Shown here: piece after piece, positions 1-64,000 of the stretch
Layout of the letters: every line of letters begins with the position of its first letter
How positions within the stretch are numbered: position 1 is the stretch's first letter
Source: Wickerhamiella versatilis
Lineage: Eukaryota
Assembly: GCA_030867685.1 (NCBI GenBank)
Contig: JAQOWU010000008.1
Coordinates: 4,030,001-4,094,000 of the forward strand
Length of the DNA: 64,000 nucleotides
Direction of reading: 5' to 3'
Translations under genes and position numbers: made by a program
Notes under the pieces: generated by a model
Databases searched by the model: none
The model's input: the letters and a program-made list of their open reading frames with translations, nothing else
Told to the model about the DNA's origin: nothing

Positions 1-2583
1 GGAACTTTGGCTTCGCCTTGGCAGAGCGTGGCAAACATCCTTGTTGAGCAAATCCGAGCTGAAAACGTTCTTAGCAAGCGTGTAAAAAGTGAAGCTGAGG
101 GTCCTATACGGGAAGCACTCAATTTCGCTCAAGCTGACAATTACCTTGAGCGTCTTGAGGAAATTGATGGCCCTAGTTTTTCGGAGCAGGCACCCTCAAT
201 AATAAACCGTATTCAAAAGCTGGATGAAAATCGGCTTAACTCTCTTAAAGACTCGCTAACTCGTTTGACGACTGTGGAGGTCGATTCAAAGCAGGCTGTA
301 ATAAAAGCAAGTGAACAAGCAATGGAAGCAATGATATCATTCGAACCAAGCGACGATGTCCAGTCGTACGTAGCCCAAATTGTTTCAGGTATCGCTCCTG
401 TTACTGCCCCGAGTAAGCAGCAACAGCGGCAGCACCACGAACAAAACCACGGGCTACACCTTCCCGGTCCTCTTGGTGGTGGCTCTCGTAAGGCTAGTCG
501 GTCTTCCACTATTAGGGATGACGGATCTAGCCACACCTCAGAGAAAAAGAAAGGTGCCAGTGGCATTCGTGCACGAGTAGGGACTTTATTCGGACGACGC
601 AAAACAAAGCACCAAAGTGTCGATATAGACAATGCTTCGTCACGGGCAAGTCGTGAATCAACTCCTTTGCCTGGTTCGGGCCAGCAGAGGCGTATTGTCA
701 CAAACCCTCCAGATTTCGGGTTGAGATCACCGTCACCACTTCGTGAGCCTCAAAGATCGCCTACGGAAGGGTTAGACCATTCAAAAGCGAAGCCTGCACC
801 ACCTCCTGCTCGTCATCCAGCCAATACTCATCCGGCTGTCTCTCATCCTACCTCGTTTGATGCCCCAGCATTGAAACCGACCCCAGCTCAGGCTAAGCCC
901 ACAGAGGACCTGCCTTCCAGTCAGGCTGTCAAATCCACCAGCGAAGGAGCCCCACCCACCTCTGTTCCCTATCAGACACCAAGCAACGCAGACCGCTCAG
1001 GACCTGCACCGCCTCAGGCTGCTCCTCAGGTTACTCCTCAGGCTGCTCCTCAGGCTGTTCCTCAGGCTGTTCCTCAGGTTGCTCCTCAGATTACTCCTCA
1101 GGCTGCTCCTCAGGCTGCTCCACAGGTTGCGCCTCAGGTTAAGTCTCAAGTACCAAAACGTACCGAATCATTCGGGACAGCCCCGTATGATACTGCACCT
1201 CAGGGCCCGAGTTCTAGGGACGCAACCAGGGGATCTATCTCGGGAGTTTCTTCTCAGGCATCCAACCAGACCGGACCTTTTAGCGGGGTACCATCCTCCC
1301 AGCCCGCGGCTACTGCTCCTCGGGTAGGCTCACCTGGCCCTCCAGCGTTCTCTCCGAGGCAAAGTGATTTGTCTCAGCCATTGGACTCTACTTATCAGCA
1401 AAAAGCCTATGATCTAGGCTCTGATCCGTTCATTAGGCCTCAAAATGAAACTTTGCCACCGATACTCGGCCGGGAAACTCAGCCGCTGTCTCCTGGAGGG
1501 AATACTCCTATAAGTCCCCTCAATAAAGCAAATAACCAACATCCTGGTGGAAACACGGGCTATTTTGATCAAGCCTCTATTCAGCAGCAAACTGAAGAAG
1601 AGGAGCGCGTGGATTCTCTAGGAGCATGGGCACCCCGATCAGGTTCTCGAGCCGCGGATGCGGGAGCAGCCTCAAATAGATCTCAACGTGTACAATCAGC
1701 ACTTTTTACGAACGTTCAACCCGCTTCAGTTGAGCCAGCAACACCTGATAAACATTCCGGGGAAGAATTTTATACTCCAGCACAACACTTTACGCCACAG
1801 TTCCAGCCAATAGAGGCGCAGATCACTGGCACGGAAGACCCAGCGGCTTCTCAAGCACCACAGCTTCCTGATGGTGATGGATTGGTTCTTTCTGGATTGG
1901 AAAAGGTATCGGCCCGTTTTGTCAGTGGGCATCTTACCTATTCTCAAGTTAATGCGACTGTCTATGGTGGTGTGAAGGGTAAAACTGCATCAGGACCAAA
2001 TTCTGCCATCCTAAGAGGTATTGGTGATGCAGATGTGATTCCGCACGCGGACGCCACAGTTCCAATCGGGCAAGGTTTATTCCAGGTGGACCTCACAAAG
2101 GTTGGCAGCGGTCCAACTCCGCTATTTAGTTATTCAACAACTCATGCTGGTGCTGTCCCAATCATATTCACCCCTGTCTGGCGTATCGAGGATAATCAGG
2201 CAAGGCTACTTTTAACTTATGGTCTTGCAGAGTCTTCTCCTCTGACTGAGCTGGAAGTTCGTGACCTGATTGTGGCAGTGTCAATTCGTGGTGGATCTGC
2301 ACGTTCTGCCCAGTCAAAACCTATGGCAACCTTTTCGAAAGAGAAGCAGCGAGTGACATGGCGTTTCCAACAGCCGGTTATTTTGCGTCGGGACCGGAAA
2401 GAGCGTCTGCTATGTCAATTCACCACCGATTCTAGAGCGCAAGATTTGCCAGTTGAGGCTAGATTCCACACAGCGCCCCTACCTGCTGCTGCCGTGGCGT
2501 GGCAAGTCGCTGATGGACGCGGAAATTGGCTGCCCGTCTCTCTCGCCGCAGCTTCAAGCACAGAGAGTTATCTATCCGAATAA
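1..2583 (+). CDS. SYP1: Muniscin/Syp1-like endocytic adaptor, 5'-truncated by the window edge
   Basis: Helical F-BAR-like tail, then a long Pro/Ser/Gln-rich linker, then a C-terminal mu-homology-like domain (PIIFTPVWRIEDNQARLLLTY...AQSKPMATFSKEKQRVTWR). The frame is open to the window start. Confidence 0.75.
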   Translation, partial: GTLASPWQSVANILVEQIRAENVLSKRVKSEAEGPIREALNFAQADNYLERLEEIDGPSFSEQAPSIINRIQKLDENRLNSLKDSLTRLTTVEVDSKQAVIKASEQAMEAMISFEPSDDVQSYVAQIVSGIAPVTAPSKQQQRQHHEQNHGLHLPGPLGGGSRKASRSSTIRDDGSSHTSEKKKGASGIRARVGTLFGRRKTKHQSVDIDNASSRASRESTPLPGSGQQRRIVTNPPDFGLRSPSPLREPQRSPTEGLDHSKAKPAPPPARHPANTHPAVSHPTSFDAPALKPTPAQAKPTEDLPSSQAVKSTSEGAPPTSVPYQTPSNADRSGPAPPQAAPQVTPQAAPQAVPQAVPQVAPQITPQAAPQAAPQVAPQVKSQVPKRTESFGTAPYDTAPQGPSSRDATRGSISGVSSQASNQTGPFSGVPSSQPAATAPRVGSPGPPAFSPRQSDLSQPLDSTYQQKAYDLGSDPFIRPQNETLPPILGRETQPLSPGGNTPISPLNKANNQHPGGNTGYFDQASIQQQTEEEERVDSLGAWAPRSGSRAADAGAASNRSQRVQSALFTNVQPASVEPATPDKHSGEEFYTPAQHFTPQFQPIEAQITGTEDPAASQAPQLPDGDGLVLSGLEKVSARFVSGHLTYSQVNATVYGGVKGKTASGPNSAILRGIGDADVIPHADATVPIGQGLFQVDLTKVGSGPTPLFSYSTTHAGAVPIIFTPVWRIEDNQARLLLTYGLAESSPLTELEVRDLIVAVSIRGGSARSAQSKPMATFSKEKQRVTWRFQQPVILRRDRKERLLCQFTTDSRAQDLPVEARFHTAPLPAAAVAWQVADGRGNWLPVSLAAASSTESYLSE
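1012..1140 (+). repeat. 12-bp coding minisatellite (CCTCAGGCTGCT-like, about 11 units) encoding PQAA/PQVT/PQAV
   Basis: Tandem repeat directly visible in DNA and protein. Confidence 0.9.
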
Positions 2584-2737
2584 ACATTCTATCTAGTTTA
2601 ATCATCTACGGTGTGCCCCAACGGGCTAACTATGTCACAATTTTTTACCTGCGAAATTTGATTCGCAGATTTAACATTAAAATAAATTAATGTGCACGTC
2701 ATTGGCTGTTGGGTAATGCAAGATAGCAGAATCTGAG

Positions 2738-3604
2738 CTAGCGGGCTGTCTCCGTACCGTTGTTATTTTCATACTCAATTTCAACGTGTGCACCCCGACG
2801 CGGTCGTTTTGTGGGCCGCTCTTTGTCGTCGCTGTCGTCATCGCTACTTTCACTGGTGAAAGCACCACCCTCTTGGCTGCGAGGGCTATTTTCCAACCAT
2901 TTCTCAAGGTCCTCCATATCCTCCATATCCTCATCATCATCCTCTACGTATTCCACTTCGTCCTCTGCTTCCGATTCTGATTCACCTTCGGACTCCTTCT
3001 GGACCTCGGTGTCTTCAACGCCTTGAAGGACCTTGGACCATACTTTCTCATCAACATTCAGTGGTTGATCACCATAAGCTCCACTCTTCAAACGATCGAG
3101 TAATTCCTTCTCTATGGCTCGCTCAATCTTAGCAGCAACTAGAGCTTTACGCTCACGGTTCCGCTCCCTCCGTCTCACCTTTGGTGCAACAGATTCGAGG
3201 TGACGTTCTTCCGTAGTCTGAGCTAACCTTCGTTCGGTCATTAGAACTTGGAAAAGACGAGTAAGACGCTGCTTATTTTTGTCTATAAGGGTTGCCGGCC
3301 AGTAGGCAAGATGTTTATCTATCTGGGCCAATGCCTTGTCATAAGAATGCGATAGTTTCACTCTTTCCCACCATTTGGAGGGCAAATGAACCCTCTCAGG
3401 CTCTTTCACGTAAAGATACATCCGTCCATCTACATTGCGGACCGTAGAGTACCTGGAATTCGCCAGTGGGCAGGTACCTCTACTACAAACACCAGTTACA
3501 TTGTATTCGTTACGACAGAAACCATCCTTTTGAGGAGTAACAATTTTGAATGAGCACTGGTTATTGATCAGGTCCCAAATAAGATCGTCAGAGGCCTGTG
3601 ACAT
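2738..3604 (-). CDS. MAK16: 60S biogenesis protein Mak16
   Basis: [57 protein letters not shown], acidic tail ending in VEIEYE. Confidence 0.96.
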
Positions 3605-3694
3605 TTTTCTACGGTGAGAAAAAAGCTCCAGTGATTATGTAATTTTTCTTTTCAGAGGTTGATTACGGACTCGTCCCGCGAGATTAAAATTAAG

Positions 3695-6181
3695 CTATCT
3701 AAGTTCGTCTAATTCAGCTGTACTCAAAGACTGGAGGTACAGACATTTTGAAAGCAGCGAATGCTGCTGACGAATGTTATAGTTCTTGCTCCATTCTATT
3801 GATTGAATGAGTGAGCGAACTATGGATGCGGCAGTCTGATATTTGGAAAATCCTACTGTAGTTCGTTCATTATTTGCAACAAGATCCGTGAGGGACAGTC
3901 CTGCAAAAGGTATACAACCCTTGCTGAAGTCAATTGATTTCTGAGCGCGACGTAGCTTCGCAAAGTTGTTTTTAGGGCTCACCAAAGCGTCAAGCCGAGC
4001 CAGCATATCCTTATCGCTTGGGGCGACCAGCGCCCAGGCTGCGTAAGTATGTTCTCGATTAAGATCCTGTGATGTTAAGGCGAGTACAATTTGCATCAAT
4101 GTTGCATAGTTTTGAAGAGTCCTTGCGGCCTCAGCGATGTGTATGAATCTAGAGATAGATTGTGCCTTCATGGGATTAGAATGACAAAGTGTGACTTCTG
4201 ATTTTACCCATCCAACAACTAGGTCAAACCGCGCAGATACAAGGCTTACCCCAGTTACTTCAGGTTGTTGGGCTAAAATTTGAAGCCATGAGTGTTGATG
4301 GGTCGATTCCCGCGACCAGCGTAATTCTACCAGCTCTTTCCAGTCTATCTGTTCAAGAGCATCGCGTTCAATTAGAGTCATTTGCTCGCAAACTTCTTCC
4401 GCACTTAGGCTCAGTACGAAGGGCGCATGCCTTTTAGACAACGTGGAGAGCGAGGGTAGAGGAAATAATTTCCCACTGGCAGGTTTTGGAGCGATGTTGA
4501 TAGTGGCTGGTGGATCATGGACTGCGAGTTGACTCACGATATCCGTGCGAGATGCAAATGCATGTGAATAAAGACCACTTGATCCTGACATGTAGCTCAA
4601 TACACCAAATGGAGGATCTTTCCTTGGAGCTGTTTGTGTTGTTGACTGATATATCGCTGGAACTTGCTGTTCAGCGCCGTCACTAGATGTCTCATATGTG
4701 CCTTCAAGTTTCTGAAGTGCCATCAGAACTGCATCACCCTTTGAGTAGTCGTCATCTGGGATAGCAGCGAGATCTGCAGCTACTCTCGAATTAAATCCTC
4801 TGCATGGTGCCATGGCTTCATTGTCTTGTTCTGATAGCAATGAAAAGGTTCCTGCACTCATTCGCTGCTGCTCTATCATTTCGGTCTTTGATGTTGCGAT
4901 GCTGGCACTGGTACTACTCAGCGAACTCATGTTGTCCACATAGGCAATATCGTCCAAGTCCAATTGCCATTTTCCTGCCGCTGATTGTCTGAGGTTCACA
5001 GTCGACTGAACATCATCGGCATCATCGGCGTCATCGGCGTCATCGATATCCAACTCACTTTCGCTGGACGTATTTGCCAAGACAACATGATTCATATCAA
5101 GTGTATCCATTGTATTGTCTCTGGTAGGAGGAAAAGCTCCCTGAGATTGTCTTAGCGTGGATAGTGAGGTTCTCTCAGACTCAGCGAACCCCGACCGCAT
5201 GGAATGAAGTGGACTACCCGGTGGCGTTGTCATTTCCTCATCAATAGTACTGGCACCTATTGATGCTACTATCGATCTTCGCAGGCTTGCCATTTCTTCA
5301 TGATGCGCTGGTAACATGCTGTTAAGCTCTTCCACGACACGCAGTGCAAGGACATCCACCTTTCCATCTAGTAATATCTCCTCCGATGGCGTGAATCTAG
5401 GTTCCTGATCATTACGATGGTGCCGGGGCATGCGGAAGAAAAGGCTTTTCTTGGGCCGTATTCTGATAGGACTGGTTTTTATTACAGGAACTCCCACATG
5501 ACCATCAATGAGCACACCTCCTTTTACAAGACTTCCTAATGCACTTGATTCTGACGACTGTGATACGATTTCTGCATCGGTATTTGGCTGTATGGGCCCA
5601 TTATAGAACCGAAGTAGTGTAAGCCGTCTAGATTTGAGATTCGCCGGGTCGTTTCTTATTATCTTGCCGCATGAACTCTCAAAGTCTCCGCCACTGAATA
5701 CTGGAAGTGCTAAATTGACGGGCTGCTCCACGCTCCAGAAGTTTGATATTTCACAGACCCAGACCCGTTTCAGCTGCTCCATGATATGCGAGAAAACAGG
5801 TTTACTTTGGACCTCTGGGGATTCGGTGAGCGAGTTTAGAACCCATGCTGTTCTTTGGCGCAGCTCAACATTTGCCAAAAAGTCATCAGCGAAAAAATTA
5901 TTTATCCAATGCCGGATGACCACGAACGTACGAACACCCACGTCACGTCCATGCTCACCACTTACCTGACATATGGCCCATACGAGGCGGCTGAAAAGTA
6001 ATTCGAGGACCTTCCCAGCGTCCGTGAACATCCGAAATGTGAGAAAAAAGTCCGACATGGCAGTATAGTCAATAACCAGGTCACAGGTCAAATAAGCGAC
6101 TAATGATGCCAAGTCACCATTTTTACTAGGCTCCAACGAATCATATATTCCAGGTATAAGCTGAAATGGTTCGGAATTCAT
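3695..6181 (-). CDS. LTE1: Lte1-like RasGEF (REM + CDC25 domains)
   Basis: N-terminal REM (SDFFLTFRMF, VRTFVVIRHWINNFFADDF) and C-terminal CDC25 domain (QMTLIERDALEQIDWKEL, LQNYATLMQIVLAL, GCIPFAGL). Confidence 0.8.
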   Translation of the reverse strand: MNSEPFQLIPGIYDSLEPSKNGDLASLVAYLTCDLVIDYTAMSDFFLTFRMFTDAGKVLELLFSRLVWAICQVSGEHGRDVGVRTFVVIRHWINNFFADDFLANVELRQRTAWVLNSLTESPEVQSKPVFSHIMEQLKRVWVCEISNFWSVEQPVNLALPVFSGGDFESSCGKIIRNDPANLKSRRLTLLRFYNGPIQPNTDAEIVSQSSESSALGSLVKGGVLIDGHVGVPVIKTSPIRIRPKKSLFFRMPRHHRNDQEPRFTPSEEILLDGKVDVLALRVVEELNSMLPAHHEEMASLRRSIVASIGASTIDEEMTTPPGSPLHSMRSGFAESERTSLSTLRQSQGAFPPTRDNTMDTLDMNHVVLANTSSESELDIDDADDADDADDVQSTVNLRQSAAGKWQLDLDDIAYVDNMSSLSSTSASIATSKTEMIEQQRMSAGTFSLLSEQDNEAMAPCRGFNSRVAADLAAIPDDDYSKGDAVLMALQKLEGTYETSSDGAEQQVPAIYQSTTQTAPRKDPPFGVLSYMSGSSGLYSHAFASRTDIVSQLAVHDPPATINIAPKPASGKLFPLPSLSTLSKRHAPFVLSLSAEEVCEQMTLIERDALEQIDWKELVELRWSRESTHQHSWLQILAQQPEVTGVSLVSARFDLVVGWVKSEVTLCHSNPMKAQSISRFIHIAEAARTLQNYATLMQIVLALTSQDLNREHTYAAWALVAPSDKDMLARLDALVSPKNNFAKLRRAQKSIDFSKGCIPFAGLSLTDLVANNERTTVGFSKYQTAASIVRSLIQSIEWSKNYNIRQQHSLLSKCLYLQSLSTAELDELR

Positions 6182-6618
6182 CCCAGTAGGCCTCTACGCC
6201 TGATGGGACTAGTTGGGATGTGAGGATAAACAAAGTGACAAATCTCGTGCATATCGCGTTGCCTGTAATTTTGCTTCATGCAGCGGAAGCATAGGACACA
6301 TAATGGTGCCCGTTATCTTCGGGTCAGTTAAATTTTCGTTCATATATTTACATGTTTATTAGGTGGAGGCCCTTGAGCTCGCAATTTTCTCACTGTGCTA
6401 GTTTGTGTTTCACATCATGAAACAATTATATTCCGGCAAAGGGCACTGCAACCGTGATTTTTTGGGGGGATGATCGGGAATTATCCACTATTTACTAAAT
6501 ATGCCCCTTTTTGACAGATCCCTCGCTCCCTTTGCTGAAACTGCATGATTCCGTCGCCCGACGTAGAAAGACGCTTTGGTCCCGGTAGGGGAATATAGTA
6601 AGCATCAAATAAGCAACC

Positions 6619-7641
6619 ATGAATCAATCGGGGATTGGGATCTCGCCTAGTCTGGCCGAGAAGTTCCCAGCGTTTGTGGACGGTGATGCTCGTGCCGCCG
6701 TACTGCAAATTAGGGATGAGGCATGTGAGCTCCAGCTGGTTGTAGAGGGCAGTGATGATCGGGCAAGGGACTTTGAGGTTTTACAATCGAAGCTAGAGCC
6801 CACCCATGCCAGATTTATCGTCTTTCGCCTGCAAAGAAAGCCTAGGGAATTTCTTTTTATTTCCTATATGCCAAACAAAGAGGCATTGCGGGAGAAGATG
6901 AAGTACGCCTCAAGCACCAATACTATTTTGAAGGAGCTTGGTGGGTCTCAGTTGTTTCCCCAGCAGGTCATATGGACGGAGATCCAGGAGGTAAGCGAGG
7001 TGGGGTGGGCTGCCCAGCTGCGCCACGAGCAGGCTGCAGCCCCATTGACAGAGGAGGAGCAAAGCCTCAAGACAGCCACCGAGTATGAGCGTATTGGTAC
7101 CCAGACCAGGTCCGTGGCAGGCCAGTCGACGCTAGGAATAGCTGCAAAGGTCACCGACGATGTACAGGACGCGATTAAGAAGCTACATGACGCACCTAAT
7201 TCCAGTGTGGCTGTGTTCAACGTCGATCCAAATGAGCAAGTCGTATTGAGTGATCTGCAATTTGCCACAGATGCATATGAAAAACATTTCCATGAAACCG
7301 AACCACGCTACGGATTAATTCTACATGACGGAAAGCTAGTATTTATCTATGTTTGTCCTCAGAAAGCCAAGTTCAAGGACCGAATGGTATTCGCCTCCAC
7401 ACGTATATCGTTCCTAGAATGGCTGAAAAACAAAGTGCCTATTGCCGGAGTCGTAAGTTGATTTATTTTACCCCACAAGTTTTTACATCATCAGTACTAA
7501 CCCTAATAGATAGAGGCTCTGACACCGATGGAAGTTACACATGAGTCCGTTAAGAGTGAGACACAGGAGCAAAAGGATGAGCCTGAAAAACTTACCTCAC
7601 GTAGAGCCTTTAGGAAGCCCCGGCCTCCCGGTAGACGCTAA
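6619..7641 (+). CDS. TWF1: Twinfilin, two exons: 6619-7452 and 7510-7641
   Basis: Two ADF-H domains (NQSGI, REKMKYASS, KFKDRMVFAST). Removing 7453-7509 restores the typical tail ...AFRKPRPPGRR*. Confidence 0.9.
7453..7509 (+). other. 57-nt spliceosomal intron in TWF1
   Basis: 5' GTAAGT at 7453, branch point TACTAAC at 7495-7501, 3' TAG at 7507-7509. Phase 0, with an in-frame stop inside. Confidence 0.9.
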
Positions 7642-7807
7642 GATATATATCATTTTAGAGACAGGACGGGCCGAAAATCGGGCAACGATGATGACACATC
7701 CGTACATCCTGCTTAGAGAACAACGGAACCGGACGTCATGATCATCATATATAACGTAAACCAGACGGTCTTGAGTTAAATCCTGTTTGCTGACAGACCC
7801 CTAGAAG

Positions 7808-8866
7808 ATGAGCGGCAAGAAGAAGAGTGGTAACCCCATCATAGATCTTACGGCAGGCGGTGTTGCAGGCTGCTGCGAGGCGCTATCATGTCACCCGCTG
7901 GATACCATCAAGGTGCAACTTCAGATTCAGGGGAAGACGATAGCCGCCGCGAATCAGGCGGCCAAGCAGGCAGCCGAGGCAGCTGTGGCCGGTGCTAGCG
8001 GGCCTGATGCGGCTCAGTTGAAGGCCACTGCCGAGGCCAAGGCTGGCAAGGTTCAGAGCTTGATGGACAACCGGAGAGGCTTTGCTGGCACAGGCAAGCA
8101 GATCTATGGCAAATATGGCATCCGCGGGTTGTATCGTGGGCTTGGTGCTGTGATCACCGGTATAACCCCGAAGATGTCTATTAGGTTCTGGTCGTTCGAA
8201 GAGCTCAAGCGACTCTGGACTGGGGCCACTGGTGGGCTCAGTACGCTCGGTATCTTCTTGAGTGGTATAGGTGCGGGTACAATTGAGGCTGTTGCTGTAG
8301 TTAACCCCATGGAAGTGGTGAAAATCAGGCTGCAGACACAGTCACACTCGATGACCGACCCTACCCAGGGCCCCAAGTACAAGAATGCGTTTCATTGCTT
8401 CTTCACCGTGATTCGCGAGGAAGGACCTGGTGCGATTTATCGCGGAGTCGCTCTCACGGCTGCCCGCCAGGCCACGAATCAGGGAACGAATTTCACAATC
8501 TATACTTTGCTTAAGCAACAATTAACAGCGATGCAGCCGGAACACAACGGAATGCTCCCAGGATGGCAGACCTCTCTGATTGGTCTCACATCGGGAGCAT
8601 TGGGGCCCTTTTCAAATGCCCCACTTGACGTTATCAAGACCCGTATGCAGCGGGAGCGTCGTATTCCAGGTGAGAGCGGGTTCAAGCAAGGGTCTCGCTT
8701 GCTGAAAGAGCTGGTCACTCATGAGGGACCTCGAGCCTTGTGGCGTGGTATAACGCCGCGTGTAATGCGTGTGGCACCAGGACAAGCTGTTACTTTCACA
8801 GTTTACGAACGTGTACGTACTGCAATGGAGGCATTGCCGATTTTCCAGAAACCTCTGAGTGCTTAG
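7808..8866 (+). CDS. SFC1: Mitochondrial succinate-fumarate carrier
   Basis: Three PxD/ExxKxxxQ carrier motifs, plus PKMSIRF, ARQATNQG and RVAPGQAVTF typical of Sfc1. Confidence 0.9.
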   Translation: MSGKKKSGNPIIDLTAGGVAGCCEALSCHPLDTIKVQLQIQGKTIAAANQAAKQAAEAAVAGASGPDAAQLKATAEAKAGKVQSLMDNRRGFAGTGKQIYGKYGIRGLYRGLGAVITGITPKMSIRFWSFEELKRLWTGATGGLSTLGIFLSGIGAGTIEAVAVVNPMEVVKIRLQTQSHSMTDPTQGPKYKNAFHCFFTVIREEGPGAIYRGVALTAARQATNQGTNFTIYTLLKQQLTAMQPEHNGMLPGWQTSLIGLTSGALGPFSNAPLDVIKTRMQRERRIPGESGFKQGSRLLKELVTHEGPRALWRGITPRVMRVAPGQAVTFTVYERVRTAMEALPIFQKPLSA

Positions 8867-9051
8867 ACGTTTTAAAAAAGTACAATACTCTGTATAGGAC
8901 TATAGAAACCTTTGTATCCGAAGCGAAAAAGAGCAGCAATGCTTAATTCTAGATTTGTTATTGCCCCTGCCGTTGCCATTAAGCTGGCATCTCTCGCAGG
9001 AGCTGATTACATACACAATTAATAACCAGCCAGGTTCGGATAGAGGCGAGG

Positions 9052-10563
9052 ATGCCACAGGCCTCGCAAGACGAACAATCCCATTCCAATAATGAGCAGG
9101 CACCGCCATTATCTTCAGGAACTGGCAGCGCTGGTGATGAGGTGGAAGAACAGCATCCTGTCCAGTCATCCAGTGGACGGTCGAGTGTCCGAGGTGGACG
9201 GACGGCGGTCCCGCAAGGCAATGATCAAGTGACTGTCGAGACAGAGACCGTACCAGCTGTGCCGACTCTCGCAGTGGGTGCTGGAAGCAGTGCTGGAAAT
9301 AGTCTGCGGATAAAACGTAGTCAGGATAGCGTGCCCCGTGTGCAACGACCTCAGAAGAAACGTAGTGCACGGTTGGGAAGCTCCAAGGCAGACTATTTCG
9401 CTGCACGAGTTGCTAATGCTATGGACGAGGCTCATTCAAGTGATAGCGATGAGACTTTTGTGTATGACACAAACCCGAACGATAGCACGAATTCCCGCCG
9501 ACCTTTTCTCCGCCAGCACAGCACTCAATCCTTGCTCCAAGTTTCTCCAAGAAATAAAAATCCAATTTTACGTCCCGAGAATTCTCGTGGGGACATTTCC
9601 CCTATAGAGTCGCAGCACGAGCTGTCAGATGGTAACACACAACCACGGCCGACTCGAAATTTTGTCGTGAGCAGAAATTCACTTCCAAACAGACAGTCTC
9701 TACGCCCGACTTACTCCGGGCGTACCGACTCAATGCGGGCAAAAAATTCCTATCTTCAGCGTTGGCGTAGTGCGCCTGGCTCGATAGACGATGAGGAGGA
9801 TGAGGAATTGGATTATGCACCATCACCGAAGGCAGGCGAGCGTACTCCACTTCGGATTCAAAGACATGGTGAGAGTGGCTACATGGGTGGCTACGGACGA
9901 AGGGGCCTGTTCGACGAGGAGAACTCACCTCACGACTTCAGAAAGTCTCCAGCCCAGAAACCATCTCTTTATGTACAGTGTGCCATATGGGCTGCGTCCG
10001 TTTTCATATGCTTTCTTTTGTTGACGCTTGTCGTGGGTGTTTTCATGGCCGTAAGCCAGCCGCTGGCGAGCTTGGATGCCGTGAGTATCACGGAGGTTCT
10101 TCCTAGTGACAAAGAGCTTGTATGCTCTATAATTCTTCGTGGGCAGAACCCAGGCCTTCTTAATGTAGAAATATCCGATTCGGAGCTTGACGTTTTCGCG
10201 ACCACCGAGTATGCAGATCCATCATTTGTAACGCTAGACGAAGGATTGCGAACAATCTTACTTGGTAGTGTCTATCGGCTAGAATCGCCTGTAATATTCC
10301 CAGGCAGGCTGTTCCGTTCTAGTCGGGATCAATATGGCCAGTGGGCATCCGCCCCGATTAAGCTACTGGCCAATCGGGACAATAATGCAACACATACCCA
10401 ATGGACCAATATTGTGAACCATCCTTTCGAGCTAACGATTAAGGGTGTGCTTAAATATCGTTTGAAATTTGGATCTAACGTGCGCGCGGCTCTCTCAGCC
10501 ACCACGCCGGTTAACCAGAAAAGTGTCTCGCTGGTCGAGAATGAGAAACAGGAGTCCTCGTAA
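9052..10563 (+). CDS. VAC7: Vacuolar segregation protein Vac7-like
   Basis: VETETV and FAARVANAMDEAHSSDSDETFVY motifs, one TM helix, luminal domain (TILLGSV...F). Confidence 0.85.
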   Translation: MPQASQDEQSHSNNEQAPPLSSGTGSAGDEVEEQHPVQSSSGRSSVRGGRTAVPQGNDQVTVETETVPAVPTLAVGAGSSAGNSLRIKRSQDSVPRVQRPQKKRSARLGSSKADYFAARVANAMDEAHSSDSDETFVYDTNPNDSTNSRRPFLRQHSTQSLLQVSPRNKNPILRPENSRGDISPIESQHELSDGNTQPRPTRNFVVSRNSLPNRQSLRPTYSGRTDSMRAKNSYLQRWRSAPGSIDDEEDEELDYAPSPKAGERTPLRIQRHGESGYMGGYGRRGLFDEENSPHDFRKSPAQKPSLYVQCAIWAASVFICFLLLTLVVGVFMAVSQPLASLDAVSITEVLPSDKELVCSIILRGQNPGLLNVEISDSELDVFATTEYADPSFVTLDEGLRTILLGSVYRLESPVIFPGRLFRSSRDQYGQWASAPIKLLANRDNNATHTQWTNIVNHPFELTIKGVLKYRLKFGSNVRAALSATTPVNQKSVSLVENEKQESS

Positions 10564-10795
10564 TATTTTAATAGCTTCGTGTCTAGGAGAAAAACATATG
10601 CAAGTAACTTAAATTGCTTTTGTTTTTGTCCCATTATTTTAAATAGGGTAATAAACGAGGGTGGAGTTACCGAACTAAGAAATTTCTTATTCCATGGTCA
10701 TATGGTAACTTTCCCAGTATTACCCCAGTATTGCATATCTCAATCAATAACAACAACAAGAACAAAAAAGTGTACCGCGCTACTGCTTTTTCATA

Positions 10796-11572
10796 ATGAT
10801 GGGCATACATTTTTTTGGCCAGTGGTGGGAAAATAGTGCAGAAGTATCGCGGCTTGCTGCTGAGATAGCTCAAATGCGCCGCAACTACTGCTATTACGAG
10901 GGACTAATCTCAGAAAAAGCTAAGTTACTGGAAAAGAAAAAGGCGCTCCAAGTGAAGTGGACGTTAGATTATGTTCCTGCCTTACGTTTGAAAGAAGAGT
11001 TCGAGGATGAACTTGACTTTTCTCTCACACGGCCTCAGGAATACCTGCATTGTATGATGGAGCAACTGAATGTCGTTGAATTAAGTGTTCTCAAGAAACT
11101 AGCCAACGTCACCACACCTCCCTTTTTACCAAATCTGAATGTGAGTCCTTATATGGCTAATGATCTTGCTACACCTGAAATCTTATCCCCTGATATACAG
11201 TTTCCAAAATTTCCGGTATCCGCGTCTCTTTTAAGTCCTTCAATTACCGCAAGCCGGCTTCAAGAGCTTAGGGTCCTTGTAAAACAACTTTTGAAGGAAA
11301 AACAAGCCATATCATCCAACACATGTGTATTGGTACATGAATGTAATCGACTGCATAAAGAGATCGGGGTTCTGCGTGCGAACATGGCCTACCCACCAAT
11401 ATCACTTTATGAGCCTGCAAAGAGAGCCATGGAAGCCCGTCGCAAGGCAATAATTAGACATATTTTTGCTATTAGGGCTCAATCATATTTATCTGAAGCT
11501 TCCACCTCCAATATGTCACTTGGCTGCAGTACCGCTCGATCATCTGTGGAAAGTGGTATGGCTCTCAAATAA
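10796..11572 (+). CDS. Hypothetical protein, probably coiled-coil
   Basis: 258-codon ATG ORF filling an intergenic gap. No family recognised. Confidence 0.5.
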   Translation: MMGIHFFGQWWENSAEVSRLAAEIAQMRRNYCYYEGLISEKAKLLEKKKALQVKWTLDYVPALRLKEEFEDELDFSLTRPQEYLHCMMEQLNVVELSVLKKLANVTTPPFLPNLNVSPYMANDLATPEILSPDIQFPKFPVSASLLSPSITASRLQELRVLVKQLLKEKQAISSNTCVLVHECNRLHKEIGVLRANMAYPPISLYEPAKRAMEARRKAIIRHIFAIRAQSYLSEASTSNMSLGCSTARSSVESGMALK

Positions 11573-11989
11573 CGAAGTCTCTCTAGGGCGCAACATATAC
11601 ATATAGTTTCTATTAATGTTTAATTTTGTGTTGAATGCTTGCTATGCTTCTGGCCACGGATTTGTATTTCTGGCGGGCTACTGTCTCTTTTGCGCGGTGA
11701 GCTATCCAGGACATTCGCGCGATATCGATATAACGGACGAGATTTTATTGAGAGAAGTTTTTTACTGCATGGTGACAACATTGAGTCTGTTGGGGAACTG
11801 GGTACCAGCTTGTGTTGAGAATTATCCATATGAACCTAGTTCCGATAAGGATATATTATTATTAATAATAATAATACTGCGATTACCAGACACGCAGCGT
11901 AGCGGATGATACGTAGCTATTACCAACATTTGTATCGTTTAAAAAGCCACTTAAATAGCTATCGTCAACAGGTAGAAAACCTAATCTAT

Positions 11990-12568
11990 CTATTTGGTAG
12001 AGAAATATTTTGAGGCTTGATTCGTGTCAATAGTCTCATCACCTGGATGCCAGCCAGCTGGGCACACCTCACCATTAGCACGAGTGAACTGGAAGGCCTC
12101 AAGGAGACGCTTGGTCTCATCAGGGTTACGGCCAACAGATGCATTATTGATGGTGGCCTGCTGGATAACTCCATCAGGGTCGATGATGAAGATACCACGC
12201 AACGCAATTCCCTCATCCTCAATGAGGACACCGTAGTCACGGCTGAGAGAGTGGTTACGGTCAGAAACAAGAGGAAGCTTGACTCCACCGAGACCGCCCT
12301 CACTGGACTTAAGCTGGTTCCACGCAAGGAGCGAGAACTCAGAGTCGGTGGAAGCATAGAGCACATCAGCGCCAAGCTTGCGGAACTGATCAAGCTGCTT
12401 GTCGTAGGCGATGATCTCAGTTGGGCAGACGAAGGTGAATGCCATAGGGACGAAAGCCAAGATCAACCACTTACCCTTGTACTGCTCAAGCGAGACATCT
12501 TCAAAAATGCCGTCAACAATAGCGGTCTTCTTAAATGCCGGTGCGGGCTGTCCAACCTTTGCAACCAT
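11990..12568 (-). CDS. TSA1: Typical 2-Cys peroxiredoxin
   Basis: [22 protein letters not shown] and C-terminal YF. The true start is the ATG at 12568 ([10 protein letters not shown]). Confidence 0.95.
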
Positions 12569-13311
12569 TTTTAATTTTCTGTAGACACATACAGTGCAGG
12601 AGGACCCCAATTTATATGCTTCACTTTGGGCTAGGGTATGCTGATTGCTGCGTGGTCTAGACTTGACCGGTTCGAGATCATCTAACAACTGGACTATCAA
12701 TGCCAAGTATTTTAGACGGTGAATAGGTCAGAACAATTGATTTTCGGTCTGAGATTGTGTCTATAATACCTTACTAGCTGGCTGGCATAACTTGGGCTGA
12801 TCCCGTCCTCCTTATCCCACCCGGGGGATATCACGTGCCACCGAAGGCTGGACGTCATAGAAGATTCCGAGAGAAGCTTTGACTGACCCCGTGTCTCGAG
12901 AACGTAGCGAGACCAGTAGCCTACTAAGAACATCCATTTGCAGGAAGATATCTGTATTCGTCTATTGAGTCTTCTCTTAATGACGACAAGTCTTGTTGGG
13001 TTCCACGTTGGGTCGAACTAATTCAATTAGTGAACTTAAACCGATGATGATATGGTATTCTGGTGTATGCAGTCTTTAGAGAACTAGGTATACGAAATTA
13101 ATGTAAATGGTCACTAAGTATCAGCCAGCGGCCAGCACAAACAGAATTTGTTGAACGGGACAAATTTGAACTGGTAATGGTTATGATCACTATTGATAGT
13201 TACGAAAATAAAAGCCTAAATGAATGCTATAATGCTGCATCAATGTTTCTTGTTTTCCTTTCATTCTGTGACATACACTTCTCAGAGTGTGGGCTGAGTT
13301 AATCAGATGAC

Positions 13312-15108
13312 ATGAGCGAGCCCTTGGCTGGTGGATGGGAATCTAGCCACTTTTGGCAACAGCAGGCGCGGCTAGCGCAAGTATCGAGAGATTCCGTAGT
13401 CCCACATGCGTACGCGCGAGCTGCGGCAGTTGCGTCCAAGTCGCCCCAGACGCCTAGGGCACAACCCGGCCCCGGGTTGACACTTGTTGATGCAGCTGCG
13501 CAGCTGCTCCAGCAAGACAAGCTCAGTGTGCAGCAGCAGCAGCTTGCTCTTCATTCGCATACCCCACTATATACGGCGCGTTGGTATGCCCAGGAGAAGC
13601 GTGAGCGTGCTGAAGAGGAGCGCGTACGACATATCAACGAGGATATTAACCATCAGTTTTGGACGGCTATTGACCTGAGTGGCCAAGGTTTAACTCATTT
13701 AAGTCCAAAACTCTGTGGATACACGTTTTTGCAGCGGTTATACCTCAGCCATAACAACCTGACGACTCTTCCCAGTGCGTTAACCAAAATGACGCAGTTG
13801 AAAGTGCTCGACTTAAGCCATAATCTACTCACTGAACTGCCGGCGGAAATCGGATTCGTCACAAGTCTAAAACAGCTTTTTCTTTTCGACAATCAAATTA
13901 AAGTGCTGCCATATGAAATGGGGTACCTTTTTCAATTGGAATTGATTGGCCTTGAGGGAAACCCAGTGCTAGATCTCGAGCTTCGTGAACTCCTTGCCCG
14001 CTCTGGTACAAGAGGACTCGTGACAGACTTGCGAGACCGTGCACCACCAGGTGATCCTCCCAAGCCACGAGAGTGGATGCAGTTGACGGAGGTGCCCAGT
14101 AACTCATTTGAGTTCTCAGTTTTGACATATAATACTCTTTGTGACCGCATGGCAACGCCCCAGGCCTACCCTTATACGCCATCATGGGCACTTGCTTGGG
14201 ACTACCGGAGCCAATTGCTGAAGGAGGTTCAATTAGCATGTTTAACTGACATCGTTTGCTTGCAGGAGGTAAATACAGATGCCCTGGAGGAACATTGGAT
14301 ACCACTTTTGGGGTCTAGGGGCTACAAGCACATCTTTTATCCCAAAACCCGAGCTCGAACTATGTCCAGCCCCAAGGAGGCACGTATGGTTGATGGCTGT
14401 GTACTCTTTTACAACGCCTCACGGTTTAGACTCATTGAGAAGCATTCAATAGAATACAACTCACGCGCCCTCGCTAAAGATGACCTTAAGAAGTCCGAGG
14501 ATATCTTCAATCGTATAATGGTTCGGGATAATGTTGGAATGGTGGGGGCATTTGAACTCGTTGAGGCTCCAGGCCAGGTTTTGCTAGTGGCCACTACTCA
14601 TTTACACTGGGACCCTGCGTGCCGGGATGTGAAGTTGGTGCAAACTGCCCTTTTGCTTGAAGAAACAGAGAAGTTCGCCCAGAAATTCGTGCATAACCCA
14701 CACTTCTCGCGGGCTCGTGACATGAAGTCGGTTCCTATTCTTGTGTGTGGAGATTTTAATTCAACTGCAGACTCTGGTGTTTTTCAACTATGTAACTATG
14801 GTAGTGTGGCACCGCAGCATGACGATTTAGACGGATTTTCTTACGGAACGTTCACGAAAGATGGTATTTTGCATAGGTTACCACTCAAGACCGCGTACCC
14901 AGAAGGCGCAGAACTACCTTTTACGAACTATACGCCAGATTTCAAAGAAGCGATTGACTATATTTTCTACAGTACCCCAACACTTCAAGTCACCTCTGTA
15001 CTGGGGCCTGTAGATGAGGGGTATGCAGAGCGATACGTAGGATTTCCGAATGCGCATAATCCTAGTGATCATATCCCTATTGCTGCCTCTCTGGCCTATT
15101 CGATTTAG
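13312..15108 (+). CDS. CCR4: CCR4-NOT deadenylase Ccr4 (LRR + EEP nuclease)
   Basis: LRRs followed by YNTLCD, CLQEV, THLHWDP, CGDFNS, IDYIFYS and PSDH. Confidence 0.95.
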   Translation: MSEPLAGGWESSHFWQQQARLAQVSRDSVVPHAYARAAAVASKSPQTPRAQPGPGLTLVDAAAQLLQQDKLSVQQQQLALHSHTPLYTARWYAQEKRERAEEERVRHINEDINHQFWTAIDLSGQGLTHLSPKLCGYTFLQRLYLSHNNLTTLPSALTKMTQLKVLDLSHNLLTELPAEIGFVTSLKQLFLFDNQIKVLPYEMGYLFQLELIGLEGNPVLDLELRELLARSGTRGLVTDLRDRAPPGDPPKPREWMQLTEVPSNSFEFSVLTYNTLCDRMATPQAYPYTPSWALAWDYRSQLLKEVQLACLTDIVCLQEVNTDALEEHWIPLLGSRGYKHIFYPKTRARTMSSPKEARMVDGCVLFYNASRFRLIEKHSIEYNSRALAKDDLKKSEDIFNRIMVRDNVGMVGAFELVEAPGQVLLVATTHLHWDPACRDVKLVQTALLLEETEKFAQKFVHNPHFSRARDMKSVPILVCGDFNSTADSGVFQLCNYGSVAPQHDDLDGFSYGTFTKDGILHRLPLKTAYPEGAELPFTNYTPDFKEAIDYIFYSTPTLQVTSVLGPVDEGYAERYVGFPNAHNPSDHIPIAASLAYSI

Positions 15109-15462
15109 TCGTGTGATTAGCATGAGCAAGGAAAAGATGCTCATACATACTTCTTGCTTGCTGGGATATAAAAACATCATCTGGTATGGTAAGAGGGTAA
15201 ACAATGCCTGTAGTCGTAACAATGCAGCAGCCACGTGATTATGGAGTAGATGGTTTTAATTACCGTCAAACGTTTTTTTCGAATTTGACCTGTTAAATAA
15301 AATAATTGTTGTTCAGAGAGACTAGTTATCTTGTAGTATCGTACGAAATGCAGCATTTTTAGCTTCTGTAGAGGTCATAGGAATCTTAAAAAAACACAAC
15401 GTGATTGTGATCTTGAACGCGATCGTGACATTAGTTATTAATCATGGACATTATAATCTGAA

Positions 15463-17055
15463 ATGTGTAGGACCAGACCAAAAGAAGTCATACCCGATTC
15501 TGCTGCTGAAATAATAACGGAAGATGATAGCAATAGTCCTGAATCAGTGTATGATGAAGAGCAAATGGATGCAGAGGATCTAAAGCTCAAGAAAATTGCG
15601 AGTGGTGTGGAGTATCCAGATTCCATCTACACTGGTTCTTGGGAGCGAGTTTTATTCGCTGCAATCGTCGCCTTTGCGTCAAATACATCAACTATGTCCA
15701 TACCAATATATTTTCCAGCACTTAATGTACTCGCTTCTGCTTTTCATACAAGTGTCGAGCGCATAAATGTTACAGCTACCGTGTATTCCATCTTTCAAGG
15801 TATTTCTCCAGTATTCTGGGCTACAATAAGCGATTCTATGGGTCGGCGGCCTGTGTACTTTGGGTGCTGTATCATTGCTATATGTGCCAACGTTGGTCTT
15901 GCTTTGTCGCCAAATTACGCCGCACTCTTTTGTCTTAGATGCTTACAAGCATTTGGAGCCGCATCTACAGTTTCCTTGTATGGTGGGGTGATTGGAGATT
16001 TCACTACAAGAAGGGATAGAGGTGGCTTAATGGGAATATGCACCGGTCTAAGCCAGGTCGGGAACTGCATTGGGCCCTTAATCGGAGGTGTTCTAATTTA
16101 TAGGTGGGATTGGCCCTCAATCTTTTGGTTTCTCGCATCACTCTCGGGGCTGGTATTAGCTCTGATATTCTTATTCCTTCCCGAGACTAATCGACGCGTT
16201 TGTGGCACAGGCTCTCGAGTCCCTGAGTCTTATATTCATCGATCTCCTTATACTTATTTTCGACATAAATTGACGGGAGTTCCCTACTACCCAAGCCAGG
16301 CAGAATACGAAAAGCAGTGGAAACTGGCACCAGCTCGAATAGATTGGCTTCGGTTCTGGTATATTATAAAACAGCCAGACACCATTTTAGTCTTGTTACC
16401 AGCAGCAATGCACTATACAACATGGTACATGGTACTTACAGCACAGTCTACTCAATTAATGCGCTATTACGACGGATTTAATGCCCAAAAAGTCGGCTTT
16501 ACTTATCTTGGTAGTGGTGTAGGTACCATCTCTGCAAGCTTTGGAACAGGCAGATTCATGCAATGGAATTACAAGCGGAGTTTTGCAAAATTCAGTAAAC
16601 AGTGTGAAATGCAGGGTGTTGAATGTCATGCATCTAATTTCAATATTTATCGAGCTCGTTTGAGCATCTCTTTTTATGCATCACTCCTTTTGGTGGCGGC
16701 GACAATTGTATTTGGCTGGACTTTGGAATACCACATCTCGTTTTATGTGCCTATTGTCATGACATTCTTTATTGCCTTCTCTGCAACAGTTTTCCTTAAC
16801 GTTACATCTACGCTCCTCGTAGACCTTTTCCCCGGAGATGGTGCCGCTTCTCAGTCCTGTAATAATCTTGCAAGATGTTTATTGTGTGCTGCTGGATTAG
16901 CTGCGGTCGACAGAATGATGAATAAAATGGGTACAGGTGGCTGCTTCACTCTCATGGCTGGCTTTTGTGGACTTACTCTTTTTTGCGTCTATTTCGAAAT
17001 GGAGCATGGTTCACGTCTTGCAGCTCGTCGCAAGCATCCAACAGCCGAAATGTAA
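15463..17055 (+). CDS. MFS DHA1 drug:H+ antiporter (Qdr-like)
   Basis: IYFPAL, YSIFQGISP, SDSMGRRPVY (motif A), FLPET, LLVDLFP; about 12 hydrophobic segments. Confidence 0.88.
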   Translation: MCRTRPKEVIPDSAAEIITEDDSNSPESVYDEEQMDAEDLKLKKIASGVEYPDSIYTGSWERVLFAAIVAFASNTSTMSIPIYFPALNVLASAFHTSVERINVTATVYSIFQGISPVFWATISDSMGRRPVYFGCCIIAICANVGLALSPNYAALFCLRCLQAFGAASTVSLYGGVIGDFTTRRDRGGLMGICTGLSQVGNCIGPLIGGVLIYRWDWPSIFWFLASLSGLVLALIFLFLPETNRRVCGTGSRVPESYIHRSPYTYFRHKLTGVPYYPSQAEYEKQWKLAPARIDWLRFWYIIKQPDTILVLLPAAMHYTTWYMVLTAQSTQLMRYYDGFNAQKVGFTYLGSGVGTISASFGTGRFMQWNYKRSFAKFSKQCEMQGVECHASNFNIYRARLSISFYASLLLVAATIVFGWTLEYHISFYVPIVMTFFIAFSATVFLNVTSTLLVDLFPGDGAASQSCNNLARCLLCAAGLAAVDRMMNKMGTGGCFTLMAGFCGLTLFCVYFEMEHGSRLAARRKHPTAEM

Positions 17056-17141
17056 AGTTTTCACAAAGTAATAACTTATAGTACATAATAATAATTAGCT
17101 GTTTCAGACTTCAAGTACGGAGGTAACTGCTGAGAAAAAAA

Positions 17142-17888
17142 TTATATCTGTGCAGCTGGGCAGAACTCTGTTAAAGTACATAACTTACACTTTTTCCCCC
17201 TCGACGGGCATATTGTTTGCCCGAAGCCAACCAACAAAGGATTTATTCCCTTCCAATACTCTCGCGGCAGCCAACGTTGTAATGCTTCTCTTGTTTCTTC
17301 TGGAGTTTTTGTATGAACCCAACCCCACATATTGGTGAGACGATGAACATGCACATCGACACCAATTCCATCATTTTTCCCCCAAGCAGCAGATTGCAGA
17401 AGATATGCCATCTTCGGCCCCACTCCTGGCAATTCCAGCATCTCATCAATCGCTTTTGGTATGTCACCATCAAAATCAGTGGCTAGGCGTTCACAAGTGT
17501 TCTTGATATAAACAGCTTTACGGCTATGAAAACCAACTGGATAAATCAATTCATCTAACTTATCAACAGTTATTTCACGTAACGACTGGAGGCAGCACCC
17601 TCCAGGAAGATCATTTCTAAGTCGCGACATCACTAAAGCATTAGTAGTATCTTTTGTTTGCGATGAGAGCATCAATGAGATAAGGGCCTGGAAGCGTCGT
17701 ATCTTAGGATCAAGATTTTTTGGGACCTTTTCGCAACCGACGGTGTCCACAGGCGCGGGGTATTTTTTGCGCATTTCCTCGATCCGATTATACATTTCCA
17801 ACCAGTGAGGAGGAGTTTCAATATCCGCATCCGTCGATTTCGGGATTGAATCTGTCTCTACTTTTATACGCTTGCGTGGTGTCGGCAT
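17142..17888 (-). CDS. Endonuclease III-family DNA glycosylase/AP lyase (Ntg/Nth1) with 4Fe-4S motif
   Basis: LMLSSQTKD, HhH motif LPGVGPKMA, IGVDVHVHR, C-x6-C-x2-C-x5-C. Confidence 0.93.
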   Translation of the reverse strand: MPTPRKRIKVETDSIPKSTDADIETPPHWLEMYNRIEEMRKKYPAPVDTVGCEKVPKNLDPKIRRFQALISLMLSSQTKDTTNALVMSRLRNDLPGGCCLQSLREITVDKLDELIYPVGFHSRKAVYIKNTCERLATDFDGDIPKAIDEMLELPGVGPKMAYLLQSAAWGKNDGIGVDVHVHRLTNMWGWVHTKTPEETREALQRWLPREYWKGINPLLVGFGQTICPSRGKKCKLCTLTEFCPAAQI

Positions 17889-18327
17889 ATGTGTTTTCTA
17901 AAGTTAACGTAACGTACGTAATAAATCACTCGTAAGGGTTCAGAAAATACTTCACGGTTTTTAGTCCAGTCATATGCTGCCATTATAAAATTCTATTGGT
18001 GAATTGAGGAGAAAAACAGAGCCCCTTGAAATATTTGTTGGCTTATGGGATATTAAACTCGAACACTACTGGTTTCAATCAAGACTTATTCGTTGATATA
18101 GTATCCGCGTAAAACCTGATCAGTTTGCCGTTCACTCATAGGACAGTTAGGTTCCACCTTACTGCTAACAGGTAAAACGTGCACAAAAAGTATTAATTAA
18201 TCCTCTAATAACATAATGACTGATATGAGACTATGGCTATGTCGCTATGGATTGGTAGACTTCTGCTTGACTTAGATATTTATGTTATTATTGGGTTTAT
18301 CATGGAGAATAAATCCATGGTTCCCGT

Positions 18328-18810
18328 ATGAAACCCTGCGGGATTGATATTGATGGTAATCATGACGATGCCCTGGCTTTACTTTATGCCGACGGCTCTA
18401 CCTTGGTTTAATGTTATTAGGGTTTCAACAGTTTTTGGCCCAGTATAGCTTGATATTGCTACAAAAAATACGATAAGCTTGCTAACAGTTTATAAAGGAT
18501 AAAGGATCCTGTTTATCCAGGCGCTGAAAGACCGTTGTCAGGATCCATAGTATGCCCTCGCGTTCTGGTTTAGATAGCTCCAGCTTGCTCCCAGTACCAG
18601 TTATGATCCAGAATAATTATCATAGTGCAGTTGATGCCCTGTCAAAGGTAATATTAATATACCCTGATGGACTACGCCTAGTGACCACAGCCCCTTTACC
18701 AACATTGCATTGATTGCTATTAAATTCTCGCACTTAATTCAGGATATATCTGTAATAAGTATCTCTAATTGGCTTGTGCTGCCAAATGGCCGCGAATTCG
18801 ACACCCTTGA
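18328..18810 (+). pseudogene. Degraded inosine/uridine-preferring nucleoside hydrolase (URH1-like) pseudogene
   Basis: Manual translation gives collinear motifs in different frames: DIDGNHDDA (DxDxxxDD, 18346-18372), VSTVFG (18422), PVYPGAERPL (18508), SGLDSSSLLP (18564) and TNIA (18698). Several stops and at least 4 frameshifts. The 3' end is approximate. Confidence 0.8.
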
Positions 18811-19033
18811 TTTTTGAGTCGATTGAAGCATTAGAAAAGCAATAAAGAACTTACAGTCCTCCTCAAGTTTGACTTTTAATTGGAGAGCTATAAGAAAATT
18901 CAATAAGAATAAAACAGTAAAGGAAAAGATTGTCAAACAAATTATTTACTGGCTGTATAAATTATTATAGTTCACGCCAAAGCACATTGATATATAGGCT
19001 AATTCGTCGTTGTCGGAAGGACTTTTTTTGATA

Positions 19034-21430
19034 TTAGCTGTCAACGACTAAAGCATCAAAATCCCAGCCTTCTGCAGTGAGACTTGGCTCTGGATCTTCA
19101 GGCGGTGTGATTAATTCTGGTATTCGAGCCTGTTTTGCAATATCGACACCAGAAAACACAGCCTTAAGGTCAGCAATAGGAATAAGTCCTTTCCAACCAT
19201 CGGAGCCAGCTTGAGGGGTATCCAAGTTACTTGTTGCATTCTCTCTAATAGCCTTGCAGACTCTTTGTGCTTCATCTATGGGCACTTTGAAAATAGTGCT
19301 TAAAGCATATAAGAAATACTGTAATGAATCGCCTTTAGCTAATTGATGTAGCTTGGCAGAGTTATCAATCAACGGTTTTTCAAACAAAACATCAGGTGTC
19401 GGCAGCGATACAGAACTATGACTTGGTGATGGTCTCTTCGAGGGTCCAGCTTCACCAGGCTCATGTTCATTTCCACGTTCACGCTTCCGTTGGACCTGTC
19501 CTACTGAACCAGTCAGTGTAGAGTCCGTAGCTGCATTTAAAGGCTTATTATCATCGAGTAGATAGTTGTCAAAGCCCTGAGAACTTGCCGGGCGTGAGAC
19601 CCAGTTCATTCGCTGATTTTGTCCATCACCTTCACCCTGGCTTTGAGGTAGTGGCCTCTGCTGTGTTTGCAAGGAAATACCATGCAAAGGCGCACCTTGT
19701 GCAAAAAGGTCAGTATTTCCCTGATTTTGGGCCTGTGCTCTCAAACGAGCTTGCATCTGTGCCTGTGCTTGAACCTGTGCTTGGATTTGTGATTGAGTCT
19801 GTGAGTCCACAGGTTTGGCCGGTGTGGGATTAATAGATAATGGATTTACCGACATTTGCTGCTGTAGTGGCGTTGGTTGCCGAAATGCTTGTCCAGGTGC
19901 AGGGGTTGCATTGGGCATCATTCCTTGTGCTGGCTGTGGGGTTGCTACTCCACCGGTAGCAGCTTTAGCAATGGCCTTCACCTTTTCTTGAACATACTGC
20001 ATAAACCATCGCGATTCATTTCTCCACGTAGCTATCCTTTCTGGAGTGGCCAGGAACCTGCCTGACTGAGCACCACGAGCCAGCTCATTCCAGAACAGCT
20101 TTAGACGCATCAATTGGAGAGCCGCAGCTTGATTCTTGTTAGAGTAGATATAAAATACTGGAAGTACACTATCGAGCCTTGATATGAGCCTCTGTAGGTT
20201 TTCCTGTGTCAACAGCTGGCGAAGAGTGAATTTTTGTTGATCACTTAATTGCGAACTAACATCCTCTAACTGAGGGGGGTTCGTTTTCAGTTTCTCTCCT
20301 AACAAGAAAAGATCTCGTCTCTCATTGGGTAGCTTTCCCGTATTAAAAGCTTCAAGAATCTGCTGGGGCATGAGCATTGCAAGTTTACCTTGGTAGGCTT
20401 TTGCTTGCGACGCTTGAATTGCCTGGGCTCGTACTCGGGCCTGAGCCTGAGCCTGAGCCTGGACTTGGGCTTGAGCTTGAGCCTGAGCCTGCTTCTTCTG
20501 TTCTTGCTGATGCATGAGAATCTGAGCACGGTAACGTACCTGCGCCTGTGCTTGAGCCTGTGCTTGAGCCTGAGCCTGTGCTTGAGCCTGAGCCTGTGCT
20601 TGAGCCTGAGCCTGAGCTTGTGCTTGTGCTTGGGCCTGAGCTTGTGCTTGAGCCTGGGCCTGAGCTTGCGCTTGAGCCTGACCTTGAACCTGTGCTTGCG
20701 CTTGGACCTGGCTCTGTGCTTGAGCTCGTCTGTCCTGCCCAGCAAGGGTGTACAGATACTCAGTATATCTCTCTTTGAACTGTTTCCATATAGCAGGAGA
20801 GATTACTCCTCGCCGCACCAGATCCGTTATACCTTGCCAATTATTTACGTTTGGAGGGAGCCCAGGAATCGATGCTAAAATTTGAGGGGGAATTGGTGTT
20901 GACGGACCTTGTGGAAGCACTTGTTCCATGATTTTGCTATTTAGTTTGGGTTGAGGGCGTGCGCCTTGCTGCACTTGGGCAGACGAATACATGTTTGGTA
21001 CTTGTTGATTTTGCGGCGCTCTCCAGTTCGCTTGATACGCACCATCCCAAGCAGAAGACGAGTCCTGTGTAGACGAAACAGATTGAGGGCGTGTTGGCGG
21101 TTGCTGTGGTTGCTGTTGTTGTTGTTGTTGTTGCTGCTGCTGCTGCGTGAGTACCGTCTGAGGCAGGGTCTGATCCTGCTGCTGTGCTCTGAGCAAAACC
21201 TGCTGCCGCAAACTATTAACACGCATCTTTATTTCGTTGAAATATTCTTCACGAGAACGTGCTTTAAGAAATACCATTTTTTCATACTGGTGTGCAAGCC
21301 CCACCATTTGTTCATTGGGCGGAATTCCCTTACTTTGCGCGAGGTGACGGACAATTGCCTGAATGACCTTCCGCCGCTCGTCTACCACTACATTAATACG
21401 AGGTGTTCCCGCCTGTGCATTGTACTCCAT
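19034..21430 (-). CDS. GAL11: Mediator subunit Med15/Gal11-like
   Basis: N-terminal KIX-like domain ([22 protein letters not shown]), polyQ and a long (QA)n tract. Confidence 0.75.
20438..20724 (-). repeat. Coding hexanucleotide repeats encoding (QA)n in Med15
   Basis: Visible tandem (TGAGCC/TGTGCT/TGAGCT)n on the + strand, in two blocks. Confidence 0.9.
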
Positions 21431-21837
21431 TATGCTGGTATAGCGGAGGGTGTGTTAGTGAGGTTAGTTGATTGATTATATTTATTACATCGAACAACGG
21501 AGACCCTAACCCCAAAACCTACGCGCAGGTGAACTTTGGAAACCTAACTAAGTGCTCTACTTTCATCGGTGCGAGCTGTTCTAAGAGAGGCTTAAGCCCA
21601 TTCATAGCTGTGCAAAATCTTATATACAAATAGAACTATATTGTCGATCTATTATAAGCCATTAACCCACCAGGCCCAACTTCAAAAAGCATGAGATTTT
21701 CGATTGCACCATCATATACCAGCTGAGGTACTCAAAAACGGTTTTTTTTTGAAAACGTAAATCAGACTAAGTTGAGCACTCACATTGTGTGCGGTCTATA
21801 TGTCGCTCAGGAAAATCAACAAATGCAAACAAACAAA

Positions 21838-22800
21838 TCAGGAAAATAATCTCTCAGCCAACTCTTTGAAATCTCGAAGCTCATCCCCTTTAATTTTGTA
21901 AGTGTGATCAGCGGTTGGGAACTTCCGCCCCCGTACTTCGTCACGATATTCTTCAATGGCAGCCACGCTATTTGTTAGCAAGCTTGAATATCTTTTCAAG
22001 AATTTTGGCGTGAAACCGTCAAAACCGCCTAACATATCGAGTTGCACAAGTACCTGTCCTGAGACGCTGGGCCCTGCTCCAATTCCAATTATTGGAATTT
22101 TCGACTTTGTTGCTATTATTTTAGCTACCTGTGCTGGAACACCTTCAAGAAGAAGCATTGAAGCTCCAGCTTCTTGCAATGCAACGGCATCCTCCAAAAT
22201 TCGCATGGCTTCTAGGCTCGTACTACCCTGCACTTTAAAACCACCGGTTGAAATTGCGCGTTGGGGCGTTAAGCCTATATGCGGCATAGTGGCTATCCCA
22301 TATGAAGCTAGATGACTGACAGTGGGCACCAGCTCTTGCCCACCTTCAAATTTCACCGCTTCTGCACCACCTTTTTTTATCATCCTCAAGGCACTCTCGG
22401 TCGCTTGGGTTGGACCGAGTTCATAGGATCCAAACGGCAAGTCCGCAACCAAAAAAGGTCTTTTAGATCCCCGTAATACAGCGCGAGTGTGATATATCAT
22501 GTCTTCAAGTTCTACCTCGGTTGTGGAGTCATATCCCAAGCTCACCATTGCAAGCGAATCACCAACCAAAAGGAGATCCACACCCGCGCGATCAGCAATT
22601 CTTGCACTAATGGCATCATGAGCAGTTATGCAAACTATAGGCTCCGAATTCGCATGCATCTTCTGAAGTTGGGGGAGTGTCATCTTCGACAGACCGGCTG
22701 AATGCGGACTGTCATAATGACTGAACCGCTTTCCGATATTGCGCAAGACTGATTTGCTGCCTAAACTCCCGAGATGCTTTGAAAAAACAGAATATAGCAT
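21838..22800 (-). CDS. ECM31: Ketopantoate hydroxymethyltransferase (PanB) with mitochondrial presequence
   Basis: LLVGDSLAMV, ADLPFGSY, AVKFEGG, HIGLTPQ, IGIGAG; basic N-terminal extension. Confidence 0.93.
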   Translation of the reverse strand: MLYSVFSKHLGSLGSKSVLRNIGKRFSHYDSPHSAGLSKMTLPQLQKMHANSEPIVCITAHDAISARIADRAGVDLLLVGDSLAMVSLGYDSTTEVELEDMIYHTRAVLRGSKRPFLVADLPFGSYELGPTQATESALRMIKKGGAEAVKFEGGQELVPTVSHLASYGIATMPHIGLTPQRAISTGGFKVQGSTSLEAMRILEDAVALQEAGASMLLLEGVPAQVAKIIATKSKIPIIGIGAGPSVSGQVLVQLDMLGGFDGFTPKFLKRYSSLLTNSVAAIEEYRDEVRGRKFPTADHTYKIKGDELRDFKELAERLFS

Positions 22801-23240
22801 AAACCAGAGTGCAACTAAACGTCGGAAGGAATAAAGAATGAACTTTCCTTTACCCAGTGATTACAGTAAGCACACGCGGTTCATTAAATTGTTGTTACGC
22901 CAAAGATATTTGTTGCTAGTATTTCATCATTAAAAGATATTACTTGAAAAGCATTGAAACTAGAACCTAAAGCTTCGGAGATTATGGGCTATCTTGCAGC
23001 ATAATGGTAACAAAAGCTACTAACAAAACGGCACGACGCGAACGATGTGCACGTGTCGGGCCCGTGTCGGGCCGCTTTGATTCTTCTATTCCCAGTCAGA
23101 GTCACCATTTAACCCAGGGAAAAGGATTATTGATTTATCATGGCTAATTTCGTTACTATTATTATTATTATTATCATTTTAAAAGTGGAGTGTACACAAT
23201 TCGACTTGGCAACTGGATCATATTAGTCAGGTAGACATCA

Positions 23241-24524
23241 ATGTGGTCGACAGTTTCAGCTTATGCTGCTAATAGCCCCGCAAACCTTAAGCTTAAAGAT
23301 GGAAAGGAGATCAATCACTCAGAGTTGATTGAAGATATCACTGAAGCGCAAGATGGGTATTACTATGTCAATCAAGCTTTCATAAATAATGGTCATTTCC
23401 AGACGCTCCTAGCATCACGGCCATATGATGATCAGTGGCAAGTTTGGTATGGACGTAGACTCATTCGCTGGAGCGATGGCTCCCAGAATAGCGTGGACTA
23501 TGCTATTGACCCCCCAGCATCGAAAACAGAATGGGAGGAAGATATTCAATACAAGCCAGTTCCCGACTTGCCAAGATTTCCTGTTAGAACACGTTACCTG
23601 CGTCCTGAGGAGATTAAGCCTATCGAGGAATCAGATGAGCCACTGGTGATACATCTCCACGGACTCACTGGCGGGTCCCACGAAAATTATGTTCGTTGTG
23701 CAATCAAGGAGCTGGAAAAAATGGGTCTCAAGTCATGTGTCTTAACCACACGAGGTTGTAACCGCACACCAATTACAACCCCATATCTTTTCAATGCTTG
23801 TTGGACAGAGGACATCAGGAACTTTGTCAATCATCTTATATCAGTCTTTCCTCAGAGACCGCTTTTTTTGGCTGGTTATTCGCTTGGAGCGGCAGTTCTG
23901 GCGAACTATCTTGGTCAAGAGGGTGACAGACTTCCACAGCAGATTAAAGCAGCAGTGTCTGTAGCCAATCCTTGGGATCTGAACATCTCAAGCTGGTCTC
24001 TGGAAAAATCGTGGTGTGGTCAATATTTGTATGGTAAAGCAATGGCTTCAAATCTCATAAGACTTTTGCGCAACAACAAGAAGACGCTTGATGAGAGCCC
24101 TATATTCCGGGATCAGTGGGAGAAGGCAAAACATATGCAATTTAATAGCATATCAGACTTCGACAGCATGTTCACCGCACCAATATTTGACTTTGATGGG
24201 TGTAGGGATTATTATCGCGCTGCCTCACCCATAAACCGTATCCACACAATTAGGGTTCCACTCCTCATTCTTCACGCACTGGATGACCCTATTGTCACCA
24301 AGGACGTCATTCCCTTCAAAGAGACTGAGTCAAATCCGTATCTTCATCTTTTGACAACGTCAACCGGTGGCCATCTTGGATGGTTTGGCCGAGATAGTGA
24401 CCGATGGTATTCGGTGGTTCTCGCAAAATATCTGGGCGGCTTCCTGGATAAAGTAGATCTTAATGTTCGTCCTAAAGCTACAGTGAGGGAACGATGGTTC
24501 CAGGGCGACCGTTTTGTTGTTTAA
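23241..24524 (+). CDS. Eht1/Eeb1/Mgl2-family alpha/beta hydrolase/acyltransferase
   Basis: NGHFQT, LHGLTGGSHENYVR, GYSLGA nucleophile elbow, ALDDPIV, GGHLGWF. Confidence 0.88.
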   Translation: MWSTVSAYAANSPANLKLKDGKEINHSELIEDITEAQDGYYYVNQAFINNGHFQTLLASRPYDDQWQVWYGRRLIRWSDGSQNSVDYAIDPPASKTEWEEDIQYKPVPDLPRFPVRTRYLRPEEIKPIEESDEPLVIHLHGLTGGSHENYVRCAIKELEKMGLKSCVLTTRGCNRTPITTPYLFNACWTEDIRNFVNHLISVFPQRPLFLAGYSLGAAVLANYLGQEGDRLPQQIKAAVSVANPWDLNISSWSLEKSWCGQYLYGKAMASNLIRLLRNNKKTLDESPIFRDQWEKAKHMQFNSISDFDSMFTAPIFDFDGCRDYYRAASPINRIHTIRVPLLILHALDDPIVTKDVIPFKETESNPYLHLLTTSTGGHLGWFGRDSDRWYSVVLAKYLGGFLDKVDLNVRPKATVRERWFQGDRFVV

Positions 24525-24587
24525 ATATTTTGCAGTATTTAGGAACATATATTTGTTGCTTGCTGGAAGAATTTCGATGCATAAAAC

Positions 24588-25190
24588 CTACTTACTTTCA
24601 TTTTCGGTGCTCAAATGAGGACGACGATAATCCTGGCGGAATACTGTCATGCTAAAAATTCCTGCATTAACAAATCGAACCGGATATAGGGAAGGGCGGA
24701 CTGGCATAGATTGCCCTTGTATCCATGAATCCGAGTCTTCGGGTGGGTCACCCTCAAAGAGAAGGGTCATTGAACGATCTTCATCCGTGCTAATTGAATT
24801 AGTAGCACGGGTCATGGTTGATACAATACAGGAGCGATATTGTGATTTTAACTCGTCAATTTCCAAATCGATGGTATCGAAGTCGTTTCCAGGACGGGGG
24901 AGATGGCTTATGTCCAGCACCAAACGCTCATAAGGAACGAAGCCATCTGTGGTAACTAGGCACAACCTTTTTTTGTCCTTTGTTGTTCTAATGACAGCTA
25001 CTGCATCGCGGGCAGCTTCAGTAGCCCATTGCTGAACGCCTGGGTGGTTACTATGAGGCACAGCCATATCGTAGCTGCGGACATAAGCGAATGTCTCACG
25101 AGGATATATGTCTCTTGCATATGCATATGTATGAATTAGGGCCTCGATGAACTCTTCAAAGGCGTCCCAAAGGTCACTCAAGAAGGCCAT
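24588..25190 (-). CDS. REV7: HORMA-domain protein Rev7 (Pol zeta subunit)
   Basis: EFIEALIHTYAYARDIYPRETF, HPGVQQW, PYERLVLDI. Start at the ATG at 25190. Confidence 0.8.
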   Translation of the reverse strand: MAFLSDLWDAFEEFIEALIHTYAYARDIYPRETFAYVRSYDMAVPHSNHPGVQQWATEAARDAVAVIRTTKDKKRLCLVTTDGFVPYERLVLDISHLPRPGNDFDTIDLEIDELKSQYRSCIVSTMTRATNSISTDEDRSMTLLFEGDPPEDSDSWIQGQSMPVRPSLYPVRFVNAGIFSMTVFRQDYRRPHLSTENESK

Positions 25191-25365
25191 GCCATTCTTG
25201 TTGCGGCTGACACACACAGTCAGTTGGCTATCGAGGACATCGCAAATTATGGGTGAACGCTCGCCATCTAAAATATTGTAAATATATAAATTATAACTCT
25301 TTTTTACCTTATGATGTTTATTGAGAGAAAACCTCTCCACAACGATTAGGTCATACATACTTAGA

Positions 25366-25371
25366 ACGCGT
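25366..25371. promoter_or_regulatory. MCB element (ACGCGT) in the REV7/PMS1 divergent promoter
   Basis: Exact ACGCGT 18 bp upstream of the PMS1 ATG. This fits G1/S repair genes, but a hexamer can occur by chance. Confidence 0.45.
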
Positions 25372-25389
25372 GGGTAGTTGGTGGATGCC

Positions 25390-27903
25390 ATGATAAATGC
25401 AATTGACCAGAGGTCAGTGGATCAAATTACTAGTGGACAGGTTGTCACAAGCCTCGCGTCAGCGGCCAAGGAGTTAGTAGAGAATGCATTGGATGCAGGC
25501 GCAACATCCATTGATGTGCGTTTAGTGAATTATGGTCGCGATGGATTCAGTGTCCAGGATAATGGTAGCGGAATCTCACCAGAGGATTTTGAGCTTTTAG
25601 CTAAAAAACATGCAACCTCTAAGCTGCGGACTTTCACTGATCTTAATTCTGTAGTCACACTAGGGTTTCGTGGAGAGGCACTGGCGTCCCTATGCGCATT
25701 AGCAAATGTCGTTGTGACCACAAATAATGGTAGTGGTGGCTTTCGTCTCGAGTTCGACGAGTATGGTGGTATCAAGTCAAAACAAGAAATTGCGGCACCC
25801 CGTGGGACGTTGGTTCAGGTAAATGATCTTTTTTGGGCCTTGCCTGTGCGCAGAAAGGACTTTGAACGCAACTCACAGCGTGAATATGCCAAATTAGTCT
25901 CAATTCTACAGGAATATGCTATCATAAACCCCGTGAGACTTACGATTGAGCACAATATTAAGGGACGCAGAAATCGCACGCTTCAGAGCCAAGGGCAAGA
26001 CTTGAAGCAAAGGTTAGCCTGTAATTTTGGGGCAAACCGTTTGAAATCACTAGTATTCATGAATGTAATGCTTACCGACAGAATTTCTCTGAAAGGCTAT
26101 ATATCTGAACCTGTATTTGGAAAGGGAGAACAGTCTGCGGAAAAGCAGTTTTTATTCATCAATGGCCGACCAACGAAGCAACAAAAGGTTTGCAGGGCAA
26201 TCACAGAGACATATAAACTTTTCAATTCCGTTGAATCGCCTTTTTTCGCTCTGAATTTAGAGCTTCTGCCTAGCGAGTATGATGTTAATATATCACCCGA
26301 TAAACGCCAGATACTCCTACACAATGAGGAGAGACTATTGCAAGAGGTTAGAGAAACCGTTAAGAATTTCTTGGACAGTTCAGGGCACAACGTTCCCCGG
26401 GTTGCAACCATAGAGGGACCTCCACAGAAACGTGCTCGCCAAGCCAGATTATCGCTTGCAAAATATGCAGGAACAGGTGAAATATTCAGTCAAAATGAAA
26501 CCGAGGTTTCAACAGAAAACAGTACTTTGGATGATTCCTCACGCATTTGCGAAAGCATTGCTGATGCCCCTACAGTCGAAGAAGATGTTCAGGAGGATAC
26601 TGCTTCCCAGCCTGCTGATCCCGAAAATAGTGAGAGTGAAGAAGAGAATGCAGTTAGCGAAAAAGAGCATCCAGCAACACCAACGACACCAAGAAGACCA
26701 ACACAGCCCAACTTGGTACAATCGCCAAACAAAGATGAGCAAGTAGCTAGTCAATATAACTCGAGATCGAACTCAGAGCGAGAAACACCGAGGGAGAAAG
26801 AAGCTCAAACGGAAGAAATCGAGTTATCTGGTGATGACTCTGAGTCCTCGACTGGGTCCGTCAGTAGCCAGGAGTCTCAGCAATCATCACCTATGGTCTC
26901 AGTTAATATTTCGGATGTTTCTACCTCCAACAGGCCTCGAGCATCTACTTCTAGGGCTTCTAGGGGTAATCAAAGTGGCAGCTACGAGAAGCGGAACTCT
27001 CACAATACCTTTGAAGTGAATATCGCGGACCTCCCAGAATCCGTCAAGGAAGCTGAGTCTGATCTTCTCAACAGGAGGCCGGTACCTACCACTGGGTTTC
27101 TGCAAAACACTCGCAGAAGTCCAATTAAAGTCCATAATTCACCGAAAAAGGAAAAGCCTGGGAGAGATCCGCATACAACACTCCTCAATACTCATCTTCT
27201 TCTACCAATAGGTATTGACGAAATTAAGGCACAGATGGGGGAATTGAATACTCCCAAGAACGAGATTCGGAACTTTGACATCGATGGGGCTAATGCAGAG
27301 GAACGTTTAAGCTTGACTGTGCGTAAATCTGACTTTAGAGAAATGCGGGTGGTTGGCCAATTTAATTTAGGGTTCATTCTTGTCGTAAAACCGGGCAAAG
27401 ACGACGAACTGTTCGTTATTGATCAGCATGCGAGTGATGAGATATATAACTTTGAGAGGTTGCAGCGTCATACTGTGCTGAGTCGACAACCGCTGGTCGT
27501 ACCTCACCCCTTAGAGCTGAGTGCTGTTGAAGAGCTCACTGTCCAGCATCATATGGGCATATTTGAAAACAATGGGTTCACAATTTCAGTAGACCAAAGT
27601 GCTGAACCGGGATCTCAGTGCTCACTTTTGGCACTCCCTTATTCCAAGAATACCGTCTTTAATGAAAAGGATATACACGAATTAATTTACAGAATACAGG
27701 AGGCACCAGAGAACTCAGAAGTGAAATGCTCCAAACTAAGAGCAATGTTTGCTATGAGGGCTTGTCGTTCTTCTATCATGGTTGGACGACCGCTCTCACT
27801 TGGCACAATGCGTCGTGTTGTAACAAATCTCGGCACCCTTGATAAACCATGGAATTGTCCACATGGCAGGCCGACATTGCGCCATATTACTACACTCTAC
27901 TAG
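25390..27903 (+). CDS. PMS1: MutL-alpha endonuclease subunit Pms1
   Basis: KELVENALDAGA, GFRGEAL, DQHASDEIYNFE, ACR and CPHGRP motifs. ATG at 25390. Confidence 0.96.
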   Translation: MINAIDQRSVDQITSGQVVTSLASAAKELVENALDAGATSIDVRLVNYGRDGFSVQDNGSGISPEDFELLAKKHATSKLRTFTDLNSVVTLGFRGEALASLCALANVVVTTNNGSGGFRLEFDEYGGIKSKQEIAAPRGTLVQVNDLFWALPVRRKDFERNSQREYAKLVSILQEYAIINPVRLTIEHNIKGRRNRTLQSQGQDLKQRLACNFGANRLKSLVFMNVMLTDRISLKGYISEPVFGKGEQSAEKQFLFINGRPTKQQKVCRAITETYKLFNSVESPFFALNLELLPSEYDVNISPDKRQILLHNEERLLQEVRETVKNFLDSSGHNVPRVATIEGPPQKRARQARLSLAKYAGTGEIFSQNETEVSTENSTLDDSSRICESIADAPTVEEDVQEDTASQPADPENSESEEENAVSEKEHPATPTTPRRPTQPNLVQSPNKDEQVASQYNSRSNSERETPREKEAQTEEIELSGDDSESSTGSVSSQESQQSSPMVSVNISDVSTSNRPRASTSRASRGNQSGSYEKRNSHNTFEVNIADLPESVKEAESDLLNRRPVPTTGFLQNTRRSPIKVHNSPKKEKPGRDPHTTLLNTHLLLPIGIDEIKAQMGELNTPKNEIRNFDIDGANAEERLSLTVRKSDFREMRVVGQFNLGFILVVKPGKDDELFVIDQHASDEIYNFERLQRHTVLSRQPLVVPHPLELSAVEELTVQHHMGIFENNGFTISVDQSAEPGSQCSLLALPYSKNTVFNEKDIHELIYRIQEAPENSEVKCSKLRAMFAMRACRSSIMVGRPLSLGTMRRVVTNLGTLDKPWNCPHGRPTLRHITTLY

Positions 27904-27944
27904 GTTTATTCCAGAAAAGACTCAAATTTCCATAGATAATTACG

Positions 27945-29006
27945 CTAGACATGTAATGCTTGCGACGTCTGGGTTGCAACGTTGAGCAATTCCAACTGCT
28001 CATCCGCTCCGTCGCAAAGTCTTCTATCAGCTTCACTAAGACAAAGTGCAATAAGATTTTTAGCCTTTGGATTGATCGCAGGATCACAAATGAGACGGTC
28101 ATGAAGCTGTTCAATTAGACGAGCCACACTCCATCCTTCAAGAATGCAAGACTGAACGACATTTTCTATACGTCGTTGTACACCCCGATTCATTGACTGT
28201 ACAAGGGTATCAATGCTGGCCTGCGGAATTGTTCCACTGAGTTCATCGATAAGCTCCACGGTCACATCGGGGTCGGCAAGGCCTGATGCAGATTGGAGCA
28301 ATGTGATCGCTCGCCTCAAATCACCAGAGCTAATATCGAGAAGGTGACTCAGGCAATCATCGGTTGTACTAACATTCTCCTGGTCAGCGATATATTTGAG
28401 ACGTCCCAATGAATTAGTCTTGTCCAGCTCATGAAATCGGAATTTCGAACAGCGAGATGCAAGTGGGTCAATTATTCTCGTTACATAGTTACAGATAAGA
28501 CAGAAACGAGTCATTTTTGAGTAGTTTTCCATTGTCCGACGCAACGCTGCCTGTGCATCCTGTGTCATTTGGTCTGCCTCATCCAATATCACCAGTTTAA
28601 AGTCTGGACATGGATAGTGCTCCCTGCTTTCTGCAGATGGCGCACTTACTACCGTCCGGGCAAAATTCTTGATTTTATCTCGAACAACTGATATTCCACG
28701 TTCGTCACTGGCATTTAGTTCCAGTACACGCGTTTTTGAAAGCTCAGGTCCAAACAAATCCTTCGCTAGAGCTAAAATTGTCGAAGTCTTACCTGTTCCA
28801 GGAGGTCCGTAGAAAAGCATATGCGGCAGATTCGCGCTTAACAACATTCTTTTCAGAACATTGACTATTTGCGTCTGAGCAGCCACATCGTTGAGCGTTC
28901 GAGGCCTATATTTTTCTGCCCAAGGAGCCTTGCGTGGCTGCGTTTCGCTTGGCTGCTTTCGCTTAAAAAAGGCCGAAGACATAACTACGCGACCCACAAC
29001 TGACAT
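27945..29006 (-). CDS. RFC2: Replication factor C subunit 2 (start may be the ATG at 28982)
   Basis: PWAEKYRP, GPPGTGKT, ELNASDERGI, CPDFKLVILDEAD, SRC. Confidence 0.93.
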   Translation of the reverse strand: MSVVGRVVMSSAFFKRKQPSETQPRKAPWAEKYRPRTLNDVAAQTQIVNVLKRMLLSANLPHMLFYGPPGTGKTSTILALAKDLFGPELSKTRVLELNASDERGISVVRDKIKNFARTVVSAPSAESREHYPCPDFKLVILDEADQMTQDAQAALRRTMENYSKMTRFCLICNYVTRIIDPLASRCSKFRFHELDKTNSLGRLKYIADQENVSTTDDCLSHLLDISSGDLRRAITLLQSASGLADPDVTVELIDELSGTIPQASIDTLVQSMNRGVQRRIENVVQSCILEGWSVARLIEQLHDRLICDPAINPKAKNLIALCLSEADRRLCDGADEQLELLNVATQTSQALHV

Positions 29007-29350
29007 AAGCTGAATGGTCCGATACTTATCAAGGATGATGTGGAAAGCTTAGAGCGGTATAAATTGCTATTTACTTGCGCAGTAATTTGGTTAGGAAACG
29101 GTTATCCTTGTGTACCGGTAGAAATTCGTGTTGAATTACCAATTATATACAATCGAACGAGTCTGAGATGTCTATTTGCACAGTACAGTGGCTATACCAA
29201 CTTAAACTAAAAAATCTCGCTGGTGGCGTCAAAATCACTCAAATGAGAAGCCTTAAGTTTTAATTCTTGGATCAGGTTTATGAATCACGCGATCTGACGA
29301 AATCATTGAACATTTATAGCGCAACCTGAGGCTAGGGTAACACGTCAATC

Positions 29351-30343
29351 ATGCCGAAACGAATTGAGTTCGCAAAACAGGGAGGCCCCGAAGTTCTGGA
29401 ATACGTGGATTTCAAGCCTTCGAGTCCAGCTAGTGGTGAAATTCTTGTGAAATTGCATGCTATTGGATTGAACTACATTGACACCTATTATCGTAGTGGT
29501 GTTTACCCGGTTCCAGGCCTACCTTCAGGTTTAGGCGGAGAAGGTGCGGGTGTTGTCGACGCCGTAGGACCTGATGTCACTGAATTTAAGGTCGGGGATA
29601 AAGTCGTTTACTTGGAGGCTTTTGGTTCTGATGCGGAGTACCAAACAGTCTCTGTGAAGAGTACTGTCAAGCTCCCAGACGGTGTGCCATTCGATACTGC
29701 TGCCGCAGTGTTTCTCAAGGGACTTACTGTGCAATATCTTCTGCGCAAAGTCTATCAACCACAGCCTGGGGAAACAGTACTATTTCATGCTGCGGCTGGT
29801 GGCGTCGGTCTTATCTTCTTGCAGTGGGCACGCCATCTAGGCATAAAAGTCATTGCAACTGCCGGATCAGAAGAGAAAATAAAACTCGCAAAGAAATTCG
29901 GTGCCTGGGAGGGTATTAATTATAACAAGGAGGACTTTGCTCGTCGGGTGTCGGAACTGACGAATGGGGAGAAGGTGAAAGTCGTCTACGATAGTGTGGG
30001 GAAGAGCACATTTGAGGGGTCTCTAGATTCGTTGGCCAGAAGGGGACTACTGGTAACTTATGGCAATGCTTCGGGTCCTATCACAAATGTAAACCTTGGA
30101 ATCCTAACGGCAAAGGGATCACTATATGTTACAAGACCGAGCCTTGGTGGGTATATTGATAGTCATGAAGACCTGATAACCTCAAGCAACGAACTATTTG
30201 GGTTGATCAAGGATGGTATAATAAAGGTCGAGATTTCACAGCGTTATAGTCTTGCGGAAACTCGCAAAGCTCACGAGGAGCTGGAATCGCGCAAGACTAC
30301 TGGCTCGTCTGTTATATACCCCGAGGAGTATTTTAAAGCTTAA
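29351..30343 (+). CDS. qor: NADPH:quinone oxidoreductase (MDR family), bacterial QorA-like
   Basis: RIEF...GGPEVL, AIGLNYIDTYYRSG, FHAAAGGVG, VVYDSVGK, VNLGILTAKGSLYVTRPSL, SRKTTGS. Confidence 0.9.
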   Translation: MPKRIEFAKQGGPEVLEYVDFKPSSPASGEILVKLHAIGLNYIDTYYRSGVYPVPGLPSGLGGEGAGVVDAVGPDVTEFKVGDKVVYLEAFGSDAEYQTVSVKSTVKLPDGVPFDTAAAVFLKGLTVQYLLRKVYQPQPGETVLFHAAAGGVGLIFLQWARHLGIKVIATAGSEEKIKLAKKFGAWEGINYNKEDFARRVSELTNGEKVKVVYDSVGKSTFEGSLDSLARRGLLVTYGNASGPITNVNLGILTAKGSLYVTRPSLGGYIDSHEDLITSSNELFGLIKDGIIKVEISQRYSLAETRKAHEELESRKTTGSSVIYPEEYFKA

Positions 30344-30433
30344 ATTAAGGTGAAATAGCTCTATAGTATGAACCCGCGGTATCACTCTTCAAGTACAAAT
30401 ATGCGATTAATTATAGGATTATTATTATTTTTT

Positions 30434-33184
30434 TTAATCTGTTGTCCACTTGAAAGTGGAGCGATAGTCTTGATAGATGTTTCGGAAATACGCCCGACTT
30501 GCCTCGTCCATAAAGACGGTGGTGGTGCGAAGATCATCACCAACTAGGATATTTAGGATCTCATAGTACGCTGGCTGTAAAGCTGTACGAACTTCTGGAG
30601 TGTAGCGACCTGCCAAAGAGTTTTGCAGGAGATTGACAAGTAGCACACCAACATATTTTGCAGCTTGGCGTTTAGCCCGACTAACCATGGATGATAACTG
30701 TCCCCTTTTACCTTTATATCGCGGATTGCAAAGGTTCTCCACAAGCCGAACATACTGCTTTGCCTGCTGAATATCATGTATTTCGTCTGCTACCTTACTG
30801 AACGCCTTCATAACGAGGTGCATTCGACCAGCACATCTGTGCCGTTGTGAATATAGTATTCGATTCATCAATGCACATCTGCCATCCCAATGGCCATATG
30901 TTATTGAGATCAATTCCAGGAGAGACTCTAAGCCAAATTGAGAGACAAGATTAGGTCTATCTCTCATCAAAAGGTTCGCCCACACACAAAAAGGATCGAA
31001 GTTTTCAGGTTTTACTTTTACTGCAGCGACGGACAAGAGAGATTGATCATCTTCAGGACAAAGTGCGACCAAGTGAGACAGCAAGCCGAAATGTTGCTCT
31101 TCAAGAGCTTCATACACTATATAATATAGTGGCTCTTTATCCAGACGTGCGGCGAAATTCTTGAAGGCGGATGCAAAGTTGTCATTATTATGCCAAACAA
31201 AAAGTGCAGTTACTTGCAAGAACAATTCTGGAGGCGCAGTTCTACACAAAATCTCAAATATTGCCGGAAACTGGCTCCATCCTTGGACTAATGGTGCAAC
31301 TTTTGTAAAGCTTATATTATCAGATGAAGCCCCCACAGTGAGAGCAGTAAGAGCAGCCTGCACATTGATATTGCGTGCCAGGAAGTCGCATGCTTCTTCG
31401 AAAATGCCACCAGTTGCAACTGCCTTCAAAACAATATCCAGGTCATTTCTGTTAGCCAGCTGTCGTCGGTAAGTTTCCGATCTACAAAGCAGCTGAGCTA
31501 CATTAGCAACAGACGTAGGGTCATCTTTGTTACATCTTGAGAGATCAACCAAATAGCTAGGGTCAGATTCCATTGCTGTTAGGTGAGGCGGATGCTCGAG
31601 CAGTGTAATAACACTACCTAAATCTGCATTATCCCAGGAACCTTGAAGCGCGCGTGCACGATGCTCTTTAGAAAGTGCTTGCCAGGGTATCTGAGCAACC
31701 ACATGATATAAATTTCGCTTAAGACACTCTGTGACCACCAATGACATCTCAGGTGTCTCTTGCACTTGGGGATTCTTTGCAACATTTTCGATAGAAGAAG
31801 CACGGGAAAGAAGGGTTGCCAGTGTTTCTGTGGTAGTAGTGACACACAGAACATCCCAAAAACGCAGCAAAAGTGGGCTTGTATCACCTTGAATCAGCTC
31901 AACATCAAGTTTCCAGGAGAAACTAACAAGTTCGCGAGCCCTAAGCAAGCAAATCTGGTGTTCCATAGGAGTAAAACGGTCATCAAATTCCACCCATTCA
32001 TAGGGATTGAATTCCATTTCAGGACATAATTCAAGTATTATACGCTTTGCACCAAATTTACCCGTTGATTTTATTATATTACCAAATTTCTGGCGAAGTG
32101 ATTCACCTACTTCTTCATAACCAAGGCATTTCAATAATTTTTCAACTCCAGCCTCCGTGGAACTTCGATTAAGCAGAGAAGCTAATTGAGTCTCAGATAA
32201 ACTCCTTAAGGCATTTGATACGGCTTTAAGGGCCACATGAGAATCCCCTATTTCACATCTCATCCAATGCAGAATGAAATCGAACATGACTCGAAGTTGT
32301 GTGGCTTGCTGCACAAATTCACAGAAGAAATCTTCATTATAATCAATGATCATCCAGTCAAAAACGTCTGTCATCATAGAAATTAATAACGGTGCATCCA
32401 GAACGAGAATCATCGATCGCGTTTTCCATCCGCATTGTTGGCTTTCTAGGAGGCTTTTGAGTGTGGAGCTTGAGAGTTTACAACCGTTCGAAACTAATAT
32501 AGAAAGCATTGTATCTAGTTCTTCAGGAAACGCCTTAAGCAACTCAAGAAATCGCGCCTCTATGGCCTGGTCAGCCTTAATTACTGAATTCAAGACAGTG
32601 GGGGCCTGCTCTTGCGATAGTCCACTGAGGTTTAGGACTGCATTTGGTGCCTTCAAATATTCAACTAAATAGTGCTCACTTCGTAAGAGTACCATCGCAC
32701 TCACTTCCACGTTGTTAAAAATGCGGTCCTGATCTTGCGTTGCAGTTTCAATGAACTTATCCAGAACTTTGGGTGCACCAGCTTCGAGCCAGGAAAGAAC
32801 CAGCTTTCCAGCCTGATGTGAGCTAGAGACCCAAAGCTGAGTTGTAGCCTGAATGGTCTCAATTGCATTGGATATAGACTCGACGGGGCCATTTGGTATA
32901 GTTTCTATTATAATGTCCAATAACTTCTGGCTTCGAAGTGAGAACATAGCAGTGTCAAAGGATGTTGACTTCCAAAGACAACTTAATAGGTCCCAAAGAT
33001 TGGGGCATGAACGGCTAGACTTGTCGATGGAGAGCATGTCCAGAGCCCATTCCAGCAAAACTTTCTTCGGATGCGGCAAGTAGACATCTATCTTTTCATG
33101 TAATACCTGCTCGGCAAGGGATACACGTTCTGTTATTGGAGTATTCCTATTTCTCAGAGCCCGCGTAAGTTCAGCCGCCAGCAT
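30434..33184 (-). CDS. URB2: Nucleolar pre-ribosomal protein Urb2/Npa2
   Basis: Helical protein with N-terminal ELTRALR..YLPHPKKVLLEW and an Urb2-type C-terminus (RAYFRNIYQDYRSTFKW). Confidence 0.75.
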   Translation of the reverse strand: MLAAELTRALRNRNTPITERVSLAEQVLHEKIDVYLPHPKKVLLEWALDMLSIDKSSRSCPNLWDLLSCLWKSTSFDTAMFSLRSQKLLDIIIETIPNGPVESISNAIETIQATTQLWVSSSHQAGKLVLSWLEAGAPKVLDKFIETATQDQDRIFNNVEVSAMVLLRSEHYLVEYLKAPNAVLNLSGLSQEQAPTVLNSVIKADQAIEARFLELLKAFPEELDTMLSILVSNGCKLSSSTLKSLLESQQCGWKTRSMILVLDAPLLISMMTDVFDWMIIDYNEDFFCEFVQQATQLRVMFDFILHWMRCEIGDSHVALKAVSNALRSLSETQLASLLNRSSTEAGVEKLLKCLGYEEVGESLRQKFGNIIKSTGKFGAKRIILELCPEMEFNPYEWVEFDDRFTPMEHQICLLRARELVSFSWKLDVELIQGDTSPLLLRFWDVLCVTTTTETLATLLSRASSIENVAKNPQVQETPEMSLVVTECLKRNLYHVVAQIPWQALSKEHRARALQGSWDNADLGSVITLLEHPPHLTAMESDPSYLVDLSRCNKDDPTSVANVAQLLCRSETYRRQLANRNDLDIVLKAVATGGIFEEACDFLARNINVQAALTALTVGASSDNISFTKVAPLVQGWSQFPAIFEILCRTAPPELFLQVTALFVWHNNDNFASAFKNFAARLDKEPLYYIVYEALEEQHFGLLSHLVALCPEDDQSLLSVAAVKVKPENFDPFCVWANLLMRDRPNLVSQFGLESLLELISITYGHWDGRCALMNRILYSQRHRCAGRMHLVMKAFSKVADEIHDIQQAKQYVRLVENLCNPRYKGKRGQLSSMVSRAKRQAAKYVGVLLVNLLQNSLAGRYTPEVRTALQPAYYEILNILVGDDLRTTTVFMDEASRAYFRNIYQDYRSTFKWTTD

Positions 33185-33379
33185 GCCTCTGACGTTTTAT
33201 GTAATATTTTTTTTTATCTTCTAGATTTCTTGGTGAGAATAGAAAAAGTGAATTTCAAATGGTTCAAGAAACGTACAACGTGTTGTGATTTTTTAGTCTC
33301 GACGGAAACATCATATATAGTAGATCGTTTGTAAAATGTATACTTTTTTCAATCAAGCAAAATATTACATAAGCGTAAT

Positions 33380-34954
33380 ATGGCAGAGAACCAAGGAAAA
33401 TCTTCTGAGGAGCTCGAATTAGAGCGGCTAGTGTTCGGGGACACATCCACTTTCTTTAAAGCATTGGAACTGGATTCAGGAAGTGAGAGTGAGGATGTAT
33501 CTGATGGCGAGGTGCCTATGGCAGAAGACGAGGACATGTTTTTTGTCGACGAAAAAGGCGAAGGCTCTTCAGAACTTGATTCAGACTCTGGGTCCTCAGA
33601 TGAAAATTCAGAATCCTCTGACACAGACCATCCTGTTTGGGTCGATAGTGATGATGCTGATGTTGAAGTTTCACTTGTGAGCGCGAATAGATTGCGAAAA
33701 CTTAGACGATTTGAGTCAGAAACAAAAGTTAGTGGACAGGCATACGAGAAAAGACTTAGAAGGCATTTTGAAAAACTGAATCCACGACCAAAATGGGCTA
33801 GCAGGACACCACTTGAGCCAACAAATGGTAGCGATGATAATGACGACAGCGATTCTGCTGTCGTGGATAATAACGATGTCACTGCTGCAAACCCTCTGAA
33901 GGATATTCTTAGCTCGCAAGTTAATTATACATCTCAAGGACCCAGAAAACTACTTCCTCCGACAACAATCAATATTGGACGGCTCGCGGATGTCAATCGA
34001 CAGTTGCCCTCCAAATCTGCAGTTCAGTCGCTTCAATTTCATCCAACCCATCCATTGGTTCTTAGTGGTGGGTATGACCGTACTCTCCGAATTTTCCATG
34101 TTGATGGAAAGGTGAATCCATTAGCAACATCCTTATTCGTTCGTGAAAGCCCTTTCCAAACTGCACTCTTCCATCCAGATGGGAAGAGAGTTTTTGCTGG
34201 CGGTAGGCGCCGCTATTTGTATATATGGGACCTTGAATATGGACAGGTTGATAAAATTACCCGTATGTATGGCCATGAGGACCGTCAACGCAGCATGGAA
34301 AAGTTTCTAATAAGCCCAGATGGCTCCTTAATTTCCCTTGTCGGTGGAGGTGGATGGGTCAACTTTCTGAGTGCTGCTAATGGCCAATGGGTTTCTGCCA
34401 TGAAGCTTGATGATGGTGAGGTAGCTGACATCTCGTGGCGGGGTGGCAGCAGTCCTTCATTGTCAGTTATAAGTACTGCTGGAGATATGTACGAGTGGGA
34501 TTCTCGTGAGCGCCGAATCGTGAGACGATGGAGAGACCAAGGCCTGGGTGGTGGAGTCACTTCATTGGCCCAGACAGACAGGTGGATGGCTGTAGGACAG
34601 AGCAGTGGTATTGTCAATATATACGACAGAAATAGCCCGAAAAATTCAATGAAACTGTCTGACTTAGAACCAGAGGCCCTTGAGCCCAACTTCGTGGTTG
34701 ATAATCTGGTGACATCGATATCAAGCCTTAGGTTTTCACCAGATGGCCAAACCTTAGCTGTCGCCTCTAGAGCCAAAAGAGATGCATTCCGGCTGGTCCA
34801 TGTACCATCGTTTACTGTTTTCAAGAACTGGCCTACATCAAGTACCCCACTTGGGAAAGTGACTACGGCTGCTTATAGTCCTGGCTGCTCAATGCTTGCC
34901 ACTGGCAATGAAGGTGGTCATGTCAGGCTCTGGTCACTAAATTATTATGCTTAA
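33380..34954 (+). CDS. UTP18: U3 snoRNP WD40 protein Utp18
   Basis: ELERLVFGD, NRLRKLR, YEKRLRRHFEKLNPRPKWA, WD repeats, FKNWPTSSTPLGKV. Confidence 0.95.
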   Translation: MAENQGKSSEELELERLVFGDTSTFFKALELDSGSESEDVSDGEVPMAEDEDMFFVDEKGEGSSELDSDSGSSDENSESSDTDHPVWVDSDDADVEVSLVSANRLRKLRRFESETKVSGQAYEKRLRRHFEKLNPRPKWASRTPLEPTNGSDDNDDSDSAVVDNNDVTAANPLKDILSSQVNYTSQGPRKLLPPTTINIGRLADVNRQLPSKSAVQSLQFHPTHPLVLSGGYDRTLRIFHVDGKVNPLATSLFVRESPFQTALFHPDGKRVFAGGRRRYLYIWDLEYGQVDKITRMYGHEDRQRSMEKFLISPDGSLISLVGGGGWVNFLSAANGQWVSAMKLDDGEVADISWRGGSSPSLSVISTAGDMYEWDSRERRIVRRWRDQGLGGGVTSLAQTDRWMAVGQSSGIVNIYDRNSPKNSMKLSDLEPEALEPNFVVDNLVTSISSLRFSPDGQTLAVASRAKRDAFRLVHVPSFTVFKNWPTSSTPLGKVTTAAYSPGCSMLATGNEGGHVRLWSLNYYA

Positions 34955-35431
34955 TCCATGTGCTAACAGGATGATAAAAATGAGTGGTTACTCACCAACA
35001 CAACGTTCTCTCGAAGTGAGAAGAAAAAGGGGCTGTATTGTAGCAATTAATTTCAGTCACTGAGAGACACGAATTAATGCTTTTATAGGGATAAGCTATA
35101 TAAAGCTTGCATGTAATTGTAAATGATTATATTCTATCCTCGTTGTCGATCTATAGCCAGATCACATGAAAGGGATAGTGGGTTATTTCCGGTCTTAGCT
35201 ATTCTTAAAGTGCAATTGACTTAATTTGATTTCATGATATCAGCTTTTACAAAAGTGGGAGACTTTACAGTAAATCTGCTGGTTCTGGATATAGATACTT
35301 GATAGTTACTTGCTTGGGTCACGATCTATACCTGTAAAGGAAATTTACCATTTCTGTAGCAGCTCATTTTGGAAAATACTAATTTAAACAAATTATGGCT
35401 ATCTTCATCACAACTAGAGGCTTCAAGAGTT

Positions 35432-37465
35432 ATGCGCGGACTAATTTGGCTGGTGAGCTTAATATGCGTAGCGGCTCAACTAGTACCTGACCAGTATGGA
35501 TGGTCATGCTACAAAATAGCAGATTCACGAAAATGGCCCCACTGCGAATCTACAAAAGGAAATTCTCGTAAAGCATGTCTATGTGGGCAGAGTGAGTTCA
35601 TTAAATTCACTCAGAACTGTCTTGTCACCGCACTGGCTAACGTGACCGATGTTGATAAAGCAATGGTTAAGGCTCAAAAAAGCCTCTGTCCTGGTACTTT
35701 GGATGCATTCTTAATCTCAGAGAGTAATAATACTGATGCAAGTAAAAAAGACCACAAAAAAGTTTCTCTGGAATGGATCGAAGCTCAACGAGTCTATTCG
35801 CCGCCATCAGGATATGAAGAAATTAAACCGGTGGGTGATGAGGAATTGCAAAACGCACTTCTCAGCGCTGGCTGGCGCATTCATAATGATGTTACATCAG
35901 AAATATATGGTGTTGCAATATTGATATATTGGTTCGGCGCGATGTTCGTCATTATAGTGGTCCACGTAGGACAACTTATAATTACTCGACCTCTACAGAG
36001 GCTAGCACAGTGGAAACCATGCCGCATTATTCGTGCGTATATCCTGTATCCTCCCCTTTTCTCCCAGAAACACAGTCAATTGGTGAAGAAAAGCTGGTTT
36101 GTATTCTCTCTTCCCACTCGAGCAACCACAATATTAATAGCCATGTTTGCCGCGCTTAATTGGTCATTACTTTTTACTGGTTTCGAATATGAGCCCAAAA
36201 ATATTCTTTTCAAAACATATACGCAGCAGCTAAACAAGTTCATCTCAATTCGCTCCGCATATTTGGTAGTGTACAAACTGCCTCTAATTATTTTATTCGC
36301 TGGTCGCAACAACCTGTTGCTGAATATAGTACCATGGTCACTGGATAATTTTAACAATCTACACAAGTGGATTGGGCGAATGACTTTCTTCGACTTGTGT
36401 GTTCATGCGGTTTCAATATCACTCGTGAAGGTAGAGCAGGGCTCATATGGGTGGTATTGGAGTGTCTGGTACTGGCGCTGGGGCGTGGCTGGGATAACTA
36501 TAGTCGGACTTCTAGTATTCCACTCAATGCGGCTACTAGTTCGACATCACTACGACTTTTTCGTGGCTTGCCATATTGCACTAACTGTCGCATTTCTAAT
36601 TGCGGCATACTACCATGTTCTTGTTCTACCGCTTGGTCGTAAGCAAATAATTGCTGCTTGTGCTATATGGGGATTTGAACATGTAGCCCGCCTGACAAGA
36701 ATAATCTTGGCTGGGTGTACGGTGGAGGCACGCATCACACATTACGAACAAATTTCGATTGTCGAAGCGAAAAACCCCAAGTTATGGGGAGAATATTATG
36801 CAGGCTCTGGTGGGAACTACAGCTTTGTGCATTTTCCCTTTGCCTTGTCGTGGTGGCAGAGCCATCCATTTACCATAGTAAAGGAGGAAGAGAAGCTAGT
36901 GATGTGCATACTTCATAAGGACGGCATGACGAAGAAGCTTCTCCAGATTCCCGAAGGACCGCTGAATATTGCTATAGATGGCCCCTATGGCTCGAGAAAT
37001 CCTCTGTTCCTTTTCCCCCAGGTGGTATTTATAGCTGGTGGAGTTGGAATAACCTCAATTCTCAGCTATCTCAGAGAGCTTCAGTTTAATTGCAGCATGG
37101 AGGATAATACAGAAAAGCCCCAACAACGGCTGATTGTCCATTGGGCAGTCTCAGATCCCGCAAAAATCGAATGGGCGGCAAGAAGGCTGGCAGTTCTGAA
37201 GGATGTCGCCGAAATTAACATTTACATGAGCGATGCTAAAGCCATTACACTACCAGATGCCCCTTATAAAGGTATTGATCACCATGGGCGCTTGTCCTGC
37301 GCGGAGGCAATTGCTGAGGCCTGCAAAGAACCTGACAATAAAGCCACTGCTATTTTCACTTGTGGACCCGGAACATTGAATGATGATGCCAGGAAGGCCA
37401 CTTGTAAAGCAATATTGAAGGAACCGAGATATATAACCTACTTCGAGGAGTCCTTTAGTTGGTAG
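35432..37465 (+). CDS. Ferric/cupric reductase (FRE family)
   Basis: Signal peptide at the ATG at 35432, Cys-rich ectodomain, LFAGRNN, HKWIGR, QSHPFT (FAD), IDGPYG, AGGVGIT, CGP, EESFSW. Confidence 0.92.
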   Translation: MRGLIWLVSLICVAAQLVPDQYGWSCYKIADSRKWPHCESTKGNSRKACLCGQSEFIKFTQNCLVTALANVTDVDKAMVKAQKSLCPGTLDAFLISESNNTDASKKDHKKVSLEWIEAQRVYSPPSGYEEIKPVGDEELQNALLSAGWRIHNDVTSEIYGVAILIYWFGAMFVIIVVHVGQLIITRPLQRLAQWKPCRIIRAYILYPPLFSQKHSQLVKKSWFVFSLPTRATTILIAMFAALNWSLLFTGFEYEPKNILFKTYTQQLNKFISIRSAYLVVYKLPLIILFAGRNNLLLNIVPWSLDNFNNLHKWIGRMTFFDLCVHAVSISLVKVEQGSYGWYWSVWYWRWGVAGITIVGLLVFHSMRLLVRHHYDFFVACHIALTVAFLIAAYYHVLVLPLGRKQIIAACAIWGFEHVARLTRIILAGCTVEARITHYEQISIVEAKNPKLWGEYYAGSGGNYSFVHFPFALSWWQSHPFTIVKEEEKLVMCILHKDGMTKKLLQIPEGPLNIAIDGPYGSRNPLFLFPQVVFIAGGVGITSILSYLRELQFNCSMEDNTEKPQQRLIVHWAVSDPAKIEWAARRLAVLKDVAEINIYMSDAKAITLPDAPYKGIDHHGRLSCAEAIAEACKEPDNKATAIFTCGPGTLNDDARKATCKAILKEPRYITYFEESFSW

Positions 37466-37523
37466 TAAGACTAGCTTAGGGTTAGGTAAAAGAAATTGTT
37501 TCTGCATCCTAGAAGTTTGAAGG

Positions 37524-38714
37524 ATGAGTGACACGCTGAAGGAACGGCTTAATAGCCATTCAAATGCCTTCCAGGGGTTGCTTTCTCTTATTCCTGCGAA
37601 ATACTACTATGACGAGGATTCCAAAAGTCAATGGAAGAGAGAGAAATCCAAAAGAAGTCGAGCGATGAAATTTGACCCTGAGATAGGAGCCAGTGCTCTT
37701 GATGAGGCACGGCGGAGGGAAATCACAGAGGATGGTCAAGATTCGTCAAGTGAACAAGATGTCATATATGATGATAACGGCAATGAGATTAAAATGAACG
37801 AAGGGAATGCAGAACATGACGACGAGAAAAAAATTGAAGAGGAGGATGCAATACCTGCTAATATTCCAGAGAAGCCAGAGAGGAAAGTAAATTCTTCGGC
37901 GAAAAAATCAGCAGAGCCAAAAGATTCCAGCGGTGTGGAACCAGTCAACGTGCCATCTGAAGATAAGATGTCTGAGCCGCAACACCAGGAAAATTCAAAA
38001 TCCAGTGAAAAGAAAAATCCTAATGGAATTCAGGAGCTCAGAAAGAAACTACAAGACCGTGTAAATGAATTAAGGGCAAGAAGAAAAGCTCCAGGATCAA
38101 GAGCAGAGGGTGCCCCGCGTAGCCGTGACGAGCTAATTGAGGCTAGAAAGCAACGGGAAGAAATCAGACTTAAGCGGAAGCGAGATGAGAATCCTGATAC
38201 ACCTGCAACAAAAACAGAAGAGAATGATGCGACAAGCGAAGAACAGCCTCCAGTCGTCGATTCCCCAGAAAAGCATGAGAACTTAATGTTTGGCAAGGTG
38301 AAATTTGGTGAAAAAATGTTGGATGAACAGAAAAAACCTAAAAAACGACAAGCAGCTGATCAACTCCGCGTGATAGAGCAGCGCAATGCTAAGATAGCCC
38401 AATTGGACAGCAAAAAACAAGAGGAAATTGCCGAGAATGCTCAATGGTCAAGTGCTATTTTAAAATCTACGGGCGCTAAATTGAAAGATAATGAAAAGCT
38501 TTTGAAGAAGACTGTCAAGTCTCAGCAGAAGAAGAAGCAGCGTTCTGAAAGAGAGTGGAAGGCCCGGCTAGCAACGGTCGCTCACAACAAGGCGGCTAGA
38601 GAAGCACAGCGTAATGCAAACTTGGAAGCTCGCAAGGAACAAAAAGGTATGAAGGTCAAATCAAAACCGAAAAAGCGAGCCGGATTTGAAGGTAAATCTC
38701 GTAAAAAGCATTAA
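37524..38714 (+). CDS. RRP14: Rrp14 / SURF6 ribosome biogenesis protein
   Basis: LKERLNSHSNAFQGLLSLIPAKYY, KDNEKLLKK, SEREWKAR, KRAGFEG. Confidence 0.93.
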   Translation: MSDTLKERLNSHSNAFQGLLSLIPAKYYYDEDSKSQWKREKSKRSRAMKFDPEIGASALDEARRREITEDGQDSSSEQDVIYDDNGNEIKMNEGNAEHDDEKKIEEEDAIPANIPEKPERKVNSSAKKSAEPKDSSGVEPVNVPSEDKMSEPQHQENSKSSEKKNPNGIQELRKKLQDRVNELRARRKAPGSRAEGAPRSRDELIEARKQREEIRLKRKRDENPDTPATKTEENDATSEEQPPVVDSPEKHENLMFGKVKFGEKMLDEQKKPKKRQAADQLRVIEQRNAKIAQLDSKKQEEIAENAQWSSAILKSTGAKLKDNEKLLKKTVKSQQKKKQRSEREWKARLATVAHNKAAREAQRNANLEARKEQKGMKVKSKPKKRAGFEGKSRKKH

Positions 38715-38754
38715 GGATATTTAGAATCTTAACTTCAGTAAACATCTGTACCTG

Positions 38755-39678
38755 ATGACGAAATCATTGCTTGATCTGGTAGCCTCGGTTGACAGTTCTC
38801 CTTATGAGACTGACCGACGGATCTGGTATCTTGAGTCCCACGACGGCTTTTTGCTCGGTAAGGTTCCACCATATGTAGTCGAGAGGCTACCTGATGACCT
38901 ACCGATGATCCGAAAAGATGAACAGAGGAAAATGCTAACAGTATGCCAATTAGGAGGTGTGAGTGAACGGTCTGAAGCATTTGCAAAACTTTGTCAATAT
39001 TTCCGGTCTCAAAAGATATTTGTGTGCTGTGAAGGATGGAGAAATGAACTCTACGGCGTTTACACCCAGGGACACCAATTATATTTCACTATTGAGCGGT
39101 CTTGTGCTTGCCTTTTTGGCTTGACGACTTATGGAGTGCACATAACTGGATATGTGCCTGCAAACCGACCCGAAGACTATAAGATATGGGTCCCCCGACG
39201 ATCGTACACCAAACCCACTTGGCCAGGTATGTTGGACAATACAGTGGCAGGCGGTCTTGGCTACCCCGCAGGAATGTGGGATACTGCAATTAAAGAATGT
39301 GGTGAGGAAGCAGGATTGAGTAGCGATTACGTGCAGAATCATCTAAGGCAAGCAGGTGTTGTTACTTATGAATTTCAAAAGATAAATGACGTTTATTCGG
39401 AAGACAGCGTGTTTCAACCTGAAGTGGAATGTGTTTATGATCTTGTGATGAGTCCGGGTGTAGTTCCCAAACCAACAGATGGTGAGGTTCATAGCTTTGA
39501 ATTACTGAGCGTCCCTGAAGTTCGCGAGCTACTTGGTAAGGGTGAATTCAAATACAATTGCGCTTTAATTCTTATTGACTTTCTGATACGGCATGGAATT
39601 GTAAACTACGAGAATGAGCCTGACTACTTGCAAATTGTTTGCCGTAGCCACAGAAAGCTTGAATATCCTTTACTCTAG
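38755..39678 (+). CDS. Nudix hydrolase, YJR142W/Tnr3-like
   Basis: GWRNELY, FGLTTYGVH, WVPRRSYTKPTWPGMLDNTVAGG, KECGEEAG, FKYNCAL. Confidence 0.85.
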   Translation: MTKSLLDLVASVDSSPYETDRRIWYLESHDGFLLGKVPPYVVERLPDDLPMIRKDEQRKMLTVCQLGGVSERSEAFAKLCQYFRSQKIFVCCEGWRNELYGVYTQGHQLYFTIERSCACLFGLTTYGVHITGYVPANRPEDYKIWVPRRSYTKPTWPGMLDNTVAGGLGYPAGMWDTAIKECGEEAGLSSDYVQNHLRQAGVVTYEFQKINDVYSEDSVFQPEVECVYDLVMSPGVVPKPTDGEVHSFELLSVPEVRELLGKGEFKYNCALILIDFLIRHGIVNYENEPDYLQIVCRSHRKLEYPLL

Positions 39679-39714
39679 AAAAAAAGAAGCGGCCGAATTG
39701 AGATTAATGTAAGT

Positions 39715-40782
39715 TTATATAGTTTTCAATTTTTCCGATGCTAGCATGGGGTCAGAATCTACAAGATGAATTATTAACTCTTTTGGGGCAGACCTCAAGG
39801 TCCATTTCAACCTAACCAAGTTTGTTGACTCTTCTATTCCGAGAACGTACAGACGATCGAGATCAGGCAAATTTATACCTGCCAAGTCTTCCGACTTGAC
39901 TGCCAATGCACTTTCTCCATTAACTTCGTAAAACTTACTGATACTGGCATCATTGGGTAGCACTACGATCCCAGCTCCATTCCAACATTGTTGCAATGCT
40001 CGTGCGTAGCTTTTCTCTCTTTTGTAGTCTGCAGCTATGCTTGACTCCTTGCTCAATTGTCCTTCACTTGTCCAAACAGCAACTTTAACATCATCTGATG
40101 GTGGTTCATGCTGTCTAACATCATATATATCTTGCCAGTTCTCTAAAAAGTTAGGTAGAGATTCGAAGGAGAGCGGACGGCCAGGGCTGTAGAGAAGCAG
40201 AAGAGAAGGACGCTGTGTCCTCAAAAGATGTTCAGTTAAAATTTCAAGGGTGGTTTTCCCTGTTTTAATGGGATAAGCATCAAGTTCGTCCACCACAACC
40301 TGACTTAAGTTTGACAGTCTTGTTCCTATATCCGTGTAGCACAAATAGTCCAAAAGACGTGAAGGAGTGGCTACTAAAGTATGTGGAAATGGATTTTGAG
40401 TCAGACTGGTATGTTGAGCTTCATCACCATCAACAGATCCGGTGCGATAAAGGCTTTTCACAGATCCTGGCACTAGTTGGTTCATTGACTGGACATATTG
40501 ATCTGCCAGGCCTTGCCTAGGTACCACGACAAGGTTAGTAATTTTATTTGCGGCTACTTGTGGCCTTTCCATCATGCTAAGTATAGCCGCGGTACTTTTG
40601 CCAAGACCTGGTACTGATTGTGCAATACAAGAGAGATTAGAACTAGCAAGAGATAAAATCTTTCTTTGAATACCCAAAGGCTCTTTAAATGATGCAGGTA
40701 GTTTTGACAAAATATTTCGACTAATTTGAAGGTCACCAAAGGATGTCACATTGCGAGGATCAACCCGAGGTGCACGCCGCAT
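39715..40782 (-). CDS. Degenerate DEAD-box helicase-like protein
   Basis: Q-motif region, SVPGLGKS (I), VVVPRQGLADQ (Ia), ATPSRLLD (Ib), DELD (II). The second RecA domain is eroded. Confidence 0.65.
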   Translation of the reverse strand: MRRAPRVDPRNVTSFGDLQISRNILSKLPASFKEPLGIQRKILSLASSNLSCIAQSVPGLGKSTAAILSMMERPQVAANKITNLVVVPRQGLADQYVQSMNQLVPGSVKSLYRTGSVDGDEAQHTSLTQNPFPHTLVATPSRLLDYLCYTDIGTRLSNLSQVVVDELDAYPIKTGKTTLEILTEHLLRTQRPSLLLLYSPGRPLSFESLPNFLENWQDIYDVRQHEPPSDDVKVAVWTSEGQLSKESSIAADYKREKSYARALQQCWNGAGIVVLPNDASISKFYEVNGESALAVKSEDLAGINLPDLDRLYVLGIEESTNLVRLKWTLRSAPKELIIHLVDSDPMLASEKLKTI

Positions 40783-40813
40783 TCATACTTAGCTTACTTA
40801 ATTATTTTACACA

Positions 40814-41314
40814 ATGGATGTTGTGACGGCGTCAAGAGAAGATCTTTTTGGAACGTCTACACAACGTGATGATGATGATGAGGGATCTTACAATGATATA
40901 CCAGATTTTAAGTTTGAGACTGTGGATGTTGAGCCGAGCTCTGCCGTAGCACAGGAAAAGAGTCCTTCGCCTGAAATTCCTACGTTCCAATTATTTGCTG
41001 GAATGGATCTTCGACCAATTAATATCGAGGATGATGATAGAGAGCATCCCATCAATCAAGAAAAATCAATTGAATATTATATTTATAACTCGACACCTGA
41101 AAGCAAATCTCGTGCGCAACAGGTGGCTGTGTCTGGTGATGATTTATTATTTCAGGCCCAAAAGTATTTAAAAGAAGCCAGGCCAGTAGGTGAAGATATT
41201 AATGCCCATTGGAGGCCGTCAAAAAAACCTTGTCGGCCTGGTTCATCTGTTCGTAGGGCAAGGCGTCTGAAACGCAGACGATCTGGACCACCGCCCAAGA
41301 GAAGGAATTGGTAG
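40814..41314 (+). CDS. Small fungal protein, acidic N-terminus and basic C-terminus (possibly DUF2011-like)
   Basis: SREDLF, FQLFAG, EYY, VAVSGDD, RPG..RR. The family call is tentative. Confidence 0.6.
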   Translation: MDVVTASREDLFGTSTQRDDDDEGSYNDIPDFKFETVDVEPSSAVAQEKSPSPEIPTFQLFAGMDLRPINIEDDDREHPINQEKSIEYYIYNSTPESKSRAQQVAVSGDDLLFQAQKYLKEARPVGEDINAHWRPSKKPCRPGSSVRRARRLKRRRSGPPPKRRNW

Positions 41315-41765
41315 CTTTCAATATTTTTGCTCTAGTTTTGAAATGTTCTTTCAGATGATAGTAAATGGTGCCTATTATAACTTTAGGGTTGTAAATCCTC
41401 TATCGACAAGTTTAGAACTGCGGAAAATTGCTGCTATTATAACTAGCAAAGACACAATTTCTTCGAAACATAATGAGCTTCTATGAATTATAGATATTAA
41501 TGGAATACTATACTTACTGCTACATTGCAGTATTATAATGGCTATAAAACCCCGGCTGTAATATACCTCTAGAAGTTTACAGCAATTATGACCTCGCTAT
41601 GTATAAGGGTCTGTCATAGCGAATTACCTAGAGATTTCAATTTGAAAATATCATAATATACTTGGTAATATTTAAGCATGCAAGATCCAATTCACTTATT
41701 TCTTTGTTTTCCGGCATAAGTTGATTAAACCACCTATACGTAATCAGACAAATTGTGGTTGGTGT

Positions 41766-44700
41766 ATGAAGGGGATCAGTGGCATCTTGGGCCTGCAACT
41801 TTATGTTACACTAAAATTAAGTCAGGTCTTGATGGTTTTACTGGTTGTGCTGTTAGTAGCAGGATGGGTGATCCGATATCGAGCTGTCACCGAGTATGCT
41901 CGGTTACCTCAAGACTTACCAGAAGAGGAAGAGGACCATGACCAATGGCTTGAGGATGAAGCGCTACTCACTGATATGGAGGAAGACTCACCCGAAAAAA
42001 GTGCAGGAGGGTCATACTTTGATGAGTTTCTGAGTGCTATCCGGGTATTTGGATATCTTGATAGAAAGGTTTTCTACGAGCTTACACGCCATATGCGTAC
42101 TGTTCGCTTCGAAAAGGGTGAGTCTGTACGTCTTAAGGATCTGGACGGCTTCGCAGTTGTAATTGATGGGGAAATGGAAGTATTCTGTGAGGATTCCCAG
42201 GGTAACACTATGCTCTTAACTGAAGCCCATAGAGCTGCTCACATATCTTCTCTATCAAGTATTCTTTCCCTATTTACGGATATTGTAGAGCTCCCAGAGA
42301 CCCCAAACTCTGCTGAAAAGTCAGAATTTCGTAAAGTCAATGACTCTGTTGTGACGAGAGCCGCTGAACCCTCTAGTATTGTGGTAATACCGCAATCTGC
42401 ATTTAGGCAGCTTACTCGAAAATACCCTAGCGCTACTGCTCAAATTGTGCAAATCATTTTGTTGAGATGGTCCCAGGTGACTTTTCGCACCTGTCAACGT
42501 TATTTGAATTTAACTCCACAAATATTTGATACAGAGAATATGCTGAACTTGCGTGGAAGCCGCCGAAATGTACCTGATGTAATGCGCGAGGCAGCTATTC
42601 AGCGCTTAAAATCTCTATCCCGTGAGTGCCCAAATGATACCTACCTCGAACTAGATGAACATTCAAAGCGGTTCGACAATCCGTCATATCCAGGAGATCT
42701 TGCGCCGCATAGGAGCGGCGGACTAGATGATAGTCCGCTGCGTCTTGCATTGATTTCCTATATGTTCAGCTTGATGGGCTTTGATTCACGTGTTCAGCCC
42801 GCAAATTCAACAACAGAGGAAAGCAACTTTAGCAGAAATACTTCACCCGAGATGTTTGACAACAGCCAATTGCAATCTAGTCCGTCCCCAATGTCAACTC
42901 CAGCTCCTCTAAGCCGTCGGTCATCCACTGGTGAAAGTGAGGACCTGCGAAAGTCGAGTTCATATGAATCAGTAATTGATGAAGCAAGCAGAAAAGTGGA
43001 ACTCGCTTTTTATCGGGCGGGTCAGCTGGTTAGTGGTGCAGGGAAAAGGACTCGTGGGCTGATTTTTGTATTAGACGGTGAACTTGAAGTTGGCCATGAG
43101 GTCGTGGATAAGCGATATGAATATCTCCGCTCTGTAAAAACTGGAGAAGTAACTGGGTATTTGGAAACTATAAGTTCTTATGCGGCTTTCGTAGATGTAC
43201 GTGCTAAGCAAGACACCTGTGTTGCAATTTTATCGAAGTCAACATTTGAACATTTGGCTGAGAAGTATCCATGGCTATACATTGGCGCTGCAAAATCCTT
43301 GACGACACTTCTAGCACGCCCGATAGTGCAACTTGACTTTGCACTCGAGTGGATTAGCTTAAAGAGTGGTCGAACGGTTTTTAAACAAGGAAGTCAAGCT
43401 GATGCACTCTACTTTGTATTAAATGGCAGGCTACGCGCTCTACGAAATGGTGAACTTGCTGGTGAGTTCGGCCAGGGCTCAACTGTTGGTGAGCTGCAAG
43501 TCTTACTGGGTGACCGGCATACGTCTACCCTAGTTGCAGTAAGAGAAACAGAGGTTGCAAGGTTTCCTCGTTCCCTTATAGAATCGTTATCGCGAGAGTA
43601 TCCCTCGATAACATTTGAAATGTCGCGAATGGTTGCTGCAGGCATTGCAAGAGCTCAAAAAGAACCCACTGCTGAATTTAGAACGATTGCTGTTTTGCCA
43701 ACCAACTCAACTATGCCCGTACATGATTTTGCAGAAAAGTTGGCAGCAGCTTTTCGAGCTACCAGTAAGTCAGTCGCTGTTCTCACTAATGCTACAGCAC
43801 TAACATATTTGGGAAGACTTGCTTTCCACCGCATGGGTGATCTGAAGCTCAAGGCATATTTGGCAGACCTTGAAGACCAAGTTGATATTGTTCTCTACGT
43901 TGCTGATACTGCACCAGCTTCAAAATGGACGCGCACATGTGTATATCAGTCTGATTGTGTTTTATTATTGGCAGATGCTGCCGTAGCTCCATCATTTGGG
44001 GATTATGAACGGCTGATTGTAAAATCTAGGACGACCTCACGAACTCATCTGATTCTATTGCATACAGACAAAAATATTCTGCACGATTCTACTAGAGTCT
44101 GGCTTCGACGCAGGCCTTGGGTAGCAGCACATCATCATATACAACTGCAATGGGAGCGTGGTGAAGTTGTAGAGGTACCAGAAAAACGCCATGGAAGACT
44201 TCGCAAACTGAAGCAGCGGTTTCAGGATAGAATTTTGCAGCATGTATTGGTCCCTATAAGGAAGAAACCCACCATACCGTTGCGAACCCAGGGTCTGAGA
44301 CATAAAAATGACTTCCTGAGACTTGCACGTCTTTTATCTGGTCAAGCAGTAGGTTTGGTACTCGGTGGTGGGGGTGCTCGTGGGCTGTCTCAAGTAGGCG
44401 TGATTCAAGCTCTTGAGGAACTAGGAATTCCTGTTGATATGGTTGGTGGTACCTCAATAGGTTCATTTATTGGTGGCCTTTATTCTCGAGATTATGAGCT
44501 ACTTACCTTGCTAGGTAGAGCTCACATGTTTTCGATGCGTGTATCATCTTTATGGAGAGTCCTCTCGGATGTCACTTATCCAGCCACTGCATGGACCACC
44601 GGTCATGCATTTAACAGGGCAGTATGGAAAGCGTTCGGAGACTCGCGCATAGAAGACTTTTGGCTGAGGTATTTTGTAAATACTACAAACCTCACACATT

Positions 44701-45254
44701 CGAGAATGGAAATCCACCAGCGTGGATACTCATGGCGGTTTATAAGAGCCTCGATGTCATTGGCCGGACTCGTGCCCCCAATCGAATATAATGGCCAGAT
44801 GCTGTTAGATGGCGGTTACGTCGATAATTTACCAGTAGGAGAGATGAAGAAGATGGGAGCGCGTTATATTATCTCTGTTGATGTTGGAGCCGTCGATGAC
44901 ACGACACCTATTAAATACGGTGATACCCTCAGCGGGTTTGGTGCTCTATTTAATAGGTGGAACCCTTTTTCATCCTCGAAGCCGGTTCCTAACATGGCTG
45001 AAATCCAACAGCGACTAACATACGTTTCTAGTGTCAAGGCTCTGGAGGAAGCAAAAACGATGCCTGGTGTAATATACCTCAGACCACCCATAGATCATTA
45101 TGGGACTCTTGAATTCGGAAAATTTGACGATATAGTTTCTGTCGGATACGATTATGCTATCGAAGCACTAAAAGAAAAGATGGATGATGGCGAGCTGCCC
45201 CAGTCCTGGGAAAAAGAAAGACCGAAAGCTACATTCCGGCGCTATAGCGTATGA
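41766..45254 (+). CDS. NTE1: Lysophospholipase Nte1 (cNMP-binding domains + patatin)
   Basis: SYFDEFLSAIRVFGYL, GGGGARG, GTSIG, DGG. First ATG at 41766; the exact start is uncertain. Confidence 0.95.
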   Translation: MKGISGILGLQLYVTLKLSQVLMVLLVVLLVAGWVIRYRAVTEYARLPQDLPEEEEDHDQWLEDEALLTDMEEDSPEKSAGGSYFDEFLSAIRVFGYLDRKVFYELTRHMRTVRFEKGESVRLKDLDGFAVVIDGEMEVFCEDSQGNTMLLTEAHRAAHISSLSSILSLFTDIVELPETPNSAEKSEFRKVNDSVVTRAAEPSSIVVIPQSAFRQLTRKYPSATAQIVQIILLRWSQVTFRTCQRYLNLTPQIFDTENMLNLRGSRRNVPDVMREAAIQRLKSLSRECPNDTYLELDEHSKRFDNPSYPGDLAPHRSGGLDDSPLRLALISYMFSLMGFDSRVQPANSTTEESNFSRNTSPEMFDNSQLQSSPSPMSTPAPLSRRSSTGESEDLRKSSSYESVIDEASRKVELAFYRAGQLVSGAGKRTRGLIFVLDGELEVGHEVVDKRYEYLRSVKTGEVTGYLETISSYAAFVDVRAKQDTCVAILSKSTFEHLAEKYPWLYIGAAKSLTTLLARPIVQLDFALEWISLKSGRTVFKQGSQADALYFVLNGRLRALRNGELAGEFGQGSTVGELQVLLGDRHTSTLVAVRETEVARFPRSLIESLSREYPSITFEMSRMVAAGIARAQKEPTAEFRTIAVLPTNSTMPVHDFAEKLAAAFRATSKSVAVLTNATALTYLGRLAFHRMGDLKLKAYLADLEDQVDIVLYVADTAPASKWTRTCVYQSDCVLLLADAAVAPSFGDYERLIVKSRTTSRTHLILLHTDKNILHDSTRVWLRRRPWVAAHHHIQLQWERGEVVEVPEKRHGRLRKLKQRFQDRILQHVLVPIRKKPTIPLRTQGLRHKNDFLRLARLLSGQAVGLVLGGGGARGLSQVGVIQALEELGIPVDMVGGTSIGSFIGGLYSRDYELLTLLGRAHMFSMRVSSLWRVLSDVTYPATAWTTGHAFNRAVWKAFGDSRIEDFWLRYFVNTTNLTHSRMEIHQRGYSWRFIRASMSLAGLVPPIEYNGQMLLDGGYVDNLPVGEMKKMGARYIISVDVGAVDDTTPIKYGDTLSGFGALFNRWNPFSSSKPVPNMAEIQQRLTYVSSVKALEEAKTMPGVIYLRPPIDHYGTLEFGKFDDIVSVGYDYAIEALKEKMDDGELPQSWEKERPKATFRRYSV

Positions 45255-45581
45255 TAGAGTTTGTTCCATGGTCCAACAAACTCGAAGCAAAAATAAAAAG
45301 TATAATTATCAGTGGTTCCATACACTGCCTAGGTTATGTGGATTTAACCTGAGTTACCTGCATCAATATAACTAAGTCAATTTTATTCCTCTTTCTTACA
45401 CAGAAGAAATTTGGCAAATAATAAATTGTACAAAATTTAGTTAGTGTTTGTATAAGCTCAAATCTGTGGACCTGCGACCAAATATGGTCCAAATTTGAAG
45501 CGATTAAGCTGAAATGCGAATTCGAATTTTTTATCTTGGCATAATGATTCGATCCATTAACTGAGTATGGTTCAGCAATAA

Positions 45582-45821
45582 TTATTGCCTTATCAGTACA
45601 ACAGAATCACCTCGTACAAAAAGCATTGCGCTACTGTTTTTAGTTTGGGAAACGTTACCAGATTCTTCCATGTGGTAAACTGTCTCCTCGGCATCTCCTA
45701 GAACCATATTACAATGCTCATCATATGCGTGTAGAGTTCCTCTCAGCTCTCTGCTGTTCCTGAGCTTGACGATGACAGGCTCGTCAAGCAGAGACCTAAC
45801 CATATCAAGAGGAGTGCTCAT
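45582..45821 (-). CDS. LSM3: Sm-like protein Lsm3
   Basis: PLDMVRSLLDE, LRGTLHAYDEHCNMVLGDAEET, MLFVRGDSVVLI. Confidence 0.93.
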   Translation of the reverse strand: MSTPLDMVRSLLDEPVIVKLRNSRELRGTLHAYDEHCNMVLGDAEETVYHMEESGNVSQTKNSSAMLFVRGDSVVLIRQ

Positions 45822-45869
45822 GGTGTATGAACTTTGTGATTAGTAAGCGAGTATATCATCCTACCTGAA

Positions 45870-46727
45870 ATGCGACGAGGCTTTTCCACATCTCTTGCAG
45901 CATTAAGAAGACACACTAGCGCATCCCCGAACCTGGTGTTACGTCCACCTATCGAACCACGTGCTGCAGATGTTGGGACGCCTGAAAATCATGCCTTATG
46001 GCAGTTTTTTTCAAATGGGAAGTACATGCGTCCTGCAGATGAACTAGAAAACGTTGGTGAACCATGGTCTATACCACAGCTTCGACGCAAAAGTTTCGAA
46101 GACCTTCATACATTATGGTATGTTTGTTTAAAGGAACTCAACCGTGTCCTCCGCGAACTGCGGCTCGTGCAACAGTGGAATTCTCGTCCCCAGCAGGATA
46201 CTGAAGCTGGAGACCAAGGAACTGCATTCGATGAAACAGCAAAAAAGATTCGCACAACTATGTGGCATATTCGTAGTGTTTTGGCAGAACGCTACCATGG
46301 ATGGCGTCGTTCTGAACTTTTGGCGTCAAAAGAATATCCAGGTTTGTTCTCTAAGTTTCGTCAAGAGTATCTGGAGGCAGATTCTAATTCTGACTTTGAG
46401 GTAACTGCACAGCTCGAGCGATTCCAGTATGCATTTTATGGCATTAATCCTCAGCTCGAGGGAAATTTCCCTGAGCCTCGGCTACTGAGAGGCTTGTATG
46501 TTGTTGCCAGGCTCAAGCTCGAACGTTATGCAAATGAACAGGCCCGTCTGAACACAGTAAATAATGTCCGGGAGGCATTTTTGCTTTTTACGGCTGAGCA
46601 TAGCCCCGAAGGCGTTGAGCGCGCAATATCTGATATAGAACAAATCCGTTCTCTCGACACTCAGGAGGGCGAAGAAATGGAAACGCTTGCAGAGCTGATG
46701 AAGAGTTTTCAAAAAATAGAGACTTGA
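45870..46727 (+). CDS. MRPL4: Mitochondrial ribosomal protein uL29m
   Basis: Presequence, HALWQFF, WSIPQLRRKSFEDLHTLWYVCLKELN. Confidence 0.92.
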   Translation: MRRGFSTSLAALRRHTSASPNLVLRPPIEPRAADVGTPENHALWQFFSNGKYMRPADELENVGEPWSIPQLRRKSFEDLHTLWYVCLKELNRVLRELRLVQQWNSRPQQDTEAGDQGTAFDETAKKIRTTMWHIRSVLAERYHGWRRSELLASKEYPGLFSKFRQEYLEADSNSDFEVTAQLERFQYAFYGINPQLEGNFPEPRLLRGLYVVARLKLERYANEQARLNTVNNVREAFLLFTAEHSPEGVERAISDIEQIRSLDTQEGEEMETLAELMKSFQKIET

Positions 46728-47126
46728 AGTTTGTACATATATTTCAGCTAATCTAGCTATAAAAGTACCCAGTATAATCTTGCCTTCGTGGATTTTGATG
46801 GAAACAACGCAAGTATTTCGTCCGCAATCAGTAAATTTATCATATCAATAATAATTTTACGGCCATGAAAGTGCGTTCATCATCAAGTCGCCAACTGAGT
46901 ACATAAATGCGTATAAAACAATAGTATGTCAAAGCAGGTCCCCAAACTCAATTGATTTTAATGCCTATCTACATCCTCGTGACCATACCTATACACATTA
47001 TGTCAGAGTGGGTCTAAAAGTTCCGAAGGAACCACGAAGCAACCACAAATATCTCAAGCAAGATCCAAAAATGAGTTCGCAAGCTTGAAGAAAAGTTAAA
47101 TTAACCATGAAAAATAAATAAATACT

Positions 47127-47618
47127 TTATTCGCGAGGCACTCTAGCATCACGACCACAACGTGGTATAGGTCCCCATCTATAAAACGGATATAGTATGA
47201 AATTTGCTTTTCCCAAGACAAGACCTAGAGAAACTGGACCGAACTCATTACTGTCGACAGAGTGGATGTTGTCACCCTCCACCCATAAGTGGTTTGTAGG
47301 AATTTTCACTTGGTCCCTTGGGTATTGGGATGTTGGTCGTACACCTATTGTATGACCACCAAGACCCAGTACACGTTTTATCATGATTTTCTTTGGGTCC
47401 AAAGGCGAACGTAGGACAACGACGTCTCCTATTGCGAGCGTACCGGACTTTGTCAACCCCCACTTCTGAAGCAATACTAAATCACGCGAACCAAGCGATG
47501 AATCAGGGTTAAGACTAGGCTTCATCGATGCCCCTTGAACCCAGGCTACCTGTGCAACTGTCTGCGTGAAGGTCACGGCCACAGGAACCCAACTTATTGT
47601 CCATAGGATGGCACGCAT
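47127..47618 (-). CDS. IMP2: Mitochondrial inner membrane peptidase subunit Imp2
   Basis: SWVPV, GASMKPSLNP, IKRV, WVEGDN.HSVDSNEFGP. Confidence 0.88.
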   Translation of the reverse strand: MRAILWTISWVPVAVTFTQTVAQVAWVQGASMKPSLNPDSSLGSRDLVLLQKWGLTKSGTLAIGDVVVLRSPLDPKKIMIKRVLGLGGHTIGVRPTSQYPRDQVKIPTNHLWVEGDNIHSVDSNEFGPVSLGLVLGKANFILYPFYRWGPIPRCGRDARVPRE

Positions 47619-47953
47619 ATAGATGACTTAGCTAGTCACTGTCCCACTCTAAGCTGAAATGTGGAGTAAGTGTACTTGTCGCACGAGGCCCTCAGGGCGA
47701 AGCGTGATATTCTCAGAAGCAAGCCACCACTCATATATCATATTAAATAAAAGGCCAATAACTATCGATTTTATATAGGTATATCGTTCGAATATAATGG
47801 CCACATACCACCTATCTTCCCATTGGCAGTGTAAATGACGGGTCAAAGGGTATGCTCTTCAGATTTGACCAATGCAGCCGTATATGAGACAGTCTAGGAA
47901 TATTCTGGATCCGCCCTAACCCACACAGAATACCCTACTCCGGCGCGTAATCA

Positions 47954-47964
47954 GGCAACGTGTC
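47954..47964 (+). promoter_or_regulatory. UPRE-like element (GGCAACGTGTC) upstream of calnexin
   Basis: Contains the Hac1-type core ACGTGTC 17 bp before the CNE1 ATG. Confidence 0.4.
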
Positions 47965-47981
47965 ACTTCACTTCTGCTGTC

Positions 47982-49709
47982 ATGAAGCTACTAACACTAC
48001 TTCTTGTTGAAGCCGTTCTTTGTCAAAATCCGGCAGGAGCGCCACCTAAGCTGGATATTCCTAAAAGACCAGAGCCATCGGATACCATTGAGCATCCTGC
48101 TTTCGAGGCATATCCCGTTTCCCCGGGAGAGTTTGCAGATGCTAGTTTGTTCGAGCAATTTTCGGATGTTGAGGATGCTATTTGGTCTCGTTGGAAGAAA
48201 AGCCATGCTAAAAAGGCTGGTACCGACGAGGAATGGTCTTACGTAGGCGAATGGAGTATTGAAGACCCGAAGGTGTTTCCTGGTTTTAGAGGGGACAAGG
48301 GCTTGGTCCTCAAGAGTGAGGCGGCCCATCACGCTATCAGTAACGTTTTTGATAAGCCTCTTGATAATAAGGGTAAGACGTTGGTTGCGCAATATGAAGT
48401 CAAGCTCGGACAAGCATTAAATTGTGGAGGTGCATACTTAAAGCTTCTAAAATCCACCCCAGAGCTTGGTACGACTGAATTCTCAAATGACACTCCATAC
48501 GTCATAATGTTTGGTCCAGATAGATGCGGTGCGACCGACAAGATCCATCTGATCATCAACCTAGGAGGCGAAGAGCATCATCTGAACCTTCCACCTCGCA
48601 GTGACTTGGCAATGACCTCTACTCTCTATACTCTAATAATCCATGAGGATCAGCACTTTGAAGTTAGAGCCAACGGTGATGTTGTTAAGGCTGGATTGTT
48701 GACTGCGCCAGATGCGTTCACTCCAAGTTTGTTGCCACCGGCTGAGATTGACGATCCCAATGATGTCAAGCCGCAGGATTGGGTTGACGAAAAAGTTATT
48801 CCTGATCCTGAACAGACAGAAAAGCCTGAGGACTGGGATGAGGATGCCCCACTCCGTATTCCTGATCCAGAAGCTGTTATTCCTGAGGACTGGCGTGAAG
48901 ATCTCGAGCCTTTTATTCCTGACCCTACGGCGGTCATGCCAGAAGAATGGGATGAGGATGAAGATGGTGAGTGGATTCCTGCAGAGGTGCCGAACCCCGA
49001 GTGCGAGGGTCTTAGCGGATGCGGCCCTTGGAAAGCTCCTTTGATACACAATCCGGATTATAAGGGTAAGTGGACTCAGCCATTGATCCCCAATCCTGAG
49101 TATAAGGGTGAATGGAAGCCACGCAAGATCCCGAATCCGGATTACAACCCTGATGCTCGGCCATCAGATTTGGAACCTATCGGAGGAATTGGTTTTGAGC
49201 TCTGGACCATGCAGCCAGAAATCCTTTTCGACAACATCTATGTGGGACAATCTATTGAAGAGGCTGAAAATATCGGTAACGCTACTTGGTCTCCTAAGTT
49301 CTACCTTGAGTCTCAAGAGCTTGAGAATAATAGGAATGCAGCCAAGAAAGCTGCTGAAGAACAGATGGGTGAACTGTCTAGTTGGGATGAACTGAAGGCA
49401 GATCCCTTGGGATTCTTGGCTTATCATTACAATGTCTTCCTGAACGATCTGCAGATTGACGCTCGCACAGCATTGGTGCAGCACCCAGTCACTGCTGCAA
49501 CAATTTTTGCTGTTTTGGCTGTAGTAACCTCTGCCCTATTTGGTTTGTTGAATATCCTTATTTCCACGTTTACAGGAAGCAAGCCTACAGAGCCAGAGAA
49601 GGTTACGAAGTCAGCAGAAAAAGAACCTGCCACATCAGTGGATAGTGATAGCACTGCCTCTGCGGTAGCTTCTAAAACAGAAAGTGAGTTGCGAAAGCGA
49701 AAGAATTGA
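47982..49709 (+). CDS. CNE1: Calnexin
   Basis: Signal peptide, CGGAYLKLL, IMFGPDRCG, P-domain repeats (IPDP..KPEDWDE; GEW...IPNP), C-terminal TM helix. Confidence 0.96.
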   Translation: MKLLTLLLVEAVLCQNPAGAPPKLDIPKRPEPSDTIEHPAFEAYPVSPGEFADASLFEQFSDVEDAIWSRWKKSHAKKAGTDEEWSYVGEWSIEDPKVFPGFRGDKGLVLKSEAAHHAISNVFDKPLDNKGKTLVAQYEVKLGQALNCGGAYLKLLKSTPELGTTEFSNDTPYVIMFGPDRCGATDKIHLIINLGGEEHHLNLPPRSDLAMTSTLYTLIIHEDQHFEVRANGDVVKAGLLTAPDAFTPSLLPPAEIDDPNDVKPQDWVDEKVIPDPEQTEKPEDWDEDAPLRIPDPEAVIPEDWREDLEPFIPDPTAVMPEEWDEDEDGEWIPAEVPNPECEGLSGCGPWKAPLIHNPDYKGKWTQPLIPNPEYKGEWKPRKIPNPDYNPDARPSDLEPIGGIGFELWTMQPEILFDNIYVGQSIEEAENIGNATWSPKFYLESQELENNRNAAKKAAEEQMGELSSWDELKADPLGFLAYHYNVFLNDLQIDARTALVQHPVTAATIFAVLAVVTSALFGLLNILISTFTGSKPTEPEKVTKSAEKEPATSVDSDSTASAVASKTESELRKRKN

Positions 49710-49743
49710 TTAGATGAATAAAATAGCCTAGCACAAAAATTCT

Positions 49744-52700
49744 TTAAGTTTCGAGGGCCTGAAGACGCACGAGTTCAGCGTAACGGCCATTCAAGGACAT
49801 TAGTTTTGGATGGTTTCCTTGCTCAACGATACATCCATGTTCGAAGACATATATAATATCTGCTTTTTGAATAGTGGAGAGTCTATGTGCAATTGCAATT
49901 GTTGTGCGGCCGCGAGCTGCCTCATCCAAGGCCACTTGAACTACGCGCTCCGAATCACTATCAAGTGCTGAAGTCGCTTCATCCAACAATAATATTTTGG
50001 GGTTTCTGATCAGTGCGCGCGCAATGGCTACTCTCTGTTTTTGCCCGCCGCTCAAAAGACCTCCCTGAGAGCCCGACTCTGTATCATAACCATCAGGTAG
50101 ACCAGAGATAAAATCGTGTATATTTGCTTTGCGTGCAGCAATTTCAATCATTTGGTCAGTGACTTCACTTGGATCGCCCGGCCAACCCATTTGGATATTT
50201 TCCCTTAGAGTGCCGGAGTAGAGTGTGGGTTCTTGTTGCACCAGTGAAATAAAAGAGCGCAAAGTTTCAAGATTATAGTCCTCAATGTTGATTCCATCGA
50301 TTTGAATTTTGCCAAACTGTGGATTGTAGAATCTTTCCAAAAGGCCTATGGTGGTAGACTTGCCGCATCCCGACGGACCAACTAACGCGACATATTGTCC
50401 TTGTGTTATATGGAGATCTAGTCCGCGTAGAACAGGAACCTGTGGACGTGTTGGATATCTGAATTTCACATTATTAAAGTCAACATTTCCCTCTATTGTA
50501 CCTTCTTTCGGCCGGTATCCCTTATTATCCCAAACATCAATATTAGGTTTGGCACTAAAAATGCGATAGCAGGATTCCGCAGCCGCTTGTGCTTTTGTGA
50601 AATCGGGGGCATAGCTAAATATACGGCCCGCAGATTGGGCACCAAGAACAATGGACATAAATACTGTGTAGAAACCAATCAACGATGACTTACCCTCTCG
50701 CATACAGGTGGATCCCCACCAAAATACCAATGCCATGACCCACGGAATAAGCCCCTCTGCTAAGCCGAACATTACTGCTGAGCGGAGATTTGCCATATTA
50801 CTGCTTTGAACTTGTTTGTCAACCTCCAGTGCATATTTATCAACGACATCATCTTCACGAGTAAGACTCTGTACTGTGCGTACAGCAGAGGCATACTGAG
50901 ATGCTAGTGCTCCGCTATCTTCGTAAACCTTCCTTGCTCGTTCGTGTAAAGATCTTAAGACATGAATTCTGAAAAACCCACATCCCATAACAATAGGCAC
51001 AGTTGCCATTGCAACAAGACCAATACGCCAATTAAAGGGAATTCCTGTAACGATACCACCAATTAAAACAGTGAAACTTTGCAGTATTTGACCCAAGGTA
51101 GCGCCACCTAGACCATCTATTGCCTTAGCCTCTTTGGCAAGAATTGAAGTAAGAGCCCCCGGTGTATTTCCAGGAAAATCAAAAAAAGCCGTATCCAGAC
51201 GGAGTATTTGTCGAAATAAGCCTATCCTTATAGCTCTCACAAGTCGGTTCGACGCAGCGCTAAGTGATATACACATAGCTGCTGCGGAAAAGAGAGACAT
51301 CATTCCAATAAAAAAAAGCCATCCACTGTACACATTTATTGAATGTCTCATTTGTGTCCCCTTCTCTTCAATAATTGATTGGATAGAGAATGCGGCCACC
51401 ATTCCTAAAGATGGATAACAGTATCCTAATATTACTGCAGAAGCTGTGCCTCCACAAATTAACCAGATCTCGCTGCGATTCAGCGCCCATAGCATTTTCA
51501 GATACCTGAAAAGCCCTTTATTAACAGGAGATTCTATTCCAGGGATGATTTCGTGTGCAAAATCGATTTGCTCCTCTTCAACGTCCACTTTATCCTCTTT
51601 AATACTGAGTTCATTATTCGATGAGTTGCTCTCTATTTCTGCATCATCACCAAGCTCGGCTTTTATGCGCTGGGCTCTTACAAGATCCGAATAAGTACCT
51701 CCTGACGCCAATAATTCTGCATGTGTTCCCTGTTCTAAGATCTTCCCATGGGACATTACCACAATTTTGTGGGCATTCTTTATAGTAGAAAGTCTGTGGG
51801 CGATAACAATGGTCGTACGGTTGATTGCTGCTCGGTCAAGTGCCTCTTGAACTATTCCCTCGCTTTTAGTGTCTAGAGCCGAAGTTGCTTCATCAAGTAA
51901 AAGTATTGGTGGGTTTCCAACGATGGCGCGTGCAATAGCAATACGTTGCTTCTGTCCACCACTTAAGAGAAATCCTCTGTCACCAACATTCGTGTCTAGC
52001 TTTTCAGTGAGAGCCTGGACAAAATCCCAGGCATTCGCAAGTTTGCAAGCCTCTTCGACCCTCTGAATTTTAACTTCGGGAGACGAATTCTCATATTCAG
52101 TGCCAATTAATCCGTATGCAATATTATCAAAAATAGTTTCAGCAAAAAGAGTAGGCTCTTGAGGTACATAGCCTATACGTTGACGTAGCCATTTCACATC
52201 AAATTTCTCAATATCATGACCATCCAGGGTTATTGAACCACTCAATGGCAAGTAAAAGCGCTCAATCAGGCCGACAATTGTAGACTTACCTGATCCTGAC
52301 AAGCCTACCAGTGCTACAGTCTGACCTGCAGGAATATCAAGAGAAAAATCTGGCAAAACCATAACGCCAGGTCTTGAAGGATATTTGAATGTGACATCGC
52401 GTAGTTTGATTTCGCCTTTAACTTTCTCCAGTCTTATCCCATTTGTCGACCGGCTATTCACCACTGGAACGCGATCTATAGCCTCATTCAAACTTTTAGC
52501 TGCTGCCATTCCTTGAACAATGAACCTAATATTGGGGGCGCAATGACCCAACTGAAAACTTCCAATGAGCATAGACATTACGACGGTTATAACATGTCCG
52601 ATAGAAGTCTCGCCCCGAACAATTAGTCTGGAACCTTCCCACAAACCAAGTGCATACGTGTAAAAAAATGCAGCCCAAATACAGGCAAGCATGATACCTT

Positions 52701-53610
52701 GAGATACGCCTGCATAGTCGGCTTGCTTAACCACAGCCCCAAGATAACTATCGAATTTTTGAGCTATTCTGTCCTCCAGATTGAAGGCCACTGTGTTTCG
52801 AGACGAACTGAGTGCTTCTTCGGCAACAACTGAACCTCTTGCATAAATTTGATCGACTTTTATTTGTTTGCGTATCAGAAAATATGATCCCAGTACCATT
52901 GACATTACAACAAAGAACATACTTGGAAGAAGGATACAGGCCAATTTCCACTGACTGGCAAATGACACCACGAGAGCCGCCACAAAAGCCGCCACACCTT
53001 GCACAACATTACCCGACTTTTCTGAAACAGCTTCTTGGATGGAAGTTGTGTCATTCGTAATACGGGTGGTTATTTCCCCCGTCCCCAATTTGTCAAAGTA
53101 GGCTATGTTTTGGTGGATGACTGCACTCAAGTATGCCTTTCTATAGCGAGCTGCAAATAATTCTCCTCTGTTGACCAAGATTAAGTTCTCGATGAATGAT
53201 GCACCAATCATTGCGATCCCAATGTATACAAAATAAAGAGACTTGTGGTCAACATTGCTTTGAAACACCTGGCCAGCTCCCGCATTGCCGAAAAAGTCGT
53301 TAAAATTATTGACAATACCACCTACTACCAGGGTGAACATGGGATATGCCACACCATGGACAGCACCGCAGACCAAACCTACAATTACAAGAACGGTGTC
53401 CTGCACCGTTGCAAATCGATATAATGTAAATAAGGTGACTTTCTGCTTATCTACATGATTCTGTTGTCTCAAGAGTTCATTGCCATCTATTTCAGTTCCT
53501 GTGTAATTGACATGTTCTGCAAAATGGTTTTCAGAGGCCGAGGAGCTCGAGGAGGCCCCTTTCTGTTCCTTCATTACCAGATGAGTCATCAGTAAAGATA
53601 AGAATCTCAT
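49744..53610 (-). CDS. Full-size ABCB/MDR transporter (start may be the ATG at 53574)
   Basis: TMD-NBD-TMD-NBD with GLSGSGKST and GPSGCGKST; LSGGQKQR and LLLDEATSALD each occur twice. Confidence 0.95.
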   Translation of the reverse strand: MRFLSLLMTHLVMKEQKGASSSSSASENHFAEHVNYTGTEIDGNELLRQQNHVDKQKVTLFTLYRFATVQDTVLVIVGLVCGAVHGVAYPMFTLVVGGIVNNFNDFFGNAGAGQVFQSNVDHKSLYFVYIGIAMIGASFIENLILVNRGELFAARYRKAYLSAVIHQNIAYFDKLGTGEITTRITNDTTSIQEAVSEKSGNVVQGVAAFVAALVVSFASQWKLACILLPSMFFVVMSMVLGSYFLIRKQIKVDQIYARGSVVAEEALSSSRNTVAFNLEDRIAQKFDSYLGAVVKQADYAGVSQGIMLACIWAAFFYTYALGLWEGSRLIVRGETSIGHVITVVMSMLIGSFQLGHCAPNIRFIVQGMAAAKSLNEAIDRVPVVNSRSTNGIRLEKVKGEIKLRDVTFKYPSRPGVMVLPDFSLDIPAGQTVALVGLSGSGKSTIVGLIERFYLPLSGSITLDGHDIEKFDVKWLRQRIGYVPQEPTLFAETIFDNIAYGLIGTEYENSSPEVKIQRVEEACKLANAWDFVQALTEKLDTNVGDRGFLLSGGQKQRIAIARAIVGNPPILLLDEATSALDTKSEGIVQEALDRAAINRTTIVIAHRLSTIKNAHKIVVMSHGKILEQGTHAELLASGGTYSDLVRAQRIKAELGDDAEIESNSSNNELSIKEDKVDVEEEQIDFAHEIIPGIESPVNKGLFRYLKMLWALNRSEIWLICGGTASAVILGYCYPSLGMVAAFSIQSIIEEKGTQMRHSINVYSGWLFFIGMMSLFSAAAMCISLSAASNRLVRAIRIGLFRQILRLDTAFFDFPGNTPGALTSILAKEAKAIDGLGGATLGQILQSFTVLIGGIVTGIPFNWRIGLVAMATVPIVMGCGFFRIHVLRSLHERARKVYEDSGALASQYASAVRTVQSLTREDDVVDKYALEVDKQVQSSNMANLRSAVMFGLAEGLIPWVMALVFWWGSTCMREGKSSLIGFYTVFMSIVLGAQSAGRIFSYAPDFTKAQAAAESCYRIFSAKPNIDVWDNKGYRPKEGTIEGNVDFNNVKFRYPTRPQVPVLRGLDLHITQGQYVALVGPSGCGKSTTIGLLERFYNPQFGKIQIDGINIEDYNLETLRSFISLVQQEPTLYSGTLRENIQMGWPGDPSEVTDQMIEIAARKANIHDFISGLPDGYDTESGSQGGLLSGGQKQRVAIARALIRNPKILLLDEATSALDSDSERVVQVALDEAARGRTTIAIAHRLSTIQKADIIYVFEHGCIVEQGNHPKLMSLNGRYAELVRLQALET

Positions 53611-53809
53611 TAATTATTACCGTTGGGGTTGCGGTTATCTTTCTAATCTAAATTGGATTCCCAGAAGTGGTGCTAATGACGAATTCTTTTTAACTATAGG
53701 TACGAAGATGCATTGATTTATGCTTTTAATATATATAATAATAAAAAACTTCAAGTTTACTGGCACGATTTCTCGTGCAAGATTATTTGTTCAATGTATC
53801 AGAGTAGGT

Positions 53810-54604
53810 CTACTCTCTCCATAGGTCAAAAAAGTGGTGCACTGGACCATTTCCCTTTCCGATCTCGAGATATTTGGCTGCCTCAAGGGCCCCCGTAACA
53901 TAATCCTTTGCAGCACGCACAGCATCATCTAAAGGAAAGTTTCGGGCAAGATATGCCGCTAGTGCAGAAGACAGTGTACATCCAGTTCCGTGTGTATTTT
54001 TTGAATCAACGCGTTTGGATTTCAGTTCTTGGTAAGTTTTCGTATTTGCATTGTACCAAATGTCAACGATGTCACCAGGCAAGTGGCCTCCCTTGAGCAA
54101 AACCGAGGCACCGCCTGAGATTTCACTGAGTTCCAATGCCGCTTTCTGCAGAGCATTGATTTCGATCTTTCGCCCCAGAATAATCTCAGCTTCAGGAAAG
54201 TTTGGAGTTATGACTGTGGCTAACGGTAATAACCTTTCACGAAGAACAGAGATGGCGCTCTCCTCCAGCAGTCTTTGGCCCGAAGTAGATACCATGACAG
54301 GGTCGAGAATAATGTTAGGTAGACCTTGCACCTCCTGTCTTACAGCCTCAACGAGCTCAGCAGAATGCAGCATACCAATCTTTATAGCATCTGCACCAAT
54401 ATCATCGAGGCATGACCTTATCTGAGAACGCACGAACTCAACCGGTACTGGATGGATCCCGTAGACACCCTGCGTGTTTTCATCGACAAGAGCAACAATT
54501 GCACTTTGCCCGTAGACACCACAGGCAGAGAAAGCTTTTATATCAGCTTGAATTCCAGCACCCCCACTACAGTCACTACCAGCAATTGTAAGAGCCTTAC
54601 GCAT
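53810..54604 (-). CDS. thiD: Stand-alone HMP/HMP-P kinase, bacterial type
   Basis: LTIAGSDCSGGAGIQADIK, IKIGML, DPVMVSTSG, ITPN, LLKGGH, NTHGTGCTLSS, GPVHHF. No TenA domain. Confidence 0.93.
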   Translation of the reverse strand: MRKALTIAGSDCSGGAGIQADIKAFSACGVYGQSAIVALVDENTQGVYGIHPVPVEFVRSQIRSCLDDIGADAIKIGMLHSAELVEAVRQEVQGLPNIILDPVMVSTSGQRLLEESAISVLRERLLPLATVITPNFPEAEIILGRKIEINALQKAALELSEISGGASVLLKGGHLPGDIVDIWYNANTKTYQELKSKRVDSKNTHGTGCTLSSALAAYLARNFPLDDAVRAAKDYVTGALEAAKYLEIGKGNGPVHHFFDLWRE

Positions 54605-54631
54605 GTCAATGTTAGTCCCCTGAAAGTTAAG

Positions 54632-54678
54632 TTACCCGCTCCCGATTTTCCGAGTCCAAACGAAGTCCACCCTAACCC
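54632..54678. promoter_or_regulatory. Reb1-like TTACCCG (54632-54638) and Tbf1/telobox-like ACCCTAACCC (54669-54678) in the thiM-thiE/thiD spacer
   Basis: Exact motifs are seen; their function is inferred. Confidence 0.4.
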
Positions 54679-54711
54679 ATGATAGTCTATTTCTTCTAAA
54701 TATTCATCCAT

Positions 54712-56106
54712 TTAGTCCTTAAGAAGTAGTCTAGAAGCAAGTGCGGGATCATCAGCCATGGTAATGGCTGTGACAACTGCAATACCGTCAACACACTGCT
54801 TCCTTACTGCCGATGCACGGTCCACAGATATACCACCAATAGCAACCTTTAAATGGTTCGACGATCTACAGAGCTCATTGAGCTTGTCCAGACCTAGCTC
54901 GGACTTAGCATCCTTTTTTGTAGCTGTCGAATAAACAGGTCCAACGCCCAGATAGTCCACATCTAAATTTTTCGAGTCATGAACTTCCTTCAAATTTGTA
55001 GTGCTCAGTCCAATGATCTTTGATGGCCCCAGAAGCTTTCTTGCAACAGGCACAGGTAAGTCTGATTGACCGATATGGACCCCAGCCGCATTGACAGCAA
55101 GTGCAATGTCAACGCGGTCATTGATGAGCAAAGGAATGTCATATTCGTCACATACCTTTTTGACAGCTTGCGCTCTAGACAGGAAATCCCCACTATCACA
55201 GTTTTTTTCGCGAAGCTGAACTACAGTGACACCACCTTTCACTGCTGCCGACACAATTTCAGGTGTAGTTCGACCTAAATTAAGATTTGGATCGGTGACA
55301 AGATAAAGTGATAGATCAATAGGCGGTCTTGCCCGCGATTCAAACTCCGAGAAAGTCATTCTATAAAGTTCGTCCAGTAGATTTTGATGCATAGACCCAG
55401 TTCCTTTCGCACTGAGAGCAGCTATTTCACCAGCGACTCCGTAGTAAGTCAAACAATAACAGGCAGCCCAAAATGGGTCTGGCGTAGTCGCAGCAAACGC
55501 CCCTAAAATACACGTCAGTGTACATCCAGATGCAGTGATTCCGCCCATAAGTGGATGACCGTTCACCACTCTTGCAGTTCGCCGGCCATCTGTGACGAAG
55601 TCTATGGGACCGCTTATGACCACAACGGTATTGTGTGCTGCAGCCAGCTTTTTAGCATCAATCAAGACGGTCTCGGTTGACATAGTGCTATCAATGCCAC
55701 GCGAATGAGCATCTACTCCACACAATGTCGCGATTTCTGAGGCATTCCCTCTAATGATTGTGGGCTTGAGAGCTATGAGTGTTTTACAAGCGTCTTGTCG
55801 CATTTTTGTCGCGCCAACGCCAACTGGATCAAGAACCCACGGCTTGCTCTGTTCACTAGCTTTTCGTGCCGAGTTTTGCATTGCCTCTAGTGTAGCATCA
55901 TTCAGAGTACCTATGTTAATCGTTAGAGCATTAGCAATACTGGTGAGACTGGCACTCTCCCTAGGCTCGCTACCCATCATTGGTGATGCTCCTACTGCTA
56001 TAAGTCCATTGGCCGCAAAATTTGAAGCGACTTTATTCGTAATATTGTGAACAAGAGGCGTTTGTTTCCGTACACGCCCTACAGCCTTCCAAATAGCCGT
56101 GCTCAT
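54712..56106 (-). CDS. thiM-thiE: ThiM-ThiE fusion: hydroxyethylthiazole kinase + thiamine-phosphate synthase
   Basis: ThiM motifs PLVHNITN, GASPMM, INIGTL, LDPVGVGA, IRGNASEI, ITASGC. ThiE motifs LSLYLVTD, VQLREK, INDRVDIA, GVHIGQSD, GPVYSTATK, AIGGI. Confidence 0.93.
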   Translation of the reverse strand: MSTAIWKAVGRVRKQTPLVHNITNKVASNFAANGLIAVGASPMMGSEPRESASLTSIANALTINIGTLNDATLEAMQNSARKASEQSKPWVLDPVGVGATKMRQDACKTLIALKPTIIRGNASEIATLCGVDAHSRGIDSTMSTETVLIDAKKLAAAHNTVVVISGPIDFVTDGRRTARVVNGHPLMGGITASGCTLTCILGAFAATTPDPFWAACYCLTYYGVAGEIAALSAKGTGSMHQNLLDELYRMTFSEFESRARPPIDLSLYLVTDPNLNLGRTTPEIVSAAVKGGVTVVQLREKNCDSGDFLSRAQAVKKVCDEYDIPLLINDRVDIALAVNAAGVHIGQSDLPVPVARKLLGPSKIIGLSTTNLKEVHDSKNLDVDYLGVGPVYSTATKKDAKSELGLDKLNELCRSSNHLKVAIGGISVDRASAVRKQCVDGIAVVTAITMADDPALASRLLLKD

Positions 56107-56119
56107 GTGAAATAACTAA

Positions 56120-56164
56120 TCACGTGACTATTATTATTATTGTTATTATTATTATTATTATTAT
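56120..56164. promoter_or_regulatory. Cbf1-type E-box TCACGTGA followed by a (TAT)n microsatellite upstream of thiM-thiE
   Basis: TCACGTGA at 56120-56127, then about 12 near-perfect TAT units. Confidence 0.45.
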
Positions 56165-56381
56165 CCTGTAAGCTGATTAATAGTGAAACTATGGTTTCTT
56201 GAATGAGAATAACTTCGTATTTTCGACCTACTTGGTCGAGCACGAAAGAATAGGCTAACACTGGATTCAATAAACCAATCTCGTAAGCATATCCGAACTT
56301 ATATCTAAGATGATTGCAAGGGTATTTCAACCCAATTGCCGATACACGTGCGTTACTCATCTTGTTGATTCCGTCTCAGAC

Positions 56382-56891
56382 ATGGATCCAGTGCTCAATA
56401 TCTTAGGCTGTGAGATGGCTATGAATGAACAATCTGGGCAAAACAGCGATCACCCTGAATTAAATATATTCCAGGAGTTAGGTGAAGAGCTACCAAGCAA
56501 TGTCGTGGGTAGTAGTAGCGGTGGTGGTATCGCTACGCAGATAGCTCCGCTGATATTGGCATTGAGCTCGTGTAGAGCGCGTGGAGGGCTCGGCAACCAG
56601 CATTCTCCACTCAATACTGTTCAGTGTCAACAAAGCGAGCATCCAAGACTGAAGTTGACCCGTTTACGAGGACAACTTCACTCTGTAAGACGACAAATAG
56701 CTCAGCTAGTGAGTCGCAGCAGTGGGCTTAATGACCGTCAACTGGCACGCTTTGTTAGCCTATTGAGTCAATCACTGGATCTTGAGGCTCAGCTTCGGAA
56801 AACGGCAGTTGCCATCCGTGGCCGAAGTGGCCATTCTTCAGTGCCTTGCAATGTCCGCAGAAAGCGTCGCCAATTACGCCGAAGACTTTGA
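56382..56891 (+). CDS. Orphan hypothetical protein with Leu-rich helical segment and basic NLS-like tail (alternative ATG at 56310)
   Basis: ORF in an otherwise empty gap, ending RRKRRQLRRRL. No family recognised. Confidence 0.4.
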   Translation: MDPVLNILGCEMAMNEQSGQNSDHPELNIFQELGEELPSNVVGSSSGGGIATQIAPLILALSSCRARGGLGNQHSPLNTVQCQQSEHPRLKLTRLRGQLHSVRRQIAQLVSRSSGLNDRQLARFVSLLSQSLDLEAQLRKTAVAIRGRSGHSSVPCNVRRKRRQLRRRL

Positions 56892-57205
56892 TAATTTTTC
56901 ATTATCATGAGACTTTTGTTTATTTATTGCAAGGTGGCTCTTATGTTTGACAATGTGAGTCTATTCATATGTGGGCCCGGCCGCTTGAATTACCAATTCA
57001 GATACCAATAACACTCACCATTGGCAGGATAGCCTACTCTGAATCCAACTTAGTGAGCATTAGCCTTGAGAACATCGGCTTTCAAAATTCTTAGAACAAT
57101 ACATAGGCCGGAAATACACAAATATACCTTCTTCTTATCTTAGAGTATGCTAATTTCTATGGGCTGATCTTCCAACAACGACGCTAGCAGAATCGTCATC
57201 ATTGG

Positions 57206-58432
57206 TTACTCTGCGATTATGACAGATGCCGCACCCATTCCAGTACCTATGCACATCGACGTTACGCCAACTTTCTTCCCAGTACGATGCAACTCAGTAA
57301 GAAGCGTGGATACCTGGCGGGCTCCTGTGGCACCCAGCGGATGGCCCAAGGCAATTGCTCCGCCTTTCGGATTGACTTTTGCCATATCTATGCCAACTTT
57401 ACGAATAGAGTAGAGGGCCTGGCTCGCGAAAGCTTCATTGATCTCGAAAATATCTACATCACTCAAATTCAGCCCAGTATCTTTAAGGACGGCTGGAATT
57501 GCCACGGCAGGGCCAATACCCATGATTTCAGGAGGGACACCGCAAGTTCTGCAGTGCACAAACTTTCCAATAATCGGCAACCCGTGTTTGAGCGCAAAAG
57601 AGCGGCGAGCAAGAATAACTGAACCAGCGCCATCAGAGACCTGAGAAGCATTACCGGCTGTGGTAGCACCATCTTCCCTAAATGCAGGGCGCAATTTGCT
57701 GAGGGATTGTGGGGTCACACCCTTACGAATACCCTCATCCTGGGAAATCAAAACCATCTTGTCATTGTCATCCAGGGCTTCGATAGGTAGGATCTCTTCT
57801 TCGAAAAGTCCAGTCTTTTGTGCCTGTTCTGCCTTACGGAATGATTCTGCTGCAAAAGCATCCTGGTCTTGACGGGTGACATGGAATTCCTTTGCCACAT
57901 TCTCACTTGTGATACCCATTGGAATAAGGCAAGCGGAACCAATTTTTAATTCTGCAAAACTAGCCGGGAATGTAGAGATGTCTGTGGCGCTATTCGACAT
58001 TGATTCAACACCAGCACCAATACCGATATCAATTTGACCAGCAAGAATCTGAGTTGCAATATTGTTTACCGCCATAAGTCCACTTGAGCACTGGCGATTC
58101 ACCGCCTGAAATGGCACTGTATTGGGAATACCAGCAACAAGTTCTGCCGCACGATGCTCAACAGCACCGGCCCCAGGATTCGAAACATTTCCGACAACAA
58201 CGTCCCCTAGAACAGATGGATCAATACCAACCTTCTTTATCTGTGCCTCAAGAAGGCGCGCCAGAATCTCAGCTGAAGCCGTGTTGCGAAAACCACCCTT
58301 TCTAGCCTTGACAATAGGAGTTCGGTGAGCAGCGACAATTACCACATCATCAGGGTTTTTTGTTAGAATACTGTCAAGGGAACTGGCACTATTCAAGGTA
58401 AGTTGAGAACTAAGATTTTCTAGCCGTTGCAT
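57206..58432 (-). CDS. POT1: Peroxisomal 3-ketoacyl-CoA thiolase
   Basis: PTS2 RLENLSSQL after the ATG at 58432, NRQCSSGL, NEAFA, GHPLGATG, SMCIGTGMG. Confidence 0.94.
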   Translation of the reverse strand: MQRLENLSSQLTLNSASSLDSILTKNPDDVVIVAAHRTPIVKARKGGFRNTASAEILARLLEAQIKKVGIDPSVLGDVVVGNVSNPGAGAVEHRAAELVAGIPNTVPFQAVNRQCSSGLMAVNNIATQILAGQIDIGIGAGVESMSNSATDISTFPASFAELKIGSACLIPMGITSENVAKEFHVTRQDQDAFAAESFRKAEQAQKTGLFEEEILPIEALDDNDKMVLISQDEGIRKGVTPQSLSKLRPAFREDGATTAGNASQVSDGAGSVILARRSFALKHGLPIIGKFVHCRTCGVPPEIMGIGPAVAIPAVLKDTGLNLSDVDIFEINEAFASQALYSIRKVGIDMAKVNPKGGAIALGHPLGATGARQVSTLLTELHRTGKKVGVTSMCIGTGMGAASVIIAE

Positions 58433-58487
58433 GCTTTCTGGTATGTGCAGCGCTGATGTTCTCTTTTTAAAGCTGATTCCTGCTGAC

Positions 58488-58499
58488 AAAATTGCGGGG
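58488..58499 (+). promoter_or_regulatory. Mig1/CreA-like site AAAATTGCGGGG upstream of POT1
   Basis: Matches AT-box + SYGGGG, which fits glucose repression of beta-oxidation. Short motif. Confidence 0.35.
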
Positions 58500-58902
58500 A
58501 AGCAATATAATACAGTTCGGTTGAAAACACCCGTTAGCTCCTATGTGACAATTTTAAGCAACTGATGCAGCTCTCAAATATCAATGAATTCGAAATTTGT
58601 AGTAATGAACTTTTACTCCTGTACCCCCACCATTGTAGCGTCCTAAAATATTAGATAGTTAATTTACTTTGCCAGAGCGCCATCAAGCACTAATACTAAA
58701 CCGAGAATATAATATCAAGTTTTGACACATGAAAAAGAAAGAGTAAATGCCACATACAGCTTTAAAACGCTTGATTAATGGGTGACTGCATATTTACTAA
58801 GGCGAAATCGGATGACTGCATTTCTTATACTGATTGATGCAAGGTTACTAAGAGGTGGAACTGGCTTAAAACGTAGTAGGACTGGAGGGGTTTGGGCAAC
58901 AA

Positions 58903-60360
58903 ATGGCCGATGTTTCATCTGAGCATCGCCAACTACAAAAGGATGTGCCCAAGACAAGAAAACATGATGCCGGCCATCGACGTCGACACGTAAAGTTCAG
59001 CCAACGCCGGAAGGAGGTTGATGCCGTTAAAAAGAAATATTCCCTTACTCAAATCGACAAGGAGATATATCAAGTATTTATTCCTCCATCTGACCCGGAT
59101 TTCGCCTTTGATTTAACGTTGCTCGATGTAGATCTATGCGTGCCCCAGCATTATCCGCATCATGGCAGCGTGACATTAAAGGTCAACAATTCTGAGATCC
59201 CCCGTGGTCATGCATTGAATGTCGAGAACTATTTTGGAACTCTAAATGGCCCACTGCTCGATCGCCTGGTTTTATTGGACCAGAAGCTCGAAGAATTGCT
59301 TAAATTGCCACCTCAAAAAACTATAACCCTCATACGGTCAAAAACCTCTGTGAAGCCGAAAAGTGAACCTCCAAAGGAAACCGTAAAGCTAAGGGAATTA
59401 CCTCGTGAAATTAAAACTGATTTTATCAACAGAGAACCTATATCTAATCAGACTGAGCAGGTGGATACCGAGCCAGAAGAGGCGGCGGCACCCAGATCCC
59501 ATGCAGAAAATGATGTCCAAGGCCCCAAACATTCCGGTACCGAGTTAGTTTTTCCAGAATTTTATATGACTGGTATGGATGTTGTCGAGATTGCCAGTCT
59601 CTCAATACTTATCCGCTGTGGACGTTGCAAAGATCTGCAAGAATTTGCCAACCTGCAGTCTGCAGAGTATGGCCACCAAACCAAAGCAACCGTGAAATCA
59701 TGTGAAAAGTGTAAATTGACGTTGGCAGCTGCGTTCCGCAAAGAATTCTTGACAACGGAATCCAACACAGGTGGTTTCATAGATATTTCGGGTGGGAGTG
59801 CAGTTGATCTACTTCCCAGCAGCTATATTGGCGTCTGTGGTAACTGTAGTGAGCTCCTTCCCACATTTAGAAATATGGACCTTGGTACTGTGCGCGAGCA
59901 ATTTTGTAGGCATTGTCATGCAAAGGCATCGTTACGGATCGAACTCTTCCGGTTTGATGTGCTATCCACAGAATCTCTTGGTAGAGTAGCAAAGGGTGCG
60001 AGCAATCCAGATCAACAAGCAAAGCCAAAATTGACTGGAGGTGAGGCATTGCCTGAGGAAGGACGTTGCAAGCATTACCGGAAAAGCTTCCGATGGTTCC
60101 GATTCAGCTGCTGCAAGAGAGTATTTCCATGTGACCGCTGCCATGACGCACAAATGGGACATTCTCGTGAGCCAGCATCCCGCATGATCTGTGGCAAATG
60201 CTCCCGGGAGCAAATGTTTGCGGATCAGTGCCGATTTTGTGGTCACAGCTATGTTACGCGAAATACCGCATTCTGGGAAGGTGGTAGGGGTGTACGAAAC
60301 CAAGCACTTATGAGTAGAAAAGATAAACGAAAGTACAAACGGCGGGCTCAGCCCGCATAA
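58903..60360 (+). CDS. CHY zinc-finger protein (RWD-like N-terminus, CxxC pairs, C-terminal CHY)
   Basis: PPSDPDFAFDL, CKHYRKSFRWFRFSCCKRVFPCDRCHD, MICGKC, FWEGGRG. Confidence 0.85.
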   Translation: MADVSSEHRQLQKDVPKTRKHDAGHRRRHVKFSQRRKEVDAVKKKYSLTQIDKEIYQVFIPPSDPDFAFDLTLLDVDLCVPQHYPHHGSVTLKVNNSEIPRGHALNVENYFGTLNGPLLDRLVLLDQKLEELLKLPPQKTITLIRSKTSVKPKSEPPKETVKLRELPREIKTDFINREPISNQTEQVDTEPEEAAAPRSHAENDVQGPKHSGTELVFPEFYMTGMDVVEIASLSILIRCGRCKDLQEFANLQSAEYGHQTKATVKSCEKCKLTLAAAFRKEFLTTESNTGGFIDISGGSAVDLLPSSYIGVCGNCSELLPTFRNMDLGTVREQFCRHCHAKASLRIELFRFDVLSTESLGRVAKGASNPDQQAKPKLTGGEALPEEGRCKHYRKSFRWFRFSCCKRVFPCDRCHDAQMGHSREPASRMICGKCSREQMFADQCRFCGHSYVTRNTAFWEGGRGVRNQALMSRKDKRKYKRRAQPA

Positions 60361-60434
60361 TTCTTAACTTTTTAAATTTTACGAATATTTTAAGACCCAA
60401 TACAGGGTGCTGATCATTAACTAAGCATATACTG

Positions 60435-61082
60435 ATGATCAGCTGCCTCTCGTTGGTCTTTGGCTTGGTATTACTTTTGAACCTCAAGTGCTTACCATTT
60501 GTCTTCCATATCAAATTTTTTTACATTGTTTTCTCCAATCTTTATGCTAGACGGCCACGGAAGCCACATAGCCCTTGGGAGTGGGCAAGTTACAACACTT
60601 GGTGTGCCCCTTTTGAATGCGACTTCAATATGCATAAATCAAATAGCACATACTTTTCTGACGCTGATATGTCTCGCTCAGCTCTTCTGAGCTACGTTAT
60701 GCGTGACTTCTACCTCGCATCAACTCCGATTCCGGGCGCTGCTCCTCTTGGCCGAGGCGAATTTGCATACTCTCCGCTCGGATCCGTCTCCCTTGTATTT
60801 AAACATCAAATTGCACCATTTCAGCGTTATCAGGTCAAATCTCGAATTTTTGGATGGACTGAAAAGTGGCTCTTTGTTCTATGTGTTTTCAGGAGTTCCA
60901 AGGATATCCATGCTTTCGGACTTTTCAAATATGTTTTTAAGCATAAAAGACAGACGATACGCCCAGCACTAGCGTTGAAAGCTGCTGGGCTATGGAGTAA
61001 CGCACGCGAAGTTGAGAATGCGAGTATTCAACCATACTTAAACGAGAACCTCGACTTGGAGACAATTGAAAAATTCATATGA
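60435..61082 (+). CDS. Hotdog-fold thioesterase-like protein (YBR096W/THEM6-like)
   Basis: LKCLPFVFHIKF, ECDFNMHKSNSTYFSDADMSR, FGWTEKW. Confidence 0.8.
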   Translation: MISCLSLVFGLVLLLNLKCLPFVFHIKFFYIVFSNLYARRPRKPHSPWEWASYNTWCAPFECDFNMHKSNSTYFSDADMSRSALLSYVMRDFYLASTPIPGAAPLGRGEFAYSPLGSVSLVFKHQIAPFQRYQVKSRIFGWTEKWLFVLCVFRSSKDIHAFGLFKYVFKHKRQTIRPALALKAAGLWSNAREVENASIQPYLNENLDLETIEKFI

Positions 61083-61209
61083 GCCAATGAGTTGTTCACA
61101 CAAATCTGATATAGACAGCAATAAACCATCCTAATCATGAGTAAAATTGGATTGCCATTAGTTAGTTAGGCGGGCTCTTTGAGTTAATATTTGAAAAGCA
61201 TGCATATAA

Positions 61210-63825
61210 CTAGTAATCAATGCTTGATTTCGACGACTCAGGACTTGGTGTAGTGCTACTAGATTGCTCTGACAGCTCAGATGCAGGCACCGCGTGATCT
61301 GATGGTGATGCCCAGGGTGCCTTGGGGACATTAGGCGTGGTGGTTCCTAGCTTGTGGCCGTCTCCCGGAAATCGACCCTCGCTCGCATTATTAGATTCAT
61401 CAGGCATTTCCTCGTCCTGTGTATCGTGCACTTCTGGCTTCGGCGCACGGGATGCTTCAATTGCCTCTTCGAAAGAATCAGATATTTTGCCAAGATTACT
61501 ATCCGAACGACGACGGTAAAAAAGAAGGTATGCTGCACTGGACTCCAGCTCCCTTGTATCTTCAACGGGTGTAACACGGCTGTCGTCATACAGGTACCAC
61601 TGTTGGTCTGCCGAATTCAAAACATAAGATGTGTAGTGCCCGCCACCCATGCCACCGTAGTGGTTATCAACGGCAAAGAGATCATAAACGGGGCCTTTGG
61701 CTGAGGCATTACCACCCAAGTGCTTTCCTATGTCCCATCCAGAAAGCGGGAATGTTACTTGGTCAGTAACTTTCCTGGCTGTTCCTTCGCTGAATCTTTT
61801 AAGGTGTATCATAATCACATCAGGAACACGCCACAATTGCATTTGCTTGCGTGCTTGACGTAGGTCGCGGCACTTCGAGCAATACCAAAGATCATACTCG
61901 CCAAGAACTTCAGGTTGTGAAAATTTAGCAACACAGGCATCGAGGGATGTTCCTGCCTGGGAATTTCTTCTGGCAGCATCGGCTTCTGGGTTGGATACGA
62001 CTTTTGGTTCGTGCAACTTTAAGCTTGCCAAGTCTATAACTAGACCTTCACCCGGTTTCAGCTGTCCACTCGAAGCCTCTGGGCTTTTCTCATGCGAAGT
62101 TCTAGGGCATTCAGGGGAATTGCTGATATCTGAGATAGGTGAAGACGACGAAGACGCTCCATCCCCGATAGTTTCATCAGTGTGGGGCAGTTCCGAGGCA
62201 GGTTGAGATGCCTGTGCAGGGGGAGGGGGCGAGAGACACTCAATTGACTGGCTCAGGTCAAGAGGGCTCGGCATATTGTTTTCCAGCCTCTCAACTTCCG
62301 AAGGCGATGGCGGACTATCAAGTAATCTTAGTTCATGGGTTTCAGTGCTTGACACATACAACGCGTTAACCGGTCCGGTGTCTGCATATTTTTTCAATTG
62401 TGATATGACAGGATAATGCATAATTTCTGTTGATAACAGGCTCCTCGAAGATATAAAAAAAGGTAACCCTTCATATGCCTTGTTTACCCTTATATAGACA
62501 CTGACTGGATCTTCCGGCACCTCATATGCAACCAAATAGTCATTTTTATCTATAGATTCAGCTAGCAATGCGGAATCCGGGAATTCATTGTAAATTTTGT
62601 GTTGCCAAATATCCGTGACCTTTAAATTACCTGAAATCCCTGTAAGCCGCTGTACTTGCATCTTAAGGTCTTCGACAGTGTCAAGGGGCTCGAGTACAAC
62701 ATCGAGGGACAGGATACCACCATTGAAAGGCAATACTGTGACGTGATGCATCCACACATTGGAGCTGGGTAGAGGCAACGTAAGATTCAGGAATGGGTCG
62801 AAGGTGATAGAAACTTTATCACATTCGGGGCAGACTAGTGTGGATTTATACATACCAGTGAAAAGATCTTGGATAGCAGAATCATTTCTCAAGCAGTGTG
62901 ACTCCCAGCATTTCTTTGCTAAATCCGAAACTTCTTCAGTGGTCGCACGCGAATCTTCAGGGAGTTCTGGTTTGGTTGTCGCTGGCTTGTCTACGACTCG
63001 ATTGAGATCCTCATGCAGGCTGTCCAGCAACCACGAGAAAAATTCTTGAGAGTCTTGCTGAAAATATCCAGCAAATGCTCTGTTATAGTGCCCTATTGTA
63101 GCTTTAAACTGGAGAGGCGAGACTCTATATGCATCAGAGTTGCCATATAAATCCTTGAGAAGATCTGCAAACACTCGGGCAACATTGCCACCATAGCCTA
63201 TAGGGTTAGATGGATTCACATCTTTCTCATAGTGCCCACTCAAAAAGTAAGCAACGAGCTCATTAACATGGGATATACATTGTAGAGCAGAGTTCATATA
63301 GCACGTGTTGCCCAAATTAGATAGTCCTTTGCATCCAGCTGGTTCAATATTCACGGACATTACACCGTGAACCGTTTCCTGGGTTGGATCATTTACACGT
63401 CTCCCATCAATATACAAGATATCACCAGGATTTCTTGTAATCAATTCATCAAGGGTGCGCCCCGGTGTGCTCGTGATAATAGTTTTCTTGAGCCCATTGT
63501 CTAAAGTGCAATGAACTACTGCAACGTCCTCCGCCAAACCATACCAATCTTTCAGTTGTGAGAATGCAAAGTCAGAGACTTCTGGTCCCTGCCCAAGTCT
63601 AAGCGGTTCCATTGGGGTGGTTCGATCTGGGTTTTTGAACGCGTCCCACCAAGGCTGAGATACTCGAAGAGAATTTACACCATCAGTGACAGGTTCGATA
63701 GCGACTCGACGGTCCTGTTCAATAGAGGCACTATTTTCTAAGTGGTTTGTTGCCTCACCCCCTGCATCTTGTGATGGTGGTGGATCTATGCGGGAGAAAC
63801 GTCGTTTGCTTCCCGCGGAATCCAT
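61210..63825 (-). CDS. UBP12: USP-family deubiquitinase, Ubp12-like
   Basis: Cys box GLSNLGNTCYMNSALQC, QQDSQEF, HEDLNR, WYCSKC, His box HYGGMGGGHYT. Confidence 0.88.
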   Translation of the reverse strand: MDSAGSKRRFSRIDPPPSQDAGGEATNHLENSASIEQDRRVAIEPVTDGVNSLRVSQPWWDAFKNPDRTTPMEPLRLGQGPEVSDFAFSQLKDWYGLAEDVAVVHCTLDNGLKKTIITSTPGRTLDELITRNPGDILYIDGRRVNDPTQETVHGVMSVNIEPAGCKGLSNLGNTCYMNSALQCISHVNELVAYFLSGHYEKDVNPSNPIGYGGNVARVFADLLKDLYGNSDAYRVSPLQFKATIGHYNRAFAGYFQQDSQEFFSWLLDSLHEDLNRVVDKPATTKPELPEDSRATTEEVSDLAKKCWESHCLRNDSAIQDLFTGMYKSTLVCPECDKVSITFDPFLNLTLPLPSSNVWMHHVTVLPFNGGILSLDVVLEPLDTVEDLKMQVQRLTGISGNLKVTDIWQHKIYNEFPDSALLAESIDKNDYLVAYEVPEDPVSVYIRVNKAYEGLPFFISSRSLLSTEIMHYPVISQLKKYADTGPVNALYVSSTETHELRLLDSPPSPSEVERLENNMPSPLDLSQSIECLSPPPPAQASQPASELPHTDETIGDGASSSSSPISDISNSPECPRTSHEKSPEASSGQLKPGEGLVIDLASLKLHEPKVVSNPEADAARRNSQAGTSLDACVAKFSQPEVLGEYDLWYCSKCRDLRQARKQMQLWRVPDVIMIHLKRFSEGTARKVTDQVTFPLSGWDIGKHLGGNASAKGPVYDLFAVDNHYGGMGGGHYTSYVLNSADQQWYLYDDSRVTPVEDTRELESSAAYLLFYRRRSDSNLGKISDSFEEAIEASRAPKPEVHDTQDEEMPDESNNASEGRFPGDGHKLGTTTPNVPKAPWASPSDHAVPASELSEQSSSTTPSPESSKSSIDY

Positions 63826-64000
63826 GCTTACGAATCGTGAATGCTGGTGTGTGTGTATCTTTAAAATTGTCACCGGCTGCTAATTCATAACTTTTCTAAT
63901 GACTAATTTTCATATCCAGCTAAATGTACTGGAGATGTGGTATTGTCCTAAGGGCTTAGCGTAGTACCATCATTTTTGGCGTATTTGACATCAAGGGAGG

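Follow-up and report, generated by a model that had tools for sequence, protein, structure and literature searches.

A thiamine-salvage gene pair of apparent bacterial origin is expressed from a yeast chromosome

Two neighbouring genes in a yeast chromosome encode proteins that resemble the enzymes of bacterial thiamine salvage. Did they arrive as a bacterial operon, and, if so, is this operon still working as one? The window that we analysed, meaning the whole stretch of DNA, is 64,000 nucleotides long. In it, the thiM-thiE fusion gene occupies positions 54712-56106 of the minus strand (464 aa) and thiD, the HMP/HMP-P kinase gene, positions 53810-54604 of the same strand (264 aa); both assignments draw on the list of open reading frames (ORFs), Pfam, NCBIfam and RNA reads. 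The two ORFs differ in reading frame and are separated by a spacer of 107 bp (54605-54711, minus strand, 42% GC). Upstream of thiM-thiE lies an AT-rich divergent promoter region (56107-56354, no strand assigned, 33% GC), which separates it from a plus-strand transcript and contains two CACGTG motifs (56121 and 56345) as well as, on inspection of the sequence, an (AAT)n microsatellite at about 56122-56171. The initial annotation had placed the pair among ordinary yeast genes, and eukaryotic neighbours were indeed found on both sides (ABC/MDR transporter, thiolase, CHY zinc finger, NTE1-type lipase, calnexin, MRPL47, Urb2, MutL homologue and others). The best named relatives of the NTE1 neighbour among the 120 matches listed are from Sugiyamaella (56%) and Trichomonascus (54%), pointing to Dipodascales; none of these 120 NTE1 matches carries the name Wickerhamiella or Starmerella.

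ThiM phosphorylates HET (the thiazole alcohol), ThiD phosphorylates HMP twice, and ThiE couples the two into thiamine monophosphate. The first half of the fusion protein matches PF02110 (hydroxyethylthiazole kinase) at residues 11-251 (E 5.8e-81, profile positions 3-245 of 247) and the NCBIfam models NF006830 (304.3 against a cut-off of 180) and TIGR00694 (273.2 against 256.4). Its second half matches PF02581 (TMP synthase) at residues 267-448 (E 6.8e-62, profile positions 1-180 of 180) and TIGR00693 (220.2 against 145.1). The sole Pfam domain of ThiD is PF08543 (residues 11-256, E 6.9e-86, profile positions 1-246 of 246), and this protein scores 311.3 against TIGR00097 (cut-off 204.95), so that the two proteins exceed the curated cut-offs of all four NCBIfam equivalog models. 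Every invariant column of an alignment of 24 sequences (A1) is present in the fusion protein, including G194-C195 in the ThiM part and Q297, R299, K301, D330, H344, S368, T394, T396, K397 and G424-G425 in the ThiE part. (The fusion protein is represented by the first row of this alignment, P0001, which is row win_ME of the trees and differs from the window translation by K25N.) The cysteine of G194-C195 we take, by analogy with the B. subtilis ThiK structure, to be the ThiM active-site cysteine. The fusion protein can thus be assigned to the ThiM and ThiE families and ThiD to the HMP/HMP-P kinases, with the corresponding activities predicted, in agreement with the three enzymes named in the initial annotation. 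If the family roles hold, ThiM, ThiD and ThiE would together rebuild thiamine monophosphate from HET and HMP, and a host phosphatase and thiamine pyrophosphokinase would then produce the cofactor TPP.

The origin of the two genes was addressed with maximum-likelihood trees, all of them quick searches with SH-aLRT as the only support measure. These trees contain no fungal Thi6 or Thi20 row, and the non-fungal case rests on architecture and PDB scores (given below). By similarity and tree position, ThiD shows an affinity to Bacteroidia. Among the 120 matches listed, the sister species stands at 77% identity and the other 118 at 58-65%; the named ones are all Bacteroidota (Alistipes, Muribaculaceae, Tannerella twice, Bacteroidetes bacterium and Bacteroides ihuae), and one more name is an incomplete 'Candidatus'. 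In a quick IQ-TREE of 123 rows, ThiD of the window and of the sister species (98) lie within a clade of 43 rows (97) in which every named row is Bacteroidota, and in an 82-row tree they lie within an 11-row clade (SH-aLRT 99) with Muribaculaceae- and Alistipes-named rows, nested in a 22-row Bacteroidia clade (SH-aLRT 99). This nesting bears out the resemblance to Bacteroidota ThiD suspected earlier from two peptide segments (ALVDENTQGV is one), both of which are present in the ThiD translation.

The two halves of the fusion protein are compatible with the same source. In the ThiE tree the 11 yeast rows form a single clade within a 47-row group (87), of which the named rows are Bacteroidota and one Calditrichota. 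The free quick tree of ThiM placed the yeast clade next to Proteobacteria and Gilliamella (89); a tree constrained to join the yeast clade to 19 Bacteroidia rows was 32.35 lnL above that free tree (p-AU 0.874). In a concatenated three-domain tree the yeast pair stood beside long Bacillota branches with a support of 50, and the Bacteroidia constraint was 10.45 lnL lower (AU test, p 0.301), meaning that Bacteroidia are simply not rejected there. Of the separate trees for ThiM, ThiE and ThiD, as the initial annotation had recommended, those of ThiD and ThiE gave a grouping with Bacteroidota and that of ThiM compatibility with Bacteroidia in the AU test. Taken together, the comparisons support a bacterial origin of ThiD and of ThiM-ThiE; we infer one co-transfer of all three domains, with which the data are compatible, though this is not proven.

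The fusion protein has further relatives in yeasts. In a sister species, both genes apparently lie next to this NTE1 gene as well, and they have diverged almost equally between the two yeasts (79% identity for ThiM-ThiE and 77% for ThiD). The window's ThiM-ThiE and ten other yeast-type fusions make up an 11-row clade (support 99 for ThiE, 100 for ThiM and 85-92 with FastTree), which in three trees includes P0007, a protein named Starmerella bacillaris and 52% identical to the fusion. This grouping shows common ancestry with the bacterial-type THI6 of Starmerella. For ThiD, among the 120 matches listed and 150 representatives, no known-yeast row besides the sister ThiD (P0122) clusters with the window protein, and P0242 is the only further near row. 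When JGI metagenomes were scanned using an alignment of yeast sequences only, 80 loci came up, but not one was yeast-like (best identity 52%, a partial match).

The order of the genes was compared with that in 80 named bacterial loci, 45 of which carry all of thiM, thiE and thiD. In 22 of these 45 the order is thiM-thiE-thiD with gaps of at most 250 nt, and in 16 an extra gene lies between thiE and thiD; it is tenA in 10 of the 16, all 10 being Bacteroidota. The locus resembles the Bacteroidia thi operons (thiM-thiE-tenA-thiD) in the order and orientation of its genes, in its ThiD, which nests among theirs, and in ThiE and ThiM halves compatible with theirs. Unlike these operons, it has no tenA (no TenA-like sequence, tenA relic included, was found in the whole 64-kb window at E<1) and no TPP riboswitch (no match to RF00059 at the locus in an Rfam scan at E≤1), its transcription is of the eukaryotic type, and its proteins are only 42-65% identical to the bacterial ones. 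Its thiM and thiE are fused, whereas they are adjacent but separate ORFs in 63 of 70 named bacterial loci and fused in three. Bacteroidia operons also occur as fusions (ThiM-ThiE-ThiD, ThiM-ThiE-TenA, ThiE-ThiD and TenA-ThiD). A triple-fusion donor (ThiM-ThiE-ThiD) is not supported: the ThiD domains of such proteins are 52-59% identical to ThiD of the window, against 60-65% for stand-alone ThiD.

We conclude that the locus is very probably a domesticated gene pair of bacterial origin that supplies the thiamine-salvage core in a Dipodascales yeast, probably one of the Wickerhamiella/Starmerella clade, and is expressed in the eukaryotic manner, its enzymatic roles being predicted from the families. 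The ancestor would have been a Bacteroidia-type thi operon, thiM-thiE-(tenA)-thiD, whose order and orientation were retained. Joining thiM and thiE in one ORF would allow a single capped mRNA to give both enzymes, thiD would have gained start sites within the 107-bp spacer together with a separate 3′ end, and the bacterial riboswitch would have been lost while codon usage became host-like.

A more specific history is conceivable but doubtful: the locus may be what is left of a four-gene Bacteroidales operon, thiM-thiE-tenA-thiD, that was resolved in different ways by different yeast lineages, or thiD may be a later Muribaculaceae- or Rikenellaceae-like replacement on an older thiM-thiE. In the first case, thiM and thiE would have become fused in this lineage, with tenA dropped and a promoter gained in the 107-bp scar, and another, fast-evolving lineage (P0242) would have retained a TenA-ThiD fusion. 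Either history, if true, would provide dated, stepwise conversions of an operon into genes inside one clade.

Could the two genes be of different age? ThiM-ThiE would then be old and common to Starmerella. A Bacteroidales donor resembling Muribaculaceae or Rikenellaceae would have supplied ThiD at a later time, for instance in a second operon transfer that partly overwrote the first. ThiD is indeed 57-59.5% identical to its Bacteroidota counterparts and ThiM-ThiE 42-47%, an excess of 11.5 to 15 points where bacterial pairs average 1.9±4.2, or about 3 SD above the bacterial norm. The near-equal divergence of both genes in the yeast pair and the sister ThiD as the only known-yeast neighbour of the window ThiD (among the 120 matches listed and 150 representatives) point the same way, as do the at least two independent operon transfers stated in a review (PMC12461148). 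However, the excess comes mostly from the fast ThiM half (stem length 0.71, compared with 0.34 for ThiE and about 0.25-0.33 plus 0.22 for ThiD), and the identities of ThiE and ThiD to the same Bacteroidia loci are only about 0-7 points apart. Furthermore, thiD lies 107 bp downstream in the exact order and orientation of the bacterial operon, Bacteroidia are compatible with all three domains, and the absence of a Starmerella ThiD near that of the window may be an artefact of listing. We therefore regard two separate acquisitions as unlikely, and continue with the descent of both genes from one operon.

To observe transcription of the locus, raw reads of two RNA-seq runs, X24 (a polyA run) and X21, were placed on it: 5033 from X24 (4859 at ≥99% alike) and 4769 from X21 (4499 at ≥99% alike). 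Neither gene showed joints in the two runs, and the ORF coordinates were exact, which corroborates the earlier description of two co-oriented, intronless genes 107 bp apart. Both genes are expressed, and thiD has 5′ ends of its own. Depth was about 25-73 (X24) and 39-90 (X21) over thiM-thiE and about 175-212 (X24) and 171-233 (X21) over thiD. Reads tagged with the template-switch oligo located the capped 5′ ends of thiD mRNA at positions 54661, 54628 and 54621 of the spacer (17, 18 and 13 reads, X24); the ATG follows 57, 24 and 17 nt downstream, respectively. The thiD transcript ends at about 53731 (46 read starts) and 53715 (31 read starts, X24), in an AT-rich 3′ UTR with a yeast-type 3′-end region (53715-53809, minus strand; RNA read starts and sequence). 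Below 53705, depth drops to about 2-7 (both orientations summed, both runs), and in the divergent promoter region it is about 1-3 (bin 56118-56318).

These data bear directly on whether the operon still works as such, with ThiD translated from a bicistronic mRNA through reinitiation or internal entry. The co-orientation of the genes at a distance of 107 bp would allow it, RNA depth is nonzero in the 200-bp bin over the spacer, and X21 depth beside 54636-54641 (26-32) resembles that of the thiM-thiE body. Against it stand the 48 template-switch-oligo reads at the three spacer 5′ ends, which lack the upstream genomic GGG that would suggest an artefact, and the depth of thiD, 2-5 times that of thiM-thiE. 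The skew in read orientation flips over the spacer, from 12.8 versus 91.7 (54510-54710) to 49.6 versus 23 (54711-54911), marking the right edge of a thiD unit and the left edge of a thiM-thiE unit; the 3′ end of thiM-thiE mRNA probably also lies within the 107 bp. In addition, the spacer carries ATG triplets at its start that would impede reinitiation. A bicistronic mode of expression is accordingly quite improbable. Since thiD transcripts begin at capped sites of their own in the spacer, the operon no longer functions as a unit, and the polycistronic transcript with a TPP riboswitch expected of a working bacterial operon is replaced here by separate thiD 5′ ends in the absence of an RF00059 match. 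The locus is an operon by descent and not a working operon, although some read-through thiM-thiE-thiD transcripts may exist. The earlier proposal of an operon transferred from bacteria thus stands, on the trees, as regards bacterial ancestry, with the qualification that the locus no longer works as an operon, and a single co-transfer is compatible with the data.

The two genes are genuinely integrated in the chromosome. Independent contigs cross both junctions with the host genes, which the initial annotation had named as one test of its proposal: one X1 contig of 22,981 bp covers the junction between the ABC gene and thiD, another of 34,015 bp extends from thiD via thiM-thiE to the thiolase gene, and an X10 contig of 35,038 bp reaches from the ABC gene across thiM-thiE. 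In 17 runs from 9 studies, at least 95% of the words sampled from the window were found (13 of the 17 run rows carry a flag that marks them as a possible source of the window; study P1 carries none). GC content of the two genes is 46.7% and 47.3%, compared with 46.6±2.8% for host genes, and their RSCU correlates with that of host genes at 0.68 and 0.55 (0.57±0.16 for host genes among themselves). Contamination or misassembly, in which a bacterial fragment was put into a yeast contig, could draw on the bacterial-like protein similarity and on the X1 assembly being broken inside thiD (53952-54415), but is refuted by the coverage in runs, the junction-crossing contigs of 23-35 kb and the host-like composition and codon usage, and is further opposed by polyA+ capped transcripts, by the apparent presence of both genes next to NTE1 in the sister species, by bacterial promoter and terminator matches at chance level (9 versus 5.0±2.4 and 3 versus 2.2±1.5, respectively) and by a closest bacterial protein only 50-65% identical; its probability is negligible.

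The native fungal enzymes are Thi6, with the order ThiE-ThiM, and Thi20/Thi21, in which ThiD is joined to TenA. They provide the same three activities, and Thi6, too, combines ThiE and ThiM in one polypeptide. The fusion protein of the window has the reverse order, ThiM and then ThiE, as opposed to the N-terminal ThiE and C-terminal ThiM of Thi6, and its ThiD, unlike Thi20/Thi21, stands alone without a C-terminal TenA and is far closer to bacterial ThiD, so that neither native architecture is present, as had been claimed. That the genes are rearranged vertical descendants of Thi6 and Thi20 is hardly credible: although Candida glabrata Thi6 (chain 3nl2) is the best single PDB match of the fusion by total score (229.5 bits over two stretches), it aligns in permuted order (query 261-460 to 6-224) and is exceeded by the joint score of two separate bacterial chains, ThiM (187 bits) and ThiE (128 bits), and ThiD, nested in Bacteroidia, reaches 156 bits with yeast Thi20 against 207-262 bits with seven ThiD chains that are bacterial or ancestral (262 for 7r8y). 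Architecture and PDB scores are thus unlike the fungal enzymes, which was the earlier note's other test of its proposal.

Transfers of operons to eukaryotes are rare, and serve as natural experiments on the way in which genes from bacteria come to be expressed in a nucleus. The locus shows what would be an end state of this process, in which a fused ORF replaces two cistrons, a spacer of 107 bp accommodates a new promoter and its start sites, the riboswitch is gone and codon usage is fully ameliorated. [quoted passage not shown] It is likewise a bacterial operon turned into a eukaryotic gene cluster in the same yeast group, and differs in its pathway, in its donor (Enterobacteriaceae) and in its larger number of genes. 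For thiamine itself, Goncalves and Goncalves (2019; PNAS 116:22219) are said to have reported horizontally acquired bacterial THI6/THI20 gene clusters in this clade. The phenomenon and the yeast clade are therefore already published, as the initial annotation had noted, and the locus is not new in kind; its value lies in confirmation and in locus detail, namely where transcription starts, how ThiD relates to Bacteroidales and the question of tenA. The literature cited here describes clustered bacterial THI6/THI20 homologues acquired horizontally by Wickerhamiella/Starmerella yeasts (PMC12461148, PMC13376923, PMC7212421), in at least two independent operon transfers according to the first of them. 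Our locus is alike in having clustered homologues in a yeast chromosome that would rebuild the salvage route. The NTE1 neighbour shows a Dipodascales affinity, and the locus appears to belong to these published W/S THI transfers, because its fusion protein groups with yeast-type fusions that include the Starmerella bacillaris protein.

The thiM-thiE open reading frame (ORF) occupies 56106..54712 on the minus strand and encodes 464 residues, and thiD (54604..53810, minus strand, 264 residues) follows in another frame after a spacer of 107 bp. Pfam assigns residues 11-251 of the first product to hydroxyethylthiazole kinase and residues 267-448 to TMP synthase, while the second is a phosphomethylpyrimidine kinase over its full length; the curated cut-offs of the NCBIfam equivalog models were exceeded for ThiM, ThiE and ThiD alike. 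Judging by family, ThiM would convert HET to HET-P and ThiD HMP to HMP-PP, ThiE would join these products into TMP, and host enzymes would then convert TMP to TPP. Genes for an ABC/MDR transporter at 49744-53610 and a thiolase at 57206-58432, both on the minus strand, adjoin the pair, and the remaining gene content of the 64 kb is eukaryotic (CHY zinc-finger, NTE1-type lipase, calnexin, MRPL47, Urb2, MutL homologue, Mak16, RFC subunit and others). The initial annotation, which had placed a thiM-thiE and thiD pair among yeast genes, was therefore right in its exact coordinates, domains and eukaryotic flanks. GC along the locus is 0.40-0.49, similar to the flanks and with no outlier. A gene at 38755-39678 (plus strand), some 15 kb away from thiM-thiE and thiD, encodes a DUF4743 plus NUDIX protein; YJR142W of yeast and NUDT20/24 of plants, which share this architecture, are Nudix enzymes associated with damaged thiamin diphosphate.

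The TenA domain of fungal Thi20 is absent from ThiD, which scored 156 bits against yeast Thi20 versus 207-262 bits against bacterial or reconstructed ThiD structures. Among the best 120 of 7999 ThiD matches, one is the window's own protein, that of the sister species is 77% identical and the 118 others are 58-65% identical; all organism names given among these 120 are Bacteroidota. The top representative in an exhaustive 50%-cluster library was 59% identical. The window and sister-species ThiDs pair (98-99) inside Bacteroidia in a FastTree of 327 rows and in IQ-TREE trees of 123 and 82 rows, the IQ-TREE trees here and below being quick searches with SH-aLRT as the only support and no tree having fungal Thi6 or Thi20 among its rows. 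In the 82-row tree the pair joins rows named Muribaculaceae and Alistipes in a clade of 11 (99), itself within a Bacteroidia clade of 22 rows (99). The matches and all three trees thus bear out the suggested resemblance to Bacteroidota ThiD.

The fusion is permuted relative to the ThiE-ThiM order of fungal Thi6, as its ThiE half (residues 261-460) matches residues 6-224 of the C. glabrata protein. With this order, and no TenA on ThiD, the locus has neither the Thi6 nor the Thi20 architecture, as had been proposed. In every tree 11 yeast-type fusions form a single clade, comprising the window's protein as found in the database (P0001, tree row 'win_ME', distinguished by K25N from the window's translation), that of the sister species, and P0003-P0011, of which P0007 is named Starmerella bacillaris. 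The ThiE half falls in a group of 47 rows (87), made up of Bacteroidota and a single Calditrichota. The ThiM half, on a very long stem (0.71), stands beside Proteobacteria and Gilliamella (89) in the free quick tree. However, a tree constrained to join it with 19 Bacteroidia rows lies 32 log-likelihood units above the free tree (p-AU 0.87), and the free placement is therefore a search or long-branch artefact. A concatenated three-domain tree gave no resolution, and the AU test did not reject Bacteroidia (p 0.30). P0035, a ThiM-ThiE-ThiD triple fusion of 782 residues from the eukaryote collection EukProt, nests in Bacteroidia away from the yeast clade in the ThiD, ThiM, ThiE and concatenated trees, and apparently stems from a further, independent transfer of this operon from bacteria to a eukaryote.

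Both thiM and thiE are present in 70 of 80 named bacterial loci, as adjacent but separate ORFs in 63 (in 20 of which they share a frame and are split only by a stop), fused in 3 and otherwise arranged in 4. Of the bacterial loci, 45 also contain thiD: 22 have the order thiM-thiE-thiD with gaps of <=250 nt, 16 have an additional gene between thiE and thiD (tenA in 10, all Bacteroidota), and 7 have thiD upstream. Fusion variants are many in Bacteroidales (ThiM-ThiE-ThiD, ThiM-ThiE-TenA, ThiE-ThiD, ThiE-TenA-ThiD). The window keeps the gene order and orientation of the bacterial operon, and the thiM-thiE fusion, being common to 11/11 yeast proteins, predates the divergence of these yeasts.

Compared with the same Bacteroidota loci, the window's ThiD identity is 11.5-15 points above that of ThiM-ThiE, the corresponding difference for bacterial pairs of comparable divergence being 1.9±4.2 points. 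This excess would suit a layered origin, with thiD arriving later than thiM-thiE, which we nevertheless consider improbable: the excess is due mainly to the fast ThiM half, because the gap between ThiE and ThiD is just about 0-7 points, and adjacency in operon order argues for co-transfer. Co-transfer of thiM-thiE and thiD is thus the likelier course. P0242, a TenA-ThiD fusion on a contig of 1,972 bp, is sister to the window's ThiD in the trees. The yeast pair ranks 1 and 3 among the matches of its ThiD domain in the compared set (58% and 56%), and against any ThiD of Bacteroidota this domain reaches only 57-59% identity, whereas those ThiDs share 70-100% with their own nearest relatives. P0242 may be a gene of another yeast; as such it would fit an ancestral thiM-thiE-tenA-thiD operon from which tenA was later lost here. 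A search across the window found no tenA relic. Two Gilliamella loci (L009, L010) carry thiM, thiE and thiD in the window's order with gaps of 44-78 nt; their identities are only 41-47%, and no tree makes them the donor.

The junctions with the flanking yeast genes, on which the initial annotation had made its reading depend, are all bridged by contigs from sequencing runs. In run X1 (study P1) a contig of 22,981 bp leads from the ABC gene into thiD, and another, of 34,015 bp, connects thiD and thiM-thiE to the thiolase gene; in the metagenome run X10 a contig of 35,038 bp takes in the ABC gene, thiD and thiM-thiE. Contigs are interrupted only within thiD in X1, where short records form a bubble, and in X10 at an (AAT)n repeat. 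At least 95% of sampled words of a 6-kb stretch across both junctions were present in 17 runs of 9 studies (isolates of organism A, and food-fermentation, food and sediment metagenomes), 13 of these runs being flagged as potential sources of the window and study P1 being unflagged. The codon usage of both genes is indistinguishable from that of the window's 29 host ORFs, as regards GC (46.7% and 47.3% versus 46.6±2.8%), GC3 (38% and 40% versus 41.9±4.9%) and RSCU correlation to host genes (0.68 and 0.55; host versus host 0.57±0.16). Identity to the sister species is 79% for ThiM-ThiE, 77% for ThiD and 87% for NTE1; the longest contig recorded for each of the three is 132,240 bp, most simply one and the same contig. 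Contamination or misassembly is ruled out by the bridging contigs, the presence in multiple runs, the host-like codons and the sister-species copy.

The X1 split inside thiD (53952-54415) consists of short overlapping records at depth 18.7-42 versus 15.6; it looks like an assembly bubble, possibly with allelic variation or a second copy behind it. T>G at 56032, giving K25N in ThiM-ThiE, is present in 4/4 runs, which leaves the window's strain as the exception; in X10, C>A at 54442 gives V55F in ThiD.

Two RNA-seq runs of organism A (X21 and the polyA run X24) cover both genes with reads that lack joints, and hence neither gene has introns. With both orientations added, depth in X24 and X21, respectively, was 175-212 and 171-233 over thiD, 25-73 and 39-90 over thiM-thiE, about 3 and about 5-9 over the ABC gene, 82-135 and 261-423 over the thiolase gene, and 3 and 1 in the upstream bin 56118-56318. 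Read ends in the polyA run pass into the template-switching oligo at 54621 (13), 54628 (18) and 54661 (17). These are capped minus-strand 5' ends in the spacer, 17-57 nt before the thiD ATG, and none of the three has an upstream genomic GGG, which would hint at an artefact. Read-orientation skew flanking the spacer delimits a thiD unit on its right and a thiM-thiE unit on its left, and thiD 3' ends accumulate at 53715 and 53731, within an AT-rich stretch. Bacterial promoter and terminator matches are at chance level only, and no TPP riboswitch was found at the locus. The capped ends, skew edges, 3' ends and lack of bacterial signals therefore indicate two yeast transcription units, with some read-through from thiM-thiE into thiD that may occur. 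Of the proposed operon transferred from bacteria, the bacterial origin and operon order stand, but the genes are now transcribed as two yeast units. A palindrome with a 6-bp stem lies at 53763-53778, 31 nt past the thiD stop, and a T-rich run comes after it on the coding strand. It might be what is left of a bacterial terminator, although such matches are at chance here (3 versus 2.2±1.5).

Directly upstream of the thiM-thiE ATG lies the (AAT)n microsatellite (56122-56171), which breaks the X10 assembly and is passed over in read placement; CACGTG motifs at 56121 and 56345 stand on either side of the promoter region. This AT-rich region of 250 bp is common to thiM-thiE and a divergent, unannotated plus-strand transcript (56355-57127) expressed between thiM-thiE and the thiolase gene, with template-switch-oligo 5' ends at 56355 (21 reads) and 56364 (8) and an X24 depth of about 70-125. 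Its 169-residue ORF, which runs from the ATG at 56382, the first in frame past the start site, to 56891, has no Pfam match. Within the thiolase ORF, in its 3' portion, 39 template-switch-oligo reads mark a further minus-strand 5' end (57281), which might reflect initiation inside the gene or else be artefactual.

[quoted passage not shown] Passages in PMC12461148, PMC13376923 and PMC7212421 describe loss of THI5, THI6 and THI20 in the W/S ancestor, and of THI4 too in some species, and the regain of bacterial THI6 and THI20 homologues via at least 2 operon transfers, mostly in Starmerella; the source that they cite for W/S THI transfers is Goncalves & Goncalves 2019. This literature and the shared fusion clade agree with the earlier remark that such transfers are already reported for these yeasts. 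The locus is real and well supported, and its kind is already known; its modest additions, at the locus level, are the thiD starts in the spacer, a ThiD with affinity to Bacteroidales, and the question of tenA. The window's fusion, in a clade with that of Starmerella bacillaris (P0007), is a member of the bacterial-type THI family of W/S yeasts.
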